From: Octopus vulgaris
Taxonomy: Eukaryota
NCBI GenBank assembly: GCA_951406725.2
Contig: OX597816.1
Location: 7,440,001 to 7,504,000, forward strand
Direction of reading: 5' to 3'
Length of the DNA stretch: 64,000 nt
The notes beneath the pieces are model-generated. The model did no database searches. It saw nothing but the letters and a program-made list of their open reading frames with translations, and was not told the origin of the DNA. How positions within the stretch are numbered: position 1 is the first letter of the stretch; every line of letters starts with the position of its first letter. Positions 1 through 64,000 of the stretch are shown in pieces. The translations under genes and the position numbers were made by a program.

Positions 1-89
1 CAACAAGGTATTTGTTTTTGTATGCATGTATCTGTGTAGTAATTGGAGTCAGTAATGCATGTGTGTGTGTGTGTATGTATATATGTATT

Positions 90-646
90 ATGTCAGGTCA
101 CTTCGAGTGCTACTGGTAATATGTAACCCAGTACAACCTGTTGCATGGTCGGGTCGTCGGCGACTAAACCGGCAACCCCACCAAGCTTGCTTGGTGAGGA
201 GGGTGTTTATTGGACACCCCGCGGAATGAAAAACAAAACCCGTCAAAGGGCGGAGGAACTCTTGAGAGTCAACGGCCATCCAATAAATGTCTTAAGGCTG
301 TATCATGCGCGGGGACATAGAAATAATCGGACTGAATACCCGATCGCGCGGTTAAACCATTGGGAGTGAAGGACTCCTAGCCTTTGTTAGGGCATCCTTC
401 TGGGAGAAGGTAACTCAGGTAACTGGGATAACTCAGACATAAAACCTGCGGCTCAGTGGTTACCGATGATGTTGACTTGTTCTTCTTTTCGGATAATGGC
501 TGCTGTTGCTTAGTGAGTGGGATTGACTCAGTGCACAGCCTTTCTTCGCTTTAAAAAAAAATCTTCTTGCACAAGCATTGCACGATAACAACATTGATTA
601 AGCTTCGTGCAATGGCCATACTCGATAACGAGGAGGCAGCCACCAT
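90..646 (+). mobile_element. Non-autonomous retroelement, RTE-5'UTR-like, about 560 bp
   Basis: A near-identical second copy lies at 54216-54775. This copy ends ...gaggaggcagccaccat, followed by a (GTAT)n tail. The motif gggcatccttctgggagaaggtaactc resembles RTE-clade 5' UTRs; that family assignment is inference. Confidence 0.6.
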
Positions 647-701
647 GTATGTATGTATGTATGTATGTATGTATGTATGTATGTATGTATGTATGTATGT
701 A

Positions 702-732
<31 letters not shown>

Positions 733-903
733 ATGTATGTATGTATGTATGCATGTATGCATGTATGTATGTATGTATGCATGCATGCATGCATGTATGT
801 ATGTATGTATGTATGTATGTATGTATGTATGCATGCATGTATGTATGCATGTATGTATGCATGCATGCATGTATGTATGTATGTATGTATGTATGTATGT
901 ATT
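645..903. repeat. (GTAT)n/(GCAT)n microsatellite
   Basis: Tetranucleotide array visible directly. Confidence 0.95.
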
Positions 904-1287
904 TAACTTGTTGAATGGCGGATTGGAAGAATCATGAGAGCGTATGAGAAAATGCCTGACAATATTCTTTGTTCCAACTCTTTATCTTCTTAATTGAAAT
1001 CCTTTTGAAGTCATGCTCCTCCCTCTAGGGCTCAATATGCTCGACTATCCCCAGCTCCCATAAATTTCTGATCCTGCGCCTGCGTAAGATTCATATTTTC
1101 GACCAGCTACAACCACGAAGATTTTGTCAGTGGAAGGAGGACGGAAGCGATGTATATTTGAAGAACTCTGAGTCTAATGGGAAACGGGGAGGAAGTTTTG
1201 GTTTGACCTGGTCTAGATACTCCCATTAGAATGGACCCTGCTAAAACCAACGGAAGACCAAGTGATGCCTTAACCCTTATATATTGT

Positions 1288-1501
1288 AACTGGCAGAAAC
1301 GTTAGCACGCTGGGCGAAATGCGTAGCTGTATTTCGTCTGCCGTTACGTTCTGAGTTCAAATTCCGCCGAGGTCGACTTTGCCTTTCATCCTTTCGGGGC
1401 CGATAAATTAAGCACCAGTTACGCACTGGGGTCGACGTAATCCGTCTGTCTGTCCTTGTTTGTCCCCTCTGTGTTTAGCCTCTTGCGGGTAGTAAAGAAA
1501 T
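1288..1501 (+). mobile_element. tRNA-derived SINE, family B
   Basis: Head ctggcagaaacgttagc...gagttcaaattcc (A/B-box-like), central gtcgactttgcctttcatcctttcgggg, tail gtagtaaagaaata. Many copies in the window. Confidence 0.85.
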
Positions 1502-1610
1502 ATATATTGATTCAGTATTGTAAATACGTTCTAATATCTAGTTTTGCTTCATTTTAGTTCACTCGAGTCGACACTGTCATTCAGCAATTCAGACTTAGTA
1601 TAATACTTAC

Positions 1611-1717
1611 CAGTGAAATACCTTGAGCACTTCATTGACTCCATCTTTCTATTTTTGAGGATTTCTTTGATAGTTCAGAGATATCTGAACTAAATGACGC
1701 CATCTTGGTTGCTAAAT
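1611..1717 (-). other. Candidate exon of a minus-strand host transcript (UTR or first coding exon)
   Basis: Unique sequence bounded on the minus strand by ttgttctgtttag| and ACTG|gtaagt. All three frames from the acceptor contain a stop, but an internal ATG gives MESMKCSRYFT up to the donor. Confidence 0.35.
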
Positions 1718-2044
1718 CTAAACAGAACAATTTGTAGAATCAGCAGTGATTTAGTAGCAAACATAGATTTCCATAACGAAACCTTATTCAAAATATCAAG
1801 GGAACATATTTCCCTTCAAATCTCTTTGGTGAGTTTGATATTTCCTCAGGAAAATAAAATATATTTCTAAATGTAAACACGGTTTATCGCAGTCGACAGA
1901 AGTACCATATGTTTATGCTAGGATTTTTTTCGCTAATATTTATAATTTTCTGTTGAATATTTATAAAACTACATATCTCTCCCATTGTTAAATGTATGTT
2001 AACTTCCATCACAGTTGCGTTGCTATGTTTGTTTTCAAAAATAC

Positions 2045-2314
<270 letters not shown>

Positions 2315-2457
2315 TTTGGAGTTGAAGTAATTATCCTAGTTCCTGTCCCATTATCTGGGTTCAAGAATATGCAGAATACTTTTTTTAATATTTTTTACAT
2401 TTTCAGCGTTTGAGGTGGTTGTTCTGCGAATCGGGTCACGAAGTGAAAGACAGCTGC

Positions 2458-2812
2458 AATTAGTTAGTTAATTTTTGGCTCAAAAAGCAAAAAGCAAGGC
2501 CATGTAGGGGGTATGGAGTTATGTACAGGGTGGTGTTCATGTAAAGAGTTCAGGCCACTTGAGGTCAAGGGAGACTTTGAACAAAACGGTCGTCGGCATC
2601 TTCACCATCTCGTCTGGCAGCTTGTTCCACGGATCCGCAACCCGGACGGAGAAAGCCCCTCTCCTTCGATTGAGATGAAATCGTCGCAGATAGAGCTTTT
2701 CGGAATGACCCCGCAGCCGACGCTCTGGAGCAGGAGTGAAGAACAGCTCTTTCGAGAGGTTACACTTTCCGCTTATGATGTTGTGAGCAAGAATGAGATC
2801 ACCAATGTTTGA
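2458..2812 (-). mobile_element. CR1/L2-clade LINE 3' fragment
   Basis: Minus frame RGHSEKL...FSVRVADPWNKLP...LFKVSLD is the typical CR1 ORF2 C-terminus, followed by a 3'UTR and (TAAC)n-like tail. Confidence 0.85.
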
Positions 2813-3089
2813 GGATGAATCAGCGATGTAGATGATGATGATACATTTGTTGGTTAAACAAAGGAACGAATATCTCTGGAAGTTTCTAATCAAAATTATG
2901 TGCCACCAACAATTTTCCAATACCTGAGATAAACGAAGGCAAGGCGGCGATATGGGGGTTAGAACATTGTAGTTAGGGGTTGAAATAAACTGAAATTTGA
3001 ACACATACACACGCGCATGTTTACATACACATTCACAGATACATAAATTCTTTGTGGATCATGCATTTTCTTAGATTCGATTATTCGTC

Positions 3090-3179
3090 CACTTGGGCAA
3101 AGTGTCTTCTACTATACCCTCGGGCCGACTAAAGCCTTGTGAGTGGATTTGGTAGACGGAAACTGAAAGAAGTCCGTCG

Positions 3180-3239
<60 letters not shown>

Positions 3240-3440
3240 TCCCCCCGAACATCGTTTGATAACCGGTGCTGGTGTGTTTACGTCCCCGTTACTTAGCGGT
3301 TCGGCAAAAGAGACCGATAGAATAAGTACTGGGCTTACAAAAAGAATAAGTCCCGGGGTCGAGTTGCTCGACTAAAAGCGGTGCTCCAGCATGGCCGCAG
3401 TCAAATGACTGAAACAAGTAAAAGAGTAAAAGAGAATAAA
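3090..3440 (+). mobile_element. SINE family A (tRNA/CORE-like), 5'-truncated
   Basis: cttgggcaa CORE-like motif, internal (TA)(TG) tract, tail gcggtgctccagcatggccgcagtcaaatgactgaaac. Confidence 0.85.
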
Positions 3441-3549
3441 AAAAAAATCATTGATATAAATTCATTGATTAATAAACATTGATGTTTCATTCAGGCAAAT
3501 GCATACAAGGGACTGCAGAAAGACCTCCCAGTCTTGTCGTTCCGATATA

Positions 3550-3950
3550 TCTTCTTTATATATAAAAGTCAAGTCGTGTGTCTGTCTCCTACGATTTAGA
3601 TTCCTAAGTACTCCCACATTTTGCGGTGCAGTTTAACCAAAACCGGGTATCTTATAGTCGTGATTCATATCGAGCCCTTCTGGGTATTAGCGCGCGTCTA
3701 CGATGAGTCTACGATTTAAAAAAAAATTTACCATCATTTTTTTCCATTTTAATGCATTTTTTCGCTATTATATAAGGGAAGTAACTCTCTAAAAATGTCT
3801 ACGATGAGTCAACGATTTAAAAAAAAATTTACCATCATTTTTTTTCCATTTTTAATGCATTTTTTTGCTATTTTTGGGCTATAACTCTCTAAAAATGCTT
3901 ATATAGTTATTTCCCTTACAAACCCGAGCAACGCCGGGCAATACTACTAG
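3550..3950 (+). mobile_element. Non-autonomous Helitron
   Basis: 5' TC, 3' hairpin cccgagcaacgccggg followed by CTAG, inserted between A and T with no TSD. Has an internal partial duplication. Confidence 0.8.
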
Positions 3951-4296
3951 TATTAAGTAAAAAGTTAGGTCTTCATTTAGCTCATGTTTTACTGTTACCA
4001 TTATGGTTTAAACCATTCACATCGTGCGTTTGACAATCTGTCAAATGTAGGAGGCTTTCTTGCCGCGCCTTTTCTCGGTCAAAAATATAAAAAAATTTCT
4101 AATTTGTTACAAGAGCCGCAGTTCTGGCTGTGTTATTAAGATCAAGAGTTCAAATAATTGCTATCGATATTGTGCTTTACCATTTCCTTTACATATTTTC
4201 GGCCATTGAATTGTGTCCAAGCTGGGGCTTTGTTTTTCTAAAAAAAAAAGTCTGGTACTTATTCCATTAGGCATTTTGCCGAACTGCTAAGTTACG

Positions 4297-4744
4297 GTGA
4301 AAATATTTCTCTTATGGTAAAAAGGTGTGAAAAACCCCCGGTTTGTTGAGTGTCGCCATCTAGCAGGAATTCCAAGCATCGATGCTTCGAATTTTTTTGA
4401 CGCCATATTAACTGCAGAGTATTTGCCTTTTAGCAGATGAAATATATCACAAACCTATTTTAGCTAACCTAAATTTTGCTTATGACTAAACACTTTTTTG
4501 CGCTAACATTTCATTATTTTCCTCCATCGGGCGATCTACCGACGCAAATCAGTCAACGTTGTTGACTGAGTTTTGCATAAAGCTATTGTTTTATAAGTTT
4601 ATTCAAAGTTTCCTCTCTTAGGTACATCCCATTGACGAGTCAAAAATCTCGAAACATCGATGCCTGGGATTCTTGATAGATGGCGACACTGAATACACCG
4701 GATGTCTTCACACCTTTTTATCATAAGAGAGATATTTTCTCCAC
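4297..4744. mobile_element. MITE/foldback with about 105-bp imperfect inverted repeats
   Basis: 4297-4402 (aaaaaggtgtgaa...agtgtcgccatcta...gcatcgatg) is the reverse complement of 4638-4744. Confidence 0.7.
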
Positions 4745-4835
4745 GGCGACTGCAGAGAATTTGCCTTTTAGCAGTTGAAATACGTCACAAACATATTTTA
4801 AGTACCTAAATTTTGCTTATATATATGTATATATA

Positions 4836-4879
<44 letters not shown>

Positions 4880-4927
4880 CATATTGGACCGTTGAACTCT
4901 GCATATTTTTTTTCTCTCTCTCTCTCT

Positions 4928-5318
4928 CTTTTACTTGTTTCAGTCATTTGACTGTGGCCATGCTGGAGCACCGCCTTTAGTCGAGCAAATAGACCCAGGA
5001 CTTATTGTTTGTAAGCCCAGTACTTATTATATCTTTTGCCGAACCGCTAAGTTACGGGGACGTAAACACACCAGCATCGGTTGTCAAGCGATGTTGGGGG
5101 GGGACAAACACAGACATACAAACGTATACACACGCATACATATATATATATACATATATACGACGGGCGTGTTTCAGTTTCCGTCTACCAAATCCACTCA
5201 CGATGCTTTGGTCTGCCCGAGGCTATAGTAGAAGAGACTTGCCCAAGGTGCCACGCATCGGACTGAACCCGGAACCATGTGGCTGGTAAGCAAGCTACTT
5301 ACCACACAGCCATTCCTA
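4928..5318 (-). mobile_element. SINE family A, full length
   Basis: Reverse complement of the family A consensus from head to tail. Confidence 0.9.
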
Positions 5319-5489
5319 CGTCTTTTTTTTTCATTATGGCTCCACTTTTTTCCTCATAATCTTTTCGTCGAAGAGCGTTGGCTCGAAACCCAAAAGACTT
5401 TTCCACTTTTCCTGAGAGTCAAACTAGTACACCTGCTTGTTGATCCTATACCTGTCTTTGTCTTTCGTTTGCTGTAAATTTGAACTATA

Positions 5490-5773
5490 TGATGCAGATA
5501 AGGAAATAATTTTAATCTCAAACGTAGGATAATGCTAATAATATAGCACGAACAGGATAAACTATCCATATTTTGCAGAAAAATCTGTCGGCGGCCAGCT
5601 ATGAGTCTTGACTCACATCCCTGTGATTACGCATCAAGTGCTTTACCATTAAGCTAAACTCTCTCAACGAGAAATTCTTCTGCAAATTTAGGACATATAA
5701 ATCTAGCTTTGTAAGATGCTATATTATAAGCATTATCCTGCGTTTGAGATTAAAATTATTTCCTTATCTGTAT
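5490..5773. mobile_element. Foldback element enclosing a tRNA-like remnant
   Basis: cagataaggaaataattttaatctcaaacg at the left is inverted at the right (cgtttgagattaaaattatttccttatctg). The minus strand of 5591-5656 is tRNA-like. Confidence 0.65.
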
Positions 5774-5835
5774 CTTTCAATACATCTCAACACTTCTAAA
5801 GCAAACTTTGTTGACTTTCAACCTAAGTTGAATTT

Positions 5836-5902
<67 letters not shown>

Positions 5903-6005
5903 GCACGCACGCACGCACATATATATATATATATATATGGCGCTAAGCATTTTGCCCGGCATGCTAAAGAATCTGCCAGCTCGCTGCCTTGTATATATAT
6001 ATATG

Positions 6006-6300
<295 letters not shown>

Positions 6301-6386
6301 AAGGGTGAAAAGGAACACACGAGTTGATATATATGAAAAAACAAGGCAAAATAGAAAATGCTAAAATAATTTTATAAAGAACATTT

Positions 6387-6424
6387 CAGTACCGGTTTCG
6401 GTCATTTTGAGACCTTTTCAACTG
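6387..6424 (-). ncRNA. Minimal hammerhead-ribozyme-like motif (variant core)
   Basis: Minus strand reads CAG TTGAAAA GGTC tcaaaat GACC GAAA CCGG TA CTG. It has stems I and II and a palindromic stem III, but the core deviates from CUGANGA. Confidence 0.5.
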
Positions 6425-6777
6425 TAACGATTAAATAATTAAATTTAGAAAAATTAAAAGAAAAGTTTTTTTAAAGGAATATTTGTATAGTGTTCAAATA
6501 TAAGTGGCATTCTGCCTTTCTCTGTCTCCCTTGTTTGCACTTGTGTGTTCGAGGCCGTTGTGAATTCTTGGTAGGGTTGAAGAAGAAGAAGGTTGATGAG
6601 GAGAGGGGGTGGAAAAATTTGGGAGTGCCTTGATGGTCGTATTTTGAATGGTCAGTGGCGGCTAGCAGTTGCAGTTCAATTCAGGAGAATATTTCTATTG
6701 AAAGGTTTGTTTATGGAATTTGCGTAGGTGTTATACTAAAAAGCATTAGTGATAAAGTTAAGAGGTAGGAGGTGGAG

Positions 6778-6858
6778 AAAAAGAAGAAGAAGAAGAAGAA
6801 GAAGAAGAAGAAGAAGAAGAAGAAGAAGAAGAAGAAGAAGAAGAAGAAGAAGATGATG

Positions 6859-6889
<31 letters not shown>

Positions 6890-6945
6890 CGACGATGATG
6901 ATAATGATGATGATGAAGAAGAAGAGGAAGAAGAAGAAAAAAGAG
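6778..6945. repeat. (AAG)n/(ATG)n microsatellite
   Basis: Visible directly. Confidence 0.9.
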
Positions 6946-8728
6946 AAGGGAGAATATGCATGGGTGAAAGTAGTGAGGTGTTGTATGACTTGAAGTTGGC
7001 ACGTTATGGATTATAGCTGTGATTGGGGCTGATTTGTAATGGATTCTTTGGAATGTAATATTTGTGTGTGTATTTCTTTTATTCTAAAGTTGAGGTATAT
7101 TAATCGTTTGTCGTAGACCCGTTAAGAAGTGGCCTGTATTTTGTAATAAAGAGAGTTTCTTTACTTATTCGTTGTCTCGAGATTGTATCGTCCCTAAATT
7201 GGTAGAGGGGGAAAATCCTGAAGCCTGGTGTTTTGTTGTTGGCGCAAGTATCTATGTGTTGGCTGAAAGCTATTTTTCTGTTTTGGGGTATTTTTATCTG
7301 GGATCTGTGCAGGGCCATTCTTTTACGCAAACTATTTTTTGTTTGGCCTATGTACTGCTCTTGACACCCGGAGCAGGTTAGTGAGTATATTAGGTTCTCC
7401 GAAGCACATGTGAAGTTGCTTTTCACTGTAAACCGTTGTCCCTGTTTGAAGGAGAACTCTGATCCCTCAATTAGATAGTCGCATATCCCGCAATTGGGTC
7501 TTCCACATTTTTTTACTGTCGGCTTCTGTGTTGAAGAGTGTATTCGGGCTGAACCTTTCCTCCGGAGTCGTTGACCTAGTGGCAAAATTTGAGACTAGTA
7601 ATTAGAACTGTTTGCCATTGGAATGCATTGTGTAATTTCACGCTGTGTTGGCCATTTCTTAAACGCTTTGGTTTTCGTTGTTTCAGAATGTCTCCTTCGC
7701 TTAACTTCGTCTCGACAAATGAACGGTTAAGACCTGTGTTTTCGACTCTGAAGACAATAAAACTATGTATCTAATGAATAAGTCATGTGTAACTACACGA
7801 AGCAGGTAATTATATCTGCTTCATTTTGACCGAACCATGACGAATAAACACAAGATCAGCGAGTCTTACAATGGATAAAGAGAATATGAACTCTACAGAA
7901 ATTTCGAGATAGTCATTAACGTTATGACTCCTTTGTTGCCTTTGAATGCAATAATTACTTTCAATGACATAAATATGTAAACGAATACAAGTGTGCTTGC
8001 TGCGGCATGTTTATAGGGCGTTTCTGAGTGGATTTCTTTATTTTGTTAGTAAAAGAGCTGTCCAGTCTGTGAACAGTATCGACTTCGCTGGAATATGTGG
8101 AATAAATTGCTACGTAATGTGAAAGTGTAACATGAGAGTCGTTAGGCGACTTCGTCATGGCAGATCGACGTCGGCAAACCGCTTTGGAGAACAACAGAAT
8201 AATATTTTTTCTTTTTTTTTTGGAGTAAACAATGTATGTGTGTGTATGTGCATGTGCATGCGTGCGTGTGTGTGTGTGTGTGTGTGTGTGCGTGCGTGTG
8301 TGTGTGTGCGTACATATAAAAAAAACACTTTTTCTTTTATTCAAGCTATCACAAAACATGTCGCACATAAATAAAGATATAAATAGGATTGGTGACACTA
8401 GTAGTATAATATTGTTTACCCTCTGTCAGATATTTCACAATATCATTTTATCTGATGATTTAATTATAATAAAAGTGTCCGTGTTGATCTCTAACACGTA
8501 TATTAAACTCTGATATTCAATTTCCTAAAAAAATATTGAAATATTCAATTAAAAAACGTACGGTTTGTATTTCTTTTCCGAGTCAATAAAGTACTGTACT
8601 CCTCTACTGTATATATACACCTTGCCGTATACATATACTTTGATGTATATATAAACCTTGCTAAGAACATACACCTTGCTTTATATATACATGTCGTGTG
8701 TATACAAGTTAAAGTAAGTTTACATACA

Positions 8729-8772
8729 CAAGGATGACACGCAAATTCGTGAAGCGTTCCATATTTTTTTTT
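8729..8772 (+). pseudogene. RNU6: U6 snRNA 3' fragment
   Basis: caaggatgacacgcaaattcgtgaagcgttccatattttt matches the 3' ~40 nt of metazoan U6. The 5' part (ACAGAGA box) is absent. Confidence 0.9.
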
Positions 8773-8777
8773 ATAAG

Positions 8778-8928
8778 CGCAGGCGTGGTAAGTAGCTTGC
8801 TTACCAAGCACATGGTACCGGTTTCAGTCCCACTGTGTGGTACCTTGGGCAAGTGTCTTCTACTATAGCCTCAGAGCTACCAAACCTTGTAAGTGGATTT
8901 GGTAGACGGGAACTGAAAGAAGTCCTTC

Positions 8929-8986
<58 letters not shown>

Positions 8987-9019
8987 TTGTATGTATGTAT
9001 GTATGTATGTATGTATGTA

Positions 9020-9067
<48 letters not shown>

Positions 9068-9252
9068 TCCCTCCAACATCGCTTGACAACCGATGCTGGT
9101 GTGTTAGCGCTCCCATAACTTAGCGGCTCGGTAAAAGACACCGATAGAATAGGTACTAGGCTTACAAAAACTAAGTCCTGAGGTCGATTCGTTCAACTAA
9201 AGGCGGTGCTCCAGCAAGGCCGCAGTCAAGTGACTGAAGCAAGTAAAAGAAT
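8778..9252 (+). mobile_element. SINE family A
   Basis: Head gtggtaagtagcttgc...cagtccc, CORE-like ccttgggcaagt, family tail. Confidence 0.9.
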
Positions 9253-9409
9253 ATACCGACAGGGAGCAGTGAGGGCGACAGGTGTCTCTGACTAAATTGC
9301 TCTCAGTTTTTTCCTTTCATGAAGTTGAAAGTTTCTGTGACGGCCCACGACCTTGTGGTATAAAAAGGGATCGAACTATTGCGTTTGTGGAAATATTCTA
9401 CTGTTACAT

Positions 9410-11366
9410 ATTCTTTTCTACTCTAGACACAAGGCCCGAAATTTTGAGGGAGGGGTCAGTCGATTAGATCGTCCCCAGTATGTAACTGGTACTTAATTTA
9501 TAGTCCCCAAAAGGACGAAAGGCAAAGTCGACCTCAGAGGAATTTGAACTCAGAACGTAAAAACAGACGAAATACCTATTTCTTTACTACCCACAAGGGG
9601 CTAAACACAGAGAGGACAAACAAGGACAGACAAACGGATTAAGTCGATTAATTCGACCGCAGTGCGTCACTGGTACTTAATTTATCGATCCCCGATAGAA
9701 TGAAAGGCAAAGTCGACCTCAGAGGAATTTGAACTCAGAACGTAACGGCAGACGAAATACTACTAAGCATTTCACCCAACATGCTAACGTTCCTGCCAGC
9801 TCGCCGCTTTAATAATATTCTTTTCTCCCTTAGGCACAAGGCCCGAAATTTTGTGGGAGGGAGCCAGTCGATTAGATCGACCCTAGTACGAAACTGGTAC
9901 CTAATTTATCGACCCCGAAAGAACGAAAGGCAAAGTCGACCTCAGAGGAATTTGAACTCAGAACGTAACGGCAGACGAAATACTACTAAGCATTTCGCCC
10001 GGCATGCTAACGTTCCTGCCAGCTCGCCGCTTTAATAATATTCTTTTCTCCTTTAGGCACAAGGCCCGGAATTTTGTGGGAGGGAGCCAGTCGATTAGAT
10101 CGACCCTAGTACGAAACTGGTACCTAATTTATCGACCCCGAAAGAACGAAAGGCAAAGTCGACCTCAGAGGAATTTGAACTCAGAACGTAACGGCAGACG
10201 AAATACTACTAAGCATTTCACCCAACATGCTAACGTTCCTGCCAGCTCGCTGCTTTAATAATATTCTTTTCTCCTTTAGGCACAAGGCCCGGAATTTTGT
10301 GGGAGGGAGCCAGTCGATTAGATCGACCCTAGTACGAAACTGGTACCTAATTTATCGACCCCGAAAGAACGAAAGGCAAAGTCGACCTCAGAGGAATTTG
10401 AACTCAGAACGTAACGGCAGACGAAATACTACTAAGCATTTCGCCCGGCATGCTAACGTTCCTGCCAGCTCGCCGCTTTAATAATATTCTTTCTCCCTTA
10501 GGCACAAGGCCCGAAATTTTGTGGGAGGGAACCAGTCGATTAGATCGACCCTAGTACGAAACTGGTACCTAATTTATCGACCCCGAAAGAACGAAAGGCA
10601 AAGTCGACCTCAGAGGAATTTGAACTCAGAACGTAACGGCAGACGAAATACTACTAAGCATTTCGCCCGGCATGCTAACGTTCCTGCCAGCTCGCTGCTT
10701 TAATAATATTCTTTTCTCCTTTAGGCACAAGGCCCGGAATTTTGTGGGAGGGAGCCAGTCGATTAGATCGACCCTAGTACGAAACTGGTACCTAATTTAT
10801 CGATCCCGAAAGGATGAAAAGCAAAGTCAACCTCGGTGGAATTTGAACTCAAACCTAAAGACAGCTGAAATAACGCTAAGCATTTCGTCCGGCATGCTAA
10901 CGTTTCTGCCAGCTCGCCGCTTTAATAATATTCTTTTCTCCCTTAGGCACAAGGCCCGGAATTTTGTGGGAGGGAACCAGTCGATTAGATCGACCCTAGT
11001 ACGAAACTGGTACCTAATTTATCGATCCCGAAAGGATGAAAGGCCAAGTCAACCTCGGTGGAATTTGAACTCAAACCTAAAGACAGCTGAAATAACGCTA
11101 AGCATTTCGTCCGGCATGCTAACGTTTCTGCCAGCTCGCCGCTTTAATAATATTCTTTTCTCCCTTAGGCACAAGGCCCGGAATTTTGTGGGAGGGAACC
11201 AGTCGATTAGATCGACCCTAGTACGAAACTGGTACCTAATTTATCGATCCCGAAAGGATGAAAGGCCAAGTCAACCTCGGTGGAATTTGAACTCAAACCT
11301 AAAGACAGATGAAATAACGCTAAGCATTTCGTCCGGCATGCTAACGTTTCTGCCAGCTCGCCGCCT
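9410..11366 (-). repeat. Tandem array of SINE family B (222-223 bp unit, about 8 units plus a partial)
   Basis: atgctaacg recurs at 9781, 10004, 10227, 10450, 10672, 10894, 11116 and 11338. Confidence 0.92.
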
Positions 11367-11632
11367 TATTCTACTGTTACAGATTCTGAGACTTCAAGGA
11401 TGTTCTAGAAATTGGTTAGAATTATTTTTTATTGCAGCATCCATCGGTTTATTTATGTGAGAAGTGAAGAAGACTGCTAAGTTTATGCTGAGTTCCTTGA
11501 CGCTTCTACGTAGATAACATTAATTATTTACATTTGAATTGAACAGATTGTTTCAATTAAATACAAACTGGATAAGGGAACAACTTGCGTATAAAATTTC
11601 AAAATAAACGCATAAAGTTTGAAGGCACGTAC

Positions 11633-12660
11633 GTGCGTGCACACACACATATACACCCACACGTGCACACACACATATACACCCACACGTGCACACACAC
11701 ATATACACCCACACGTGCACACACACATATACACCCACACGTGCACACACACATATACACCCACACGTGCACACACACATATACACCCACACGTGCACGC
11801 ACACATATACACCCACACGTGTACACACACATATACACCCACACGTGCACACACACATATACACCCACACGTGCACGCACACATATACACCCACACGTGC
11901 ACACACACATATACACCCACACGTGCACACACACATATACACCCACACGTGCACACACACATATACACCCACACGTGCACACACACATATACACCCACAC
12001 GTGCACGCACACATATACACCCACACGTGTACACACACATATACACCCACACGTGCACACACACATATACACCCACACGTGCACACACACATATACACCC
12101 ACACGTGCACACACACATATACACCCACACGTGCACGCACACATATACACCCACACGTGCACGCACACATATACACCCACACGTGTACACACACATATAC
12201 ACCCACACGTGCACACACACATATACACCCACACGTGCACACACACATATACACCCACACGTGCACACACACATATACACCCACACGTGCACGCACACAT
12301 ATACACCCACACGTGCACACACACATATACACCCACACGTGCACACACACATATACACCCACACGTGCACGCACACATATACACCCACACGTGCACGCAC
12401 ACATATACACCCACACGTGCACACACACATATACACCCACACGTGCACGCACACATATACACCCACACGTGCACACACACATATACACCCACACGTGCAC
12501 GCACACATATACACCCACACGTGCACACACACATATACACCCACACGTGCACGCACACATATGCACCCACACGTGCACGCACACATATACACCCACACGT
12601 GCACAACACATATACACCCACACGTGCACACACACATATACACCCACACGTGCACGCACA
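11633..12660. repeat. 26-bp minisatellite (cacacgtgcacacacacatatacacc), about 39 copies
   Basis: The 26-nt period is visible directly. Confidence 0.95.
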
Positions 12661-12793
12661 CATCTACTCTCACACACATGCACGCTCACATACATGCACA
12701 CACACACACACACACACACTTACACATGGACGCACACACACACACACATGCGCTCTCACATGCACACAAACAACTGATCGTATACTCTTCCAC

Positions 12794-13203
12794 TCTTTTA
12801 CTTGTTTCGGCCATGTGACTGTGGCCATGCTGGAGCACCGCCTTTTTTAGTCGAGCAAATCGACCCCAGGACTTACTCTTTGTAAGCCTAGTACTTATTC
12901 TATCGGTCTCTTTTGCCGAACCGCTAAGTTACGGGGACGTAAACACACCAGCATCGGTTGTCAAGCGATGTTGGGGGGACAAACACAGACACACAAACAT
13001 ACATTCCCCCCCACACACACACATATATATACATATATACGACGGGCTTCTTTCAGTTTCCGTCTACCGATTCCACTCACAAGGTTTTGGTCGGCCCGAG
13101 GCTACAGTAGAAGACACTTGCCCAAGGTGCCACACAGTGAAACTGAACCCGAAACTATGTGGTTGGTAAGCAAGCTACTTACCACACAGCCACTCCGACG
13201 CCT
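12794..13203 (-). mobile_element. SINE family A
   Basis: Full-length reverse copy. Confidence 0.9.
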
Positions 13204-13628
13204 ATGTTTTTAAATGGTTCAGTTTTCTCTTTTCTTCAGTCCGTATTTCAGTTTGCTGAGCAAGTCTTCATTAAAACGTATTTTGCTGGTTGTGGTTTTC
13301 TTTTCATTTCAAATCGGATGACTGAATTTTTTTCTGTTATTTTCATTTCATGTTATAAAAGGTAAAAACTTTTTTTGTTGTTGTTGTACAACTAGACTTG
13401 TGGTGGCAGCATCACGTGTTCTCCAGCGACTGGGCTGTCCTATTCTGGAATAAGAAATTAATAAAAGATATAATGACGTCTACAAACCGTCCTATTTTAT
13501 TCTAATCTATAACTGGTTTCACTGGAGACTGTGGTCATGCTAGAGCATAACCATTGGGATAATAATTGTGTCACACCGGTATAAAGGTTATTTTCCTATT
13601 CTCCAACTACTACAGAAAAAACTACAAA

Positions 13629-13806
13629 GGCGTAGGAGTGGCTGTGTGGTAAGTAGCTTGCTTATGAACCACATGGTTCCGGGTTCGGTCCCACTGCGTG
13701 GCACCTTGGGCAAGCGTCTTCTACTATAGCCTTGGGCCGACCAATGCCTTGTGAGTGGATTTGGCAGACGGAAACTGAAAGAAGCCCGTCGTATATATAT
13801 ATACAC

Positions 13807-13861
<55 letters not shown>

Positions 13862-14070
13862 TTTGTGTGTCTGTCTTTGTCCCCCCAACATCGCTTGACG
13901 ACGGATGCTGGTGTGTTTACGTCCCCGTAACTTAGCGGTTCGGCAAAAGATAGAATAAGTACTAGGCTTACAAAGAGTAAGTCCTGCAGTCGATTTGCTC
14001 GACTAAAGGCGGTGCTCCAGCATGGCCACAGTCAAATGACTGAAACAAGTAGAAGAGTGAAAGAGTAAAG
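13629..14070 (+). mobile_element. SINE family A
   Basis: Full-length copy from ggcgtaggagtggctgtgtggtaag to the tail. Confidence 0.9.
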
Positions 14071-14099
14071 TATTACCTTCTCTGGAAAATAACAACTAC

Positions 14100-14420
14100 A
14101 TGCGGGACGGGAGAGAATGATCTGGTTGATCGACGAAGAAAAATAGCGGAATGGGGCGGCCGTGCGCCGTTGCATCCGCCATTTGTTGGTGATTCCCTAA
14201 TACTCCTGGCATGTGACATATTTGCACTATTCAGGCGTCAACCCTCTAACCCTTTCGGGTGTCGTTGCTAGTGAGGGTTTTACGAGGTCGGACTGCACAC
14301 CCGACCTCAACCTCTTTTACTCGCCTTTTTACGACGCGCAGAGGAAACGTTGGGCCTATTCTTTCACACGCTGGTCCTTGTTTAGCGCATCAATCTAGGG
14401 TAAACACAAAACAAAACTAC
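14100..14420 (-). other. GC-rich, highly self-complementary segment, probably a retroelement 5' UTR remnant
   Basis: Hairpins gaggtcgg/ccgacctc, aaccctc/gagggtt, gcgga/tccgc and cctct/agagg. Confidence 0.4.
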
Positions 14421-14459
14421 TCACTAAAAATATGACCATTAATAATGCTTCCAGTAATC

Positions 14460-14838
14460 CTTTTTACTATGACCACAAGGCCTGAAATTTTGGGTGAGGG
14501 TGCAAGTCGTTTACATCAACCCCAGTGCGTAACTGGTACTTATTTCATCGACCTCGAAAAGATGAAATGCAAAGTCGACTTCGGCATAATTTGAACTCAG
14601 AAGATAAGGACAGACGAAATGCTGCTAAGCATTTTTTGCCCGGCGTGCAAACGATTCTACCAGATCACCGCCTTAAATAACCTTTTCCGATAAAGTCACA
14701 AGGCCTGAAATTTGGTGGAGGGGGATAGTCGAATGCATCGACCCCAGTGCGTAACTGGTACTTATTTTATCGATCCCGAAAGGATGAAAAGCAACGTCGA
14801 CCTCGGCGGAATTTGAACTCAGAACGTAGCGGCAGACG
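14460..14838 (-). mobile_element. Two adjacent SINE family B copies
   Basis: The reverse-strand family B core occurs twice. Confidence 0.8.
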
Positions 14839-15239
14839 TTCGCCACCTTGATAATGTTTCCAATGACAGCAATTCTGTTCAAACGTAAACTATGTGATAA
14901 AGCCGTGTGGGAATTCAAATTGGTTAAGAAACTTGAATGGGGTTGTGTGTGTTGGAATAAGTTGCTACTTTCCCTGTGGAGCAGAACGTGTCCTACGTTG
15001 TCACTCATCTCCCCACACGTCAATGGCGATGACGGATTTTCTCTTGTCTAGAAACGAAAATTTTAATGATCCATGCAATTATGGTTCACGGTTTTGGATA
15101 CGTTAAACACAATTTAATACTTAGGAGAGACAGCAAGACATTGAGAGAGAAAAATAAAACATAGAAACACCGAGGCAGAGAGAGAGGGAGAGAGAGTGAG
15201 AAGCAGAATCGAAGTCTATTCAATAAGTTCTTTTTATTC

Positions 15240-15560
15240 TTTAATTTGTTTCAGTCATTTGACTGCGGCCATGCTGTAGCACCGTCTTTAGTCGAACAGA
15301 TCGATCCCAGGACTTATTCTTTGTAAGCCGAGTACTCATTCTATCATCCCAGGACTTATTCTTTGTAAGCCGAGTACTCATTCTATCATCCCAGGACTTA
15401 TTCTTTGTAAGCCGAGTACTCATTCTATCATCCAAGGACTTATTCTTTGTAAGCCGAGTACTCATTCTATCATCCCAGGACTTATTCTTTGTAAGCCGAG
15501 TACTCATTCTATCATCCAAGGACTTATTCTTTGTAAGCCGAGTACTCATTCTATCATCCC
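15240..15560 (-). repeat. SINE A 3' fragment with a 42-bp unit amplified about 6 times
   Basis: atcccaggacttattctttgtaagccgagtactcattctatc repeated in tandem from 15304. Confidence 0.9.
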
Positions 15561-15974
15561 GTCTTTAAGGTAATTCAGTTTACAGTTTACATATTTCTTT
15601 TTCATTCACTTTTTTCATAATTGTCGTTTTACTTGTAATGACACCTTTTCTGTTTTAAAACCCATAAAAAATTATTTTGGAGTGGGGCTGGAACGCATTA
15701 ATTATATTTTAATGGAGAAAATTGATTAGTAAAACGAGTAAATCGTAAGACAAGCTTGGTCATGTAACTAATTAAACTCGTACGGCGAAGTATCAGTGTA
15801 TTTTATGAGAGTAAAATTTCAGCCAATCATTATTGGAGTGACCCCTCCACCTACTAATTTTGATCACTCTAGACGGAGTTTATGTCGCCATTTTTGCTTG
15901 GATAATCTCCGTTAATCGTTGTTCTTTAACGCAGTGTGTTCTACATTTCAGGTTCTGCCATACTCTTACTCTCT

Positions 15975-16382
15975 CTTTACTCTTTTACTTGTTTCAGTCA
16001 TTTGACTGCGGCCATGCTGGAGCACCGCCTTTAACCGAGCAACTCGACCCCGGGACTTATTCTTTGTAAGCCCAGTACTTATTCTATCGGTCTCTTTTTG
16101 CCGAACCGCTAAGTGACAGGGACGTAAACACACCAGCATCGGTTGTCAAGCAATGCTAGGGGGACAAACACACATACACAAACACACACAAACATATATA
16201 TATATATATATATAAATATATACGACAGGCTTCTTTCAGTTTCCGCCTACCAAATCCACTCACAAGGCATTGGTCGGCCCGGGGCTATAGCAGAAGACAC
16301 TTGTCCAAGATGCCACGCAGTGGGACTGAACCCGGAACCATGTGGTTGGTTAGCAAGCTACTTACCACACAGCCACTCCTGC
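15975..16382 (-). mobile_element. SINE family A
   Basis: Full-length reverse copy. Confidence 0.9.
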
Positions 16383-16764
16383 CATGTATAACTTTCTGCT
16401 GTTTTATCTTGAAACTCGGCCAAAAGACAAGATAGCAGTAATATCAGGGGGGTGCCGAGGTTGGCAGTACTTTTACATCAGTCGTCTCTGTTTCCTCAGA
16501 GCGTTCCGCTTCAGTTGCAGCCAGTTTATCTTCCGTCAAATCTAACAAAGAATGGCGAACAACGAAAACGTGCTTAGCTTTCGTCAAGCTTAATTAAGAA
16601 CAGATTTACAGTATTTCGGTTTGATTAAATTACGCACGCATGCACACCCACACACCGTACACCCACCCACGCATGCGCACATACACACGCATTACAGACT
16701 TACACACACACTTATACGCATATACAAATATACGCATACGCGTGTTTCTTTCTTGCTCTCCTTC

Positions 16765-17094
<330 letters not shown>

Positions 17095-17403
17095 TGACGG
17101 ATGTGATGTCGTTTCAGCTCCGAAGGTAATCATTTATTTTGACTATTTATAGGCCAATTTTTGTGTAGATTTTTGCAAATAAGGTGTGTAAGGCAACCAA
17201 CTTTCATTTGAGTGCTTTTCCAAGGGAGGAATTCGCCCCTAGGGGCAGTTTCGACCCCATTTCATTTCTGTTATTTTCTTCTCGACATTAGAAAATGTCT
17301 AGAAATTTTATTGTTGAACGCTGGTCGCGTTCTTTTTGGAACAACATTTTCCTAGTCTGGAAACGACAGAGAAAAAAAGAACGTTCGCACGGAAAATGCC
17401 AAC

Positions 17404-17628
17404 GTGAAATTCGGTGAAAGGAACGCTGCAACCACGTGCGTTAACAGCCCTGTCACCACCGCCACCACCACCACTAACAACAGCAACCACGAGACAACAA
17501 CTGCTACCACCACCACCTCCACCACCACCACTACCACGACCAACATAAATGATAAAAATAAAACTGAAACGAAAACTATTGACAAAAACAACAGCAACAA
17601 CAAGAACAACAATAAAAATGAACTATCT
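17404..17628 (+). CDS. N-terminal, low-complexity part of Tx1-like ORF1 (interrupted)
   Basis: T/N-rich frame that joins in frame to 19669 when the insertion is removed (NELS|NSEDANTKKSTTVNFADILR). No ATG; an in-frame TAG lies at 17353. Confidence 0.65.
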
Positions 17629-19663
17629 GAGGGCCTTTCTCTCCCAGGAATGACAAGATGTGAACGAGGACAGGCGAGGTCCCTCCTGAACCTCATCAAC
17701 ACCCTGTACATGGAGCAGGTAATACTCCAACCAACCAGGGCAGGTAACACACTGGATCTCTGCTTCACAAATGATATGGATCTCATCCATAATGTGAAAG
17801 TGACACCGACACTACTCTCGGATCACAACATGATAGAGCTGACCATGTACGGGCCAAAAGAGAGCACGGACATGCAGCCTACAAGAAATCCTCAAAATCT
17901 TTCCAGCTTGAACTACCATAAGGCAAACTGGAAACAAATTGAGAAAGAGATCCTCAAACAAAACTGGCCTGAATGTCTCTCCTCGCCAGACATCGATGTG
18001 AAACTTCAGCTACTGGCCCCGATGGATTCCCGGCAATCCTCCTAAAAGCATGTAAGAGAGTCCTAGCAAGACCACTGCAGTTCCTCTTTCAGAGCTTCCT
18101 TGCAGCTGGCAAACTTCCAGGAAAACTGAAGGAAGGTAAAATATGCCCCATTCATAAAGGAGGTAGCAGAGCGGAAGCCAAGAACTATAGACCTATCTCT
18201 CTGACCTCACACATCAGCAAGGTCATGGAACGAATAGTCAGAAGGAAGCTGATCACCTTCCTTGAAGAGAATGACTTGCTGCCCGACACCCAACATGGTT
18301 TCCGACCAGGGAGAAGCTGTTTAACTCAGCTCCTACAACACTATGACTGGGTGCTGAAACGGCTGCTCAACCACTCAAATGTGGAAGTGATATATCTCGA
18401 CTTTGCAAAGGCCTTTGATAAAGTCGATCATGGAATGATATGTCACAAACTGCGTGATCTCAACATAGTTGGAAAACTGGGAGAATGGCTTCATGACTTT
18501 CTGAAGGATAGAAGTCAGGTGGTAGTAGCCAATGGGGCCACCTCCATTAACACACAAATAGTGAGCGGTGTTCCGCAGGGCACTGTTCTGGGACCACTAC
18601 TGTTCATAATGGCCCTCTCAGACATGCCCTCAGCCACGCAGAGAGCCACGATCACAAGTTATGCAGATGATACAAAAGTTTCACAGGCAATACAGAACCC
18701 TGAGGACACTAAACACCTGCAATGTGAGCTGGACGAAATATACAAGTGGGCTGAAAAGAATAGCATGCAGTTCAATGCTGGAAAGTTTCAAGCTTTATAC
18801 TATCAGCATGCAAAACTGAATGCAATACCCAATGAATACACTGGACCCGGAGGGATTGCAATCCCAGAGGCACAATCAGTGCGTGACCTTGGTATTCACA
18901 TGAGTGATGACGCGACCTTTCATGTACATGTTGCTAAACTGACAATGAAATGTAGACGGCTGGCTGGATGGATTCTTAGAACCTTTAGAACAAGAGAACA
19001 AGAAACCATGATGGTCCTCTGGAAGACACTTGTCCTAAGCCACTTTGACTATTGCTCTCAGCTATGGTCACCATCCAGTGTCAAGTTGATCACAGAACTT
19101 GAGGCGATCCAACGAAGCTACACAAAGAAGATAGCCTCTATGCAGAATGTAAGCTACTGGGAAAGACTCAAGAGATTAAAATTATATTCCCTGGAGCGTA
19201 GGCGGGAAAGATATGCCATAATATACATCTGGAAGATCCTGGAGGGAAGTGTCCTGAACTTTGGCATCGAGAGTTACGCAAATGCCAGAACTGGGCGCAC
19301 TGCGTGGTGCCTAGGACTCCAAACCTGCCATCAAGATGTAGGACAAGATTCTGTGATAGCCTGGGCTTCCGAGGCCCACAGCTCTTCAATATCCTCCCGA
19401 AGAACCTGAGAGACCTGCATGGGGTGGATACAGATGTCTTTAAAATGAAGCTGGATCTCTTCCTGTCAGGTGTCCCAGATGAACCAACTTCACGGCAGGA
19501 GGGGCAGATGAGGGCAGCTGCATCGAACTCTCTCATGCACCAAATAGCAGTTGCTAGAAAGCCTCCATGAAGTGAAACCAAGTAGCAACACCAAATGGCG
19601 GTGCCCCAGCATGGCCACAGCTCATAAGCTGAAACTAGAATCAATCAATCAATCAATCAATCA
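17629..19663 (+). mobile_element. CR1-clade LINE, 5'-truncated, internally deleted and frameshifted
   Basis: APE C-terminus (TLDLCFTN, SDH); RT motifs YRPISL, QHGFR, YLDFAKAFD, GVPQG, YADD; (ATCA)n tail; TATCT duplicated at 17624-17628 and 19664-19668. Confidence 0.92.
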
Positions 19664-19668
19664 TATCT

Positions 19669-21213
19669 AATAGTGAAGATGCCAATACAAAAAAGTCAAC
19701 AACAGTAAATTTCGCAGATATTCTTCGCCAGAAAAAGGAGATTGTTACATTCACAAATGAAGAGCTCATAGAAACAAGAGCTCTCTTTACAACCCGTGGA
19801 CAAGATTTAGTCCTGCATACACCTCAACATATAAAACAAGAAATTGAAAATAAGACAATTGTATATAAAATTATTAGAAAAAACAAAAAACCAAATGAAC
19901 AGATTACAAAAACTGATGTGGAGAAATGTTTAAAAAACATAATGAAAGAAAAAGAGTATATAAACTGGGGTCCCCAGTTTAACACAGTAGTGGTCCGCTT
20001 CCCTAACCAGGAAGTGGCAAAAGCTCACTCTACTGAGTCTCTGGGAAATGATGAAATCATCATGGTCCCTTATTATAAAAACCAGAGGGTGAGTAGAATT
20101 ACTATCAGAAATGTACCCCCCGATATGCCGAACAAATGGATAACAGGGGCAATCTGTTACCACTTGAAAAAGATCAATATTCTAGAAACAGCCGTGTACC
20201 TAAACGACAATTGGGGTGGAAAAACAGTAGTAGTGACCATCCAGATTGAGGGGGCCTCTATCGAGAGCCTACCCGACAAGATATACTTGGAGAATGGGCA
20301 ATGCCTATATGTTATGGCAGAAGGCAAAAAGCCTAGATGCTACAAATGTGGCAGCCCCGAACATTTGATTGCCAAGTGCGATCTGGTACAGAAAAAACAA
20401 GAAAGAACAATTCAGAAAACAAATAAAATCCCTTTGTTGCCAACACCAACACCAACACACTCAATTATGGAACAACGCCAAGAAAAACAACAAACCAGCA
20501 GACAAACCCCAACAACATCACCAAGAAAAACAGTACCAACACAATCACCGTTGACTTCACAACCAATTAAACCTGTTGAATTAACAAAAAATAGACCCAC
20601 GCCCACACCCAGGACGACAATTAAAAAGACAGAAAACACTGACGAGAAGACAAATGCTACCCCTAACACCACAACAACACAAACACCGCACAAAACATCA
20701 ACAATTTATACAAGCATACATAGTGATCCTGTTCTTTTTCCTCTACCCCATACTGATACGTCGGACGAAGAAAGTTCGACGGAATGGCAAATAGCCACAG
20801 GGGGTAAAAGAAAAAGATCCAAAAAATCCACCAAACAAGGAATTAAAGCAGGGAGATATCTCACTCAGGACAACATTCCCCTAGACAATCAAAAAAGTAA
20901 TGAACCCGTAAAACCACACACACAACTAACTGCAATAGACACAGACAATAAAGAATTAATGGACTACATCAAATCTAACATGGTCGTCTGTGAAGATGAT
21001 TTTAAGACAAACAATCATCCGCACACCACACCACCGAAACACATCAGAATTTTACACATAACACAAGCACAACACCACATACTGAAAACATTATTTCCGA
21101 ATGCGGTAGGCGGGTATCAACGATACCTGTCGAAAAAACTATACAAACACCTCATCAAAAACGATACAAAAGAAGAAGAAGAAAAAAATGAAACTTTTAA
21201 AATGAGTAAGTGA
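19669..21213 (+). CDS. Remainder of Tx1-like ORF1 (nucleic-acid-binding protein with zinc knuckle)
   Basis: The frame is open from 19669 and contains CYKCGSPEHLIAKC (CX2CX4HX4C) followed by a P/T-rich linker. Confidence 0.85.
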   Translation, partial: NSEDANTKKSTTVNFADILRQKKEIVTFTNEELIETRALFTTRGQDLVLHTPQHIKQEIENKTIVYKIIRKNKKPNEQITKTDVEKCLKNIMKEKEYINWGPQFNTVVVRFPNQEVAKAHSTESLGNDEIIMVPYYKNQRVSRITIRNVPPDMPNKWITGAICYHLKKINILETAVYLNDNWGGKTVVVTIQIEGASIESLPDKIYLENGQCLYVMAEGKKPRCYKCGSPEHLIAKCDLVQKKQERTIQKTNKIPLLPTPTPTHSIMEQRQEKQQTSRQTPTTSPRKTVPTQSPLTSQPIKPVELTKNRPTPTPRTTIKKTENTDEKTNATPNTTTTQTPHKTSTIYTSIHSDPVLFPLPHTDTSDEESSTEWQIATGGKRKRSKKSTKQGIKAGRYLTQDNIPLDNQKSNEPVKPHTQLTAIDTDNKELMDYIKSNMVVCEDDFKTNNHPHTTPPKHIRILHITQAQHHILKTLFPNAVGGYQRYLSKKLYKHLIKNDTKEEEEKNETFKMSK

Positions 21214-21270
21214 CCTCACTTCCTGCCTCTTGTCTCTTCTAATATAGTGTGTAAAACACAATTTTCGTAA

Positions 21271-24200
21271 ATGTCAAGTATGCTTAAATTAGGTTGTGTG
21301 AATGCGCGTGGCTTGGCGTCGGCTTGGAAGCAAGGTTACCTTCTAAACGACATCAAGTCACTGGACGTGGATATAGTAGCTATCAGTGAAACCAGACTCA
21401 GTAAGCCGCGGGCCCTCGAGTCCATGTTTGGCAATCAATTTGACATTTATTTTTCTCCCTGTCTGCCGAACATGGGTGGTGGAGGTACTGCGGTGCTTTT
21501 TCGAAAGAGTCTAAAGGTAAAAGTAAGAGCAATATTCCTAGACCCGGAGGGTAGGCTGGTTGTCTTGGACGTGGATGGCAGAAATGGGTGTGCATTCCGT
21601 CTGATGGCAGTTTATGCACCGTCCTTAACGGGTCGGGCGGATTTCTTCAGACGTCTAGAGGTTTTCCTGGGTACGTCTAGACCTTTACTGTTAGTAGGGG
21701 ATTGGAACGCTACCTTGGACACGCATCTAGATTATGTGGGAAGGGATAGGAATAGAAGGGGGTGTAAGAGCCTCAAAGACCTGCTCAGACGTTTCCATTT
21801 GTCTGACAGGTTCCGACTCGACCATCCGAACGTGCCAACGTGGACTTGGACAAACCGCGTCGGATCGTCGAGATCTTATCTAGATAGAATTCTATGCAGG
21901 ACAGCGGATAGGGATAGTGTAAGTTGTCCACAATTTAAAATAGTCAGCTACACAGATCACAAATTTGTTACGTGTACGCTCGACTTAGATAAAACACATA
22001 GGCAGGGTCCCGGTTACTGGAAACTGAACACGTCGCTGTTAGCGCGACAGGTTTACAGGAACCGGATTAGCGAGTTAATTAAGAGGGCGCTGACGGGAGC
22101 GGTCGTTAACAACCGCTGGTGGTACGCCCTGAAAATGGCAATAAAATCGGAATCAATTAGGTTTAGCAAGGAATTAGCGATAGAACGAAATAGAGTAGAG
22201 GGAGACTTAGTTAAGAAACTAGAAGAGGCACTTACCACTGGCAGCGCAACCAACGTGCTGGTTGCGAGGATGGCCCTCGACCAACACCTCAACGCCAAGC
22301 ACGAAGGTTGCGTCGTCAGAGCTAAAATGCGTGCCTTAAGGAACGAAGGGATTGAAGCTGCGCGAGAGGCCCGGGTAGCGGAGGCGCAGCGTGGCAACAG
22401 ATCAACCATTCGGTCTCTAATAGATCAACAGGGATGCAGTTTACTCGAACCCGAAAGGATGTGTGAGGCCTTTCAACAGCACTTTGCTCGACTGTTTGGT
22501 GCGAGTGGTGGGTCGGAACGAGGGATGGATTTCAGTGCCTACCTGACCGACCTGCCGCGGCTCTCGGCAAGAGAGGCGGAGTGTTGTGAAAGTCCCATCA
22601 CAGCCGCTGACGTGTGGGATGCGATGGCGGGCTGCGCGAGGGATAAGTCGCCTGGATTGGATGGTTTACCCTACGAGCTGTATTGTCGAATGCCAGACTT
22701 GTTTGGCGACCTCTTGGCATCAGTCTACTGCAACTGGCAACAAAACGGGAGAATCCCCGGTTTCGTGAGCCGAGGTGCAGTGACGTTGCTGAAGAAAGAC
22801 TCAAACAAGGGGAATTTTATAGATAATTTCAGGCCCATCACTCTGCTCAACGCAGATTTGAAAATTTTGGCCAAAGTAATAGCCGAGAGGTTGGCGCTTG
22901 TCATTGGTAAACTGGTCGACAGGGCGCAAACATGCGCCGTGCCGGGCAGAACCATACATGACAACCTCCATCTGATGCGCTACATTGTGGACAGGGTAGT
23001 TAAGGATCCTGGCATGGGTGGGGCGCTGATAAATTTGGATCAGTCTAAAGCCTTCGATAGGGTCGACCATCGGTACTTGGCGGCCGTTCTCAGGGCGGCT
23101 GGCTTCGGTCCCGTGTTCCGCGGTTGGATCGCTGCCTTGTATAGCGGCATCCGATCGGTGATTCGGGTGAACGGTCACCTGTCGAAACCGTTTGATATCA
23201 CGCGTTCGGTCCGTCAGGGATGTCCCCTGTCGGCGCTTCTGTATGTATTGACTCTCGAGCCGCTACTGCGGAAACTGGCGACACTGAGGGGCATCCCACG
23301 GGAACTGGGTTGCGGGACGAGCGTGTCGGCATATGCGGACGATGTCACCGTCATAGTGTCGAGCTACCAGCACATCGAGCTGGTCGGCGAGACACTAAGA
23401 AAATACGAAACGGTGACGGGAGCAAAGATTAATCCGGAAAAGTCAGTGGGTTTGCTACTCGGCACCTGGAGAAGCAAGCCCATGCTGTCCGACTGCGGCT
23501 CAGTAGTGGGACGCTGGATGGACGGACCGGTTAAATTGCTCGGGGTCTGGTTCAGTCCGGACCTCCAAATGGATAAGAACTGGGACGAGATCACGAGTAG
23601 AGTGGTCGCTCTCAGCCAAAAATGGGCCGAGAGAAAGCTGTCTCTAAAAGGCCGGGCGGAGGTGGCGAACGCGTACATCGCATCCGTCATCGATTACCGC
23701 CTGACCGTCGTACCTTGTCCCGACGCCACCATCACCAAACTGGAACGCATACTCTTCCGCTTCCTGTGGAAGGGTGGCGTTCCGATGGTGAGGAAGTCCA
23801 TTTGCTGTCAACATCCGTTGAATGGAGGACTGGGCATGCCGTGGTTGATGATGCGCAGGCATGCGCTGAGACTGCGACATCTCTGGAAATTCATCGACGA
23901 CGGTGAACAGGTGTGGGCGCCGTTTGTGAGGCGCGACTTCCCGCAGCTCGTCTCACTGACCGAACTGCAAACGTGGATCAAAAAGAGACCGAAACTGGGC
24001 GATTGGCACCGAGAGTGTCGCCAAGCTCTACAGCAGCTCTGCCGACCGGGGTCAAACTTGTGCAACTTCCAAACGACTAAAGCGTTCTATAGAGGACTAG
24101 TGGAGGGGAGGTCCGACGACACACTCGGGGCAAACCTGGGCGTCGACGAGGAATTCCTAACCCGCCTGTTCAGGACGACGTTCGGGCCGGGGCCTATGGA

Positions 24201-24720
24201 TAACTTCCAGAAATCCCTGGCTTGGCAGTGCTATCGAGACGCACTACCTGTTCGAGAGAAGAGCTACAGACACGGTTCGAAAACCATCACCGGACCGACC
24301 TGCCTGAGATGCGGTCAGAGCGACGAAACCGTTCTGCACGCACTCGTGCAGTGTCCAGATATTTCAGAGCTGTGGTCCTTCGTCGAACAGCTGTTGTCAC
24401 GTGTAGGTCAGGCTCGCCTATCGGCCGAGTCTATCGTGAATATTGTTCCACCACCTTCCTTTAAACGGGAAGGGAAAACGGTTTTCGTTACGCTGATGGC
24501 TATGGCGAAAGAATGTGTGTGGTGGACGCGTTTGAAAGGACTGCAAACAAACATCTTCCTCTCTGGTCAGTCTCTCGTCAACTTTTTCAAGTACCACTTG
24601 AAAAGGAGGATGAGAATAGAGAGGAAGGCTTTGTCGAACGAATGTTTTAATAAAAAGTGGGTAAAAGTGGCAAAAATGGTCAGTATGAAAGACGACACTA
24701 TTTTAAGCATAAATCTGTAA
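21271..24720 (+). CDS. Tx1/L1-type ORF2: APE endonuclease, reverse transcriptase and C-terminal Cys/His motif
   Basis: 1149 aa with no stops: NARGL, SET, GDWN, TDH, WKLN, KSPGLDG, FRPITL, DQSKAFD, VRQGCPLS, YADD, CLRC...HALVQC. Confidence 0.96.
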   Translation: MSSMLKLGCVNARGLASAWKQGYLLNDIKSLDVDIVAISETRLSKPRALESMFGNQFDIYFSPCLPNMGGGGTAVLFRKSLKVKVRAIFLDPEGRLVVLDVDGRNGCAFRLMAVYAPSLTGRADFFRRLEVFLGTSRPLLLVGDWNATLDTHLDYVGRDRNRRGCKSLKDLLRRFHLSDRFRLDHPNVPTWTWTNRVGSSRSYLDRILCRTADRDSVSCPQFKIVSYTDHKFVTCTLDLDKTHRQGPGYWKLNTSLLARQVYRNRISELIKRALTGAVVNNRWWYALKMAIKSESIRFSKELAIERNRVEGDLVKKLEEALTTGSATNVLVARMALDQHLNAKHEGCVVRAKMRALRNEGIEAAREARVAEAQRGNRSTIRSLIDQQGCSLLEPERMCEAFQQHFARLFGASGGSERGMDFSAYLTDLPRLSAREAECCESPITAADVWDAMAGCARDKSPGLDGLPYELYCRMPDLFGDLLASVYCNWQQNGRIPGFVSRGAVTLLKKDSNKGNFIDNFRPITLLNADLKILAKVIAERLALVIGKLVDRAQTCAVPGRTIHDNLHLMRYIVDRVVKDPGMGGALINLDQSKAFDRVDHRYLAAVLRAAGFGPVFRGWIAALYSGIRSVIRVNGHLSKPFDITRSVRQGCPLSALLYVLTLEPLLRKLATLRGIPRELGCGTSVSAYADDVTVIVSSYQHIELVGETLRKYETVTGAKINPEKSVGLLLGTWRSKPMLSDCGSVVGRWMDGPVKLLGVWFSPDLQMDKNWDEITSRVVALSQKWAERKLSLKGRAEVANAYIASVIDYRLTVVPCPDATITKLERILFRFLWKGGVPMVRKSICCQHPLNGGLGMPWLMMRRHALRLRHLWKFIDDGEQVWAPFVRRDFPQLVSLTELQTWIKKRPKLGDWHRECRQALQQLCRPGSNLCNFQTTKAFYRGLVEGRSDDTLGANLGVDEEFLTRLFRTTFGPGPMDNFQKSLAWQCYRDALPVREKSYRHGSKTITGPTCLRCGQSDETVLHALVQCPDISELWSFVEQLLSRVGQARLSAESIVNIVPPPSFKREGKTVFVTLMAMAKECVWWTRLKGLQTNIFLSGQSLVNFFKYHLKRRMRIERKALSNECFNKKWVKVAKMVSMKDDTILSINL

Positions 24721-25019
24721 CCAAAAGAGACAACGAGAAGTAAGGCGACTTACTCATGTGTCCTTTTTCGAACTGTCTGAGGTGACCTTGGTCTTTTTTG
24801 TAGGTTTTTCTTTCCAAGGCTACACCTAAACTGTGAACCTTATATATATATATATAGTGCTTTTTTATACAGCACACAACCCACAGATCTCTATTGATCA
24901 AACGTTTTTTTTTGTTTTTTTTTTTTGCCCCACCCATCCCACCTCGAAAAGAAAAAATTCTACATTGTATTTCGTCCATTTTTATTCTGTGTTTAGCCCT
25001 GTGTGGCTACAATAAAAAG

Positions 25020-25020
<1 letters not shown>

Positions 25021-25094
<74 letters not shown>

Positions 25095-25147
25095 CCTATC
25101 TACCTATCTATCTATCTACCTATCAATCTATCTATCTATCTACCTAC

Positions 25148-25239
<92 letters not shown>

Positions 25240-25240
25240 A

Positions 25241-25277
<37 letters not shown>

Positions 25278-25278
25278 G

Positions 25279-25324
<46 letters not shown>

Positions 25325-25471
25325 CATCTATCTATCTATCTACCTATCTACCTATCTATCTATCTACCTATTAATCTATCTATCTATCTACCTACCTATC
25401 TATCTATCTATCTATCTACCTATCTACCTATCTATCTATCTACCTATCAATCTATCTATCTATCTACCTAC

Positions 25472-25537
<66 letters not shown>

Positions 25538-25640
25538 GCCTGTCTGTTTGTCTGTCTGTCTGTCTGTTTCTCTCTCTATCTACCTCCCTCTCCCCCTCTC
25601 TCAATCTATCCCTCTGTCTATCTGTCTATTTATCTATCTA
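25021..25640. repeat. (TATC)n microsatellite, right flank of the Tx1-like LINE
   Basis: Visible directly. Confidence 0.95.
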
Positions 25641-25687
25641 GCTACATAATATATACATACACATCCACATAAATGTGCTTATTTATC

Positions 25688-26040
25688 TGTGTGTATGCAT
25701 GTGTCGGTGCGTGTATGTATGTGTGTATGTATGTGTGCATGTATGTATGCATGTATGTATGTATGTATGTATCTATGTATGTATGTATGTATGTGTGTAT
25801 GTATGTGTGTATGTATGTGTGTGTCTATGTATGCATGTATGTATGGATGCATGCATGCATGTATATATGTATGTATGCATGCATGTATGAATGTGTGTGT
25901 CTATGTATGTATGTATGTATGTATGTATGTATGTATGTATGTATGTATGTATGTGTGTATGTATGTATGTATGTATGTGTGTATGTATGTATGTATGTGT
26001 GTATGTATGTATGTGTGTATGTATGTATGTATGTATGTAT
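25688..26040. repeat. (GTAT)n microsatellite
   Basis: Visible directly. Confidence 0.9.
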
Positions 26041-26379
26041 AAATGATGAACGACTGTTACAACATGCTGTCTGCTGTGGTGGCTATAAATGGCGCGGGGT
26101 CGGGACAGGCGATGCGTTCATACCGACTGTCTGAGTGGCCGCATTTATGGGTTAAAGGATCCCCTATCTAACTCCAAGGGAAGGTATGAGTGTAATCAGA
26201 GTTGGAGTTCTGTTCTTGAGTGGCACTCATAGAATAAGAGTCGACTTTCAACAAGAATGAAGAATTAAGATGGAGATTTGAGATAAGGAAACAGATAGAA
26301 CATGTTTTTATCGCCAGAACCAATTCTACGTTTCACTATTTACTTCAGTCACACAGAACCACTAACCTCGTTTATATTG

Positions 26380-26840
26380 CTCTCTCTCTCTCTCTCTCCC
26401 TCCCTCCCTCTTTAACTCGTTCTCTCTCTCTTTAACCCTCTCCCTCTTTTTCTTTAACTCGCTCTCTCTCTTTTTTTAACTCGCTCTAACTCTCTCTCTC
26501 TCTCTCTCTTTAGCTCTCTCTCTCCCTCCCTCTTTAACTCGTTCTCTCTCTCTTTAACTCTCTCCCTCTTTCTCTTTAACTCGCTCTCTCTCTTTTTTTA
26601 ACTCGCTCTCTCTCTTTTTTTAACTCACTCTAACTCTCTCTCTCTCTTTAACTTGCGCTCTCTCCCTCCCTCTTTAACTCGTTCTCTCTCTCTTTAACTC
26701 TCTCCCTCTATCTCTCTTTAACTCGCTCTCTCCCTCCCTCTTTAACTCTCCCTCTCTCTCTCTCTTTAACATGCTCTCTTTCTCTTTAACTCGCTCTCTC
26801 TCTTTAACTCTCTCTCTCTCTCTCTCCCCCCTTGTCTCTC
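26380..26840. repeat. Compound (CT)n/tttaactcg pyrimidine-rich minisatellite
   Basis: tttaactc(g) interspersed among CT runs. Confidence 0.85.
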
Positions 26841-27199
26841 TTCCATATCCACATCGAAAAGGATCTCCACCGGTTTAAACGATGACTATTTGAGGTGCTC
26901 GATCAACGGAACCGCATTGTCAATGTAACTCTGCCCTCCACCCAAACGAAACCAGTGTAACAATTTGTAATACCGCGTAATACTGTGTAACACGGCGTAT
27001 GACGGTGTGACAGGGCGTAACATAGTGCAGACAAGAGGGTCATTGAATTACCTTTTTTCACTGACAAGACATAAATCGACTCGAAGCAGGATCGAACCCG
27101 GATTTCATGATTGCCGGCAAAATCAGACTTCCATCTAAACATGTGAAGTAATTTTGAGTTATTAATTCTTAACATTTCAAAATTCTCCATAAAGTGTCG

Positions 27200-27757
27200 G
27201 AAAAAATGCTTAGCAGTGTTTCGTTCGTCTTTACGTTCCCAGTTCGAATTTGGCCGAGGTCGACTTTGCCTTTCATCCTTTCGGAGTCGATAAATTAAGT
27301 ACTAGTTACGCACTGGGGTCGATATAATCGCCTTAATCCGTATGTCTGTCCTTGTTTGTCCCATCTGTGTTCAGCCCCTTGTGGGTAGTAAAGAAATAGG
27401 TATTTCGTCTGCCGCTACGTTCTGAGTTCAAATTCCGCCGAGGTCGACTTTGCCTTTCATCCTTTCGGGGTCGATAAATTAAGTACCAGTTACGCACTGG
27501 GGTCGATGTAATCGACTTAATCCGTTTGTCTGTCCTTGTTTGTCCTCTCTGTGTTTAGCCCCTTGTGGGTAGTAAAGAAATAGGTATTTCGTCTGCCGCT
27601 ACGTTCTGAGTTCAAATTCCGCCGAGATCAACTTTGCCTTTCATCCTTTCGGCGTCGATAAATTAAGTACCAGTTACGCACTGGAGTCGAAACCCATTTG
27701 ACTGTCCTTGTTTGTCCCCTCTATGTTTAGGCCCTTTGCGGGCAATAAGGAAATAAG
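27200..27757 (+). mobile_element. SINE family B trimer (about 184-bp unit)
   Basis: Three tandem cores joined by aagaaata|ggtatttcgtctg. Confidence 0.88.
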
Positions 27758-28852
27758 AATTGGTGAAGCCACGGCAAAAAAACTACCTCATGGTATTTCT
27801 AGTTATTTACTCTCTGAGTTCAAATCGTATCGAGACCGACTGTTCCTTTCTCCTCCCTCCCCTTGACTTGTAGGTAATAAAGAACCGGTTAAGAACAGGA
27901 ATCGATTTAATTGACTAACCGCTCCCCACTATATCCCAGCTTTGTTCTTGTGTTTGTAACAATTTATGAAATCACCTCCCTTCCTTAATTAGCGTAATCA
28001 GTAATTGTTATTATTTTGTTTGTTTTTCCTAACGTGGTCTTAGAAATATGTTCGATTTCGTCAAAGTAAATTAAAAATCAAGAACAAGGTGGATATAATT
28101 TGGAAAACGATGGTTCGAAGTTGGACCAAAATGAGATCTTTCTATTGGTAAACGTGCGAACTGAGGTGTATGTATTGGAAGGAAAGATTTAAGAGAGCGC
28201 TTTTGAAAAGCGGGAAATTAATTAATGAATGATATTCCGTAATTATATAAATTATGGAAATAATGAAGTTATTTTCATTTTTAATTATGCAAAATAACAC
28301 CTCCAAAATCATTCGTATCTCTTTTCTATAATTAAAAATCTGACATCCGATCGGGAGACTTGGTAAGTTCTTTTGTTATGTTGATTAGGTCAAAGAGACC
28401 AAAACGGGAATAAATTTCCAAAGATTAAATCCTAATTTCTTGAAATTATTTCCCATTTTCTTTAAGATTTAATAATTATCATATTTTTTCTCTTCTTTCT
28501 CCAAAAGCGAGGAAAATTTTAATCAAGAATTATTTACGCACGGCATTGAGTTGGAAAATTCTTTAAAAATCCATGTGTCTTCGTAATCCGGCATCTGGCA
28601 TCTAAGATCAGAGACATTTCAAAATGTGTGAAGAGATAAACAGTTATATTTTTCAATGAAAATCCATTGCAGAAATCCGCTTAAGGCTCGGCATATGACT
28701 GCTCATAGGTATCTTGATTTTTGGAATTTTCAAATATTTCTTTGCTTATATCAATACAAATATTCAAACATAAAACAAACGTTGATAATTATTTATAGTA
28801 ACACAGTCTCCGCAATTTTAATGCATTCGTATATATGTCAATAGAGTGAGTA

Positions 28853-29102
28853 TATTATCCGAAGCGTACAGTATTATATAACCATTACGACCGATCTTAC
28901 TAATCGGTTTCGCACTAGGGATTCAACGGAGTGTTATGTAACAATCCAATTATGTAACACTGCGCTCATCAGAGATAGTCGATTTGGAATGAAATATGGC
29001 GATCGTCTGCCTCTATTGAGTGCAGGGTTACTTTCCAAAACAAAGTTTGAAATTTCTTAATAGAAATCTGATTGCAACAATTCAACGCCAATTTAACCAA
29101 TG
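28853..29102 (-). repeat. Inverted copy of 31772-32020 carrying a hammerhead-like core
   Basis: Reverse complement match, including ctgatgagcgc...gtgcgaaaccgat...atcggtc. Confidence 0.85.
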
Positions 29103-29592
29103 ATATGTGGTCAAATAATTCATTCTAGAAACATTCTTTTGGAAACTCTAAATTACAACAAAAAGCAGCTTTTTATACAAAGAGTAGAGTCACCTGAATT
29201 TGTTACGACTTATTTACGTAGTTGCTTCTACGCTTGACTGAATCTTGAATAAAAACAAATGTTACAACATCAGGCCAAATAAACTCTCCCCGCAATAACT
29301 TCCCACCAACCCGCAACCCGCAAACATAGTTCCCTCCTGTCCTCCTCCCCCACCTCTTCCTACACAACTCCTATTCAATTCTACCTACACTACACTACCT
29401 AAGTAAAGCAGTTTAACGAAGACGAGTTTGACGAAAACCTGCAAACCGAAACGTCAGTTATGGCCAACCTTTACCTCGTAAAATATTAACGTATACATAT
29501 ATGTATATGTATACATATGTATGTATTTATGTGTATGTACATGTATGTATTTGTGTGCATGTATATATGTGTGTGTATATATACATACACAC

Positions 29593-29627
<35 letters not shown>

Positions 29628-29631
29628 TTTT

Positions 29632-30472
29632 CTCTTTTACTTGTTTCAGTCATTTGACTGCGGCCATGCTGGAGCACCGCCTTTAGTCGAGCAAATCGAC
29701 CCCGGGACTTATTCTTTGTAAGCCCAGTACTTATTCTATCGGTCTCTTTTGCCGAACCGCTAAGTTACGGGGACGTAAACACACCAGCATCGGTTGTCAA
29801 GCAATGCTAGGGAGACAAACACAAACACACAAACACACACACACACACATACATACATACATATATATACATATACATATATACGACGGGCTTCTTTCAG
29901 TTTCCGTCTACCAAATTCACTCACAAGGCATTGGTCGGCCCGGGGCAGAAGACACTTGCCCAAGATGCCACGCAGTGGGACTGAACCCGGAACCATGTGA
30001 TTGGTTAGCAAGCTACTTACCACACAGCCACTCCTGCGCCTATATATATATATATCTTTTATTCTTTTACTTGTTTCAGTCATTTGACTGCGGCCATACT
30101 GGAGAACCACGTTTTAGTCGAGCAAATCGACCCCAGGGCTTATTCTTTGTAACCCTAGTACTTATTCTATCGGTCACTTTTTGCTGAACCGCTAAGTTAC
30201 GGGGACGTAAACACACCAGCATCGCATATCAAGCGCTGTTGGGGGGTGGAGGGCAAACACGGACACACACAAACACAAACACACACACACATATACATAT
30301 ATATATACACGACGGGCTTCTTTCAGTTTCCGTCTACGAAATCCACTCACAAGGCTTTGGTCGATCCGAGGCTATCGTAGAAGACACTTGCCCAAGATGC
30401 CACGCAATGGGACTGAACCTGGAACCATGTGGTTGGTAAGCAAGCTACTTACCACACAGCCACACCTGCGCC
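29632..30472 (-). mobile_element. Two tandem SINE family A copies (29632-30040 and 30057-30472)
   Basis: Two full-length reverse copies. Confidence 0.9.
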
Positions 30473-30949
30473 TTATATATATATATATTAGAAATTAAGT
30501 GTACAAGTAGATATATAACTGCTGCTCATATACTTAGAGCTCCCCGTAGATTTTGATAATCCAGTCTGCTTTCTGTATCCTTGTTAATTAAGTACTGTAC
30601 TAAATCACAGGACCAGTTATGAGCTCCAGAGCGAATGTAAGGAAAATAAGGATAGACACACGTTCATATTAGATTTCCTCTGTGTGTTTCACGATTGTGG
30701 TTGTTTGAAGCCCAGCAATTGATGTTCCCAATGCATATCGATACTGAAACACACCGGATAATATATAGGATATTATAAAGTGTTCCCTAAGGAGGATCTG
30801 TTGTGGTTGAGCATACATATGTATTCAGAATTTCCGTCGCTGGATTCAAAAAAGACATAATAGAGAAACGTACGTTGGAACTTTAGTATAAGCTTGTGTT
30901 TAGACAGCGGAATGTGTAGATCTAATGGTGGAGGTGTGTGTAGTATCAT

Positions 30950-31620
30950 GAAAAGTAGTAAATATCATAAAAATAACAATAGAAAATAACGATGCTAATA
31001 AGGCCGATGAGGTAACTTATAAATTAGCCATTACTGAATATAAGGATAACCTATGTGCACGAGGAATCAAATATAGTGTAAATACAAGTTCTGAAACCAA
31101 TACCAATAATGTAGATAAGCTAAACATGTATTATGAAAATTATATTGTTATTCATAATAAGAATAATATGATTAATAATAGTAATAATAATAAGAATTAC
31201 TGTAGCAATTATAATATTCTGTATAGGAATAGGCTTAAATTTAAGACTAAAAAGTGTACTCCACGTGCCACTTTAGATACACTTAATGCTGTTAATTTGG
31301 CTTATTTTTCCTTATGCAAGGCAAATAAAAACTAATTTAGTTACACTGGGTTTTTTTACAGATCTATATTTAAGCATTTTAATCAGGAAAATAAACATAA
31401 TAAAATGATTAATATTAAAAGGAGCAGAATAGGTCTTTCAGTACCTAAAAATTTGTTTAGAATTATCTCTTCATTTAATGATAAAAAAAAACAGACAGTT
31501 TTTATAATAATAGAAGTAATAATCCTATTACCGATAATTATGTCACTAGAACTTGTGATTGTAGATTTAAGGATAAATGTTATTTCAATAATTTTTGTAT
31601 GCAAAATAATCTCCTTTATT
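30950..31620 (+). mobile_element. Degenerate Penelope-like RT-EN linker fragment
   Basis: IFKHFNQENKHNKMIN...IGLSVPKNLFRIISSFN and, after a frameshift, CDCRFKDKCYFNNFCMQNNLLY. This resembles the CNCR-x3-C-x5-C linker that precedes GIY-YIG in Naiad-type PLEs. Confidence 0.6.
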
Positions 31621-32020
31621 ACCTATACTGACACACCCTGTCCTTATTTATTCGATCTTAGTGTGTGTGTGTATACGAGTGAGTGAATAAACGAAAGAAA
31701 GCGTCCCTCAACACATATGATAGGTGTTGTGTGTGTGTGTCAGTCTGTATTATCCGAAGCGTACAGTATTCATTGGTTAAATTGGCGCTGAATTGGTACC
31801 ATCAGATTTCTATTAAGAAATTTCAAACTTTGTTTTGGAAAGTAACCCTGCACTCATTAGAGGCAGACGATCGCCATATTTCATTCCAAATCGACTACCT
31901 CTGATGAGCGCAGTGTTACATAATTGGATTGTTACATAACACTCCGTTGAATCCCTAGCGCGAAACCGATTAGTAAGATCGGTCGTAATGGATATATAAT
32001 ACTATACGCTTCGGATAATA
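31618..32020 (+). repeat. Local repeat with a hammerhead-like core at 31901-31984
   Basis: 31618-31756 is identical to 33083-33221. Core reads CTGATGA GCGC...GCGC GAAA CCGAT tagtaag ATCGG TC. Confidence 0.8.
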
Positions 32021-32284
32021 TATATATATATATATGAGAAGTAAATATATATGCAATATATAAATAAACAAAATTGAAATATAGCAATACATATGTATAT
32101 CAACATAGTTTGCATGTACATAGATATACATACGTATATGTATATGGATCAATTAGCCCTGTTTATAAAGGAACTATAAAGGTTACATATATTATATTAT
32201 ACCTTGATACTGTGTGGCCTGCGATCCCCGTTGAGAGGTCCCTGATATTAAATGAAGTGTTTACACTTATGGTATGCAAATTAG

Positions 32285-32575
32285 TCAGTGGTTAGGGCAT
32301 TCGGCTCACGATCGTGAGTTCAATTCCCGGCGACGCGTTGTGTCCTTGAGCAAGACACTTTATTTCATGTTATTCCAGTTCACTCAGCTGGCAAAAATGA
32401 GTAGTACCTGTATTTCAAAGGGCCATCCTTGTCACATACTGTGACACGCCGTTTTAAGTTGAGAGAACACGTGTCTGTGGAGTGCTCAGCCACATGCACG
32501 TTAATTTCACGAGCAGGCTGTTCGTTGATCGGTTCAACTGGAACTCTCATCGTCGTAACCGACGGAGAGCCATTT
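32285..32575 (+). mobile_element. tRNA-derived SINE, family C variant
   Basis: gtggttagggc...gagttcaattccc head and tccttgagcaagacac. The 3' half is shared with 34290-34480. Confidence 0.8.
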
Positions 32576-32593
32576 ATAAAGGTACTATATATG

Positions 32594-32655
<62 letters not shown>

Positions 32656-33082
32656 TCTGACGCGATCTTTTCCCGCTAATCCAACCTGAACGGATGGAAG
32701 ATTTGGCGAAAGTGGTGAAGTTGACTTCTGTTTGATCTAATCATTTACGTCTAGGCATAGAAATATTTTCTTCCGATCATATCTTGATACACTAAACTTG
32801 CATCCATCTTCTTCTTCTTCCTAATTGATGCTGTGGCTCACATGACCGGTGTCTCTCTGAGAATCAGTTGACCGATTAATCGCATTCTTACAGAATTGAA
32901 ATTTGAGCAAAGATTAATATTGCAAAGAAGTGTGTTCAAACAATATATACACTTGCTCGGGAGTGTTTGATCTGCATTGATGATAACTTCTGTATTTTCA
33001 AGTGGTTAAATGTCATCACATATTAACTACGTATGTTTATTACAGATTAGCTGCGCATAAATACTTTTATATCTGCATGACA

Positions 33083-33230
33083 TTACCTATACTGACACAC
33101 CCTGTCCTTATTTATTCGATCTTAGTGTGTGTGTGTATACGAGTGAGTGAATAAACGAAAGAAAGCGTCCCTCAACACATATGATAGGTGTTGTGTGTGT
33201 GTGTCAGTCTGTATTATCCGATGCGCACAG

Positions 33231-33278
<48 letters not shown>

Positions 33279-33507
33279 TTTACGGCCGATCTTACCAATA
33301 GGTTTCATGCTAGGGATTCAACGGAGTAACCCTGCACTCATTAGAGGTAGACGATCGCCATATTTCATTCCAAATCGACTATCTCTGATGAGCGCAGTGT
33401 TACATAGTTGGATTGTTACATAACACTCCGTTGAATCCCTAGCGCGAAACCGATTAGTAAGATCGGTTGTAATGGATATATAATACTGTGCGCATCGGAT
33501 AATATAC
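33083..33507. repeat. Palindromic copy of the hammerhead-containing repeat
   Basis: 33212-33353 is the imperfect reverse complement of 33374-33504. Confidence 0.8.
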
Positions 33508-34219
33508 CCATTCTATTGACATATATACGAATGCATTTTTCCCCTGACTTATGGACTCTTAGACACTCACACACACGCGCACACACAAATACACACACAC
33601 ATAATTTTTTTTAATAACAGTTTTGTTTCGGCTACATGCAGCATAATGTTTCATAAGCTCGTCAGGTTTTGTCACCTTTGCCTGACGAGATAGATTCGTA
33701 TGACGAACCTCAGAAAAGTTTAAGTCGAATGGAGCCGAATCAAACCGTTATTAAATAATAATAACAGTATTTTGGTAAGAATTGTATAATTCTTACCAAA
33801 ATGTGTTGAGTGTAATTTGCATTTCAAGCTCTTTCCAAATAATATTGACGAAAGTGGGCAGAAGTTGTCTGGGTCGTGTGTGCCAGCGAACTCCTATATA
33901 TCCAGGTATGGTATCCGGGAGGAGTGAAACTGTGTAACACAAATACATATGGAAAGTAGTCTGATGCAAATTAAGAGGTCCCTTATTAACGTAGAAGCCC
34001 TTGTTCACGACCGTCCTCGTATCTCCTGTCCTTTTCCTTAATGGCATATCAGCTTTCGAGAATCTTGATTCTTAGGGTTGTCTCCCCTTTTTATATGGGG
34101 CTATTTTCAGTTGCCATTTGATAATTGTGTCACATCTAGAAGCGGAGGTGATTTTAATAAATCAAAAATTTAGGAAGTATAGTATTTATTTTACCTATAT
34201 TTTCCACGCCCCACCCCTG

Positions 34220-34267
<48 letters not shown>

Positions 34268-34287
34268 CACACACGTGTTTTTTTTTT

Positions 34288-34672
34288 GGAAGCACTCCGT
34301 CGGTTACAACGACGAGGGTTCCGGTTGATCCGAATCAACGGAACAGCCTGCTCGTGAAATTAACGTGTAAGTGGCTGAGCACTCCACAGACACGTGTACT
34401 CTTAACGTAGTTCTCGGGGATATTCACCGTGACACAGAGAGTGACAAGGCCGGCCCCTTGAAATACAGGTACAACAGAAACAGGAAGTAAGAGTGAGAGA
34501 AAGTTGTGGTGAAAGAGTACAGCAGGGATCACCACCATCCCCTGCCAGAGCGTCGTGGAGCTTTAGGTGTTTTCGCTCAATAAACACTCACAACGCCCGG
34601 TCTGGGAATCGAAATCGCGATCCTATGACCGCGAGTCCGCTGCCCTAACCACTGGGCCATTGCGCCTCCACT
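34288..34672 (-). mobile_element. tRNA-derived SINE, family C
   Basis: Minus head ggaggcgcaatggcccagtggttagggc...ttcgattccc and tail gtaaccgacggagtgcttcc plus an A run. Confidence 0.85.
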
Positions 34673-35648
34673 ACACACGTGTACTCAATTTTTAAAGAAA
34701 ATTCCGATCATATTCTTGTCCAGATAACAGTCAGAAGTGACGTTGAACTCAACATGGCATTTTTGTAAGTTTTTCACTGAACAACTTCTGTTACTTGCAG
34801 TTGTTTTTGTTGCTTGGTTGTCTATTTAAATCCGAATGGAACTGAGTCAGCGGGGGCCGCCATTGTCTTAATCATAAATATTAAACAATGTCGCTGACGA
34901 GATACGAAGAGTCGGTTGTCCGGCGGAAACCTATCAACTCCGCCTTCGCCGTATAATGACAGACGATAATAAACGAGAAAGGAGAGCAACAGCGGTAGCA
35001 ATCACAACAGCAGCAGCAACACAAGAGTCCTTGTAACAATTATGGTCTCCCGGCTATTATCTTAAGTAGATATATTTCATGTTTGGATAGATTCGACGTT
35101 GTCGTGTGTCGAAGGTATTGCTCATACTTTATGAGATTTGTACCGGCTTTAACTAGCAAATTGGTTTAGTATTTTCGTATGTATGTATGTGTGTGTGTGG
35201 TGTATGCGTGTGAATAGTCTGGTGTCCCTGTCAGCGCAGAATCTAGATAATTATACGGTTTTTTCACCTGGCATTCGTTAATACGAAAGAGAAAATAATA
35301 ATAAGAAGAGAAAATGTAGAAGACAAGATAATAAAGAAGTAACATTTGAAAAATAGCGCAAACATCAACAAAAACTAACGAAAATACGTCAGCAATGCTT
35401 GGTAAAAAAAAAATAGGGTAAAAAACGGAATAAACAATGAAACGAAACGAAACTGAAAATTTGAAATAATATAACAGAGAAATAAAAGGTAACTGCTTAA
35501 TTAACATAATATATGTAGTGGGGTATATACGAATATTAGTGTGACATGTAATTAACATAATTAACATAGTGGGATGTGCATGAAGATTACAATGATTTAT
35601 GGTTGGAGAGTAGAGGGGTTGGAGGGTAAAAGCTGACAGGATAATGAC

Positions 35649-35739
<91 letters not shown>

Positions 35740-35909
35740 TACCTCCGTTCACTCTTCACTCATCTTCATTTAATCTTTCACCAAACTGTTCGCGTAACAA
35801 CTTCCCACCAAAAAAAATATCTTCAATTCTTTCTCTTCATCTGAGAATTTCTAATCCTTCCTTCTCTCCTGCGAGACTTTTATCTGTCATCGACACCATT
35901 TCGTGCCGC

Positions 35910-36453
35910 AACCGAAACCACCACCACCGCCGCCGCCGCCAATGCCACCACCACCACCACCACCACCACCACCACCACCACCACTAACACCGCCACCACC
36001 ACTACTACCACAACCACCGCTACCACCACTACCATCACCACCACTACCATCACCACTACCACCGCCACAATCACCGCCATCAACCACCGCCATCAACCAC
36101 CACCAACACCACCATCAACACTACCACCATCACTACAACCATCACCACCACCGCTAGCAACCACCACCACAACCACCGCTGGTTGCCGCTGTCGTCTCAC
36201 CGTCGTCGTCAGCGTCATCATTATCATCATCAGCAACACCACTACCGTCATCGTCCTCCTCCTCCTTCTCCTCTTCCCCATCGTCGTCGTCGTCATCATC
36301 ATCATCATCATCATCGCCATCGTGGTGGTGGTGGTGGTCGTCGTCTTTCTCCTCCTACTGCTCCTCTTCATTGTCGCTGTCATCATTATCGTCTTCATCA
36401 TCATCACCATCGTCGTCATCATCATCATCGTCTTCATCATCATCATCATCGTC

Positions 36454-36496
<43 letters not shown>

Positions 36497-36572
36497 CCAC
36501 CACCGTTGTTGTCATCCTCCTCCCCCTGCTACTCTTCGTCGTCGTCATCATCATCATCATCCTCATCCTCAC
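35910..36572. repeat. (ACC)n/(TCA)n/(TCG)n trinucleotide low-complexity tract
   Basis: Visible directly. Confidence 0.9.
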
Positions 36573-37075
36573 CCGTGGAGATGTCTATTACAAATCGAGA
36601 CGATAGTTTGCTTAATCCTTACTTGTACTTTGTTAACCTACTTTTAGCGTACTCTCATGTACTCTCGACAATCAAGAGCCTGACCGAACATCTAAGAGTA
36701 CATTTATCATATCTGAGTCGAGGGTGGATGGATGGTTTGATTCGGGTGTCGGATAACCAATCGAGAGATTATCGGTTCGGTTCGTTCCTGGTTATTTTAC
36801 AGAGCCCTTAACTGAAAATAAACGTTGCGGAAGAGGAATGAACTGATTGCTGTAAACAGCGGGAGTACCGTAAAATTAACGATCGTTTCATGTTGAGTCC
36901 TCTTACATGGGCCAGTGATCATGTAGGAGAATAGATAGAGGTTAAATCAGTGGTCCTCAATAATTTTCTGACCTTTGGTTCCTGTTTTATTCCACCGGAC
37001 CTCAATGGTCATTCACTGGAAATATAAAGAAATCCTTCTGTATTTTTATCATTAATTATTATTAGGGATTACTCT

Positions 37076-37477
37076 TTTTTACTCTTTTACTTGTTTCAGT
37101 CATTTGACTGCGGCCATGCTGGAGCACCGCCTTTAATCGAGCAACTCGACCCCGGGACTTATTCTTTGTAAGCCCAGTACTTATTCCATCGGTCCCTTTT
37201 GCCGAACCGCTAAGCGACGGGGACATAAACGTACCAGCATCGGTTGTCAAGCGATGTTGGGAGGACAAACACAGACACACAAACACATACATATATATAT
37301 ATATACATATATACGACAGGCTTCTTTCAGTTTCCGTCAACCAAATCCACTCACAAGGCTTTGGTCGGCCCGAGGCTATAGTAGAAGACACTTGCCCAAG
37401 GTGCCACGTAGTGGGACTGAACCCGGAACCATGTGGTTGGTAAACAAGCTACTTACCACACAGCCACTCCTGCGCCT
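37076..37477 (-). mobile_element. SINE family A
   Basis: Full-length reverse copy. Confidence 0.9.
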
Positions 37478-37732
37478 ATAAAAAAAAATTTAAGATTTTG
37501 TGTATTGGAGAAGTATAAGCAATTTGTTCATTTATGCCTTTCAGCCCAAAGGTTGTGGCCATGCTGGAGCACCGGCCTTATCACTTTTCAATGACTATTC
37601 TTTTTTTGATTGGCTTTTATAGAAGGAGGAAGGTCGACATGGCTGCCGTCTTTAGAGCTGTTTTTTTTTTTGCCGTGATGTAGGTTCATCTAGGATCTAT
37701 GTCCTTACACAAATTTTAACAACAAAATCTTA

Positions 37733-37863
37733 CATTATTTACATTATTTACATTCGACGGATATTTGTTCTCATCTTGTTTGTTGTTTGTGAGGACAAAT
37801 ATCCGTCGAATGTAAATAATGTAAATAATGTAAATAATTCCTCATCTCTTAAATATAGAACTG
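37733..37863. mobile_element. 131-bp hairpin insertion with a 12-bp TSD
   Basis: aacaaaatctta at 37721-37732 and 37864-37875, with a near-perfect stem of about 42 bp inside. Confidence 0.8.
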
Positions 37864-38127
37864 AACAAAATCTTATGTGGGTCTCCAACCCGACCCTCAG
37901 GAACCATATCGACCCCGGTTGAAAACCACTGAATTAGAAAATAAATCTCTTCCGAATCAGGCATCATTTTAAAACCGAAATAAACTTCTGGATGTTGAAG
38001 ACCTGAATACATTTAAAGAATAAAAAGCAATGATGAGTTTTGTGAGACGCTTTTGATTGTGGAACTGCTCGATTGGTTTTGATCTGGATTAAACAACGGT
38101 AAAAATAATGTAAAGAGAACGAATAGG

Positions 38128-38340
38128 GTAGCGAGCTGATAGAACCGTTAGCATGCCGGACAAAATGTTTTGCGGCATTCCGTCCGTGCTTACGTTCTGA
38201 GTTCAAATTCTGCCGAGGTCGACTTTGCCTTTCATCCTTTCGGGGTCGATAAAATAAGTACTAGTGAAATACTGGGGTCGATGTAATCGACTTATCCTTT
38301 CCCCTCGAAACTGTTGCCCTCGTGGCAAAATTTGAAATCA
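38128..38340 (+). mobile_element. SINE family B
   Basis: Head and core present. Confidence 0.8.
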
Positions 38341-38357
38341 ATTTCAAGAAAAGGATT

Positions 38358-39951
38358 GAGTGAGTGAGTGAGTGGGTGTGTGAATGAGTGAATGAGTGAG
38401 TGGGTGAGTGACTGAGTGAGCGGGCGAGCAAGCGAATGGGTGAGTGGGCGAGCGAGCGAGTGAATGAGTGAGTGAGTGAGCGAGTGAGTGAGCGAGTGAG
38501 CGAGTGAGAGAGTGAGCGAGTGAGTGAGTGAGTGAGTGAGTGAGTGAGTGAGTGAGTGAGTGAGTGAGTGAGTGAGAGAGAGAGTGAGAGTGTGAGTGAG
38601 TGAGTGAGTGAGTGAGTGAGTGAGTGAGTGAGTGAGTGAGTGAGTGAGTGAGTGAGAGAGTGAGTGAGTGAGTGAGTGAGTGAGAGAGTGAGAGAGTGAG
38701 TGAGTGAGTGAGTGAGTGAGTGAGTGAACGAGCGAGTGAGTGAGTGAGTGAGTGAGTGAGTGAGTGAGTGAGTGAGTGAGTGAGTGAGTGAGTGAACGAG
38801 CGAGTGAGTGAGTGAGTGAGTGAGTGAGGGAGTGAGTGAGTGAGTGAGTGAGTGAGTGAGTGAGTGAGTGAGTGAGTGAGTGAGAGAGTGAGTGAGTGAG
38901 TGAGTGAGTGAGTGAGTGAGTGAGTGAGTGAGTGAGTGAGTGAGTGAGTGAGTGAGTGAGTGAGTGAGTGAGTGAGTGAGTGAGTGAGTGAGTGAGTGAG
39001 TGAGTGAGTGAACGAGCGAGTGAGTGAGTGAGTGAGTGAGTGAGTGAGAGAGTGAGTGAGTGAGTGAGTGAGTGAGTGAACGAGCGAGTGAGTGAGTGAG
39101 TGAGTGAGTGAGTGAGTGAGAGAGTGAGTGAGTGAGTGAGTGAGTGAGAGAGTGAGAGAGTGAGTGAGTGAGTGAGTGAGTGAGTGAGTGAACGAGCGAG
39201 TGAGTGAGTGAGTGAGTGAGTGAGTGAGTGAGTGAGAGAGTGAGTGAGTGAGTGAACGAGCGAGTGAGTGAGTGAGTGAGTGAGTGAGTGAACGAGCGAG
39301 CGAGTGAGTGAGTGAGTGAGTGAGTGAGTGAGAGAGTGAGTGAGTGAGTGAGTGAACGAGCGAGTGAGTGAGTGAGTGAGTGAGTGAGTGAGTGAGTGAG
39401 TGGGGGTGAGTGAGTGAGTGAGAGAGTGAGTGAGTGGTGGTGGTGAGTGAGTGAGAGAGTGAGTGAGTGAGTGAGTGAGTGAGTGAGTGAGTGAGTGAGT
39501 GAACGAGCGAGTGAGTGAGTGAGTGAGTGAGTGAGTGAGTGAGTGAGTGAGTGGGGGAGTGAGTGAGTGAGTGAGAGAGTGAGTGAGTGAGTGAGTGAGT
39601 GAGAGAGTGAGTGAGTGAGTGAGTGAGTGAACGAGCGAGTGAGTGAGTGAGTGAGTGAGTGAGTGAGTGAGTGAGTGAGTGGGGGAGTGAGTGAGTGAGT
39701 GAGAGAGTGAGTGAGTGAGTGAGTGAGTGAGTGAGTGAGTGAGTGAGTGAGAGAGTGAGTGAGTGAGTGAGTGAGTGAACGAACGAGTGAGTGAGTGAGT
39801 GAGTGAGTGAGTGAGAGAGTGAGTGAGTGAGTGAGTGAGTGAGTGAACGAGCGAGTGAGTGAGTGAGTGAGTGAGTGAGTGAGTGAGTGAGTGAGTGAGT
39901 GAGAGAGTGAGTGAGTGAGTGAGTGAGTGAGTGAGTGAGTGAGTGAGAGAG
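38358..39951. repeat. (GAGT)n satellite, about 1.6 kb, with recurring gaacgagc variants
   Basis: Visible directly. Confidence 0.95.
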
Positions 39952-40015
39952 AATTTGTGTAAAGTGAAAGACCACAAGACATTTTGTCTATCTTTCGACC
40001 GAATTTGTTACTTAC

Positions 40016-40409
40016 CAACTTCTGCTCTTGACACAATACTGAAAACAAACAAAATATAGCCATGGGAATGACTTCAGCAAACCCTTGAACCATGAAAGAT
40101 CAATCGCTACGTTTATTAAAAGGGGAGTGATTTCTTCAAAACAACACCCATGTCAAGGAAATGCTGTTTAAAGTATACAGGGATCTCACTGCTTCTTGAA
40201 GTAAGATCTGATATTTTTCGATAGCAGATAAATGCCTTGTTAACTGAGTTAGCTATTGATACACCACAAAATCGATTTTCAATCAATCTTAGTATGTCAA
40301 GAGATTCGAGCAGTTGATGATCAACCACTCCATATAACAGCTTAACTAAGTGAGTTTCCAGTGTGTGTATTCGCTTAATAATACACAAAACACGACAGCA
40401 AAAAATCAC
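40016..40409 (-). other. Candidate minus-strand exon with ATG at 40093 (MVQGFAEVIPMAIFCLFSVLCQEQKL)
   Basis: Unique sequence with acceptor ctacatag| and donor TTG|gtaagt. The 26 codons are hydrophobic and could be a signal peptide or a uORF. Confidence 0.4.
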
Positions 40410-40877
40410 CTATGTAGAGTTATTTGATCAGTCGCTACACACACACACACACACACACATGCATACATATTTATAGGTAGCTTTCGGATGTCTACCACTG
40501 ATAAGGTCGAGGAAGATCAAAGTCACTAAATTACTTGATCAGTCAAATATGACTACTTTACCCCATACAACAAAGAAAAATAAACCCTTTTAGAAGCAAA
40601 ACTCAAACCCTTTTCTATACGAAAAGCGTGTGACTTTTTATTTTACCTTGTTCTCATATATTTATATACATAAATTATATATACCTAACTCACCTTAAGA
40701 ATATATATACCAATGTAATTTCAGTTGAAGTATGATACATAAAAACATTTATTCCATGAAAACATCGTTAAATGTTTATTTTTCATGCATATAAATAAAA
40801 TTATTCTTCGCTTGTTTTAATTAGACAATATGTACATATAGAATACATTTTAAACTTTTTCTCAATATTTACGCTAC

Positions 40878-40916
<39 letters not shown>

Positions 40917-41350
40917 TACATGTACACATATATATGCATATGTATATGCATAAGCATGTGTGTTCGTGTTCGTGTGTAAAGCAAATAAATAGATGGCTAT
41001 ATAGATAATTTGCAAAGAGCTTTAAATCAACAAAGATATCGTAAAAGATAAACTAAGAGATTCGAAGAAATAATACAAGTCTGTTCAACACGGAATAAAA
41101 GGCATTTATTCGACACGAACGACCAAGTCCAATGGCGGTCGTCTGTACATTGTGCGCCAATGATTGGTGCAAGCTGGAAAGTGATAGATAAGAGTTTGAC
41201 CGTCGTTAACACAATAAACACACGCACAATCTCTATCACCAACTAAACGGTAACTAATATGACATTATATATACATGTTATGTGTGTGCATGTATCTTTA
41301 TATATTTACGTATATATATAATACATTTATGGATATGTATGTATGTATAT

Positions 41351-41392
<42 letters not shown>

Positions 41393-41432
41393 GTATATTT
41401 ATTCATATATACACACGCACTCACACATAGAC

Positions 41433-41818
41433 GTAGGCGTGGTTGTGAGTTTAAAAAGCTCTCTTTGCAACCACGAGGTTTTGGTTACCGTCCCACTATG
41501 CAGCACCGTGGAGGAATATCTTCTATTATAGCCTAGAGCTGACAAATGCTTGTCGAGTGGAAGTGATTGGCGGAAACTATGTGGAAGCCCATCACATATT
41601 CTCTTCTCTTTTCTCTTTTACTTGTTTCAGTCATTTCACTGCGGCCATGCTGGAGCACCGCCTTTAATCGAGCAACTCGACCCCGGGACTTATTCTTTTG
41701 TAAGCCCAGTACATATTCTATCGGTCTCTTTTGCCGAACCGCTAAGTGACGGGGACGTAAACACACCAGCATCGGTTGTCAAGCAATGCTAGGGGGATAA
41801 ACACAGACAGACAAACAC

Positions 41819-41904
<86 letters not shown>

Positions 41905-42069
41905 ACGATTGGGCTTCTTTCAGTTTCCGTCTACCAAATCCACTCACAAGTCATTGGTCGGCCCGGGGCTATACCAGAAGTCACTTGCCCAAGATGCCAC
42001 GCAGTGGGACTGAACCCGGAACCATGCGGTTGGTTAGCAAGCTACTTACCACACAGCCACTCCTGCGCC
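41433..42069. mobile_element. Diverged SINE A head (+, 41433-41595) and full SINE A (-, 41612-42069)
   Basis: Family A matches in both orientations. Confidence 0.85.
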
Positions 42070-42611
42070 TATATATATATATATTCATTTTGTAAATTTT
42101 AATTTTTATTTTTATTCGTATTTTTCATTTTTATCTTTATTTTTTTATTTTATTTTTTTGTAATTTTTTTTGTTTGAATTAAATTATGGCTTGTACAGAA
42201 GGGTCCGGTGAACCTATTTACACATACTTATTTGTTTAAAAAATTAAAATATAGTTTTTAGTATCAAACTATGATAAAGTGATGTAAAGACCTGACGATT
42301 GGGGTTATATTTTAAGAAAGGTTTCCGCAAAACACGGCGTGGTTAAGGAACCGGGAAATGAACCGCAAGAAACACGTGTAGCCGAGATATAAGTAGTAAG
42401 TATTTAAATTAAAATTCTTTTATATGGTGGGATGAAGGGGCCTACGATCTCTAAATGAAAATATATATTTCCTCATTGAGAATAATTTGAACCCCTGTTA
42501 TGCCGGAATTTTTATTCCCTAACAAATAAAATAAAATTATATATATATATATATCAGAAATATTAAATTTCTAAATGTCTCAAAGAGACATGAGTGGTGG
42601 TGGAGCGATAG

Positions 42612-42818
42612 AGTGGTTGTACACTGTCAACTTAACGTGACAGTCCCGTATGGAAATTACACCACCGCTGTTTAGCCCTAGGAAGCATCAAACGCTTCTG
42701 TGTCCTTATATAAGGACACAGAAAATATGTCAAAGCCGACAGAAAATGTGTCCTAGGGCTAAACAGCGGTGTTGTAATTCCCATGCGGGACTATTACGTT
42801 AAGTTGACAGTATACAAC

Positions 42819-42822
<4 letters not shown>
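42612..42822. mobile_element. Palindromic MITE
   Basis: About 70-bp TIRs agtggttgtacactgtcaacttaacgt.../...acgttaagttgacagtatacaaccact and an internal palindrome ttctgtgtccttatataaggacacagaa. Confidence 0.8.
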
Positions 42823-42891
<69 letters not shown>

Positions 42892-43424
42892 TATATGTGT
42901 GTGTGATAGTGTATATGTGAGTGTGTGTGTGTGTGTGTGAGAGAGAGAGAAAGAGGAAGTGTTTATTCCCATGGAAATTGGAAAACCTCCAGTAAATGGC
43001 ACGAAACCTTTGACTTAACGTGCAGTAGAAGAGTATACACAGACACGCATGCGCACATGCATGCATACATACAGCTTTAAGATCCCACAGGCAATATGCT
43101 GGAGATTTTCCAATTTCCATGCATAAATTATGTTAACTCTGACGTAGTTACACTAATCCAGAGAGTGTCACTTAATTATTTATTGTCCTCTCAATTCTAT
43201 TTTCGTACACCAATCAATGTATTGTCTTGTATGTTAAGGTAGTAAGTCTTTCATCGTTACTTTAGCCAGTACAAGGAAGTTTAAACTCCGCAGATGAGGG
43301 CAGCATAAGGCCGAACCATGTCTGGAATTGTCATCTGTGTACTGGATCCACAATAGAGCTGAGATTACAGTCGTAATACATGTTTTTAAATGGTGTATAA
43401 AACACACCGACACACACACACACC

Positions 43425-43472
<48 letters not shown>

Positions 43473-43489
43473 CACACGTAGGTGGGGGT

Positions 43490-43660
43490 AGGCGCTGGTC
43501 TGATTGTGTTTGCTTCCTGACCACAAGGTTCCGGGTTCAGTCCCACTGTGTGGCATCTTGGGTAAGTGTCTTCTACTATAGCCTCGGGTATACCAAAGCC
43601 GTGTGAGTGAATTTGGTAGGCGGAAACTGAAAGAAACCTGCCGTATACATATGTTTCTAT

Positions 43661-43734
<74 letters not shown>

Positions 43735-43985
43735 CTCTGTCTATCTCTCTGCTATCTATCTATCTGTGTGTGAGTGTGTGTGTGTGTGTGTTTTCATAGT
43801 ACCGCTTGACAACCGGTGTTGCTGGGTTTACGTCTCCGTAAGGTAACGGTTCGGCAAAAGAGACCGATAGAATAAGTACCGAGCTTAACAAAAGCTAAGT
43901 CCTGGAGTCGATTCAGTCGACAAAAAAATTCTTCAAGGCGGTGCCCCAGTGTGGCCGCAGTCAAATGACTGAGACTAGTAGAAGA
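43490..43985 (+). mobile_element. SINE family A, diverged
   Basis: Head, core and tail with an internal (TATC)n tract. Confidence 0.85.
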
Positions 43986-44364
43986 TATACACATTACATA
44001 CATACATAGGAAACAAGGGTGTTTTGTTCATCATCCTTAAACAACCCTTAATCAGGGACCTTTTGAACGGGATGGGTTACTCGACCAGAAGAAAATTCTA
44101 ACTGGGCCCCACCTGCAAGGTCATGCGCTGTTTATCTTCATATGAGATCACCATATCACGTACGTATGGTTGTGATGCATTGTGCCTCTATTCTACCCTT
44201 ATTAGACAGGTAGTCATGATGGGTATACTGGGCTTCGTATATTTGTACCCCAGTGTCACTTTGACGGCATGCACTGCTCTCTCATGCCTACATACATACA
44301 TAGATGCATACATGCATACATACATACATACATACATACATACATACATACATACATACATACA

Positions 44365-44396
<32 letters not shown>

Positions 44397-44526
44397 AATA
44401 GATGTGTGTATTTTTCCCTTGTTAGCAATTAACATGGAAAATATATATAAATAGTTACCATTTACGTTTAACTCCATTTATACACATACACACACACACA
44501 CAAGACACACACACACACACACACAT

Positions 44527-44928
44527 CCTTTTCTACTCTAGGCATAAGGACCGAAATTTTAAGGGAGGGGGCCAGTCGATTAGATCGACCCCAGTACACA
44601 ACTGGTACTTAATTTATCGACCACCCCGAAAGGATGAAAGGCAAAGTCGACCTCGGCGGAATTTGAACTCAGAACGTAAAGACAGACGAAATACCTATTT
44701 CTTTACTACCCACAAGGGGCTACACACAGAGGAAACAAACAAGGACAGACAAACGGATTAAGTCGATTTCATCGACCCCAGTGCGTCACTGGTACTTAAT
44801 TTATCGACCCCGAAAGGATGAAAGTCAAAGTCGACCTCGGCGGAATTTGAACTCAGAACGTAGCGACGGGCGAAATACGGCTACGCATTTCGCCCTGCGT
44901 CCTCACGATTCTGCCAGCTTGCCGCCTT
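44527..44928 (-). mobile_element. SINE family B dimer
   Basis: Two cores with junction gacgaaatacc|tatttctttactaccc. Confidence 0.85.
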
Positions 44929-45365
44929 ACGGCCCCCAGGATATTGAAAGGCCCATCAGCTTAACATATTTACGGATCCTCAGTACTCCCTTTGCGCGGA
45001 CCACCAGGGGTCTGCGGACCACAGGTTGCAGACCACTGATCTATATACGTTCCATTCTAAATGATTTTAATAACTCTCGCCATTACGTCGTGTTCATAGT
45101 AACTTAACTCTATCAAGTCGGCGAATTAATTAAAGTTTGTTCCATATTTTTGCGCCTCAAAGAATTATTGTTCAGCGGTGAATGTTAACAAAAGCTTCTT
45201 TGATCTGATTCTCTTCGGATGAATGAGAGGTGATAGCGAGACTAAATTGTCGCTCGGTAGACAGTGTGTCACAGTCTTTTGTCGGGAGTATAATGGAGAA
45301 GTGGTTTTCGAATACAAAGTTTCCAGTTTCAAGTTGATACCCTGACAGAATAACGACTGGCCGAG

Positions 45366-47420
<2,055 letters not shown>

Positions 47421-47681
47421 GTGGGCGTGAGCGCGTGCGTACGGGGTTGTAATTCAAGAGTGATGAACTTATAAACATTTGCCTTCGCGAAACCGTTCTG
47501 GAAACTCCCTGGCTGATAATACGAGACCATAATAGTGGAGCACGTGACCTTTATTAATATGACTTTGGCTTTTATCACCAAAGAAATTAATATGCCGCCA
47601 GAAACCCTGCTCTCTCTTCTCTCTCTCTCTCTCTTCTTTCTCTCTTTCCTCTCTCTCTCTCTTTCTTTCTCTCTCCCCCCC

Positions 47682-47717
<36 letters not shown>

Positions 47718-47830
47718 GTGTGTGTGTATGCAAACATAAACGCACATTTACATATACATCACGTGTGTGGAGAATGTGTTGCGTGCTCATACATGAGTAC
47801 ATATGTGTGTATGTATGCTATGTATGTACC

Positions 47831-47868
<38 letters not shown>

Positions 47869-48033
47869 TATCTATCTATCCTATATATATATATCTATCT
47901 ATATATATGTATACATATATGCATATATATTTATATATGCATGTATATATATATATACATACATATATAAATAAATAAGTGTATGCATACATATATATAT
48001 AGAAAGATGGATATGCATATATATATGCATATG

Positions 48034-48066
<33 letters not shown>

Positions 48067-48227
48067 CATATACATATACATACGTATTTATGTATGTGGT
48101 GTATGTGGTGTGTGTATGTGTATATACATGTATGTGTGAGCGGTGCTTGTAGGCGTAAACGTTACACGAAACAATAGAAGAACTTGTTGCTCCGTGAAAC
48201 AATTATCATTTCTCCTTCCCCCCTCCC

Positions 48228-48312
<85 letters not shown>

Positions 48313-48512
48313 ATCTTTGAATGAACTTTTCGAAATGGCCGCCAACTTGTCACGGTGGCAACTAATTTATGGTTTCAATAAATGGCGCCAAAACATGTCA
48401 ATGGCTCCCTCACAATACGAAGCTTCGCTTGAAACGTTTCCTGTCCTGCATGAGTGCTCCTTGAACAGTTTAATACCTTCTTATACCTCTTCAGTCAGTG
48501 ACACGCTTCGGT

Positions 48513-48573
<61 letters not shown>

Positions 48574-49031
48574 AGATTCTTCAAATCTGATCTATTAGTG
48601 GCACAGCAAAGATCTGTAAGACATTCCAAAGATTCTGCATCTGAGATTCTTTGAGGTGAACAGACGCAGACACTTGGTTGTGTGCATCGACAGCTCAACC
48701 AACACACAAACTCAACCACACATTTAGAAACACCGGGAATTTCCTTAAACTCAAAGAGTTTTGTCGTTTCGTCAGCGACCACCGTCTTGAGCTTTCTTAA
48801 GAACATAAATAAAAGTCGAAGGATAACAGATGTGTATAGGACAAATGCAAAAGCACGTATAAAGCAAAAGAAAGCAAGGGCAAAGGGAAGGGGCTGAAAA
48901 CCTGGTCCTGCCTGGTCTTTCATACAAAACATCTTTGAGAAACAAGCAGCAGCAACAACAACAACAACAACAGCAGCAGCAGCAAAAACAACAACAATAA
49001 CAACAGCAACAAAGTTGGAGACTTGGCAGTG

Positions 49032-49624
49032 GCGAGTAAAGTGCAGAGGGTTGAGATGTCAGGGCCATAAACACAGGCAAATGGATGGAGTGGAGAGTGT
49101 GGGTCGCGGGTGGCAAGGCTTGTTGTTGACAACTGCACACAGCATTTTGATTTACATTGAGAATGTCAAAGACAAATGCTGGTCTGTGGAACACATTCCG
49201 GGGTCAGCAGGTTTAATCATCATCATCATCATCATCATCATCACCACCACCACCACCACCATCATCATCATCACCATCATCACCATCATGGCGACACTAA
49301 CAGGCATTCTGTTCACATGACACACTTGGCGCACTTCCTGTCGATAGTGATGATGTTGCTGCTGTTGGTGCTGGTACTGGTGGTGGTGGTGGTGGTGGTA
49401 GGGTCTTCTTAGTTAGCTCAAGTCCGTTATGACGTTCCCCCCTTTACAGGTGTAGAAAATGTTTTTTTCTTCTTTTCTTTTCCGACCCTTCTTTCAGACC
49501 CCAAATCTTGTCTGCAGTTGTCAACAGCCTTGCCACTCGCGACCCACGCCGTTCACCCCCATCTATTGTGTGTGTTATTGTATGGCTGTATGGCCTGATA
49601 TTTCAACTGCTGCAGTTTACTTGC
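49032..49624. other. Long imperfect inverted repeat (predicted RNA duplex)
   Basis: 49032-49149 is complementary to 49502-49624, with nested inner complementarity. Confidence 0.8.
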
Positions 49625-49660
49625 AGTTTAATTCGTCACAGAAATAAACACTTCGTTGAA

Positions 49661-49832
49661 AGGCGGCGAGCTGGCAGAATCATTAGCAAGCCGGGAGATA
49701 TGCTTAGCAGTATTTCATCTGTCTTTACGTTCAGAGTTCAAATTCCGTAGAGGTCGACTTTGCCTTTCATCCTTTCGGGTTCGATTAATTAAGTACCAGT
49801 TGCATACTGGGTCGATCTAATCGACTGGCCCC
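49661..49832 (+). mobile_element. SINE family B
   Basis: ggcggcgagctggcagaa head plus core. Confidence 0.85.
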
Positions 49833-49903
49833 CTATCTGTCTGTCCACTGATCTAGACAGACAGACAGATAGATAGAGAGACAGATATCTATCTATCAAT
49901 CCG

Positions 49904-49997
<94 letters not shown>

Positions 49998-50026
49998 TGG
50001 CCGCAGTTCTGAGCTGAAACTAGAAA

Positions 50027-50075
<49 letters not shown>

Positions 50076-50309
50076 TATATGTATATATATATACATATAT
50101 ATAGTCAATACAGATATAGGGTGAAATATAATTAATTTAATAAAATCGACAAATTTCACCTAGTAGTATTTCGGTATGGAAAAGGACCATATTCGGTAAA
50201 AATTTATATAATTATAATAATAAGGTTTTTTTGTAACAAGTTGCTTAAACTACTTACCGAAAATATTTTCGGTATGTGATTTAAGTAACTTGTTGCAAAA
50301 AACCCTTAT

Positions 50310-51538
<1,229 letters not shown>

Positions 51539-51733
51539 TAGATATACACACTCACACACACACACACACACACAAAGATAAATTGATACATGCAACTGAG
51601 TGGGCAAACAAAAATATGAGACACAGCCTTTATTAATACTTATCTCATATACGGAGACAAAAATGTACTATATACTGCAGGTTATCTCCATTAAAATTCT
51701 TGTATTATATACATTATATATATATAATATACA

Positions 51734-52460
51734 CACTGGCGAAAATAAATTTAAGACCGATGATAAAAGTTCTATTTCTTACAAAATATTCCGTTACTTG
51801 TCCTTTGCCGATCTTTATATTGACCAGTCTCCGAGTATAACTTCCACGCTTGCACGCAAGCCGGTTTACTGCACTTTAGTTGCTTGCTGATGTTCGAAAA
51901 GGAAACTTTTTGCTGTAATATACGATTTTTGCTCTCGTGACTGGACTAAGGCTACGTTGTTTTCCCATTATTAATAAATTGTATAATAACATTAAATTAT
52001 AACTTTATATGGTGCATTTAGGCTCGTTGTGTGACCACCCATTTTGGCCAAAACAATTGCATACATATTACATGGTCTTAAACTAATTTTGCCGGTAAAT
52101 TTGAAACGTTTATATTACGTTCTGAGTTCAAATTCCGCCGAGGTCGACTTTGCTTTTCATCCTTTCGGGGTCGATAAATTAAGTACCAGTTACACACTGG
52201 AGTCGATGTAATCGACTTAATCCCTTTGTCTGTCCTTGTTTGTCCACTCTATGTTTAGCCCCTTGTGGGCAGTAAAGAAATATATATTAAATTAGCATTA
52301 GAATTCTTCAAGTTGTATAAAAATTGTTTGCATAATTCGAAAGAGAAATAAATTTTGCATAAGGTGTAAAAGATATAAATTATTTGTATGGTGTTGGTAA
52401 CAAAATATTTTGTAAGAAATAGAACTTTTATCGTCGGTCTGAAATATATTTTCGCCGGTG
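51734..52460. mobile_element. Tc1/mariner-type MITE with about 57-bp TIRs and a nested SINE B (52117-52281)
   Basis: cactggcgaaaata...aagttctatttcttacaaaatatt versus aatattttgtaagaaatagaactt...tattttcgccggtg|ta. Confidence 0.75.
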
Positions 52461-52467
52461 TATATAT

Positions 52468-52780
52468 CTCAGGTCAGCCCATAAGTTCTGTCCGAATTTT
52501 GGATAAAGAATCCAAGTGATCAAATGTTATATTTAATTGAAAGCTAATCATCAATGTACCTTCCCTGATTATCTATGACTTACTTCCATCTATTTACAAG
52601 CTTTTTAATCCCATCAATGTAAAACTCTTTTGGTTTCAAAGCGAAGAACTCTGAAATGTCAAGTTCGACCTCCTCCTGGCTTGCGAAAGTTGTGTCCCCC
52701 TAATAATTCTGTAAACTACGAAACAAATGGAATCCTGAAGGAGTAAGGTCGGGAGAATAAGTTGGATGAAGAAATTTTTC
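52468..52780 (-). mobile_element. Mariner transposase 3' relic with one TIR
   Basis: HPTYSPDLTPSGFHLFRSLQN (YSPDL motif) and a TIR-like tcaggtcagcccataagttc. Confidence 0.8.
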
Positions 52781-53859
52781 CAACCCAACCCGACCCAACC
52801 CGACCCGACCCAACGCAACCCGACCCGACCCGACCCGACCCAACCCGTTTGTAATAGTGACACCAAAGCCGTAGCGTCGATTGTGGGCTGGTAGCTGTGT
52901 ACAGTCGTCCCAACGTCGCCCAGAGCGAATCATGGCAAGCAAGTACAGGTGGAGTCCAAGTTATATCTTGATATCGCTAGTGATAACAATACTCAAAATA
53001 TATAACAGACTGGAATTGTAGGCCCGTCTCTTGCAATTTCGATCAACTGGATCTTGTCCTCCCTCTTCTATAGAAGTGTACGGCTGCAGCGAAATTCATT
53101 TTTGGACTTTCTTCTATCGAAGGCATTTTAACAAAAATGCTTCCGTAAAGACGGTGAAAATATTGTCAATTTCCCCAAACAGGGACACAATTCAATTTTG
53201 AAACAATAACCAAAGCCCCTTCTTCGAAAGGGGGAGGGTAACTGTTTACAATTATTTAACAAATTCAACACAACAACGTTTCCCTGACGAGGAACCAACA
53301 AATGTGATTACAATAGTGAAACAGTAATAATAATAACAACAAACCCTTTTAATTTATCCCCATTTATGTGAAACCACTTATTCAAGTTCAAGTCATTGAT
53401 GCAATTTTATACGAATTGCTAATACACTCACATAATAAGGGTGAAAAATTGAATATTAATTTGATTAATATGAATTGAAAACCAGTGGTGTAGCATATAA
53501 GACCATGGCGGATCTTCTTCTAGCAAAATGGATAACCACTGTTAATGGTTCATCCCTGTTATATAATACTTTCACTTTTATAGTTTCAATAATAAAGTGA
53601 ATGTATGCATTACAATAGAGAGATGTTTTTGATTCACTTTTAACACATAATATTGAAATAGTGGAGAAGATATGATATTGCTGTGGGGTCGCCCTAGGGA
53701 AAAAGTTAATTTCTTTTTGCCGATGGCACTCCCAGGACCTTAAGTAAGGCATGTGTAAAATTTGAATGAAATGGGTTGTGTAGTTCTCAAGTTTTAGGGA
53801 AACAGACAGACAGACAGACAGACACACATTCTCAGTTTTATATATATAAGAGATATATA

Positions 53860-54143
53860 TCACGTGACCGACCAGACCATCAGATGTTCCTACACATCGC
53901 TGGTCACAATGCGATCGCATTGTTTTAGCCTTCGAACGACGCCACCCCGCTGGCTAAGCGAGCAGGCCAACAGAAGAAAGAGTGGTGAAAGAGTACAGCA
54001 GGGATCACCACCTCCTGCCGGAGCCTCGTGAAGCTTTTTGAGGTGTTTTCGCCCAATAAACACACACAACGCCCGGTCTGGGAATCGAAACCGCGATCCT
54101 ACGACCGCGAGTCCGCTGCCCTAACCACTGGGCCATTGCGCCT

Positions 54144-54147
<4 letters not shown>
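53860..54147 (-). mobile_element. tRNA-derived SINE family D (family C head with a different tail)
   Basis: 5' part matches 34500-34672; 3' part matches 6127-6242. Confidence 0.85.
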
Positions 54148-54215
<68 letters not shown>

Positions 54216-54217
<2 letters not shown>

Positions 54218-54772
54218 GGTGGTGACTGCCCCCTCGTTATCGAGTATGGCCATTGCACGAAGCTTAATCAATGTTGCTATCGTGCAATGCCTGTGCAAGA
54301 AGATTTTTTTTAAAGTGAGGAAAGGCTGTGCACAGAGTCAATCCCACTCACTAAGCAACAGCAGCCATAATCCGAAAACAAGAACAAGTCAACATCATCG
54401 GTAACCACTGAGCCGCAGGTTTTATGTCTGAGTTATCCCAGTTACCTGAGTTACCTTCTCCCAGAAGGATGCCCTAACAAAGGCTAGGAGTCCTTCACTC
54501 CCAATTGTTTAACCCCGCGATCGGGTATTCAGTCCGATTATTTCTATGTCCCCGCGCATGATACAGCCTTAAGACATTTATTGGATGGCCGTTGACTCTC
54601 AAGAGTTCCTCCGCCCTTTGACGGGTTTTGTTTTTCATTCCGCGGGGTGTCCAATAAACACCCTCCTCACCAAGCAAGCTTTGATGTCAGGTCACTTTCG
54701 AGTGCTACTGGTAACATGTAACCCAGTACAACCTGTTGCATGGTCGGGTCGTCGGCGACTAAACCGGCAATC

Positions 54773-54775
<3 letters not shown>
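54216..54775 (-). mobile_element. 5'-inverted copy of the 90-646 element
   Basis: 54216-54681 is the reverse complement of about 183-646, while 54684-54775 is a forward copy of 90-180. Confidence 0.9.
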
Positions 54776-54832
<57 letters not shown>

Positions 54833-54918
54833 AGAGAGAGAGAGAAAGAAAGCATATGTATCTATATATGTGAGTGTGGGGGGATTCTGCGCGTGTATCT
54901 GTTTATTAATTCCTATAG

Positions 54919-54958
<40 letters not shown>

Positions 54959-55466
54959 ACTATATTTATACATATCTGTCTGTACATATGTATGCATATA
55001 TATATATGCATACATGCACGTATGTGTATATGTCTATGTGTATTTGTATGCGCAGTGCCGTGAGTAAAGCCTGAGAATTGCGACTTGGTGGATTTCATGA
55101 AGCAAACTGTATTTCAGTTACTAATTAAAACAAAAGACGACGTATCTCAAAGAAAAATTCCGGTTCTTCTCGGCCCGTTTTCTCGAGACACACGCACTAT
55201 AACCGGCATGGGAAACAAAAGCGTCTACATTATGCCCTACACTCACACGACCATTGTTTCTCGACCTCACACCGTTTTAAATATCTTAGATAGCTTCTTA
55301 CATTTACATTGTTCTAGCTGTTTATGTTCAGGTTTTGTGTCACACTTTTATTTCTTCGAAGTTTTTAGGAAGAACACATTTTGAAATACAATGCCTTTAA
55401 AAAAATACCTTAATCACCAGAATCAAGCGATGTTATTGGCAATTATTTAAAAAAAAAAGTCTATCT

Positions 55467-55990
55467 CTGTGCCGCATATAAGCTATTGGGAAAGACTCAA
55501 GAGATTGAGACTTTATTCCTTAGAGCGTAGGCGAGAAAAATATGCCATAATATACATCTGGAAGATCCTAGAAGGACTTGTCCCAAACTTTGGCATCGAG
55601 AGTTACACAAATGCTAGATCTGGGCGCTACTGCATGGTGCCAAGGACTCCAAATTTGCCATCAAGATGTAGGACAAGATACTGTGATAGCCTGGGCTTCC
55701 GAGGCCCACAGCTCTTCAATCTCCTCCCGAAGAACCTAAGAGACCTGCATGGGGTGGATGCAGATGTCTTTAAAATAAAACTGGATCTCTTCTTGTCAGG
55801 TATCCCAGATGAACCAACTTCACGGCAAGAGGTGCAGATGAGGGCAGCTGCATCGAACTCTCTCGTGCACCAAATGGCAATTGCTAAAAAGCATTCGTGA
55901 AGTAAAATCATGTAGCAACACCAAATGGCGGTGCCCCAGCATGGCCACAGCTAGTGAGCTGAAACTAGATAAATAAATAAAAAAATAAAT
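55467..55990 (+). mobile_element. CR1-clade LINE 3' fragment (same family as 17629-19663)
   Basis: SYWERLKRLRLYSLERRR...FRGPQLFNLLP...FKIKLDLFL, same 3'UTR, (AAAT)n tail. Confidence 0.9.
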
Positions 55991-56285
55991 TCTGAGGAAC
56001 TAAAAAAAAAACAACCCCAAACAAAGTATTCAATTATAATAATATTTAACCAAAGTTTTATGGCCATTCTCGCGCACACATTCCTCTCTTAACATTTCGG
56101 CCTTAAAAGCGCTATATTTCAGACATTATGCTGCTATGGCCACGCCACGTTCTTTAAAATAATCGCAAGTTATAAATGGAAATAGTAAAGCGCGGTAAAG
56201 TCGCACTACTTTACGAGGTCGACCCTGCCTTTCATCCTTTCGGGGTCGATAAATTAAGTACCAGTCGTGTACTGGGGTCGATCTA

Positions 56286-56313
56286 ATGGACTGACCCCCT
56301 CTATCCCTGTCTG

Positions 56314-56383
<70 letters not shown>

Positions 56384-56387
56384 AATT

Positions 56388-56418
<31 letters not shown>

Positions 56419-56424
56419 ATCTGC

Positions 56425-56456
<32 letters not shown>

Positions 56457-56544
56457 TTATCTATCAATCTGTCTGTCTATCTATCTTATCTATTTATCTA
56501 TCAATCTGTCTGTCTGTCTATCTATCTATCTATTTATCTATCAA

Positions 56545-56606
<62 letters not shown>

Positions 56607-56672
56607 AATTTGTCTGTCTGTCTGTCTGTGTGTCTCTCTCTATCTGTCTGTCTGTCTGTCTATCTATCTATA

Positions 56673-56731
<59 letters not shown>
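56286..56731. repeat. (TATC)n/(TGTC)n microsatellite
   Basis: Visible directly. Confidence 0.9.
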
Positions 56732-56732
<1 letters not shown>

Positions 56733-57330
56733 CGAATATAAGCAAGAAGGGTAGTAATATTATTTACTACCAGGTGCCCAGCACAAAAGACGAATTAGTC
56801 ATAAGACAAAAATATTATTCATATAGAAAAATATTATTCATGTGGTTATACAATTAAGGGCTCCTAAATAAAGATGCCGAGTGCTGGGAACACAAAAAGG
56901 GGATGAATTTATCGACAGTGAAAATCAAAAACGTTTACCGATAACTTTAACAACTCGTACCGCGGTTTCTGCTTCTTTCTAGCAAAACACAGAATATGTT
57001 TGCTAAGGCTGGCTTCATCAGCGAGTCGCCTGAATTTAATCGAGGTCTGCAGCGATGTGGGGCTATATGTTAAACCCGACTACTAGCAGATCTTAACTTT
57101 TCAAATCTCTGCGCAGACGCAAAATTTACACGGGCATGCCGGGAAGAATTTTACGAATAAATTCATCATGTAGTATGCGAATATAAGCAAGAAGGGTAGT
57201 AATATTATTTACTACCAGGTGCCCAGCACAAAAGACGAATTAGTCATAAGACAAAAATATTATTCATATAGAAAAATATTATTCATGTGGTTATACAATT
57301 AAGGGCTCCTAAATAAAGATGCCGAGTGCT
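56733..57330 (-). mobile_element. Element with identical 153-bp direct repeats (56733-56885 and 57178-57330) enclosing a hammerhead motif
   Basis: cgaatataagcaagaagg...aaagatgccgagtgct occurs twice with a 445-bp period. Confidence 0.75.
56949..57030 (-). ncRNA. Type I hammerhead ribozyme candidate
   Basis: Minus strand reads GGCGACTCG CTGATGA AGC...TTAGCAAA/TTTGCTAG...GC A GAAA CCGCGG TA CGAGTTGTT: 9-bp stem I, intact core, palindromic stem III, GUA site. Confidence 0.7.
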
Positions 57331-57690
57331 TGGTTTTGGTTTAAAGAAAATACAGGAGGATCAGTTACTTATGATTTTATTCATCATATTCCCCTCCTCA
57401 AATTCACACACGTATTGCAGCGACCCTTCAGGTTTTTCAAAGCCCTATAAAAGAACTAGGAACGCTGTGTACCCAACAAGGCCTTTCGCGACCTTTTCAG
57501 CACCTCCTCGTAACAGTAAAATATTATCCACTTCCAAAATTGTAAGTTGGATTTCATTAAATTAGGAAATTTATAACGATTTCGAAATTATTTATCATTT
57601 TAAATACGAAATAATACCTTTGGTTTCGTTTTTGTAGGTATTGGTTAATTTATCTAGCACGGACTGCTCGAAGCATACAATCCTGGATCT

Positions 57691-57739
<49 letters not shown>

Positions 57740-57771
57740 CACACATAAACACACACACACATATTATATAT

Positions 57772-58530
57772 AGGATGAGATCAATAAACTGTTGTTTAAA
57801 TTACGCAAAAATGAAAATAACACTGATATCTCATTTTAACAGATATGTTTACCAAAGTTTCATTAAAATATCTTGAAATACTAAAGAGTAAATATATTCA
57901 ATAAAATCGCCATTGGCTTCAACCACGGTCTCCAGACGACTTTGGAATCTCCTACAACTCTTCCGGAGTTCACCGTGTTTAGGTTGGTGAATGCTGCCAT
58001 AATCCTTGCCTTCAGTTCATTTTTGGTGTTACAAGGAGTTTTGTTAGTCTTTCGTTCAACTGCGCCCCACATATAATAAACAAGGGGGTTGCAGTAAGGA
58101 GAGTTAGGTGGCCAGATATTAAGGGTGATTTGGCTGCAGAAATTGTATGACAGTTATGACTGGGTTCTCCTGCTTGTGTGGCATGGTGCAGAGTCCCTAG
58201 TGCCAAAAGAGGTCTTCCAGCAGCCACCCTCTTGACCCAGAGCAGCCACCCTCTTGACCCAGAGGCACTTGATGTAGGCCTTCATGTTGAGTCTGAAGAT
58301 GAATAGAGGCATAACCTCACCATCACCAGTGGTCACTCCAAGCACCATGATGTTGACTGAACGTTTGATTTTTATCACTCTCGGTACAAGTCCTCAGACC
58401 GCCACCCAAACACTCTGAAATGTTTGTATTAGAGCTTCCGGTGAGAATGCCAAGCAGCACAGTACCAAATGCTGAACCTCGCAATTCCAACCATTGAGAG
58501 AATACGAAAGAGTACATGAGCGGCCTCACT
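57772..58530 (-). mobile_element. Tc1/mariner-superfamily transposase relic
   Basis: Minus frames DSAPCHTSR and WPPNSPYCNPLVYYMWGAVE, with frameshifts. Confidence 0.75.
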
Positions 58531-59441
58531 TCTCCGCTGCGTCAAGTAGCTTCACCTGCCGCATATGTCATTGCTGCTGCAGATCAAGCGCAGGCCTTCT
58601 AGTCAACATGCGAGCCTGCCAGAGATGAATACTGAATATGAACAATGTCGACCAACGACGGTCAGCGGAAGATGTGTGGCGGGGGGGGGTGCCCGCACGT
58701 GTGTAATACACACTGGCAAACTACACACTCGCATATAGGCTTGTGTATGTGTTTACAAGCGTGTATGAATAGAGCCTCCATACACGTGTGCGTAAGCCAA
58801 GAGCGATCTGATAACGAACCGTGAAAAAAAGAATGTCTGAAACAAAAATAAAAAATATAAAATGAAACTGAAGTGAAATATGAGAGAATTGTGAAGAGAA
58901 ACGACATAGAAAACGGGTGGCATGGTTAATCTGTTCAGTTATTTGGGGTATCTCTGATTAAAAGAACAGGCAAACACATTTCTGAGCAGGGTAAAGAGTC
59001 GCTGGAGAGAAAGTGAAACTGGTTTTGACATGATAAGAAAAAAAAGTTCATAAAACGACGACAAACTACAGCAAAAAGAGAAGCAACAGGTTTTCTATGC
59101 AATGTCTTCAGGGAGTGTTCAGTGATGCTGAGGGGGCGGCCTTCATTGTCTTATCCAATTATCCTATCAGTAATGAAGAAATGAAACTAATTCATGTTTA
59201 CGGGACGTCTATAGCTAAGTACAACTTTGTACAATGGGCTATATATAAGTCAATATACATGGTTATGTGTAGGTCTGTATATAAAGATTTGTATAATTCT
59301 ATGTACATAGCTGTCTGTTGGTCTGTACGTATGTCTGTCTCTTTCTCCCCCCCCTCTCTCTCAATATATTGCCAGAGTAAGTACATAAATGTGAAACAAG
59401 GTGGGAAAAATAGTACTCGAATACCAGAGGTAGAGTAATAT

Positions 59442-59568
59442 GCTTTATTAAAAAGCAGCAAAAATATTACAAAAGTTGTTACTCGGACAGTTTTGTTTAG
59501 AATCTAAACGGGAACGTGAAACTCTGAGTAACAGCTTTTGAGATATTTTTGCTGCTTTTTAATAAAGT
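59442..59568. repeat. Short foldback palindrome
   Basis: ctttattaaaaagcagcaaaaatat versus atatttttgctgctttttaataaag. Confidence 0.75.
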
Positions 59569-60061
59569 GTATATATATATATATAAACTTAGATAAACTT
59601 AGATATGTTTCGACCAAAGATTGGTCCAGGCCATGTCTAACTTAATAGCACCACCTGATAGGATTATTCGAATTCTGTTTATATATACATCAATAATAAT
59701 AAAGGATAAAATTAATTAATTAATGAACCAGTAATTAATAATTCCACCAAATAGAATTCGGCGTGAAAAAGGACCATTTTTCGGTAAACTTAAACAATAT
59801 TTTATAATTACGAGTATAATTATAATTAGGGTTCAGCAAAGATTTGCTTTACCACATACCGAAGTTTAGAAATAGCAGCCAAAGAACCTTAGCTATTTCT
59901 TCTACTATAAGAAGAGATGTATGTATGTATGTATGTATGTATGTATGTATGTATGTATGTATGTATGTATGTATGTATGTATGTATGTATGTATAATCTT
60001 GTAAGCAATTATAGCTACTCAGAATAGAATTTAGAAGACCGGGAATAGTGGAAAAGCAATC

Positions 60062-60440
60062 AGGAGTGGCTGTGTGGTAAGTAGCTTGCTAACCAACCAC
60101 ATGGTTCCGGGTTCAGTCCCACTGCGTGGCATCTTGGGCAAGTGTCTTCTGCTATAGCCCCGGGCCGACCAAAGCCTTGTGAGTGGATTTGGTAGACGGA
60201 AACTGAAAGAAGCCCGTCGTATATATGTATATATATGTATTCGTGTGTGTGTTTGTGTTTGTCCCCCTAGCATTGCTTGACAACCGATGCTGGTGTGTTT
60301 ATGTCCCCGTCACTTAGCGGTTCGGCAAAACAGACCGATAGAATAAGTACTGGGCTTACAAAGAATAAGTCTCGGGGTCGATTTGCTCGATTAAAGGTGG
60401 TGCTCCAGCATGGCCGCAGTCAAATGACTGAAACAAAGAA
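60062..60440 (+). mobile_element. SINE family A
   Basis: Full-length copy. Confidence 0.9.
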
Positions 60441-61754
60441 AAAAAAAATGCAAGTAAACAACAAACGCACGCACACACACACACATACAATTACACACAC
60501 ACACACACAAACAAACAAAGACAAACCTTTATATATTATGCATGATGTACGTCTAGCAATGTCGGAAGTCATGGTCAGCAAGGAGCAGCAAAAAAGATAT
60601 AGAAGTCATAAGTAAATGGATCTCCGTTGGTTTCGACGATGAGTTATTTCAGTTGTTCCAACAATTGATCTTGCTATTCATTAAAAAATATATAGATGGT
60701 TGGGTGTACCTCAGTCATGCGTAACCTTACAGCAATTCTCAGACTGAACCAACATGTCTTAATATCTAACAAAAGAAGACCTTTAAATTACGGCTTCCGT
60801 ACAGTTTCTTCCCGTCTGGTCCATTTTACTTGGTTCGTCACGGGGTTGTTATACGGCCCACGATGTCAACACGCGGGATCGATCCTGCAGCAGCATGATT
60901 TCAGAACAAGCTTCTTAATTACTCGGCCATGCTTATAGACCACGAAATATGTACAAAGATATGCTTGTATTGGGACTTCCGTCGGTTTCTTCGACTCATG
61001 CAAGTGGCTGAGTCCTCCGCAGACACGTGAACCCTTCATGCAAGCCTCAGATCGAATCGATGTAACTAAACCTTTGAAGTTCAGGTTCGATCCATTCAAC
61101 AGGCTTCTATTCAGTTTTCGTTTATACAACCTGAGTCACAATACTTGAATGGAAGCGAAGTAATGATAACAAAACTTGCCTAAGATGCCTCGCTGTGGGA
61201 TCGATCCAGCACTCTATGGTTTTGAAGCGAACTTCTTAACCACTTAGCCACGTTTTCGGCCACATATAGGTTAGATTTATACTCACAAACACTTATATAT
61301 TTACGCACACACATCCATGTAACATATACATATACATCCGTAAACATACAGTATACACCTACACACACACAGACATATAAAATATAGACGCATACGTATA
61401 TAACATATTTACGCACACACACATACGTACAATATGTACTTAGACATACACACACATACATATAACGAATACATACATACATACACGCACGCACACACAC
61501 AAACGTAATGGTGCAAACCACAAACTGAAAGTAGATAGCAGACGAGAGACACTCGAGAAACGCGGCAAGCGGTCGTCAGGCGCAAACACCATAAAAGGAC
61601 ATTTTCTATCGAATCCCAAAAGCAGGACCGCTAAGCCTGACCCCACTCCAACTGCAACGCACATGTAAACAGGTGGAAAATATTAAGAAAATTCTCGTAA
61701 AATCAACACACACACACACACGTATGTTATGCATGTATGTATGTAAGTTTGCAT

Positions 61755-62030
61755 ATATATATAATATATAATATATAATATATATAATATATAATATATA
61801 ATATATAATATATATAATATATAATATATAATATATATAATATATATGATATATAATATATAATATATAATATATATATAATATATAATATATATAATAT
61901 ATAATATATAATATATAATATATATAATATATAATATATAATATATATAATATATAATATATATAATATATAATATATTATATATATAATATACATTTAT
62001 ATTATATATATAAATATGTATATATATATA
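61755..62030. repeat. (ATATA/ATATATA)n AT-only minisatellite
   Basis: Visible directly. Confidence 0.9.
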
Positions 62031-62275
62031 TATGTGGGTGGGCGTATCGGGAATTTTACCTGCCCTAGATAGATGCATATATAATATATATATACACATA
62101 TTTTGTGTTGTAAAAAGCTTGCTTCCCAATCACATGGTTCCGGGTTCAGTCCCACTACGGGGCACTTTGTGTGACTTCTACTATAGTCTGGGGCTGACCA
62201 AAACCTTGTCAGTGGATTTGGTAGGCGAAAACTAAAAGAAACCCATCGTATGTATATATATATATATAAAAATAA

Positions 62276-62312
<37 letters not shown>

Positions 62313-62514
62313 TATTTTTGTTATTTGTTATTTTTTTATTTGCCCTGTTCGTGTGAGCTAACAATCGTACTGACTTTCATAGGAAACATGTATTTTTGTG
62401 GTTGAAACCTTTTGGATTTTCTAGTGCTAGAATGAGCCACATAGTGACCATTCTCTTATATTTATTTTTGTATAAAATGTTATTTCCCACACGCAACATC
62501 CACATTCAACAACA

Positions 62515-64000
62515 ATGAAAAGACTAGAGCTGGAAAAACTTCATCTGCAGACTAACATGAAAACCTCCATTGAAAATCAGAGAGCTGTGGAGGAACAATG
62601 GGTAATCAAAAACATCAAACAGAACCCAAAAGTGTTCTATTCTTATGCAAATAAGCATAGAACCACTGTCTCACCTATTGGGCCATTGATTGATGAAAAC
62701 GGCATTCCCCAACACGATGCTAAAGAAATGGCAGAAATACTGCAGAAACAATATTGCTCTGTCTTCAGTGTTCCCACTGATATTGATGTGAGGGAAACGA
62801 ACGAAGCTGACTCCCAACACAAAATCGCAGACATAACCTTCACTGCCACCGACATCGTAGCAGCAATAAATGAGGTCAAACATTACTCCGCTGTAGGCCC
62901 TGATAGATTTCCCGCCAGTCTCCTGAAGGAATGTAGATATCAACTTGCAGTCCCTCTGACCAACCTCTGGAGAAACTCGTTAGACGCAGGTTATATACCG
63001 AAAAGTTTCTATCCCAGTCGGTCATCCCGGTTTTCAAACAGGGAAACAGATCCCTCGCAGTCAACTATCGCCCAATCTCACTCACCTCCCACATCATTAA
63101 AGTGTTTGAAAGAGTGTTAAGATCAAGGATAGCTGACTTCCTGGAGACCCACAAACTCCTAAATTCAAATCAACATGGCTTTCGCTGTGGCAGGGACTGT
63201 CTAACACAGCTCTTACACCACATTGAAGATGTACTCAAAGCCTTGGGAACAGGTTCGAACTCTGACGTCATATACCTTGACTTCAGTAAAGCGTTCGACA
63301 GGGTAGACCATAACATCCTACTCTCAAATTGGCAAATGTTGGAATCCGTGGAAAAGTTCTACACTGGATTCAGTATTTCCTAGCGAATAGAACACAACAT
63401 GTTGTAGTTGATGGAGTCCACTCAAACCCAGCAAAAGTCACCAGCGGTGTTCCCCAGGGAACTGTTTTGGGTCCGCTACTCTTCATAATTTATGTAAACG
63501 ACCTTTCCAGTGTCGTACATCACTGCAAAGTGAAAATATTCGCTGATGACACTAAGCTCCAGCAAATCGTCAATGAAGAAGCAGACCGAACTCAACTCCA
63601 GTCTGACCTATATGCTGTGAGTCAATGGGCAGACAGAAACAAAATGCAACTGAATGAGGGAAAATTTGAGCTGATGCATTTTGGAAGAAATTCCTCACTA
63701 AAACAACCATACTCTCTTCCTTCAGGGGAACCGCTCACAGCCTCTAACAATATCAGAGACCTGGGTGTAATTGTTGATGACGATCTCAGTTGGAGTGCAC
63801 ACATCAACAAGAAGGTCGATACAGCTCGTAGGATGAGTTCCTGGATCTTAAGAACTTTCCGGTCCAGAGAACAAGGTGTCATCATACCACTTTTTTCATC
63901 CTTTGTACGGCCACACCTTGAATACTGCTGCCCACTGTGGTCTCCTCACACAAGACAAAACATCTCCAGAATTGAGTCACCCCAGAGGGCTCTCACTAAA
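62515..64000 (+). mobile_element. CR1-clade LINE ORF2 fragment (second family), frameshifted, runs off the window
   Basis: NPKVFYSY, AVGPD, QHGFR, YLDFSKAFD, GVPQG, FADD, RPHLEYC, with at least two frameshifts. Confidence 0.92.

What the first reader, a model, noticed from the sequence alone, without database searches (positions are those of the whole stretch)
49032..49624. ~600-nt RNA hairpin with strand-biased mismatches, a possible ADAR substrate
Seen: 49032-49149 pairs with 49502-49624. For example gtgggtcgcgggtggcaaggct (49099-49120) pairs with agccttgccactcgcgacccac (49526-49547), and tgttgacaactgca pairs with tgcagttgtcaaca. Inside this, ggtctg/cagacc, gggtc/gaccc, (CAC/CAT)n against (GTG)n and cactaacagg/cctgt..tagtg continue the stem, so even the microsatellites pair. 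By eye about 7 of 8 transition mismatches are G-U on the plus strand, which equals A-C on the minus strand. It matches no repeat in the window and lacks TE hallmarks. Inference: selection on an RNA duplex, either a G-U-stabilised plus-strand structure or a minus-strand duplex with the A-C mismatches ADAR prefers, relevant to the extensive A-to-I editing known in coleoids.
Basis: partly seen in the sequence, partly recalled or inferred. Interest (0 to 1): 0.75.

Follow-up and report, generated by a model that had tools for sequence, protein, structure and literature searches.

The report
Single-copy hairpin favouring plus-strand RNA
Two unique ~120-base stretches of DNA, about 39 kb upstream of a water-channel gene in a likely octopus genome, are inverted copies of each other whose mismatches favour pairing on one strand, so they likely form an RNA stem kept by selection, but transcription, editing and conservation are untested and a neutral leftover of DNA repair remains possible.

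Summary
The inverted repeat is real but smaller than reported. It is a ~110-bp imperfect stem (49032-49147 with 49503-49624) closing a 355-nt loop. In the loop only two complementary microsatellites pair beyond chance; the other claimed inner pairs do not. Both arms are single-copy in the 2.8-Gb genome, whereas 6 of 6 control inverted repeats were dispersed repeats. Of 18 mismatches, 10 are G-U and 4 are G-G on the + strand, against 2 A-C (p about 0.04-0.11 by alignment). The + strand duplex is 30 kcal/mol more stable than the - strand one (neutral simulations: P 0 to 0.013). A strong + strand splice-acceptor-like site lies 5 nt before the 3' arm and AATAAA 19 nt after it. Best reading (0.5): an inverted duplication likely kept as a + strand RNA stem, its 3' arm predicted to be a non-coding last exon paired to upstream intron. 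Main rival (0.35): a neutral relic of a repair or micro-inversion event. The minus-strand A-C/ADAR reading, a MITE and an endo-siRNA source are unlikely. No host gene, transcript, editing or orthologue was shown.

The parts
49032..49147 (+). 5' arm of the inverted repeat (purine-rich); predicted intronic partner strand
   Evidence: single copy
49503..49624 (+). 3' arm of the inverted repeat; predicted body of a non-coding last exon
   Evidence: single copy; covered by an independent contig of run X19 (49413-49687, 5 other letters, 2 gaps)
49097..49137 (+). core of the stem: 23-bp helix (with 49527-49549) and 13-bp helix (with 49513-49525), pairing probability about 1.0 on +
49217..49289 (+). 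(CAT/CAC)n microsatellite in the loop
49345..49399 (+). (GAT/GCT/GGT)n microsatellite complementary to the (CAT/CAC)n tract
   Evidence: only simple-repeat matches elsewhere in the genome
49148..49216 (.). unique 5' spacer, not homologous to the 3' spacer
49400..49502 (.). unique 3' spacer, ending in the pyrimidine tract
49475..49497 (+). splice-acceptor-like site (18 of 20 pyrimidines, then CAG) ending 5 nt before the 3' arm; use predicted, not shown
   Evidence: 50 such sites in 1,728 kb of strand
49643..49648 (+). AATAAA, possible poly(A) signal 19 nt after the 3' arm; use predicted, not shown
   Evidence: 3 AATAAA on + in 48300-50000, so weak alone
48937..49014 (.). (CAA/CAG)n microsatellite, left flank
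49660..49830 (.). high-copy short interspersed repeat (likely a SINE; label inferred), right flank

Best explanation
The element is a single-copy inverted repeat, likely born as a local inverted duplication, whose two ~120-nt arms are likely kept by selection as a + strand RNA stem, with the 3' arm predicted to be a short non-coding last exon that pairs with a complementary stretch of its own upstream intron. Shown: the arms, their single-copy status, the mismatch spectrum, the strand asymmetry in duplex stability, and the acceptor-like and AATAAA motifs at the edges of the 3' arm. Inferred: origin by staggered-break micro-inversion or fold-back repair; + strand transcription; selection that tolerated G-U and G-G but purged A-C and other mismatches. 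Predicted: in the unspliced RNA the stem would cover the exon right behind its acceptor, lowering or gating splicing and 3'-end formation, and ADAR would edit the duplex, mostly as a by-product, as it does other long duplexes in cephalopods.
For: Single copy: 2 candidates only for each arm; two 21-22-nt patterns with 2 or 1 mismatches hit only the two arms; 6 of 6 control inverted repeats tested (of 26 low-repeat pairs found in 864 kb) had dispersed copies. Mismatches: G.T 9, T.G 1, G.G 4, A.C 2, C.C 2. G-G is the most stable 1x1 mismatch in the folding parameters, by 2.6 kcal/mol over A-C or C-C. Duplex -154.7 (+) against -124.2 (-) kcal/mol; a difference this large arose in 0 to 1.3% of 400 neutral simulations in each of six settings. 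With tandem-repeat columns left out, 0 of 82 background inverted pairs were as wobble-biased. Neutral substitutions in nearby repeats make G-U on + in 47% of transitions, so there is no regional bias. The strong acceptor-like site (0.029 per kb of strand) ends 5 nt before the 3' arm, and AATAAA follows 19 nt after it, both on +. The nearest gene found (aquaporin) is also on +.
Against: No host gene found: 507 translated stretches scanned against Pfam (1,658 open non-repeat frames of 40 aa or more exist in the 464 kb) gave, apart from transposon domains and weak sub-cut-off hits, only the aquaporin 39 kb downstream and a histone-fold gene 316 kb upstream. The wobble p is only 0.04-0.11, and the motif and spectrum tests were chosen after seeing the data. 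With microsatellite columns left in, 7 of 100 background pairs are as biased. Absolute + strand stability is unremarkable when mismatch positions are randomised (P 0.14 and 0.26). Differences are not clustered away from a protected core (p 0.06-0.62), and six indels break the register. One contig of run X19 carries 49541 G>A, which would turn a core C-G pair into C-A on + (the partner base was not seen). Wobbles are 9 G(left).T against 1 T.G, more one-sided than pairing selection predicts (p about 0.05).
Confidence: 0.5

Rival explanations
1. Neutral relic: a one-off micro-inversion with staggered breaks, or a fold-back/template-switch repair, left inverted copies around a non-duplicated spacer. 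The arms have since drifted, and the wobble bias and flanking motifs are chance.
For: The anatomy (single-copy inverted ends, non-homologous spacer, no TSD) fits inverted duplications at inversion ends (PMC7584159, passages) and fold-back insertions (PMC11724301, abstract; those are much shorter, about 5-34 bp). Slippage-type indels, evenly spread differences, no host gene, and local inverted repeats are common: 141 pairs in 864 kb.
Against: Strand asymmetry P up to 0.013; 0 of 82 clean controls as biased; acceptor-like site at the arm edge; complementary microsatellites in the loop seen at only 1 of 58 other tracts.
Confidence: 0.35
2. Relic with a strand-coordinated mutation burst: cytosines on the + strand of the 3' arm were lost (C to T, C to G) while single-stranded during formation. 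This mimics G-U and G-G enrichment without selection.
For: 13 of 18 mismatches have G on the left arm (expected about 0.28; p about 1e-4 before correcting for 8 classes); 1 to 3 of 85-130 background pairs were as skewed, and the strongest of these was a microsatellite artefact. Repair-associated single-stranded DNA is open to deamination (PMC9262586, abstract; PMC4728370, search listing).
Against: It needs roughly a third of the arm's cytosines to be hit, far denser than the clusters I recall; the flanking bases show no single context; two of the four G-G columns sit beside 1-nt gaps and depend on alignment (7 G.T and 2 G.G under the strictest scoring).
Confidence: 0.05
3. Minus-strand duplex selected for A-C mismatches as ADAR editing sites.
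For: Nine adenosines on the - strand lie opposite C. ADAR's preference for A-C is recalled (papers seen only as a search listing). On - the inner microsatellite helix is well defined.
Against: The - strand duplex is 30 kcal/mol weaker and carries 4 C-C mismatches; no neighbour preference at those adenosines; no acceptor-like site on -; site-selective A-C editing matters mainly for recoding, and no coding frame was recognised.
Confidence: 0.04
4. Last surviving copy of an extinct or very low-copy terminal-inverted-repeat transposon (MITE or foldback element).
For: Long terminal inverted arms around an unrelated interior; such elements make up the tested controls.
Against: No other copy; no TSD. 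The genome search skips very common words and has limited reach below about 70% identity.
Confidence: 0.04
5. Hairpin-RNA gene that yields endo-siRNAs, like Drosophila hpRNAs (family recalled).
For: Long imperfect stem rich in G-U on one strand.
Against: DICER2 and siRNA-type Argonaute are reported lost in Mollusca (PMC11114477, passages); no trans target with complementarity in the genome.
Confidence: 0.02

Closest known systems
Exon-intron duplexes read by ADAR (GluA2/GluR-B type; title seen in the reference list of PMC5558901, mechanism recalled)
   Same: Unique-sequence arm predicted to pair an exon with a nearby intron on one strand, with imperfect pairing
   Different: No coding exon recognised; the partner lies upstream; the stem is longer (about 110 bp); the exon-side adenosines are not opposite C; no editing shown
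Inverted-repeat dsRNAs hyper-edited in octopus and squid (PMC5625713, PMC9068888; passages)
   Same: Long intramolecular duplex in non-coding DNA with arms under 2 kb apart and over 65% alike
   Different: Those are mostly formed by genomic repeats; this one is single-copy and strand-biased
Inverted duplications at inversion or fold-back breakpoints (PMC7584159 passages; PMC11724301 abstract)
   Same: Single-copy inverted ends around a non-duplicated spacer, no TSD
   Different: They predict no strand bias in later mismatches and no splice or poly(A) motifs at the arm edges
Drosophila hairpin RNAs (hpRNA endo-siRNA loci; recalled)
   Same: Long imperfect hairpin with G-U enrichment
   Different: Molluscs are reported to lack DICER2 and siAGO; 355-nt loop; no target found
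MITEs
   Same: Inverted arms around a short interior
   Different: Single copy, no TSD

Membership tests
MITE / TIR transposon | Dispersed copies in the genome | tested here: not met
   positive controls
MITE / TIR transposon | Target-site duplication flanking the inverted ends | tested here: not met
   one 5-nt match among about 880 position pairs, the number expected by chance
MITE / TIR transposon | Terminal inverted repeats | tested here: met
ADAR-edited long dsRNA | Long stable intramolecular duplex predicted | tested here: met
ADAR-edited long dsRNA | Both arms in one transcript | tested here: inconclusive
   no usable RNA data (see Tried and rejected); no host gene found
ADAR-edited long dsRNA | A-to-G differences between RNA and DNA of one animal | not testable with these tools
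   only contigs of unmatched runs were offered
Exon-intron (ECS-type) duplex | One arm is an exon with used splice sites | tested here: inconclusive
   acceptor-like site and AATAAA found by motif only; no protein match
Exon-intron (ECS-type) duplex | Pairing conserved with covariation across species | not testable with these tools
   no related animal genome held; the metagenome scan found 0 matches
hpRNA endo-siRNA locus | Phased 21-nt small RNAs from the arms | not testable with these tools
   no small-RNA reads available; pathway reported lost in Mollusca
Known Rfam family (miRNA or other) | Match at the gathering score | tested here: not met
   0 in the window; 11 weak matches, all far under the cut-off and none on the outer arms
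Breakpoint inverted duplication | Spacer inverted, or one arm absent, in an outgroup | not testable with these tools
   no outgroup sequence

The most novel reading that the evidence does not exclude
An octopus non-coding RNA gene built from a non-transposon inverted duplication: its whole last exon is locked in a G-U/G-G-tuned duplex with its own upstream intron, so that ADAR editing or temperature switches its splicing and polyadenylation, and with it transcription running toward the downstream aquaporin.
Probability: 0.08. Interest if true: 0.7.

Novelty: new member of a known kind. Interest (0 to 1): 0.4.

Why it matters
Most non-coding cephalopod editing falls on repeats (PMC9068888 and PMC5625713, passages). 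A single-copy duplex shaped by selection would be a clean, mappable case for asking whether non-coding dsRNA structure is maintained in coleoids and whether editing gates splicing or 3'-end choice. The test used here (single-copy status plus strand asymmetry of mismatch stability) could be run genome-wide to list such elements. If the arms prove neutral, the locus is an ordinary repair scar.

Tried and rejected
Expression: no RNA holder listed (the query held a repeat, which probably explains the small shares). The two runs guessed to be RNA that were laid (X1, X4; 2 of 24 listed runs) and the two runs of unknown kind (X19, X20) left 48942-49400 without cover. These blanks are no evidence either way. 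No second laying of reads was obtained, so variation in the 5' arm and in other species stays open; 104 difference rows were not shown. Orthologues: the core pattern had 0 matches in metagenome contigs. Earlier findings of this scan: none. Coding reading of either arm: no Pfam match; no homologue for one of the three open frames of the 3' arm (the other two were not searched there, and no positive control showed that octopus proteins are in that collection). A possible first exon at L043:2776-2868 matched nothing. Regional transcription-type mutation bias as the cause of the wobble excess was rejected (concept from PMC2927911, abstract). The first background calibration (7 of 100) was inflated by microsatellite columns and was redone (0 of 82). 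In the tandem-masked BLAST pipeline the candidate itself scored only 6:2 on a truncated alignment. Background pairs share arms and are transposon-derived, so they are not fully independent; 6 pairs with regions over 450 nt were dropped from the realignment. The bacterial promoter scan is not applicable. Assembly artefact is unlikely: the arms differ by 18 substitutions and 6 indels. Literature searches listed no paper on this locus; they cover open-access text only, and no supplements were read.

Full report
Setting. The window is G000:C3:7,440,001-7,504,000 in a 2.8-Gb, 227-contig genome.

Observation. The outer inverted repeat is real: 49032-49147 against 49503-49624, 72% identical with gaps, E 9e-11 in the window, and no shuffle of 1000 comes near its alignment score. 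Folding gives -275 kcal/mol, z -13.0, on + and -259.5, z -10.2, on -. The main alignment has 92 Watson-Crick columns, 18 mismatches and 6 indels. The claimed inner stem is not supported. The unique inner halves do not align (p 0.77 and 0.85; centre 0.61), and with the microsatellites fixed the inner region folds no better than shuffles (55 of 60 as good on +, 9 of 60 on -). Only the complementary (CAT/CAC)n and (GTG/GGT)n tracts pair, an arrangement found at 2 of 59 (CAY)n tracts, this one included. The element is therefore a stem of about 110 bp closing a 355-nt loop.

Copy number. Each arm finds only itself and its partner in the genome, and two core patterns with mismatches allowed hit only the two arms. 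The unique loop sequence has no other copy. As a control I found 141 local inverted pairs in 864 kb, 27 of them not repeated within the sample. Six of the other 26 were searched, and all six had dispersed copies (1190, 1681, 239, 6, 478 and 151 candidates). No TSD was found and there is no Rfam match. It is not a member of a MITE family that these searches can see.

Mismatch spectrum. On + the mismatches are G.T 9, T.G 1, G.G 4, A.C 2 and C.C 2. G-U against A-C is 8-11: 2-3 over six scorings, p 0.039-0.109. Background pairs are balanced overall (642:625). Seven of 100 were as extreme when microsatellite columns were left in, and 0 of 82 when they were left out. Substitutions in repeats around the locus would make G-U on + in 47% of transitions, so regional mutation bias does not explain the excess. 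G-G is the most stable single mismatch in the energy model, so 14 of 18 mismatches are of the two best-tolerated kinds on +. The duplex is -154.7 kcal/mol on + and -124.2 on -; that gap arose in 0 to 1.3% of 400 neutral simulations in six settings. Against this, absolute stability is ordinary when mismatch positions are random (P 0.14 and 0.26), differences are evenly spread, and 13 of 18 mismatches have G on the left arm, which a one-sided loss of C could also give. One contig of run X19 has 49541 G>A, which breaks a core pair on + unless the unseen partner base also changed.

Context. Pfam scans of 507 translated stretches out of 464 kb found, besides transposon pieces and weak hits, an aquaporin on + starting 39 kb downstream and a small histone-fold gene 316 kb upstream. 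Not all 1,658 open non-repeat frames were scanned, and non-coding exons cannot be seen this way. On + an acceptor-like site (18 of 20 pyrimidines, then CAG) ends at 49497, 5 nt before the 3' arm; such sites occur 0.029 times per kb of strand. AATAAA lies at 49643. These were noticed after the fact, and AATAAA is common here, but stability, acceptor and poly(A) signal all point to the + strand and bracket the 3' arm like a last exon. No frame of that arm matched a protein family, and the one frame searched for homologues found none.

Mechanism. The origin is likely a local inverted duplication, as described at inversion ends (PMC7584159, passages) or by fold-back repair (PMC11724301, abstract). 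I put 0.5 on later selection for a + strand RNA stem that pairs a non-coding last exon with upstream intron. It would mask the exon behind its acceptor and would be edited by ADAR if transcribed, since octopus has exceptionally high hyper-editing of long duplexes (PMC5625713, passages) and squid non-coding editing falls mostly on repeats (PMC9068888, passages). A neutral relic gets 0.35 and a deamination burst 0.05. The minus-strand A-C reading gets 0.04: it has the weaker duplex, four C-C mismatches, no neighbour pattern and no acceptor. An extinct TIR element gets 0.04 and an endo-siRNA hairpin 0.02, since DICER2 and siAGO are reported lost in Mollusca (PMC11114477, passages).

Verdict. This is a genuine and unusual single-copy hairpin with modest, partly post hoc statistical signs of + strand RNA constraint, and no direct evidence of transcription, editing or conservation. 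It works like an exon-intron duplex if real; membership is untested. Novelty: new member of a known kind. Interest 0.4.

Noticed in passing
window:48309-48513: Unique, relatively CpG-rich stretch (observed/expected 0.95 against 0.71) with two YY1-like AAATGGC motifs on + (48333, 48380; motif name recalled; the two patterns hit 2 and 4 places in 864 kb). It could be a + strand promoter or enhancer about 700 nt before the hairpin.
   Followed up: partly
L015:4558-4752, L018:2954-3139, L019:248-442, L019:2760-2840 (G000:C3:7,528,558 onward, +): Multi-exon aquaporin (MIP family) gene with a CpG-rich upstream stretch of its own at L015:3890-4200.
   Followed up: partly
L030:2957-3077 and 8003-8122 (+): Small histone-fold gene (Pfam CBFD_NFYB_HMF; resembles CHRAC1 by recall), 316 kb upstream.
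   Followed up: partly
L043:2776-2868 (+): Short open frame with a strong donor site and CpG-rich upstream DNA; a possible first exon of an unidentified + strand gene whose intron could span the hairpin. No match found.
   Followed up: partly
window:4296-4742: A ~450-nt element with ~100-nt terminal inverted repeats and 1,190 candidate copies in the genome: a MITE-like family.
   Followed up: partly
window:19639-24720 (+): Two long open frames (524 and 1,149 aa) that look like an intact LINE (ORF1, then endonuclease and reverse transcriptase; read by eye).
   Followed up: no
window:7100-7591 (-): GIY-YIG endonuclease fragment, likely from a Penelope-type element.
   Followed up: no
window:48581-48755: A second, older interspersed repeat fragment just upstream of the hairpin (many contigs about 83% alike).
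   Followed up: no
window:49032-49624: All 6 transversion mismatches in the main alignment are G.G or C.C (5 of 6 in the BLAST alignment), against 15% in background pairs; C.C is not explained by pairing selection.
   Followed up: partly
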